This document shows, in pieces, positions 1 to 33,484 of a stretch of 33,484 nucleotides of DNA. The translations under genes and the position numbers were made by a program. The stretch comes from Tricharina praecox (lineage: Eukaryota). The stretch covers positions 496,001 through 529,484 of the forward strand of contig NW_026250430.1 of assembly GCF_024521635.1 (NCBI RefSeq), written 5' to 3'. Position 1 is the first letter of the stretch. Each line of letters begins with the position of its first letter. A model generated the notes under the pieces. It worked only from the letters and a program-made list of their open reading frames with translations. It made no database searches and was not told the origin of the DNA.

Positions 1-53
1 GTATGTGTGTCCCATCCGATGTTCCGCTCTCCGGGTTCTGACATATCCGGTAG
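1..53 (+). other. Spliceosomal intron of the OSBP gene
   Basis: GTATGT donor at 1, CTGAC branch at 38-42, TAG acceptor at 51-53, immediately before the GVKKPLNP codons. Confidence 0.8.
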
Positions 54-1337
54 CGGCGTCAAGAAACCCCTAAACCCGATTCTCGGCGAGCGCTTCACCT
101 GCCACTGGGACTTTGCGGCGGCCCCGGGAACCCAGGCCTTCTACATTGCCGAACAGACGTCGCACCACCCACCGAAATCGTCGTACTTTTACATGGCGCC
201 CCACCACCACATCCGGATTGACGGCACGTTGAAGCCGCAGTCGCGCTTCTTGGGAAATTCTGCCGCGTCAATGATGAACACCTCTGTCGTGATCATGCGG
301 TTGCTGAACCGCGGCACGTCGGCAGGGAAACAGGGTGGAGGAGAGAAGTACATCCTGACGCAGCCAAACATGTATGTGCGCGGTATCCTGTTCGGTAAAA
401 TGAAGTACGAGCTTGGGGACCACGCATATGTTCGGTGCTCAGAGTTGGATCTGGTCGCGGATATCGAGTTCAAGGTGAAGGGGTTCTTCACCGGCGCGTA
501 CAATGCTATTGGCGGTTTCATCAAGCGGGAGAGCACCGGCGAGAACCTGTACGAGATCACCGGTAGCTGGAACGCGGACATGTACATCAAAAACCTGATG
601 GTGAGTTTACTTGGCCGATGAATACGGCAGCGATGCTAACGATTGAAAGACGGGGAAACGGGAGCCGTTGTTCGACGCTACGCAGACCGCCGCGACACCG
701 CCGACCGTACGACCGATCGAGAAGCAGGATGAACGCGAGTCTCAGCGGCTGTGGTATGAAGTCGTTTCCGCTCTCAAAAGGAGGGACCAAGATGTTGCCA
801 CCGCCGAGAAGTGCAAAATCGAGGACCGGCAGAGGGAAGAGGCCCGACTCCGTGAGGCGGATGGCGTCGAATGGCAGCCCCGGTACTTCCGACCCGTCGA
901 GCCTGGCACCGGTGACGAAGATGCGTTGGACTTCATCTTAGCGACACATATGTAAGTTCCCTCTCCCGTGACCCTCACCACTCATTCAACTAACTCCACA
1001 TAGCAACGAGGAAGCCTCACCCGAGGAACAAATCAAGCAAATCTTACAAATCGCTCCGATAGTAGATGGTGAACCGCGGCCCAGCAAGTACGACATTCCC
1101 CCACACCACCCCCACAATGACGCGCCTCACCAGGCACTACCAATAGGTAACACCGCTACGGATACACCGGGATCGGAGTCGGGACTAATCGACTTTTCGC
1201 CGCAAGTAGTAGGACAAGCACCTGCGTCACTCGGAGGTCCCCAGCTGGTACCGACGGATAAAGGAATCGCGCCCGCTGGCCAACCCAAACCTAGGAGTGT
1301 CAACAGCGACGATGAGTTTGTTGACGCGCAGAGTTGA
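54..1337 (+). CDS. Oxysterol-binding protein (OSBP/ORP, Osh6/Osh7-like), 5'-partial; exons 54-600, 650-951, 1004-1337
   Basis: The translation contains KKPLNPILGE and EQTSHHPP (ORD signature EQVSHHPP), plus KCKIEDRQREEAR..WQPRYF. Removing introns 601-649 and 952-1003 joins ORFs 7..621 and 668..955 and a last exon ending SDDEFVDAQS* (TGA 1335-1337) in one frame. Confidence 0.92.
601..649 (+). other. Spliceosomal intron of the OSBP gene
   Basis: GTGAGT donor, GCTAAC branch, AAG acceptor. Removal restores the frame (NLM|TGKREPLFDA). Confidence 0.88.
952..1003 (+). other. Spliceosomal intron of the OSBP gene
   Basis: GTAAGT donor, ACTAAC branch, TAG acceptor. Removal gives an open last exon to 1337. 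Confidence 0.85.
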
Positions 1338-3174
1338 TTGGTTTCTTACCCTTTTTTTTTTCCTAGACTTTTTTCTTGTTTTCGTTTCAACAATGGGCAT
1401 AACATCGCGATTTGGGTTTCGTTTTCCTTTCTTTCTTTTCTCGTTTCTTCATCACATCGGAGTTTGCGAGCTGGTTGTGTGGGGGAGTACGAAGTAGACT
1501 CTTTTTTCTTTTTACCTTCTGTCGTTTTGTTTTTTCATTTTGGGGAGGGGGGTGGGTGTAGAACGGGGAGGGAGAATTTAGACGGACGGGACACACACTC
1601 GGGCTTCCCCGTTTGGATATGGTCATAGGTGTTAACATATAAAAGCTCAACCTTTTATCGCAATCGGTAGTTTCTCGTGAGGGAATTGCAGCGGCGGTCC
1701 GAGGAAGGAGATGGATGATGCGAATGCGAAGTAGTAGTGATAGTGCGTGATAATGAGAAAGCGATTGATGTGAATGTGTTGAATATAGATGGAACGACAG
1801 ATATAATTGATTCGATACAGAAAAAAGTATCGTCAGCGGCGAGGCATCTCTTTATATGCACGAGTGATGTGCCGCCTAAAGTTCGCCGCCGCCCAAAGTT
1901 CGCCGCAGCCGCGTAGCCAAATGCTCGTCGAGACTCAGCCTCGACCCTTCACCGTTAACCTTATTCGTGCCGACGTCTCCGGGCGACTAATGTTTGACAG
2001 AATGGAGGGAGATCAGGTTGTTTCCGATTTGATATCTGAAGAGGAGATTCGAGGGTATTGCTCGATGAGGTGGGAAGGGGTCTAGAAAGCCACACATTGA
2101 TCTCAAATCATTGCCTTGGATCCGCTGGCTTGCCGGCCCTGGAAGAAAACAAGAGAGCCGACAAAAGGTATGAAAGAAGAGCAGGACCGGAGGTCGACTG
2201 AAGCGTTTGCTGGGAGATTGCTGCATCTGTATCTCACGTTAAGTTCACACAGTAGCACTGGGTGACTCACACGAAGTCACTCGCTTCAAACTAGGAAAAC
2301 TCATAACTCCAAGTTTTTATGCTTCCTAGGGATGGGCACGGAAAGTGGGGCGCCGCACCGGACTGGCCGGTACTGGAGTTCTCCACCTCGAGTGTTCAGG
2401 GCGACCAGGAAAGGGAGTTCGTTGGTTCGCCATAGTCTAGATAGGCTGCATGCGAAATAAAACAGGAAGATCTTCTTCTCTCTCTATGCTTCCTAGGCAC
2501 GCCATGACCGTCATTACTACAAGAGAAGCATCCGCCGTATGGGTGGAGCTGCTGGTGGAATAATCACATTGAGGCGGTTCAGACCTCGGATGACCTATCA
2601 TGAAAGTACTGCACGGCGTGGAACGGGAAGTAAAGTACAGTTAATTCGCCTCAGTTGAAACATCTGCCGTTCCGCTCCTCTTATACTGAACAGAGTCTTC
2701 TTAGTTCGGCAACTGCCAGAGCATGAAGTCGCATACAATTAGCCGCGCTGAAACCTGATGACGGGCTGGAATCCGTCGAGTCTCAACGCTTCTAAGGATA
2801 GTTACCTAAGCGGCCTCCGCATGTATATGTAGTGATTCTCAAGTTGTAGCTTCGCCGCCGGAGAGGTAGCTGTGATCGCCACCAGCGATACGTATATGTG
2901 TTATGTAGGCATGGATTGGTATTGAGCTCACAGCCACTCGGCGAAGATAGAAATGTCATCCCTACATACACCCGACTGGAAAGAAATGAAGATGCGGGCT
3001 CGATTAGAAAAAAGAAAGCAAATAGGTACGAACCAACGAATGAATGAAGCGCAGCAGATCCAACAGAACAACCCGCAAGCAAGCTAATCAGAAAAAATAA
3101 ACCACCCCAAAAAGAAGAAAAAACTCAGACCTCCCGTCTTCCGCCTGGTCAATAGTCACCCCCATCGCGCCTAA

Positions 3175-3357
3175 CTAGCCCCAGCGCGCCCTCATCTCCG
3201 CCTCATTGGCAGCCGCCATATGCGCGGCGAACTGCTTGTCGGGGCAGCGTTTTCCGCACCGCGTGTTCTCGCACGTCTGCGTACTCATGCTGTTCTTGTT
3301 ACCACAGGGTGCGCACTTCCACTTGTACGCTGCTGACTTGGAGGATGAGCCTCCCAT
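3175..3357 (-). CDS. Putative 60-aa protein with N-myristoylation motif and RanBP2/NZF-like C4 zinc finger
   Basis: MGGSSSK start (M-G-x-x-x-S-K) and W-x-C-x2-C-x3-N-x6-C-x4-C. Start context CACAATGG, C/A-rich leader, TATAAA about 200 nt upstream. Confidence 0.62.
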   Translation of the reverse strand: MGGSSSKSAAYKWKCAPCGNKNSMSTQTCENTRCGKRCPDKQFAAHMAAANEAEMRARWG

Positions 3358-3559
3358 TGTGATCGTGTTTTGTGTGTGGGAAAAGTGTGGGAAGAAGTTT
3401 GGTCGAGGTTGTGGTGTTGATACTCCTCTGTTTGTTTGTCTCGGAGGTCCAGATAGCTTGCTTGTTCAGGAAATTGTGTGTTTTCCGTGTGGTGTTGAGG
3501 TATGTGTTTGTGATTGGTGAGTATGATGAAAGAAAATGTCGGGCGCACCGTTAATGAGG

Positions 3560-3565
3560 TTTATA
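3560..3565 (-). promoter_or_regulatory. Candidate TATA box of the 60-aa gene
   Basis: TATAAA on the minus strand, followed by a pyrimidine/CA-rich stretch leading to the ATG at 3357. Confidence 0.4.
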
Positions 3566-4855
3566 TCCGTTGGAGGCGGCGAGACCAATTGAAGCTCACA
3601 TACGCTTCAAATGCCATGCACATCACCGAGCTTTGAACGCGTAGCTACAACATAGCCGTTGAATTCTGCATGCTGCTCAGTGCGCTTCGAGTGGGCATTC
3701 ACGCTGGAATCTTCTGTGAATGGATAGGGCGTTTTGCTGTAACAGTGCAGAGGTCCCAAGGGGTTCTGTGAGTGATCATTCGTCTGTACCGGACGACCGA
3801 CATACCTGGTATCTACTCGACTACCGATTTCTTACCGTCGCTTCTCCATTACCGCCGCCTCCATCCATTTCCTCACCGCCCCGCCAGCAGTCCGCAGCCG
3901 AGCGATCGCTACTGCCGCCTCTCCGGTATCCGTTTGGCAGGTATGAAGGTCATCGAGCCCCGCTGGTTGCAGTGCTAATACTATAGCGAGGTCACAGCAC
4001 TCAGTTTTGCGGATTTGTGGCTCGGCGAGCGGCAGGCTGCAGTTTCGTCCTGTGGAGGGAATGAGGGGGGTATATATGTCTGCAGACTTTCTCCTGTACT
4101 TCCTCTCGCCGCCGTAGCCTTACGCTACAAAACTCTAGGATCCAGCCCACCCAATGCCGGCGGGCTCGACTTGCAGCACAATGGCTTTCGCCCGGGTTAT
4201 GAGATCAGCCCACCAGCCTTGGCCCAGCCCATGGGCGTTTCGAGCTATTGCCTGCACTGGGTTGGATATGTGCACGAGTACAGGGCCTGATGCTGCATCA
4301 GCTACAATTCAATCGCAGCAGCGGAAGAGGGGGGCCACAAGCGACTCTGGAGCCTAATAGCGTCCCAGTGCTATTCCCGTGGATGATCTCTGCTTTTTAT
4401 ATTTTTATATTGTTTTGTTTAATCCTTGATTGCATGTGGCCCAGCTAGGTTGATGATGGCAACATCCACACACGCACTCCGTTTCCACGCCACTGCCATC
4501 CAACCCAAATTCCATCGAGCGGCGTGAATAGGCTTCCCCTGCCATTTGTGGGCCCGAACTGTCTCGACGGTACATAGAGCGCACCAAGCAAATGACACCA
4601 GCACACGACAACTTCCGCTCGCTGCTCTGCCTCGGCCCCGTCTGAGGTGGAGGACAGGTCGCGTAAATATCATTCGGCTGATTGATGGTTTATTAGTCCC
4701 GATACCCTACGCACTACTGCAAAAGTTCATCCCTCACCTGTCCACGAGTTGTGCCGTGTCGCAGTATTCTAACTTGGATGTCTAAGGTGCTACGCCCGGC
4801 CCCTATCACAGCGTGCTAGGCCCCATATCTCACTCGGCCACCCAAGGTCCACGAC

Positions 4856-5330
4856 TGTTGTATATTCTGGCCTAGACTGTCTGATTTCAGGCTTGGCATC
4901 ACCATAGCTATCACAATACCCCCGTCTTGTACCGAGCTCCTTTCTATTCTCTAAGCAATAAACATCATCAAATATCTCAGCTTACTCTCTCCCATTGTAT
5001 ATTTACAACAGGTTATAAGCCTGGGTCCGCGCAACCAATATCGACAATCCTATCCTTTATCCTCAAACTCTCCAATCTCAATCGATACTACTATTCACAA
5101 CCAACTCCAATCAAGTCAGCGAAAACGTCTAACCTTACCTTCCTGCTTCTCCGACATGCACCAACCTGCATGAAGCGGCCACAATGTTTCCCCATCCTAA
5201 TTAACCACTCCCTTTACTAATCCTTGCCAGCCGGAAGCTTCAATGAGATACAAATCACAAACTACCCGGATGTAAGATCGACCTATCCTGCACAACATTT
5301 CCAGCGAACACCATCAGATGGGTAGGTATC
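4856..5330 (+). mobile_element. Ty1/copia relic: 155-bp 5' LTR (4856-5010), PBS and decayed leader/gag start
   Basis: TGTTGTATAT...ATTTACAACA terminal inverted repeat (9/10) with an internal AATAAA. It is followed directly by GGTTATAAGCC, close to the GGTTATGRGCCC half-tRNAiMet PBS of copia/hemivirus-type elements. Truncated by a gypsy LTR at 5331. Confidence 0.65.
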
Positions 5331-5439
5331 TGTCATGGCTCGAGGCGGTAGATCCGAAGGAGGGTCGGAACAGGGATCGGGGGGCAGCGCGCAGGCACCG
5401 CACGGGGCAGCGCGGGCGGCAGCGCGGGAATGAGCCGCA

Positions 5440-6017
5440 CTATAATCTCAAGAGTCATAAGTTACTGATTTCCCAACAAAGAAAGCACTATGTCATGTTT
5501 CAATGTTGACAAGCTTCGCCTCGAATACCCACAGACGCTGGACACGGCGCTCTCGGCCGTACACACAGTAGGAGCAACGATCAATATCGCAAACCCCTCT
5601 GCCTGGTTGAGAATGTTACCGCAACAATACCACCTTGCGCAGCGCGACTTCCACCAGATGTACGCTGCATGTGACTAAGTCTTCAACTACAACGACAGCC
5701 GGATGCGAGAAATCAAGCGGAACTACGAACTGCTGTGCGAAGCCATGACGCATCACCCCACACAGAACAGGGCAAAACACGAAGTCACTACCGCATGGCT
5801 CCGCACAGAGCTCCCAAACGCCGCCTACTCCATAGGAGGCTTACACAGTGACATGTGGACAGTAATTCTGGAGCGCACCAAGGAGGACGAGATCAGGCAA
5901 CCGAACACCAGCATAGCCCACGCCTTGCTCCAAAGTGCGATTACCTTTCTCTAAACCGTCAGGCTGAGTACCGAAAAGCCCAGGAAGACCACAATCGCAG
6001 CATCGAAGTATGAGGAG
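5440..6017 (+). pseudogene. Fragment of a B/C-related element: PBS plus decayed N-terminal gag region
   Basis: CTATAATCTCAAG resembles the B and C PBS. Peptides LRLEYPQTL, NPSAWLR, AQRDF, MREIKRNYE and WLRTEL match 32234..32815 (-), with in-frame stops. Confidence 0.85.
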
Positions 6018-6423
6018 TGTCACAGTTCAGAAATCCAGGCCTTAAGTAGCTACTGGGATGATGGCCTTCAGCCATCAAAATACCTTTTGGTGGAGTATAG
6101 TACTTTCCCAGTGTACTTTATTACAGTTTGATGACAGCCAAGGTCATGCGTTCAATTCCCACTACGAGCAGTTACTTTCCTATGCTGCAGCGTTGTTCAG
6201 GAATGGGATGGCTTACAGTGAGTGATGGTTTATGATTCTTATCATGAAATATGACTCATTGGGGGTTAACTACTTGAAGGCTTCCTGGAGTAAGCCCCTA
6301 AAGAGGGGATACTGTCAGAGTTCAGAAATCCTTGCCTTAAGTAGCTACTGAGATGATGGCCTTCAGCTATCAAAATACCTTTTAGTCGAGTGGTATAGTA
6401 CTTTCCCAGTGTACTTTATTACA
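6018..6423 (+). mobile_element. TRIM-like miniature non-coding LTR element (family D): LTRs 6018-6125 and 6313-6423, 187-bp internal region
   Basis: Two direct repeats of 108 and 111 bp, each TGTCA...TTACA. PPT AAAGAGGGGATAC lies before the second repeat. Solo copies with 5-bp TSDs elsewhere in the window show the family is mobile. Confidence 0.88.
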
Positions 6424-6489
6424 CTGGCAGGGTGAATTCCTCAGGGTCTGGCTTATTACACTGGCAGGGTGAATTCCTCAGGGTCTGGC
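6416..6489 (+). repeat. Perfect 37-bp tandem duplication across the D/A-LTR junction
   Basis: TTATTACACTGGCAGGGTGAATTCCTCAGGGTCTGGC at 6416-6452 and 6453-6489. Confidence 0.95.
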
Positions 6490-6829
6490 ACACGCCCACG
6501 GTCATTGTCAAGTTCGGGAAGAAGTGTAGGATTTCCTGTATAAACGGGCCGTTCCCACTCTGTATTTACTTCTTCACGCAACAACTTGTTAATACAACAA
6601 CTGTTACCTCTGTCCTTGCCCCGGCTGCCATCTGCGTCGTAGTCCTTGTCTCTGTCCCGTTTCTCAGTTGCCGTCTGCACTGAGCCCTGCCTCACCTCGT
6701 CCCCCGAACCCATCTTACCTCTGCGCAGCCCATTACCCGATCACCCGCCCGGCTTCGCTACCTGGAGCCTTGCCCAACCGCGCTGTTACACTTTGTTGCG
6801 TCCCCTACCTTTCCACCTAGCGAACTACC

Positions 6830-8023
6830 ATGGCCACCAACACTCAGGTACCCGACGTCCCTAGCAGGAGGAAGTACCACTGGCACCCCCCTTCTACCGA
6901 GAAATTCCCGCCGCCATGTACGAACATATCCAAATCACCGTCAATCACAATGCACCCGCCGACGATGCAACCCTGATGGGGTGTATAACGAAATCAGAAT
7001 CCTCGCCTGCGCAATCACCCTGTCCCCAATAGCGGTAACAATCTGGCGGTTCGACGACCTCGAAGAACAACTTCCTGACGCCCGCCGCATCGCCAACCGC
7101 CTCGCCACCGTCGAAAACCAACCTCAAAGGCGCACTGAGCATGTCCCAGAGCCCGCCATGTTAGACGGAACACGCGAGAAACTGGAAGGGTTTGTTGCGC
7201 AACTTCGACTCAAGCTGTACAGCGACCCAGCGCGTTTCCCCACTCCAGCACTCCGCATGGCCTACACCTTCAATCGCTTGGAAGGCCGCGCCCAAGCACA
7301 GATCCTGCCGTACATCGAGAACAACAACATCACCCTCACCGACGCTGATGCGATCATGACACTCCTGAACAATGCGTCTGGTGACCCCAACCCAGCGGCC
7401 ACCGCTCGAGCCAAGCTGCACCATCTGAAACACGGCAAAAAGGAGTTCACCATCTACTTTGCGGAATTCCAGATGCTAGTCTCCAAGCTCAATTGGGACG
7501 AGCATGCGAAACTTGACGCGCTACGAGAAGGAGTATCCAACAAACTCCATTGGCAACTTGTGGACCGTAGTCAGGGCGTCAACTACGGTGAGTTTATGGC
7601 CCTCTGTCAACACCTCGACTCCGAGCTGCGTGCCCTCCAGCTTCGTGAGGGACGCAACACCACCGAACCCCCTCGACAGAGTAGCGCCCCCCAACGCACG
7701 GCGCTGCTCAGGCACACCACCCAGAACACCATGTCCGCGACAACCACTGCCACAGGAACGGGCCCCAGTGCCATGGACTTGAGTGCCAACAGCCGCAGGA
7801 TCTCAGACCAAAAGCGTGTCGCCTGGCTCCGCGAAGGCCGCTGTCTGTACTGTGGAGAAAATGGCCATATGGCCAGGCACTGCCCCAACAAGAACCGCAA
7901 TCCTTTCCGAGCAGCCGTTGACTGGCTGGAGTGAGCTCAGCCCACCAATACACTCAGACTCACACCAATCACAACTGCAACCAGGATTGCGGCGAGACCT
8001 GCCAGCAGTCGGGAAAAGCCTAG
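6830..8023 (+). pseudogene. gag: gag of A1 (premature stop and frameshifts)
   Basis: Highly similar to 11846..13036 (EPAMLDGTREKLEGFVAQLRLK; CLYCGENGHMARHC). TAG at 6862-6864 and indels break the frame. Confidence 0.9.
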
Positions 8024-8536
8024 ACTAACAATCGCTTGATGGCACCGTTGTTGGTCGTATCCAGGATAAGTCTTTGTCTCCTTCGTCCCCTATTTTCCGT
8101 TTGTCTAGTCTCTCAGTGTCAGGAATGGTTGTGGAGGAATCATCAATGGAAGGAAAACATGTTGTTATATTCTGTAACCTTTTGTTTGGTGACGAAACCA
8201 TTGCCACGCATGCGCTGATCAACTGTGGGGCAACCGGAATTGCATTTGTAAACAAAGACTTCGCCCGCCATCACCACTTACCCCTCGTGCCACTGAAATC
8301 TCCGCGCACCCTCGAAGTTATCGATGGCTATCCCATCGAGTCAGGCTGTAATAAAGTACACTGAGAAAGTACTATACGACTCGACCAAAAGGTATTTTGA
8401 TGGCTGAAGCCATCATCTCAGTAGCTACTTAAGGCCAGGATTTCTGAACTGTGACACAGGCGACATTACACATGTTGCCAACACCAACCTGTCCATACAG
8501 TAACACCACGAATAAATCCCTATGTTTGTCACCAAA
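8011..8536 (+). pseudogene. pol: pol 5' end (aspartic protease) of A1, interrupted by a D solo LTR
   Basis: GGGAAAA slippery site at 8011. ALINCGATG corresponds to ALIDCGATG in A2, so the catalytic Asp is lost. In-frame stops are present. Confidence 0.88.
8347..8456 (-). mobile_element. Family-D solo LTR (110 bp), TSD CAGGC
   Basis: Reverse complement of 6018-6125. CAGGC at 8342-8346 and 8457-8461. Confidence 0.93.
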
Positions 8537-8724
8537 TGTGACACCCCGATAGGTATTGGGAATCACGACGGTTGCAAGAGATGTGATTAAATAGTTCAGG
8601 TGATTAGAATAGAGTTGCGAGCTGAAGGGATAGTTAGAAGCGATCGAGTACAAGTCAGGAAGGAGAAAAGCAAACGGATTCCAGAGTCTAGACAGTGATT
8701 GGAGGCGCGACTGATTGGGGTAAC
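8537..8724 (+). repeat. 5' part of a plus-oriented family-C LTR (element C0)
   Basis: TGTGACACCCCGATAGG...CCAGAGTCTAGACAGTGAT is the reverse complement of the corresponding part of 26176-26864. It is cut off by the C1 LTR at 8725. Confidence 0.88.
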
Positions 8725-9000
8725 TGTGAGACTGGAACAAGTTTGGGTCGCCGGACTATATGGTATAATCAAGTGTAGAATAAAAGTCAGGGATTTCGAT
8801 AATTGACAACACAATAATCTTAAGGGTGTTTCATTGATGGTTTGTTTGGTGCGATGATTGTGTTTTTTGGTTCGGTTGCCCGCTCAGTTCGGCTTATAGC
8901 CGTCCCGATCCACAGCACGTGATTCCTCTAGAATGCGGCTTAACGTAGCTCCGTTGCTTCCTTTGCATCGGAGTTTCTCGGCCTAGCCTAGAGTCGTCGT

Positions 9001-9111
9001 TGTAATAAAGTACACTGGGAAAGTACTATACCACTCGACCAAAAGGTATTTTGATGGCTGATGGCCATCATCCTAGTAGCTACTTAAGGCCAGGATTTCT
9101 GAACTGTGACA
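9001..9111 (-). mobile_element. Family-D solo LTR (111 bp), TSD GTCGT
   Basis: Reverse complement of the D LTR. GTCGT at 8996-9000 and 9112-9116. The empty site is visible in the C2 LTRs. Confidence 0.94.
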
Positions 9112-9673
9112 GTCGTCAGCTCTCTTCGGATAGTCTTCTCGACTAGGTAGGTGGTAAACACCACGCGCCCAAGATAGATCGGGGTTCCCGAGCAATTATC
9201 TCCCTCATGCGCCGGCAGAGTTCTTCGCTCGAAGTTCTCTGCCCCCATAGGTCGATGTTCGATTCTCTCGTCATAACAGTTTTTCCCTGGATCGGAGTTC
9301 CTACTGTGGGGCCCTATGAACGGAGATCTCAAAGTCCTCTGGACTGTTATCCCGATCACCCGCATCTCCGATCACTGTCTAGACTCTGGAATCCGTTTGC
9401 TCCCTCCTTCCTATCTTGTCCTTGATCGCTTCTAACTATCCCTTCGGCTCGGAACTCTATTCTAACCACCCGGACTATCTAATCACATCTCTTGCGACCG
9501 TTGTGACCTCCGATACGTTTCGGGGTGTCACACCATCTCCCCTCCCACGAGGTCTCGGCCCGCAGTACCCAAGTCCTCGCTTTCAATCTAACCTGATAAC
9601 TGTGGATGAAGTCCTCCATCCCCTTCATCCTACTACCTGCCCGAGTTCGAGAAAACCACATGGGAAAAAACAC

Positions 9674-11296
9674 TTACCCATCTGTGAGCCGGTAGTCCCT
9701 CGGCGCATCGGGATTTTTGCGATGAAACTCGCGTAGCTTTTCCCGACCGCGTACTGAGAAGTTGTCGAATGGCTCGTTCGTCCAGTCCCGTCGTTCGGGG
9801 TAGTTGAGCCATTTTACGAGGTAGAGCACTCGTCGATCTTTCTTCGAGCTGCCGATAACCTCATTGACTTCGTATTCTTCGTTGCCTTCCACATCATCGG
9901 CTTCTCGCAAGATCTGAGAGGGATCCGGTGGTGCTCGGGTGCCGGCTCGGAATGGTTCAAAGAGCGAGACGTGAAAGACGTTATGAATCTTCCACTTCCT
10001 TGGCAGAGTGAGTTTGACAGCGAGCGGCGATACAATCTTCTTGATTTGGAAGGGACCATGGTTCTTGTGGTCCAACTTCCGCGACGGTCGGCGGGTTTGA
10101 ATGTTCCGCCCGTGATGCATTACCAAGTCTCCTACTTGATAAGCCGGCGCCTCTTGATGGTGTTGGTCTGCATACTTGCGCATTCGTTTGCGCGTTCGTT
10201 CGAGGGTCTTAATGTTGTCCTCATGGATTGTATGCATCCAGTGAGCGTAGACCTTGCTGGCGGGGTTGAGAGAATTGGCCGCAGCAGGGTTTGTCGCCGA
10301 AGGGTGGTATCCGAAATTTGCATAGAAGGGCCAGATTCCGGTTGCCGATGTAACCGAGTTGTTGTAGGCAAACTCAGCCATTGGTAGGAGATTCCCCCAA
10401 TCGTTCTGCTCATAGTTGACGAAGCAGCGCAGGTAGGCTTCGATCGTCCAGTTGAGGCGTTCGGTTTGTCCATCCGTCTGTGTGTGGAACGCTGTTGACA
10501 TCCGGGGCTTATTCCCTAGCAGGCGTGTGAATTCTTTCCATGTACCTGAGGTAAACCGTGAGTCTCGGTCTGACACTATGTCTGCTGGTAATCCGTGAAA
10601 GCGCCATATCCCGCGGGCAAACATCTTCGCGAGATCCACGGCTATCACACCATCCTGAGGTAGGCAGATGAAATGCGCCATCTTGGTGGAGCGGTTGACG
10701 ACCACCCATAGCTGGTCGCATCCGTTGGATTCTGGTAGGTCGGTAGTGAAGTCCATGGCTATTGATTGCCATGGGGTGTATGGTAACTCGGGGGCATTGA
10801 GTAGTCCATGCCTCTGGTGCCTTGTTGCTTTGTCCGTCTGACACTGCACGCAACTCCGGACGAAGTCTATTATCTGCTCATCCATCTTTGGCCACCAGAT
10901 ATGGCGCCGGATGAGTTGGATCGTCTTGCCCTGGCCCATATGCCCCACGACTTTCGTATCTTGTTCCCACTCGAGGATGTGTCTGACGAGTTTCTTGTCG
11001 TCTGGTACCCATAGTCTTTCTTTCCTAAACAGGCAGCCCTCTTCCATTCTCAGAATCCTGGCCTTTCGACCCATCCTGCCGGAGTCCCTACTCTCGGCGG
11101 CCAGTTCCTAGGCCTTTCGGCCCTCCGGCTCAGTGTCCTTTTGAGCCGCGTCATCCTTCGTGTCCTCGATGCTGCTCAGAGCCTCCTGATACCCAGCATC
11201 TTCCTTTCCTGCCTTCCTGACCCAACCCAGAAATTCTTCATTCCACTTTGGTACGGGGAATGATTGTAGCCGAGTTGACGAAACCAGGAACACGGT
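9674..11296 (-). pseudogene. pol: C1 pol: integrase and chromodomain part
   Basis: GHMG..C..C zinc-binding region, [23 protein letters not shown] motif and YLVKWLNY chromodomain. Stop at 11108-11110. Confidence 0.92.
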
Positions 11297-11806
11297 TGTC
11301 ACGGCTCGCGACGGGACATTTGAGGAAGAGTCGGAACAGGGGTGGGAAGGCAGCGCGGGGGCAGTGCAAGGGGCTGCGCGGGCTGCAATGCAGGAATGAG
11401 CCGGAGGAATTGGGGCTGTGTGCAGTAAGCAGGGGTAGTGCGGCTGCGCAGGGTATGAGTCACGGAAGCGGGGTACTGGCAAGGTGGATTTCTCAGGGTC
11501 TGGCACACGCCCACGGTTATTGTCAGGTTGCGAGAAGAAGTGGAGGGTTTCCTATATAAACGGGCCGTTGCCCCTCTGTACTTAGTTCTTCACGCAACAA
11601 CTTGTTAATTCAATCACTGTTACCTCTGTCCTTGCCTCGGCTGCCGTCTGCGCCGTAGTCCTTGTCCCTGCCTCTGTTCTCAGTTGCCGTCCGCACTGAG
11701 CCCTGCCTCACCTTGTCCTCTGAACCTGTCTTGTCTCTGCCGAACCTAGAACCCGATTCCGAGCCCGACTTCGCTACCTGGAGCCTTGCCCGACCGTGCC
11801 GTTACA
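11297..11806 (+). repeat. A2 5' LTR (510 bp), TATATAAA at 11553-11560
   Basis: TGTCAC...GTTACA; direct repeat of 16872-17382. Confidence 0.97.
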
Positions 11807-11845
11807 CTTTGTTGCGTCGCCCATCTCTCCACCTAGCGAAGAACC

Positions 11846-13036
11846 ATGGCCACCAATACCCCAGCACCAGACCCTCCCCAGCAGGAGGAAGTACTGGTGG
11901 CACCTCCCTACTGTCGAGAAATTCCCGCCACTGTCTACGAACAACTCGAGATCATCGTTAACCACGACTCACCCGCCGACAATGCAACACTGTCGGGGTT
12001 GTATAACCAGTTCCAAATCATAGCCCGTGCAATCACCCAATCCCCCACAGCAGCACCCACCTGGCGAATAGACGACCTCGAAGAACAACTTGCCAACTCC
12101 CGTCGTATCGCCAACCGTCTCGCCACACTAGAAACCCAACCCCAGGGCCGCGCCGAGCGCGTCCCGGAGCCAGCCATGTTAGATGGCACTCGAGAGAAGC
12201 TCGAAGGGTTCGTTGCCCAGCTTCGACTCAAACTATACAGCGACCCTACCCGTTTCCCGTCCCCAGCACTCAGAATGGCCTACACCTTCAACCGTCTCGA
12301 AGGCCGTGCCCAAGCCCAGATACTGCCGTACATCCAGAACAACGTGATCAGCTTGACCGACGCCGATGCCATGGTCACCATCCTCGAAAACGCCTTCGGC
12401 GATCCCGACCCAGCAGCCACCGCACGCGCCGAACTTCACCGCCTCAAGCAAGGAAACAAGGACTTTACGTCTTACTTTGCGGAGTTTCAAAGACTCGTGT
12501 CCAAGCTGAACTGGGACGAGCATGCCAAACTCGACGCACTCCGCGAAGGAGTCTCCATCGAGCTCCACCGACAACTGGTGGGCCGCACTCAGGGACTCAC
12601 CTACAACCAGTTCGTGGCTCTCTGCCAGAGCCTCGATTCCGAGCTACGTGCCCTCCAACTCCGTGAAGGCCGCCGCAACCCCCCGCGACAAAACCCCACC
12701 CCGCAACCCCCAGCTCCGCCGAGGAATCAAACGCATAACAGTACACCACCGGCAACCACTGCAACCGGAACAGCCCCAGGGGCTATGGACCTCAGCGCGA
12801 ACAGTCGCAAGATCTCTGATCAAGAACGAGCTGCGCGTCTCCGCGAGGGTCGGTGCCTATACTGTGGAGGCAGTGGCCACATGGCCCGACACTGCCCGAA
12901 CAAGAATCGGAACCCTTTCCGTGCCGCAGCTGCACAGCTGACGCACGAGCAACCTGGAACCCTGACCCCCGACCACCCATACCACAATTGCAACCAGAAT
13001 TGTGGCGACAACCAAGGACAGTCGGGAAAAGCCTAG
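11846..13036 (+). CDS. gag: Gag of A2 (capsid-like domain and CCHC zinc knuckle)
   Basis: 396-aa ORF with LKQGNKDFTSYFAEF (major-homology-like region), AMDLS and CLYCGGSGHMARHC. Confidence 0.95.
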   Translation: MATNTPAPDPPQQEEVLVAPPYCREIPATVYEQLEIIVNHDSPADNATLSGLYNQFQIIARAITQSPTAAPTWRIDDLEEQLANSRRIANRLATLETQPQGRAERVPEPAMLDGTREKLEGFVAQLRLKLYSDPTRFPSPALRMAYTFNRLEGRAQAQILPYIQNNVISLTDADAMVTILENAFGDPDPAATARAELHRLKQGNKDFTSYFAEFQRLVSKLNWDEHAKLDALREGVSIELHRQLVGRTQGLTYNQFVALCQSLDSELRALQLREGRRNPPRQNPTPQPPAPPRNQTHNSTPPATTATGTAPGAMDLSANSRKISDQERAARLREGRCLYCGGSGHMARHCPNKNRNPFRAAAAQLTHEQPGTLTPDHPYHNCNQNCGDNQGQSGKA

Positions 13037-16000
13037 ACCAACAACTGCTTGATGGCACCGTTGTTGGTCGTACCCAGGATAAGTCTTTTTCTCCCTTTTC
13101 TACTCATTATCGTTTGTCCAATTTGTCAGTGTCTGGGATGGTAGTGGAGGAATCATCAATGGAAGGAAAACATCTCGTTGTACTATGTAACCTTTCGTTT
13201 GGTGACAAAACCATTGCCACGCATGCGCTAATCGATTGTGGAGCAACCGGAATCGCCTTTGTAGACAAAGACTTCGCCCGCCATCACAACCTACCCCTTG
13301 TACCCCTTGAATCCCCGCGCGCCCTTGAGGTCATCGACGGCCGCCCCATCGAGTCCAGCGACATCACACACGTTGCCACCACCACCCTGTCAATCCAAGA
13401 TCACCACGAAGAACTCCCGATGTTCGTCACCAAACTGGGGCACTACCCAATCGTACTCGGAATTCCCTGGATGGACCTACACGACGTGGCCATCCGATTC
13501 AGCTCACGCACCCTCACCTTTGGTTCCCAATATTGCACTGCACACTGCAATACGGTACCCACAGTAGCCCACGGTATCACCACAGACCCACCGGAACTAC
13601 CTTACGCTCTCGCACCAAACGTAGCTCTGGAGGAGCCAGCGGTAAGCGCGGGGGCCGGCGACATCGTGGCCCGATACGTTACGTCTCCCCAGATCAATGA
13701 ACACCAGCAGGATGCTAACCAGAGAAAACCCACGGTCAGAATCTCAGCCCTCCGGATGAAGTCTTTCCAGCAGATGGCAGGAAAGGAGAACCTCACCATC
13801 TCCACCACGACCCTGAGGGAGATCAATGAAGTTCTATCTGAAGAAAAACAGAGCTCAACCGCCCACATTCCCCCCGAATATCACGAATTTCTCCACCTGT
13901 TCTCCGAAAGGTTGGCGCAGAACCTACCACCCCATCGGCAATACGACCACAAGATCCCACTAAAGGAAGGATTTGTGCCCCCTTACGGACCCCTCTATTC
14001 GCTCTCGAAAACCGAGCTGGTCGCACTCAAGGAATGGCTTGACGACAATCTGAGCAAGGGATTTATCCGTGCGTCCTCATCACCAGCGGCATCACCGATC
14101 CTGTTTGTCAAAAAATCGGACGGCTCCTTGCGACTGTGTGTGGACTATCGAGGCCTGAACGAAGGAACCATCAAGAACCGCTACCCACTTCCCCTGCTCC
14201 AGGAAACCTTGATGCGACTGTCCGGTGCAAAGTATTTTACAACACTGGATATCCGCGGTGCTTACAACCTGGTACGAATGGCAGAAGGGGAGGAATGGAA
14301 AACGGCCTTCCGGACCCGCTACGGACTTTTCGAATCATTGGTCATGCCTTTCGGGCTAACCAACGCGCCAGCCGACTTCCAAGCCCTGATCAACGACGTT
14401 TTACGACCGTTCCTGGACGACTTCTGTGTTGCCTTCCTAGATGACGTCTTTGTCTACAGCGCGTCACTGGAAGAACACCAAAAACAGGTCACCAAAGTGC
14501 TACGCGCCCTTTCATCGGCCGGACTGCACTTGATACCGGAGAAATGCCACTTCCACCAGACGGAGGTCAAATACCTGGGCCTGATCATAACCACGGAGGG
14601 TATTAAGATGGATCCTGCCAAAGTCTCTTGCGTACTCGAATGGGAAAAACCGACGACGGTAACGGATGTGCAGTGTTTCTTGGGCTTTGTGAACTTCTAC
14701 CGACGCTTTATCCAGGACTACTCTAAGGTGGTATCTCCCCTGACGGCAATGACAAAAAAGGAAAATGGGAAGTACGTCCCCTTCGAATGGGGTATTGACC
14801 AACAGCAAGCCTTCGACACTCTCAAGACTGCCTTCACTAGCGCCCCGATCCTCCGACATTTCGACTACGACCGAGAAATAGTGGTGGAAACTGATGCCTC
14901 GGATTACGTATCGGCCGGTATCCTCTCCCAGTACGACGACGATGGAATCTTGCATCCAGTTGCCTTCTATTCAAAGAAACACTCCCCGGCGGAATGCAAT
15001 TACGAAATCTACGACAAAGAATTGTTGGCGATTGTTCGGGCCTTTGAAGAATGGAGACCACACCTTGAAGGAGCCGCGCACCCGATCCAAGTCCTGAGCG
15101 ACCACAAGAACCTGGAATACTTCATGTCAACCAAGTTGCTCAACCGCCGGCAAGCACGATGGTCGGAATTCCTGTCCCGTTTCGACTTCAAAATCGTCTA
15201 TCGACCTGGTAAAGCAGGAGGGAAACCGGATGCATTGACAAGGAGGTCCGGAGACCTCCCTAAGGAGGGGGATGAAAGACTGCTGGCGAACCAACAAGCA
15301 GTCCTCAAGCCCCAAAACCTGCCGGAAGAATTGAGATTGTCAGCAACCAACCCGTTGGAAGTACCCCGTCCCGCACTCTCTACCCTGATAACCGAAGCAT
15401 ATCAGGCAGATCCAGTGCCGAACAAGGTCCTCCAACTGCTCAGAAACGGAACACGCCACTCGAAGGACATCTCGCTCGCCGACTGCAGCGAAGTCAACGG
15501 ACAATTACATTACCGCGATTGCCTCTACGTTCCTGAACACGACACACTCAGACTTCGCCTGATCCAGGACCACCACGACCCGCCGGCTATGGGCCATCCC
15601 GGAAGAGCAAAAACCTTGGAACTCCTGGCCCGGAACTACTACTGGCCCCAGATGCGGAAGGACGTTGACCGATTCGTGAGGAACTGCCACACTTGCAGAC
15701 GAACCAAAGCAACAAGACACGCCCCCTACGGTGTGCTCCGCCCACTCCCAGTACCCGAGAAACCCTGGCAACATATATCCGTCGACTTCGTAACCGGACT
15801 CCCTCCCTCAAAAGGATTCGATGCCATTTGCGTATTTGTGGACCGCCTCACCAAGCAACGACACCTGCTCCCCTGCAACACGACCATCACCTCCGAGGGG
15901 CTCGCCGAACTATTCTGCGATCGGATCTTCAGATACCACGGACTACCCGACACCATCGTATCGGACCGGGGCCCCCAGTTTGCCTCACGATTTTGGAAAC

Positions 16001-16974
16001 ATCTATGCTCTTGCCTCAAGATCGACGCACGACTCTCCACGGCGTTCCACCCGCAGACAGACGGTCAAACAGAGAGGATGAATGCGGTAATGGAACAACA
16101 CCTCCGGGCATACGTGAGCTACCTGCAGGACGACTGGGTCGACTACCTATTCTTAGCAGAGTTCGCTGGCAACAACCAGACATCCGACACCACTACCCTG
16201 TCCCCGTTTTTTGCTAACCTAGGCTACCACCCCCGTTGCGACTTCGAGCTTGACATCCGAACCGACACGAACGAAGAGCGACAGGCGCAGACAGCGGTAG
16301 AGCGACTCCAACAGATCCACGACGTTGCCCGAAGTGAGATGCGCTACGCCCAAGCACGGCAGCAGGACAACACGGACCGGCACCGAACCCCCGCACCGGC
16401 CTTCCAGCCTGGAGACATGGTAAGGGTGGACGGCCGAAACTGGCGGACGGAGCGGCCAAGCCGAAAACTGGAAAACAAACACCACGGACCCTATCGGATA
16501 ACCCGAGCCATCGGAACCCACGCATACGAACTGGACATCCCGAACACCATCCAAAAGCACCGCACCTTCCCAGTGTCCCTCCTCCATGCATCGGCCGACG
16601 ACCCCCTCCCCGGCCAGATCCTGCCGCCACCGTTACCGGTAATTGTGAACGACCAAGAAGAATGGGAGGTGGAGGAAGTGCTGGACAGCAGAACGCTGAG
16701 GGGAAGACTCCAGTACCTAGTCAAGTGGAGGGGTTTCACGGCACCGACGTGGGAACCTGAGGAGAACCTTGTGGACGTACAGGCAGTGGACGACTTCCAC
16801 CAACGGTACCCAACGAAGCCTGGACCAGTTCAACTTGCTCTCGTGGGAACTCGAGCCTTAGGAGGGGCTACTGTCACGGCTCGCGACGGGACGTTTGAGG
16901 AAGAGTCGGAACAGGGGTGGGAAGGCAGCGCGGGGGCAGTGCAAGGGGCTGCGCGGGCGGCAATGCAGGAATGA
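12853..16974 (+). CDS. pol: Pol of A2 (PR-RT-RNaseH-IN-chromodomain), probably entered by -1 frameshift at 13024-13030
   Basis: LIDCGA; LCVDYRGLN; MPFGLTNAPA; FLDD; VETDASD; H..GH..C..C; ISVDF/IVSDRG/TDGQTER; GPY; WEVEEVLDSR..YLVKWRGF..TWEPEENL. The domain order is Ty3/gypsy. Confidence 0.96.
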   Translation: MPILWRQWPHGPTLPEQESEPFPCRSCTADARATWNPDPRPPIPQLQPELWRQPRTVGKSLDQQLLDGTVVGRTQDKSFSPFSTHYRLSNLSVSGMVVEESSMEGKHLVVLCNLSFGDKTIATHALIDCGATGIAFVDKDFARHHNLPLVPLESPRALEVIDGRPIESSDITHVATTTLSIQDHHEELPMFVTKLGHYPIVLGIPWMDLHDVAIRFSSRTLTFGSQYCTAHCNTVPTVAHGITTDPPELPYALAPNVALEEPAVSAGAGDIVARYVTSPQINEHQQDANQRKPTVRISALRMKSFQQMAGKENLTISTTTLREINEVLSEEKQSSTAHIPPEYHEFLHLFSERLAQNLPPHRQYDHKIPLKEGFVPPYGPLYSLSKTELVALKEWLDDNLSKGFIRASSSPAASPILFVKKSDGSLRLCVDYRGLNEGTIKNRYPLPLLQETLMRLSGAKYFTTLDIRGAYNLVRMAEGEEWKTAFRTRYGLFESLVMPFGLTNAPADFQALINDVLRPFLDDFCVAFLDDVFVYSASLEEHQKQVTKVLRALSSAGLHLIPEKCHFHQTEVKYLGLIITTEGIKMDPAKVSCVLEWEKPTTVTDVQCFLGFVNFYRRFIQDYSKVVSPLTAMTKKENGKYVPFEWGIDQQQAFDTLKTAFTSAPILRHFDYDREIVVETDASDYVSAGILSQYDDDGILHPVAFYSKKHSPAECNYEIYDKELLAIVRAFEEWRPHLEGAAHPIQVLSDHKNLEYFMSTKLLNRRQARWSEFLSRFDFKIVYRPGKAGGKPDALTRRSGDLPKEGDERLLANQQAVLKPQNLPEELRLSATNPLEVPRPALSTLITEAYQADPVPNKVLQLLRNGTRHSKDISLADCSEVNGQLHYRDCLYVPEHDTLRLRLIQDHHDPPAMGHPGRAKTLELLARNYYWPQMRKDVDRFVRNCHTCRRTKATRHAPYGVLRPLPVPEKPWQHISVDFVTGLPPSKGFDAICVFVDRLTKQRHLLPCNTTITSEGLAELFCDRIFRYHGLPDTIVSDRGPQFASRFWKHLCSCLKIDARLSTAFHPQTDGQTERMNAVMEQHLRAYVSYLQDDWVDYLFLAEFAGNNQTSDTTTLSPFFANLGYHPRCDFELDIRTDTNEERQAQTAVERLQQIHDVARSEMRYAQARQQDNTDRHRTPAPAFQPGDMVRVDGRNWRTERPSRKLENKHHGPYRITRAIGTHAYELDIPNTIQKHRTFPVSLLHASADDPLPGQILPPPLPVIVNDQEEWEVEEVLDSRTLRGRLQYLVKWRGFTAPTWEPEENLVDVQAVDDFHQRYPTKPGPVQLALVGTRALGGATVTARDGTFEEESEQGWEGSAGAVQGAARAAMQE
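13024..13069 (+). promoter_or_regulatory. -1 ribosomal frameshift signal: G GGA AAA plus stem-loop
   Basis: The heptamer is in the gag frame two codons before the stop, and pol is in the -1 frame. GACCAACAAC (13036-13045) pairs with GTTGTTGGTC (13060-13069) after a 5-nt spacer. Confidence 0.82.
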
Positions 16975-17382
16975 GCCGGAGGAATTGGGGCTGTGTGCAG
17001 TAAGCAGGGGTAGTGCGGCTGCGCAGGGTATGAGTCACGGAAGCGGGGGTACTGGCAAGGTGGATTTCTCAGGGTCTGGCACACGCCCACGGTTATTGTC
17101 AGGTTGCGAGAAGAAGTGGAGGGTTTCCTATATAAACGGGCCGTTGCCCCTCTGTACTTAGTTCTTCACGCAACAACTTGTTAATTCAATCACTGTTACC
17201 TCTGTCCTTGCCTCGGCTGCCGTCTGCGCCGTAGTCCTTGTCCCTGCCTCTGTTCTCAGTTGCCGTCCGCACTGAGCCCTGCCTCACCTTGTCCTCTGAA
17301 CCTGTCTTGTCTCGGCCGAACCTAGAACCCGATTCCGAGCCCGACTTCGCTACCTGGAGCCTTGCCCGACCGTGCCGTTACA
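16872..17382 (+). repeat. A2 3' LTR (511 bp)
   Basis: Direct repeat of 11297-11806, preceded by AGGAGGGGCTAC. Confidence 0.97.
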
Positions 17383-18093
17383 ACGGTGCTCTCGTCTCCG
17401 GTGCTGATTGATGAAATTCTCGAATCGTCGCCTGCAAAGTGTGATTTATGCCGGATCGTCGTAATCCGCTGCTCTTCCCCCCCCCCTTTTTCAGGGCGGT
17501 ACTCCGGGCCACTGGATAATGCGTCAGGCTTGCCGTTATGGCTGCCGGGCCGGTAGTAGATTTTAAAGTCGATGCCAGCCAGTTCTTGTGCCCATCTCGC
17601 CTGCCGTCGATTGAGTACTTTCATAGTTGTGAAGTACTCAAGGTTCTGGTGGTCGTTGTATACCTGGATGTGGTCTTTTGCTCCCTCGAGATATTGCCGC
17701 CAGTGTTTGAAAGAGTCTACTATCGCGAGTAGTTCCTTGTCGTGAATCTCGAAGTTGATTTTGGCTGGGGTAAACTTTCTTGAGTGGAATGCAACCGGAT
17801 GTATCTTCCCATCCTCTGCCCTTTGAGACAGGACCCCGCCCAACGCGAAGTCCGAAGCGTCAGATTCCACCACGACAGGTAATTCTGGGTTAAAGTGCCC
17901 GAGAATCGGTGCCGTGGTGAACCTAGACTTCAGCTCCTCAAAGGCCAGTTCCATCTCCCCTGTCCATCTCCAATCTTTCCCTTTTTCTTTCGTTCTCTCG
18001 GTCAAGGTTCTCGTGATCTTTGAGAAATCCTTGATGAAGCGCCTGTAGAAATTGGTGAACCCAAGAAAGGCTTGTACTTCCTTGAGGGACTGC
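17383..18093 (-). pseudogene. pol: C1 pol: RT thumb and RNase H part
   Basis: FLGFTNFYRRFI, VESDASD, HDKELLAIV and KPDALS; continues the sequence broken at 11296. Confidence 0.92.
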
Positions 18094-18895
18094 TGTGACA
18101 CCCTGGTCGCAGTCGGCCCGGCTTCAGGGTCCGGCTTTTTACCAACGGAAGTTCGGGAACAATAGTTAGATAGATTAGGGAGCAGGAGGAAACCTTTGGA
18201 TTAGTCGTAGCTAGTCAGAGCAGAGATAGGAAGGAAGGAAGCAAACGGGACCAGAGTCTAGGTGGGATCAGAGGCGCAGCGATACGCACGAAAAGTCCGA
18301 TACAGTCATGCTTGTCTTGAGGCAGGCGAATCGCGAAACAAGCGCAGAGAAAACTCTGATCGGAGACAAACCACTATGACGAGTGTTGCCCCTCTTCTCG
18401 CGTCTTAAGCGAATAAGAGCCGTGCCGAAAGGTGCAGCTCTTATTTGCTTCTGTTGCTTAGCGAAGAGATAGCTGAAACCGGACTATGCTCGGGTAAGGA
18501 TTGGTGCGCTATACCTGCCTAGTTTGTATAAACTATCCTGCAGGCTAACGCCGACTCTGATGTCATGGCGGAGAAAGTCTCCGCACCAAGTGCAGAGATT
18601 TCACGCCAGGGTTTCCATCCGGCAACAAGCTACGGCAACGGCTGGCAGGTGACTTGACCAAATCACCCAACTGTATACACTTCTGACGACACGGCGAAAG
18701 ATTCATCATCAGAATCAGCAACCAGAAAACCATTGACACTACACCTTAAGATTATTCCGTTTGTGAAAGAAAGAATACTATCTATTTTCATCTTTATTTT
18801 ATTCTATCAATTGTCTCCGACGACCGACATCGTTATAGTCTCACACTATAATCTTAAGAAAAATCGATCCTGTTTTAAGAATTGCCACCTACGAA

Positions 18896-20880
18896 ATGGC
18901 ATCCCCCTGCAGACCAATTGCCGCACCCTCCTCGAACGTGCATATGCTCCGACTGGAGCGCCCACAATCCCTTCAAGAGGTCATCAAAGATGCTTCTATG
19001 ATGACTCAACCGTCAAAGTTCGTAGCCCGCAGACTGGGTCGGGATGATGATCAACCTCCACCGCACACCGCCAAGAGACCTTCGATCCCTCTACGTCGCC
19101 TGTGACAAAATCTTCGACCACGGGAACCGCCAAATGCGAGAAATCGAACAAAACTACGAGGCACTCTATCGCGGTTGCCAGTACCTGTTCGATCTCCAGA
19201 ACTCAGACGCTACGGTCCAACAAGAATGGTTGCGCACGGAACTATCCGCAATCCCGAACGCAGCGCAGGCCTTCAGTAGTGATGTCTGGGACATAATCAC
19301 CTAAAAAACGAACGATGCAACACGGCGAATTTTCATCCAGGAAGAAGCGAATGCACGCATGAAAGACGCGATGGTATTCCTCCAGACGGCAGATCTCGAA
19401 CGCCAGTGGGAGCAGGCCCAGTACCGACAAAACCTGGAAAGATGGGCAACACAGCAGAAAGCGGAGACGGCTCGGCTCACGTCAGAACAGAAGAAACTCG
19501 CAGACACAATAGCCAAAACAAAAGGGCAACCCGAGAAGTCTCCCTTCGCGGCCGGGCACCCCGCGGCGCTACACCCCCATGGGCCCGCAGGAGCCCGCCA
19601 AGATCTCAGTCAACGGACTCTTATCCACCACCTCAGAGTAGTGGCACTGGACGAAGAGGAGCACCCCCAATCCCCCCGAGACCTCCAGTAATTGCCCCAG
19701 GTGGGCAGCCATCGGACGACGACCCGATGGACGAAGACAACAGGCATTCATCAAGCCCTCCTCCGCGCCGACCGAGGGAGACTCGCGCATCTCCCGAACC
19801 TAACGAGACCGACGAACGTCGCTTCGCTAGAGTTCTCTCGGAAGCATTCAAAGCTTCCCAAGAAAGACTGCAAAAGCTCCATCTCAGCAATCCAAAGAGC
19901 TTTGACGGCAAGCGTACCACCCCCTTCTGCCCTTGGTGGGACGCGGTGGAAGAATACTTTGACTTCTATCCGCGGACCGAGGACCGCCAGCGCACCGTGT
20001 GAATAGGCACATTGCTTACCCATGAGGCACTGGAATGGCGCCAGGCACGGCGAAGGACCTTACGACGGCGGGACACCTGGCAAGCGTACGCAGACGCTAT
20101 TTAGGAAGAATACCTGGACCCCCGTGAGGCCGGAGAGGCATTGGACAAGATGTGGGCCCTTCATTATAAGGGAGATATCAAATCATACCTCACCTCATTC
20201 AGGGCTTAAATCTTCACGCTCAAGTCACCGGAGACGCCTTGCAAGACATGATCGATAAAGCCATGCCCGCTGATATCATCGATATGCGCTTCGCCCAAAA
20301 TGCGGGAATCTTCCGGGAAGACGAGCCGTTCCTACACGCGACCTACGAAGCAGGACGGCACGTGGAGCGCAAGAAGGCGCTGCTGAAATCAAAAGAGAGG
20401 GGTGGACCGGGTGGCCATAGTTCGAGTGGTAGCTCGAAGGAATCTGGCAAGGGGCTGAAAAGCCAGCGAAAGAAAAAGGAGGACCACCGGCCGAAGGGAC
20501 ATTCGAGCCGAGCTGGTCAGTCCAGTTCACGGACGGGTAAAGAGGAGGGGATCTGGGATGGGATAAAAGCAGCATTGGATGAGGCCCCTCAGCAGGAGAT
20601 AGACGCCCACAAGAAGTCCGGTGGCTGCATGAGAAGTGGAAGAGACGGACACCGAGCACTTGCCTGCAATGCAGCGAAGACGGTCGGCAACACCCAACTT
20701 CCGCCAGCCCCACGAAAAGTCGCTGGCGCAAACAAGCGAAAGCGCGGCGCAGATGACTCGTCGCAACCACCAAAATCGAAGGCATCCAAAACCGCCGCAG
20801 TGGATATCAGGGACGAGGCCATGAGAGATGTCCCTCCCGTCTGGGCGAAAGGATCGTACGAGGAGCAGGATTTTTGTTAG
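18896..20880 (+). pseudogene. gag: gag of B1 (frameshifts and stops)
   Basis: Fragments in several frames match C2 Gag: RDLRSLYVACD, WLRTELS, PKSFDGK..WWDAVEEY, DIIDMRF and a decayed CCHC (CMRSGRDGHRALAC). Confidence 0.88.
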
Positions 20881-23739
20881 GTCAATGTCTGCCGCAGCCT
20901 AATACCACGGTGTATATATGCGGCACATCCAGAAAACGACCTGGTCCCCAACCCGAGAAAAACGAACGGGATAAGAGAAGACGGACAACCGCTACGTCCG
21001 CGCCCAAGCCAAGAAACCGCAACCGACCGATACTGGAGATGATGTTACACTGGGGCAACAAACAACAATGCCGAAACTGGGTGTTACTAGACACCGGCTG
21101 TTCTACCACCCTCCTGGACTCCTCCCTATCGTCACGGTAACAGATTCCCCGGCAGAAGCACGAACAAGCAGTCAGCTTGCGTGGCTTTACCGGCAAACCC
21201 ATCAAAGAAGGCGGCCAATATCATACAATGCCCCTTCTCCTCCAATACCGGAACCACTACTCCCAGGAAGTATTCGAGATGACCTCCCTCGAACCAGGAG
21301 TGGACGCGTTCCTCCCGTACTGGTTGATAGCCAAGCACGCCCCACAAGGTGCTTGGGACACCCCCAAACACCGCTTCAACCGCCCCTCCTGTTTGAAGAA
21401 CTGCACCAAGCACGCAGCCACGGAGTTTCCCCTAAGCTATGACCCGGAGATTGCAAACAATCCGGACGCCAGGGTAATAGGATACGCCGCGGCCGTTGAG
21501 CTGGCGACGAATTCCTTGGAACAGATACCAGAAGAATTCCGCGACTTTCTTGATATCACGGGAAAAGAAGCTGCAGATGCACTTCCGGAACACCGCTCCT
21601 ACGACCACGAGATCTGGGTCAAGGAAGATACCACACCTCCTTGGGGTCCGATCTATGCCCTCTCGGAAGCAGAGCTAGAAGTCCTCCGAGAATGGTTGAA
21701 GGACATGCTACGAACCGGAAAGATACGCCGGTCCACCTCCAGCGCGGGAGCCCCCATTCTCTTCGTCCCGAAAGCCCATCGACGTGGTCTTCGCCTTTGC
21801 GTCGACTATCGAGGACTCAACCGCGTCACTATCGCCAATCGATACTCACTCCTACTTATGTCTGAACTACAAGACAGGATCCGTGGAGCACAGTTCTTCA
21901 CCAAGATTCACCTGAAGAATGGGTATCACCTGGTACGCATCAAAGAAGGGGACGAGCGGAAGACAGCATTCCGAACACGTTATGGCCTCTACGAATTTCG
22001 CGTTATGCCGTTTGGGCTGTCCAACGCACCTGCTACCTTCCAGGACATGGTTAATCATATCTTCCGGGATATGATTGATCTCGGCCTGGTTGCCTATATT
22101 GACAACCTTCTCATCTACGCCTCTACTAGGGCGGAGCATGATGAAATCGTCAAAGAAGTTCTGCGACGTCTGACGGCTAACAAACTTGCCGTATCAGCGG
22201 AAAAATGCGAGTGGAGGAAGCATGAGGTCGAATTTCTCGGCTACATAGTAGGCCGAGAAGGAATTAAGATGGCAGGGGACAAAGTGGAAAGTGTGCTTGA
22301 GTGGGAAGTACCCCGGTCCCTGCGAGGCGTTCAATCCTTTCTGGGCTTCGCTAACTTCTATCGCCGCTTTATCAAGGACTACTCGAGGGTCGCGCGCCCG
22401 TTGACGGAGTCTACAAAAGGCGATAAGAAGGATTGGCAATGGACGCCCGATATGCAGAAATCCTTTGACGATCTGAAGAAACGCTTCCCTACCGCTCCGA
22501 TACTGGCCCACTTCCAACCCAATGAACCGGTTATCGTTGAAACAGACGCATTAGATCTTGCCCTCGGTGCCGTCCTATCCCAGAAGGATGAAGAAGGAAG
22601 ACTGCACCCTGTCGCCTACCATTCGAGGAAATTCTCTCCCGCGGAAATCAACTATGAAATCCACGACAAAGAGCTACTCGCCATTGTCGACGCTCTCAAG
22701 CACTGGAGACGATTCCTCAAAGGCGCACAGCATCAAGTGCAAGTCTTTAGCGGCCACCAGAACCTTGAGTACTTTACAACCACAAAAGTACTCAATTTTC
22801 GCCAGGCACCATGGGCACAGGAGCTCGCCGGCATCGATTTCAAGATCTACTACCGGCCCGGATATCAGAATGGAAAACCGGATGCTCTTTCCCGGCGCCC
22901 GGAATACCGCCCTGAAAAAGGGGAGGGTGAGGATCAACCAATGACGACGATCCTGCACAAAAAACACTTTTCAGGAAAGAACAATGTCTCTTCAATCAGC
23001 ACGGCTGGACACGGTACCTCGTTTCTGATCTCGTCGGTACGGCTAACCTCTACCCCAACACGGAAATGGTCTTTGGAGTTTTTGGAATTGGTGCGCCAGA
23101 AGGGAGGATCTGACGCTGAGTGAGAGAAAGCTCTCAAAAGCGTTGGTGAAGCGGCTTCTGAGGAACAGAAGCCGAATACCGGAAAGGGTGAGGAGGTAGC
23201 GGCACGTGGGAATTCCGTGCCAAATGACCGCAAGGTCAAGGAGGATGCCGTTCGGAGCAGAGACTCTGAACGGATGACCCGAAAGGCCGGGATACTGAGG
23301 GTGCAAGATGGATGTGTGTACCGGAAGGAGAAGTTGTGGATACCGAACAACACAGGCCTGATCCAGCAGATCCTGGAGTCAGAGCACGATACCAAAGTCG
23401 CCGGCTATATGAGCTAGGACAAAACAATCGAGTTGATTCAACGCAACTTTTGGTGGCCAAAAATGGACGAAGCCATCCTCGACTCCGTGCGGGGCTGTCC
23501 AGAATGTCAAAAACATAAGACAGCGCGACACCAACCCTATGGACTCCTAAACCCCCTCGAACTACCTTACGCTCCATGGCAATCCATCGTTATGGACTTC
23601 ATAACCGATCTACCCGAGTCCGAGGAATGCAACCAACTCTGGGTAGTCATCGACCGATTCACCAAGATGGCGCATTTCATTCCTCTACGCAAAGACGGCA
23701 AGACGGCCAGCGACCTCACGAAGATCTTTGCCCGCGAAA

Positions 23740-24350
23740 TGTCACGGCTCGCGACGGAATGACGAAGGGAGGGTCAGCACAGGGATCCGGAGAGTTGGGG
23801 GGCAGTGCAGAGGCAGTGCACCGGCAGTGCAAGGATGAGCCGCAGAGGATTGGGGGCTGTGTGCAGGGAGCAGGGATCGCGCAGTAATTAGTCGCAGGAG
23901 AATGGGGGCTGTGTGCAGGGAGCAGGGATCGCGCAGTAATTAGTCGCAAGAGATAGGGGCGGTGTGCAGGAAGCAGGGGTAGTGCGGCTGCGCAGGGTAT
24001 GAGTCACGGAAGTGGGGTACTGGCAAGGTGGATTTCTCAGGGTCTGGCACACGCCCACGGTCATTGTCAGGTTGCGGGAAGAAGTGGAGGATTTCCTATA
24101 TAAACGGGCCGTTGCCCCTCTGCATTTAGTTCTTCACGCAACAACTTGTTAATACAACCACTGTTACCTCTGTACTTGCCTCGGCTGCCGTCTGCACCGT
24201 AGTCCTTGTCCCTGCCTCTGTTCTCAGTTGCCGTCTGCACTGAGCCCTGCGTTACCTTGTCCTCCGAACCAGTCTTGCCTCAATCGAACACAGAACCTGA
24301 TCCCCAGCCCGGCTTCGCTACCTGGAGCCTTGCCCGACCGTGCCGTTACA
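23740..24350 (+). mobile_element. Family-A solo LTR variant (611 bp) in the B1 integrase; imperfect TSD CGAAA/CTAAA
   Basis: Aligns to the A2 LTR end to end with an internal tandem expansion. The host codons FARE|IWRFHG rejoin across it. Confidence 0.93.
23851..23980 (+). repeat. 51-52 bp tandem repeat, about 2.5 copies, in U3 of the solo LTR
   Basis: TGGGGGCTGTGTGCAGGGAGCAGGGATCGCGCAGTAATTAGTCGCA at 23851 and 23903; a partial third copy at 23954. Confidence 0.9.
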
Positions 24351-27005
24351 CTAAATCTGGCGCTTCCACGGTCTACCCTCGGATATTGTATCGGACAGAA
24401 ATTCCCGCTTCACGTCGGATACGTGGAAGGAATTTATGAAACTTTTAGGCATCAAGGCAAGGATGTCTACGGCGTTTCACCCCCAAACAGACGGGCAAAC
24501 AGAACGCCTGAACCAGACGATGGAAGCATACCTCCGCTCCTTCGGCAACAAAGACCAAGACGGCTGAGTTAGCCTCCGCTCCATGGCTGAGTTTGTCTAC
24601 AACAACTCGGTCACCTCGGCTACCGGATTCTCGCCGTTCTACGCCAACAATGGATTCCACCCAGCAGCTAGCGGACCCGCTGCGACGGATCCCCACAAGC
24701 CCGCCAGCACTATCTACACGCACAGGATGCAGACTGTGCACGAGGAGACCATCAAGTCCCTTGAACAAACACAGGAACGCATGCGCCGTTACGCCGACCA
24801 ACGTCGCCAAGAGGCCCCCGCTTATCAGGTAGGAGACCTGGTAATGCGCAGCGGACGGAACATCCAAATACACCGCCCCTTGAGGAAACTGGACCACAAA
24901 AATTGTGGCCCGTACCAAATCGAGAGGATAGTTTCCCCCCTCGCCGTCAAGCTCACGCTACCTCGGAAATGGAAAATACACGATGTTTTCGATGTCTCGC
25001 TCGTCGAACCCTACTAAGCAGGCAACTGAGATCTCCCTGACCCGTCTAAAATACTCCGGGAAGCCGATGGCGTCGAGAGCAATAAGGAATACGATGACGA
25101 AGAGGTTATGAGTAGCACCAAGAAAGGACAACGCGTACTCTACCTCGTGAAATGGCTCAACTATACCAGCAAACGGGATTGGACTCATGAGCCTTGCGAC
25201 AACTTTTCACTATGTGGTCGGGCGGAACCGCGAGAGTTCCACCGCAAGAATCCGAACGCACCGAGGGACTATCGGCTCACAGAAGACTAGGAGTTTTATC
25301 CACTAGGTTTTTGTCTTGAGTCGAGCGATGGTGGGATGCAGGGGTTGGAGGACTGCATTCACCGTATATAGATTAGATTGAACTCCGCATGCTTTGGGAT
25401 GAAAGCATCGGAGCGGGGAGATGGTGTAACAACCTGGTTGTAGGCGGCCTGGCGTCGGGGTCCGGCTTCTTCCCAACGCGAGTTCGGGAAAAATAGTTAG
25501 CTAGATCGGAGAGCAGGAGAAAGCAACCTTTAGATTAGTCGTAGCTAGTCAGAGACGAGATAGGAAGGAAGGAAGCAAAGGTGACCAGAGTTGAGGTGGG
25601 ATCAGAGGCGCAGCGATACACACGAAAGTCCCATACAGTCATGCTTGACTTGAGACAGGCGAATCACGAGCAAGCGCAGAGAAAACTCTGTTCGGAGAAA
25701 TACCACTATGACAAGTGTTGCCCCTCTTCTCGCGTCTCAAGCAAATAAGAACCGTGCAGAAAGGTGCAGCCGTTGCCCAGCCAAGACATAGCTGAAACCG
25801 GACTACGCTCGGGTAAGGATTGGTGCACCATACCTGCCTAGGTTGTATAAACTATCCTGAAGGCTTACGCCGACTATGATGTCATGGCGGAGAAAGTCTC
25901 TGCACAAAGTGCAGAGATTTCACGCCGGGGTTTGAATCCTGCAGCAAGATTCGGCAACGGCTGGCACGTGACTTGACCAAATCACCCAACTATATAGACT
26001 TCCTACGACACGGCGAATAATTCATCATCAGAATCAGCAGCAAGAAAACCATCGACAGTACCCCTTAAGATTATTCCGTTTGTGGAAGAAAGACTACTGT
26101 CTATCTTCATCTTTATCCTATTCTATCAATCGACTCCGACGACCGAAATGGTTCCAGTCTCACAAGAGCACCGTGTGTGAGACTGGGACGGGTTTGTGTC
26201 GTCGGAGTCTATAGTAAAATCGAGGATAGAATAAAAGTCAGGGATTTCGATAATTCACAACGGAATAATCTTAAGGGTGTTTGTTCGATGGTTTGTTCGG
26301 TGCGATGATTGTGTTTTGTTCGGTTGCCCGCTCGGTTCGACTTATAGTCGTCCCGATCCTCAGCACGTGATTCCTCTAGAGTGCGGCCTAACGTAGCTCC
26401 GTTGCTTCCTTTGCATCGGAGTTCCGCGGCCTAGCCTTGAGTCGTCGTCAGCTCTCTTCGGATAGTCTTCTCGACTAGGCAGGTGGTAAACACCACGCGC
26501 CCAAGATAGATCGGAGTTTCCGAGCAATTATCTCCCTCATGCGCCGGCAGAGTTCTTCGCTCGAAGTTGTCTGCCCCCATCGGTCGATGTTCGATTCTCT
26601 CGTCATAACAGTTTTTTCCTGGATCGGAGTTCCTACTGCGGGGCCCTATGATCGGAGATCTCAAAGTCCTCTGGACTGTTATCCCGATCTCCCGCATCTC
26701 CGATCACTGTCTAGACTCTGGAATCCGTTTGCTCCCTCCTTCCTATCTTGTCCTTGATCGCTTCTAACTATCCTTTCGGCTTGCAACTCTATTCTAATCA
26801 CCCGAACTATCTAATCACATCTCTTGCGACCGTCGTGACCTCCGATACCTATCAGGGTGTCACACCATCTCCCCTCCCACGAGGCTTCGGCCCGAAGCAC
26901 CCAAGCCCTCGCCTTTATCCTAACTTGATAACTGTGGATGAAGTCCTCCATCCCCTTCATCCTACTACCTGCCCGAGTTCGAGAAAACCACATGGGAAAA
27001 AACTC

Positions 27006-30000
27006 TTACTCATCTGTGAGCTGGTAGTCCCTCGGCGCATCGGGATTTTTGCGATGAAACTCGCGTAGCTTTTCCCGACCGCGTACTGAGAAGTTGACGA
27101 ATGGCTCGTTCGTCCAGTCCCGTCGTTCGGGGTAGTTGAGCCATTTGACGAGGTAGAGCACTCGTCGACCTTTCTTAGAGCTGCCCATAACGTCATCGAC
27201 GTCGCATTCTTCGTTGCCTTCCACATCATCCGCCTCTCGTAAGATTTGAGAGGGATCCGGTGGTGCTCGGGTGCCGGCTCGGAACGGTTCAACGAGCGAG
27301 ACGTGAAAGACATCATGAATCTTCCACTTCATTGGCACAGTGAGCTTGACAGCGAGCGGCGATACGATCTTCTCGATTTGGAAGGGACCATGGTTCTTGT
27401 GGTCCAACTTCCGCGAGGGTCGGCGGGTTTGAATGTTCCGCCCATTGAGCATTACCAAGTCTCCTACTTGATAAGCCGGTGCCTCCTGACGATGTTGATC
27501 TGCATACTTGCGCATTCGTTCGCGCGTTCGTTCGAGGGTCTTGATGTTTTCCTCGTGGACTGTATGCATCCAGTGAGCGTAGACCTTGCTGGCGGGGTTG
27601 AGAGAATTTGCCGCAGCAGGGTTTGTCGCCGACGGGTGGTATCCGAAATTCGCATAGAAGGGCGACATTCCGGTTGCCGATGTAACCGAGTTGTTGTAGG
27701 CAAACTCAGCCATCGGTAGGAGATTCACCCAATCGTTCTGTTCGTAGTTGACGAAGGAGCGGAGGTATGCTTCGATCGTCTGGTTGAGGCGTTCGGTTTG
27801 TCCATCCGTCTGTGGGTGGAACGCTGTTGACATCCGGGGCTTAATGCCTAGCAGCCGGATGAATTCTTTCCATGTACCCGAGGTAAACCGTGAGTCTCGG
27901 TCCGACACTATGTCTGCTGGTAATCCGTGAAAGCGCCATATCTCGCGGGCAAAAATCTTCGCGAGATCCTCGGCTATCTTTCCATCCTTAGGTAGGGGGA
28001 TGAAATGCGCCATCTTGGTGAAGCGGTCGACGACCACCCATAGCTGGTCGCATCCGTTGGATTCCGGTGGGTAGGTAATGAAGTCCATGGCTATTGATTG
28101 CCATGGGGTGTATGGTAACTCGAGGGGATTGAGTAGTCCATACGGCTGGTGCCTTGTTGCTTTGTCCTTCTGACACTGCGCGCAACTCCGGACGAAGTCT
28201 ATAATCTGCTCGTCCATCTTTGGCCACCAGAAATTGCGTCGGATAAGTTCGATAGTCTTGTCCTGGCCCATATGCCCCGCGACTTTCGTATCGTGTTCCG
28301 CCTCGAGGATGTGTCTGACGAGTTCCTTATCGTCTGGTACCCATAGCCTTTCTTTCCTATACAGGCACCCCTCTTCCATCCTCAAAATCCTGGCCTTTCG
28401 GCCCATCCTGCCGGAGTCCCTACTCTCGGCGGCCAGTTCCCAGGCCTTTCGGCCCTCCGACTCAGTGTCCTTCTGAGCCGCGTCCTCGTTCGTGTCCTTG
28501 ATGCTGCTCAGAGCCTCCTGATACCCAGCATCTTCCTTTCCTGCCTTCCTGACCCAACCCAGAAATTCTTCATTCCACTTTGGCACGGGGATTGAATGTA
28601 GCCGAGTTGACGAAACCAGAAACACGGTGCTCTCGCCTCCGGTGCTGATTGATGAAACTCTCGAATCGTCGCCTGCAAAGTGTGATTTATGCAGGATCGT
28701 CGTAATCGGCTGATCTTCACCCCCCCCTTTTTCAGGGCGGTACTCCGGGCGCCTGGATAATGCGTCAGGCTTGCCGTTCTGGCTGCCGGGCCGGTAGTAG
28801 ATTTTGAAGTCGATGCCAGCGAGTTCTTGTGCCCATCTCGCCTGCCGTCGATTGAGTACTTTCGTGGTTGTGAAGTACTTAAGGTTCTGGTGGTCGCTGT
28901 ACACCTGGATCTGGTGTTTTGCTCCCTCAAGGTATTGCCGCCAGCGTTTGAAAGAGTCTACTATCGCGAGTAGTTCCTTATCGTGAATCTCAAAGTTGAT
29001 TTCGGCTGGGGTAAACTTTCTTGAGTGGAACGCAACTGGGTGTAACTTCCCATCCTCTGTCCTTTGAGATAGGACCGCGCCCAACGCGAAGTCCGAAGCG
29101 TCGGATTCCACCACGACAGGTAATTCTGGGTTGAAGTGCCCGAGAATCGGTGCCGTGGTGAACCTAGACTTCAGCTCCTCGAAGGCCAGTTCCATCTCCG
29201 CTGTCCATCTCCAATCCTTCCCTTTTTCTTTTGTGCTCTCGGTCAAGGGTCTCGTGATCTTTGAGAAATCCTTGATGAAGCGCCTGTAAAAATTGGCGAA
29301 CCCAAGAAAGGCTTGTACTTCCTTCAGGGACCGCGGCGCCTCCCACGAGAGCACAGATTCCACCTTGTCCTTAGCCATCTCAATTCCATCTTGGGATATC
29401 ACGTATCCTAGGAACTCGACTCTCCCTGTCGACCAGACACACTTCTCTGGTGAGATTGCCAACTTATTTTCTTCCAACCTCTTTAGTACCTCGATGACTA
29501 TCTTGTCAAGCTCCTCGTGCGTCTTCGCATAGATGAGGAGGTCATCGATGTACGCGACCAGTCCCAGGTCCAACATATCCCGAAATATGTGGTTAATCAT
29601 GTCCTGAAACGTCGCTGGAGCGTTGGTCAGCCCAAACGGCTTGACCAAAAACTCAAACAGTCCGTATCGACAGCGGAAAGCCGTCTTCCACTCGTCACCT
29701 TCCTTGATGCGGATAAGGTGATAGCCATTCTTCAGATCAATCTTGGTGAAGACTTTCGCACCCCTGACTCTGTCTTGCAACTCTGCCATGATCGGGAGTG
29801 GGTAGCGATTGGCTACGGTAATCTTGTTGATACCGCGATAGTCGACACACAATCGGAGACCCCTGCCGTGCGCCTTTGGTACAAATAATATCGGCGCCCC
29901 GGCTGGTGATTTGGATCTTCGAATCTTGCCTGTCTGGAGCATCTCCTTGAGCCACTCCCTGAGGGCCTCAAGTTCTTTCTCTGACAGGGCATAGATAGGA

Positions 30001-30815
30001 CCCCATGGAGGAGTCTCTCCTTCCTTGAGATCGATTGCGTGGTCGTAGGACTTGTGGTCGGGAAGCTTATCGGCTGCTTCCTTGCTCATGATGTTGGCAT
30101 ATCGTCTGAACTTCTCCGGAAGCAGATTCATGGGTGGATCTGATTCCAGCCCAGCTGAGACGTATCCAATAATGCGAGCCTCCGAATTGTGAATGACAGA
30201 CGTGTCAAGTTCCATCGGAAAGCTGGTTGCTTGTTGCAAGGTGCATTGTTCCTTGCATCGGGTGCTGGTGAAGCGAATTTTCTGTGCTTCATTCTTCCAC
30301 AACCCTGTCGGTTCATGCTTAGCCATCCACCAATACGGGAGGTAGGCATCGCAGTCGTCCAAGGGAGCCACTTCGAAGGTTTCGTTGGTGTAGTGGCTCC
30401 GGTGTTGAAGGAGCATCGGCATTGTATAATATTCCCCGGATCCTTTCACTATGTTTCCGTGGAAGTCCTTGATTTCCACCGGCTTGGGTCGTTGAATGAG
30501 GGGCAATCCAAGTTCTCGTGCAAGGCTTCGTTTGATGATCGGAATGGCACATCCTGTGTCAAGGAGTACTCGGATCCGTCGTCGCTTGTGCTCAGACCAG
30601 AGGAGCATCATTTCTATGATTGGTCGTGGTCCGCTGACAGGTTTTGGGGGCTCACACCCTGAGGCGCTCGGCGCGGTTGGACTCGTAGAAATAGGTTGGT
30701 CCGTTCGTCTTCGCTTATCTCTGGATTCACTGTCGATATCCTGAGGCCGTGGTCTCTTCGTTCCGCAAACATATACACTTGGCCGTCCAGTCTGCGGAGT
30801 GCTGGGGCCGCTCAA
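27006..30815 (-). CDS. pol: Pol of C2 (PR-RT-RNaseH-IN-chromodomain), -1 frame relative to gag
   Basis: 1269-codon ORF with LLDTGC, YIDD, ESDASD, HHCC, DDE core, GPF and YLVKWLNY. A few substitutions occur at conserved sites (VKPFG, ITYPP, EECDV). Confidence 0.94.
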   Translation of the reverse strand: MSGPSTPQTGRPSVYVCGTKRPRPQDIDSESRDKRRRTDQPISTSPTAPSASGCEPPKPVSGPRPIIEMMLLWSEHKRRRIRVLLDTGCAIPIIKRSLARELGLPLIQRPKPVEIKDFHGNIVKGSGEYYTMPMLLQHRSHYTNETFEVAPLDDCDAYLPYWWMAKHEPTGLWKNEAQKIRFTSTRCKEQCTLQQATSFPMELDTSVIHNSEARIIGYVSAGLESDPPMNLLPEKFRRYANIMSKEAADKLPDHKSYDHAIDLKEGETPPWGPIYALSEKELEALREWLKEMLQTGKIRRSKSPAGAPILFVPKAHGRGLRLCVDYRGINKITVANRYPLPIMAELQDRVRGAKVFTKIDLKNGYHLIRIKEGDEWKTAFRCRYGLFEFLVKPFGLTNAPATFQDMINHIFRDMLDLGLVAYIDDLLIYAKTHEELDKIVIEVLKRLEENKLAISPEKCVWSTGRVEFLGYVISQDGIEMAKDKVESVLSWEAPRSLKEVQAFLGFANFYRRFIKDFSKITRPLTESTKEKGKDWRWTAEMELAFEELKSRFTTAPILGHFNPELPVVVESDASDFALGAVLSQRTEDGKLHPVAFHSRKFTPAEINFEIHDKELLAIVDSFKRWRQYLEGAKHQIQVYSDHQNLKYFTTTKVLNRRQARWAQELAGIDFKIYYRPGSQNGKPDALSRRPEYRPEKGGGEDQPITTILHKSHFAGDDSRVSSISTGGESTVFLVSSTRLHSIPVPKWNEEFLGWVRKAGKEDAGYQEALSSIKDTNEDAAQKDTESEGRKAWELAAESRDSGRMGRKARILRMEEGCLYRKERLWVPDDKELVRHILEAEHDTKVAGHMGQDKTIELIRRNFWWPKMDEQIIDFVRSCAQCQKDKATRHQPYGLLNPLELPYTPWQSIAMDFITYPPESNGCDQLWVVVDRFTKMAHFIPLPKDGKIAEDLAKIFAREIWRFHGLPADIVSDRDSRFTSGTWKEFIRLLGIKPRMSTAFHPQTDGQTERLNQTIEAYLRSFVNYEQNDWVNLLPMAEFAYNNSVTSATGMSPFYANFGYHPSATNPAAANSLNPASKVYAHWMHTVHEENIKTLERTRERMRKYADQHRQEAPAYQVGDLVMLNGRNIQTRRPSRKLDHKNHGPFQIEKIVSPLAVKLTVPMKWKIHDVFHVSLVEPFRAGTRAPPDPSQILREADDVEGNEECDVDDVMGSSKKGRRVLYLVKWLNYPERRDWTNEPFVNFSVRGREKLREFHRKNPDAPRDYQLTDE

Positions 30816-30821
30816 AAATCC
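30762..30821 (-). promoter_or_regulatory. -1 frameshift signal: G GAT TTT plus predicted pseudoknot
   Basis: The heptamer at 30821-30815 directly precedes the gag TGA. The same heptamer occurs in B1 at 20868-20874, and two interleaved stems follow in both copies. Confidence 0.72.
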
Positions 30822-32815
30822 TCCGGCTCACTCTCATTCCTTTCCCAGAATGGAGGGGCCTCCGTCATTGCTTCATCCTCCACCACAACCGCCGCAGCCT
30901 TGTGTTGCTTGGACCTCGGTCGAGTGGGTTCGGCATCCTGGGTGTCCCGCTTTCTCTTTGTCACGGATGACACCTTTGGACTCTCGGGGAGTTCGGTACC
31001 CGCGACTGTTTTTCTGGCGTAGCATTGGAAGGTTCGGTGGCCGTCTCGTCCGCAACGCCAACAGTCGCACTTGGATGCTTTGTGGGCATCGATCTCCTTC
31101 TGGGGAACCCCTACCAGAGCCTCCTTTGCTCCTGCGTAGATGTCCCCTTCCCTTGTCCTTCCCTTCCTGACTCCTGTTGCTTCCTTGGCCTTTCGGCCCT
31201 CCGGGGACTCCCCGCTTTCCTTGCGGCCCCCGGGGTCTCTTCCCTTTCCTTGGCCCTGCCGGCCGTTGCCAGGTCCCTTCCGGTCGCCGCCGGAACCCTG
31301 GCTACCCGATCCCCCTTTCCTCATTGCCCTTGCCTTTTTCAGCGCGTCCCGTCGTTCCACATGGTTGCCAGCCCTGAGCACCGTTTCCAGGAAGTCTTCA
31401 TCGTCTTCGTAGGGTTCGGTGTGCTGGTTGAAGCACATATCAACGATGTCGGTAGTCATGGCCTGGTTGACTATGTCTTGTAGCGGTTCGCCGGTGGCGC
31501 GAGCGATCATGTTGAGCGATCGGAAGGAGGTCATGTAAGCCTGAATGTCTCCTTTGTATTCGAGGGCCCACATCCTTCTTAATGCGTTCGCTCCTTCCTG
31601 CGTGTCGCGGTACGCCTCCTTGAGTGCCTCTTGGTACGCCTGCCAGGTATCTTCCAAGTGTAGCTGCCTCAGGCTTTTTCGACGGGCCTGATGCCATTCT
31701 GCCGCTGTCCCTTCCAGTCGGGATCCCACCCACGCTATCTTCTGCTGCTCGTTTGTCTCTGGGTGGAACTCAAGATATTCTTCAACTGAGTCCCACCATG
31801 GACGGAAGGCTGTTCTTTGCTTGCCATCGAACGGCTTGGGCTCTTTCATTTTAAGCTTGATGGCCCTCGGGTTCGATGCGGAGACGGCAGCAGCGATGAT
31901 CCGAGCGAAGCGACTCTCTTCGTCTTCGTCGTCTTCTCTTGGTAGCGGAGCGTGTCGGTGACGGGGCGGCGAACGACGCGGCAAGGGGATGGAATCGTCA
32001 TCATCCGATGGTTCCTCATCCGAGGGATCACCTCCAAGGTTAGTCACCGGACGTCTTGGGGGTGGAGGAGGAGGGGACATTCCTGCACCTGCCGGAGTTT
32101 CCCTTGTTGCTGACCTTTCTGCCCGCGATCCTCCTCTTGGGGTGGTGTTTACCCACTCTGGGGCCTTTTCCTTCGCCTTCCCTGTCCTTACCTCTACAGC
32201 CTTCAATTTTTTCTCCGCTCGAGCGATTTTTTCCTAGATTCGCTGTTGCTCCTTGTAGAGGTACTCTGCCTTCTCTTCCTGTTTCCCTGCCCAAATTTCC
32301 ACGTTGCGGTTGTACACCGCTTGCTCCCTGCGTTGTTCGACTTGCGCCGTTTCGAGGAACACGATGGCGTCTTGTAGCCGAGCGTTTGCGACGCTTTGCA
32401 ACTCGCGGTTGTCTTCATCTTTCTGGTTACGTTCTCGAATAACTGCCCATACGTCGCTGCTCAGGGCGTGCGTTGCGTTCGCTACCGTTGACAGCTCGGT
32501 TCGAAGCCATTCTGTATTCATTTCGGCATTGTGAGCGTAGAGGTTGTACACATACTTGACCCCATCGCAGAGTTGTTCGTAGTTCCTTCTGATTTCCTGC
32601 ATTCTGGAGTCTTCTTCGTTGAACTTCTGATCGCATGCTTGGTAAAGTTGGCGCAGGTCTCTTTGTGCCGTTTGGTATTGGTGGTTCATCAGCCTGAGCC
32701 AAGCTGCTGGGTTTCGTACTTCGACAGTTTCGGATGCTTGCGGAATGCTAACGAGCGCATTGCTTAGGGTCTGAGGAAGTTCGAGGCGGAGCATCTCGAG
32801 GTTTGAGGAGGACAT
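30812..32815 (-). CDS. gag: Long Gag of C2 (667 codons) with one in-frame TAG at 32234-32236
   Basis: ORFs 32234..32815 and 30812..32206 are in the same frame, separated only by the TAG. EPKPFDGK capsid-like start and CWRCGRDGHRTFQC knuckle. Confidence 0.85.
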
Positions 32816-33484
32816 TTCGATAGAAATCGGTGACTGTAACCTTCAAGATTATAGTGTGAGACTGGGACGGGTTTGTGTCGTCGGAGTCTATAGTAAAATC
32901 GAGGATAGAATAAAAGTCAGGGATTTCGATAATTCACAACGGAATAATCTTAAGGGTGTTTCTTCGATGGTTTGTTCGGTGCGATGATCGTGGTTTGGTT
33001 CGGTTTGCCTGCTCGGTTCGACTTATAGTCGTTCCGATCCTCAGCACGTGATTCCTCTAGAGTGCGGCCTAACGTAGCTCCGTTGCTTCCTTTGCATCGG
33101 AGTTCCGCGGCCTAGCCTCGAGTCGCCGTCAGCTCTCTTCGGATAGTCTTCTCGACTAGGCAGGTGGTCAACACCACGCGCCCAAGATAGATCGGAGTTT
33201 CCGAGCAATTATATCCCTCATGCGCCGGCAGAGTTCTTCGCTCGAAGTTGTCTGCCCCCATCGGTCGATGTTCGATTCTCTCGTCATAACAGTTTTTCCC
33301 TGGATCGGAGTTCCTACTGCGGGGCCCTATGAACGGAGATCTCAAAGTCCTCTGGACTGTTATCCCGATCTCCCGCATCTCCGATCACTGTCTAGACTCT
33401 GGAATCCGTTTGCTCCCTCCTTCCTATCTTGTCCTCGATCGCTTCTAACTATCCTTTCGGCTCGCAACTGTATTCTAATCACCC

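Follow-up and report, generated by a model that had tools for sequence, protein, structure and literature searches.

Tf1/Tf2 and the Tf1/sushi chromoviruses (Tj1, Tosmo1-3, Tcry1 and, as proposed, Tcn1) carry a PBS that is complementary to the predicted 5' end of their own RNA. The RNA is described as folding into an enclosed U5 stem with a third ('pretzel') duplex (PMC10085805), and an 11-nt primer is cut from it by RNase H (PMC7175516). Among the TRIMs, the Helenus families are presented in the accessible portion of Kojima (2024) as having both boxes inside each LTR, as being primed by tRNA and, in fungi, as belonging to Copia (PMC10886601); within that portion, the author reports that no LTR-PBS complementarity was found. 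The same portion gives Cassandra, a plant TRIMp3 of 5S type, as the only validated Pol III TRIM, with an unknown helper and an RNA that starts and ends within the LTRs and has an 18-nt terminal repeat (PMC10886601). Each Cassandra LTR is further credited with a promoter derived from 5S, and the PBS of the element with being of tRNA-Met type (PMC7215508). A paper on bivalve TRIMs mentions self-priming, in the passages available, for autonomous elements only (PMC6934838).

Here, a TRIM of Tricharina praecox is described from a stretch of 33,484 nucleotides (GCF_024521635.1, contig NW_026250430.1, positions 496,001 to 529,484), referred to as the window. Our main reading is that this element is self-primed, depends on a chromovirus helper (family A) and is transcribed by Pol III, a combination to which we assign a probability of about 0.55.

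The element and its surroundings

The following features of the window define the element and its nearby relatives.

6018..6423 (+): decayed non-coding TRIM copy, consisting of a 5' LTR, a 187-nt internal region and a 3' LTR
6018..6125 (+): 5' LTR (TGTCAC..TTACA), 108 nt; 111 nt in most copies
6218..6260 (+): long internal hairpin
6300..6312 (+): polypurine tract (PPT, 6300-6309) plus TAC, near-identical to the PPT of chromovirus family A
6313..6423 (+): 3' LTR, 111 nt
8347..8456 (-): TRIM solo LTR, TSD GCCTG
9001..9111 (-): TRIM solo LTR within a family-B LTR, TSD ACGAC

By structure the element is a TRIM with a variant PBS. It is shorter than 1 kb (406-409 bp), has a short LTR pair (two LTRs of 111 nt with TG..CA ends), TSDs, dispersed copies and a PPT before the 3' LTR, and is non-coding, the longest stop-free frame in one young copy being 66 aa. 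A tRNA-complementary PBS, which belongs to the TRIM definition in the available wording of PMC6934838, is absent, as the PBS pairs with the LTR instead. Rfam and ARAGORN searches of the TRIM matched no RNA family and no 5S. The long internal hairpin might, as a guess, serve packaging or dimerisation.

The two LTRs of the window copy agree at 101 of 111 positions. This copy sits in a family-A LTR and its left flank is family-B-like internal sequence; a 37-nt tandem duplication at 6416-6489 combines the terminal 8 nt of the TRIM with 29 nt from the surrounding family-A LTR. Because of this flank and this duplication, the copy is regarded as rearranged, and it has no TSD of its own. A search of the genome (38 Mb) with the TRIM gave 47 matches. 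The LTR set used below holds 75 distinct full LTRs from all loci retrieved, labelled as 18 5' LTRs (L028 mislabelled), 22 3' LTRs and 35 solo LTRs, and family counts are lower bounds. An exact 5-bp TSD borders 19 of the 35 solo LTRs. The family has moved recently, since among 16 two-ended copies 6 are each flanked by a 5-bp TSD and two copies have identical LTRs. Searches for sister families in the same genome returned this one family only, and no related TRIM was found in viral contigs. Moreover, a metagenome scan gave 10 loci and 0 TRIMs, the part in common being only the PPT and the LTR start.

The window copy is surrounded by nested chromodomain Ty3/gypsy elements, which belong to two families and extend over window positions 5331-33484, and 37 of 40 TRIM loci adjoin family A or B sequence. 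At the edge of the repeat nest, window positions 1-621 hold a portion of a gene for an oxysterol-binding protein (PF01237). Other repeats were also noticed. Another dispersed family, about 250-300 nt long (L196, L198-L207, L210; G000 C2, C13, C16, C22, C26, C28, C29, C32, C33, C38), combines A and B boxes of tRNA type with a 60-nt upstream part that is conserved, with G-rich stems and with a (TTTTTG)n end; it comprises more than 20 diverged rows and no LTRs were seen. Three of its loci gave no Rfam match, and it is a candidate SINE-like element or Pol III RNA gene family. A three-copy tRNA-like family (L195:760-844, L196 on the minus strand, L197) has an intron-like insert and no clear anticodon arm, and its L195 copy has no Rfam match. 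The single-copy L209:704-782 has motifs resembling A and B boxes, contains an internal repeat and ends in T5, likewise with no Rfam match.

Self-complementary PBS and probable chromovirus helper

The elements of the predicted RNA fold are as follows.

6059..6065 (+): U3 half of the LTR hairpin; it lies 5' of the predicted start and hence outside the RNA 5' end
6069..6079 (+): self-primer region, with the predicted RNA 5' end at C6069 or A6070; holds the 3' hairpin arm 6071-6077
6082..6086 (+; about +14 to +19): LTR strand of the third ('pretzel') duplex, pairing with 6140-6144
6095..6124 (+): U5 stem-loop inside the primer:PBS duplex
6127..6137 (+): PBS, complement of 6069-6079 at 9/11 positions here and at 11/11 in 14/20 copies

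A preliminary description of this DNA had placed the PBS, TTTGATGAC, at 6127-6135 and paired it with GCCATCAAA at 6071-6079, the latter being also an arm of a TGATGGC-N5-GCCATCA hairpin. Both 9-mers are present, the first after a 1-nt G spacer, and the hairpin lies at 6059-6065/6071-6077. The pairing is real and its length has to be corrected, as the complement measures 11 nt (6069-6079). The predicted family PBS, TTTGATGGC, was correct: the family PBS is TTTGATGGCTG, exact in 14 of 20 aligned copies, and is the complement of CAGCCATCAAA at 6069-6079, which is unchanged in 56 of the 75 LTRs. The PBS of the window copy carries two substitutions (6134, 6136). Among 20,000 dinucleotide shuffles of the LTR, a complement of at least 11 nt arose twice, and the 7-nt exact match of the window copy was reached 554 times; the case for the complement thus rests on the family and not on the window copy.

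The minimum-energy fold of young copies includes the 11-bp duplex around the U5 stem, with a z of -4.4 for the 74-nt piece, and the primer:PBS duplex is absent from the fold of the window copy. A third duplex, formed by the LTR and the bases just after the PBS, completes a Tf1-like three-duplex shape. Over 16 distinct rows, the three helices are paired in 94%, 95% (U5 stem) and 81% (third duplex) of cells. The covariation of PBS and LTR envisaged in the preliminary description did not appear: among 32 pairs there were 0 compensatory changes and no two-sided change, and the shuffle control was not exceeded.

A comparable arrangement is found in the neighbouring chromoviruses, of which family A is represented in the window by the following features.

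11297..17382 (+): member of family A, the probable helper; chromodomain Ty3/gypsy, TSD ACGGT
11553-11560: TATA of family A
11592-11600: self-primer-like 9-mer of family A
11809-11817: site complementary to this 9-mer
11837-13036 (+): gag of family A
12820-16974 (+): pol of family A

Both autonomous families of the window, A and B, carry a site complementary to their own LTR at offset 2 from the 5' LTR, the site differing from one family to the next; in the 5' region of family A, the 9-bp duplex is absent at minimum energy. No TATA box is seen in family B at the usual distance above its 11-mer.

Over the PPT and the beginning of the LTR, TRIM and family A agree at 19 of 22 nt. The same stretch ends chromodomain elements in metagenomes, and one of these, when translated, ends in SH3 and chromodomain. 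Furthermore, TRIM and family A are joined end to end at seven junctions, six on the right and one on the left (among 57 right and 53 left TRIM flanks), each with a 2+2-nt linker: GT+AG four times, GT+AC twice and CT+AC once. The linker halves are the dinucleotides beside each element's own LTR, namely GT after the TRIM 5' LTR, CT after that of family A, and AC, which precedes the 3' LTR of both. These junctions would represent ligated, unprocessed cDNA ends. A loose junction pattern was not commoner than its control (140 vs 201), tight patterns yielded no further junction, and L229 was rejected as a TRIM end.

At locus L212, a complete family-A element is linked to a complete TRIM by such a junction, and a single 5-bp TSD encloses the two, the target being contiguous in family B; the LTR pairs are identical at 509/510 (family A) and 111/111 (TRIM) positions. 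This is a co-integration of the TRIM with family A, and it is seen in the DNA, as are the repeated transposition and the anatomy. Among the five composites retrieved, the shared TSD is present in one and absent in the other four; L006 stops at a contig edge. L213:155-1239 holds a full TRIM, an inverted family-A solo LTR and an inverted TRIM solo LTR, with 2+2-nt linkers at both joints. Family B, in spite of its own self-complementary site, was rejected as helper, since it has no PPT and no junction in common with the TRIM. Family A is identified as the helper by co-integration, and self-priming with family A as helper is considered as highly probable.

As the junctions put the end of the TRIM cDNA two bases after CA, the simplest reading is a primer that pairs from internal base three onwards. 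It would then have a length of 9 nt with a start at A6070, or of 10 nt with a start at C6069, like the family A 9-mer. The PBS probably begins two bases after the LTR with its functional part from 6128, and the primer probably ends at 6078. In HIV-1, a primer base is left as a ribonucleotide, and by analogy the 11th primer base of the TRIM may be retained as one.

Putative promoter, possible primers and predicted transcript ends

The putative promoter consists of two parts.

6088..6097 (+): A box; 3-nt deletion here, intact in most LTRs and in the window 3' LTR
6140..6171 (+): tRNA-like 3' half, with variable-loop-like AAGGTC, a T arm with the B box at 6150-6158 and an acceptor-like tail

Only the A box lies in the LTR and the B box occupies internal positions 25-33, so that both boxes come together only at the 5' LTR/internal junction. 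The A-box-like motif of the preliminary description holds for most LTRs, but is broken in the window 5' LTR, which scores 2.8 against 12.1 in copy L004. The matrices were built from host tRNA genes (15 A boxes, 14 B boxes) and applied to motifs that had been seen before the test; with them, the L004 boxes score 12.1 (A) and 13.0 (B), where host tRNA genes range over 11.5-16.9 and 10.3-16.5. The pair score of 25.2 was reached by 0 of 2,000 shuffles, and the LTR regions of families A and B score 9.1 and 6.3. Additionally, the A/B box pattern has 141 genomic matches as compared to 4 for the reversed control.

In yeast, Pol III begins transcription 18-20 nt 5' of box A, and the boxes are 31-93 nt apart (PMC4937561). 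As box A begins at 6088, a Pol III start is expected at 6068-6070, which falls on the primer start. The earlier proposal that promoter geometry and priming agree on one start therefore stands, with the position moved from about 6070-6071 to 6069-6070. Upstream of host tRNA genes, there is only a broad CA-rich zone with no single start base, which also admits a later start. A 188-nt soil metatranscriptome contig covers L004 positions 1553-1710 and 1723-1752 with the 5' T4, PBS and B box, and begins with the A that corresponds to 6070; being one contig of one study, whose ends cannot mark a start, it is not counted as evidence. Two further sequence sets with the TRIM family, of uncertain kind, list no variant in primer or PBS.

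No tRNA gene within 2 mismatches of the T arm and tail was found as a donor. By eye, tRNA-Cys(GCA) comes closest at both boxes (13/15, 17/21) and tRNA-Ile(AAT) has the 10 nt before the T arm in common with the TRIM; both were rejected as donors, as their acceptor stems fail to match. The TTAA noted earlier is present at 6042-6045, but its promoter role is unsupported: as its conservation does not exceed that of the remaining U3 (each column has 3-6 letters of 75 outside the majority), it was rejected as a TATA-like element.

Judged on these motifs, synthesis of the TRIM RNA by Pol III from a promoter spanning the 5' LTR/internal junction is slightly favoured. The Pol III origin suggested at first is thus plausible, and the B box in the internal region gives it more support than could be seen at the time. 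The leading alternative retains self-priming and helper A but assigns transcription to Pol II, the boxes being relics of a captured tRNA or SINE; the RNA would then come from a weak TATA-less LTR promoter or by read-in from the surrounding retroelements. Against this alternative, the U3 of 51 nt lacks a TATA; family A, by comparison, carries TATATAAA 31 nt above its primer. Read-in might be supplied by the family A or B sequence beside the great majority of loci, and the primer:PBS duplex also forms when the RNA begins further upstream, but read-in would hardly yield a free 5' end at the primer. The boxes are in the right order and spacing and score like those of host tRNAs, with the A box at Pol III distance from the primer; yet their conservation does not exceed background, the B box being no better conserved than other internal segments (0.039 vs 0.025-0.104; core intact in 14/20). 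The two common A-box variants fall at positions that vary among host tRNAs, which is a weak argument in favour of Pol III, while the T4 at +17 to +20 is a hazard for this polymerase in T. praecox. On balance, Pol II transcription is a possible but somewhat unlikely reading.

A different primer has also to be weighed. A host tRNA 3' end or tRNA half could prime, as in fungal Helenus, with the LTR match as a relic; fungal Helenus families use anticodon-loop primers according to the available text of PMC10886601. The preliminary description had itself named a tRNA 3' end or fragment as the competing match. Among 35 distinct host tRNA sequences (55 genes, nine amino-acid types), which make the comparison a partial one, the best PBS match is 5 nt at the tRNA 3' end and 6 nt inside, and the TRIM PBS does not start with TGG. 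The exact 11-mer has 97 genomic sites, 61 of them on TRIM copies already known; of the remaining 36, 15 are further TRIM LTRs and none lies within a tRNA gene in this search for exact matches. tRNA genes with introns are present in the T. praecox genome and, together with its chromoviruses, point to a fungal host. Moreover, the partner of the TRIM is a chromovirus, a group described as self-priming in the accessible part of PMC10085805, and not Copia. Priming by tRNA is therefore very improbable. Tf1-type self-priming, as first proposed, is well supported and held with strong confidence, because the 11-nt complement is family-wide, the three-duplex anatomy is present, no tRNA fits and the helper has its own site at the same offset.

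The transcript 3' end involves two further features.

6085..6088 (+): T4 of the 5' LTR, with predicted read-through
6354-6360/6366-6372 (+): 3' LTR hairpin, followed by 7 nt and T4 at 6380-6383 (candidate RNA 3' end)

Runs of at least four T occur on the sense strand only at +17 to +20 of each LTR (13/21 copies). T4 is a plausible terminator, but also a hazard at the 5' end, since the first T-run after the host tRNA gene is T4 in 24 of 51 cases; most transcripts might thus be cut short there, after about 20 nt. As its left arm lies in U3, the hairpin forms only in the 3' LTR copy of the RNA, where it has -10 kcal/mol; the first 20 nt of the RNA alone are unfolded. All 7 hairpin pairs are retained in 59 of 75 LTRs, and the conservation of the U3 arm is no higher than that of U3 overall. 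In vitro, a hairpin released yeast Pol III when it stood 0 or 7 nt before T4, and failed to do so at 18 nt (bioRxiv 10.1101/2021.08.27.457903). That the RNA ends at the 3' LTR T4, gated by the hairpin, while the 5' LTR T4 is read through, is proposed tentatively. Under this model, the terminal repeat R would be about 18-20 nt, and with an end at T4 the first strand transfer would have 8-10 nt of homology to work with. This is short but possible, because Tf1 RT clamps 2-nt overlaps in vitro, mainly with Mn2+, as stated in the accessible part of PMC3035444. The 3' hairpin would also hide the second primer copy. Priming from the RNA 3' end, in which the 3' R copy of the 11-mer pairs with the PBS and is then trimmed or cleaved, can draw on the same 11-mer in the 3' LTR near the predicted RNA 3' end, but is scarcely credible, as that copy is locked in the hairpin with U3 and the R region that strand transfer needs would be destroyed.

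Proposed mechanism and comparison with known systems

With self-priming, helper A and Pol III taken together, the following course can be proposed. The TRIM RNA would start at 6069-6070 and travel in particles of chromovirus family A. At its 5' end, the B box would complete the Pol III promoter, and the uncapped first 9-10 bases would act as RT primer, pairing with the PBS two bases after the LTR in a Tf1-like three-duplex fold; RNase H of the helper would free this 5' piece. At the 3' end, the U3 hairpin would mask the second primer copy and activate an otherwise weak T4 terminator. The plus strand would be primed from the PPT common to TRIM and helper, and the helper integrase would insert the TRIM cDNA with a 5-bp TSD. 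This full model, a Pol III-made and tRNA-independent TRIM whose one 111-nt LTR has different roles at its two positions and which uses family-A particles, is put forward with caution and is possible rather than probable. If it were true, Tf1-type priming would operate on an uncapped Pol III RNA, a hairpin-gated T4 terminator would act naturally as an LTR switch, and a very low bound would be set on the length of R. The helper being known from co-integration, and the start, primer end and 3' end being predicted within a few bases, Pol III transcription and self-priming are directly testable. Annotation based on a tRNA PBS misses such elements, and the self-complementary PBS explains why.

As compared to Cassandra, the modelled terminal repeat is alike (about 18-20 nt here, 18 there), and the TRIM has no 5S or other Rfam match. 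It resembles Helenus/TRIMp3, as far as the available descriptions go, in being shorter than 1 kb, in its 5-bp TSD in fungi, its tRNA-type A and B boxes and its many solo LTRs; it differs from Helenus in the internal position of its B box, in a PBS that pairs with the LTR and in having a chromovirus of the Ty3/gypsy type as partner. An assignment to Helenus was therefore rejected, with only box A in the LTR, a self-complementary PBS and chromovirus co-integration. The small-RNA-gene Pol III motifs that define a TRIMp3 are represented by the A and B pair, which falls within the host tRNA score range, and the element would be a TRIMp3 if Pol III transcription is confirmed. In the full-text literature, with Repbase and most subscription papers outside its reach, no published self-priming or split-promoter TRIM was found, and the combination of self-priming, an identified helper and tRNA-gene-like transcription in one TRIM appears to be undescribed.

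The likeness to the Tf1/sushi group lies in the pairing of self-primer and PBS in a three-duplex fold, here without compensatory changes. Unlike that group, the TRIM is non-coding and helper-dependent at 406-409 bp, with its own RT, integrase and chromodomain absent; its junctions suggest a 9-10-nt primer at offset 2, and its U3 lacks a TATA, the element having tRNA-type boxes instead. Thus, the TRIM works like the Tf1/sushi group but is not a member of it, being gene-less.
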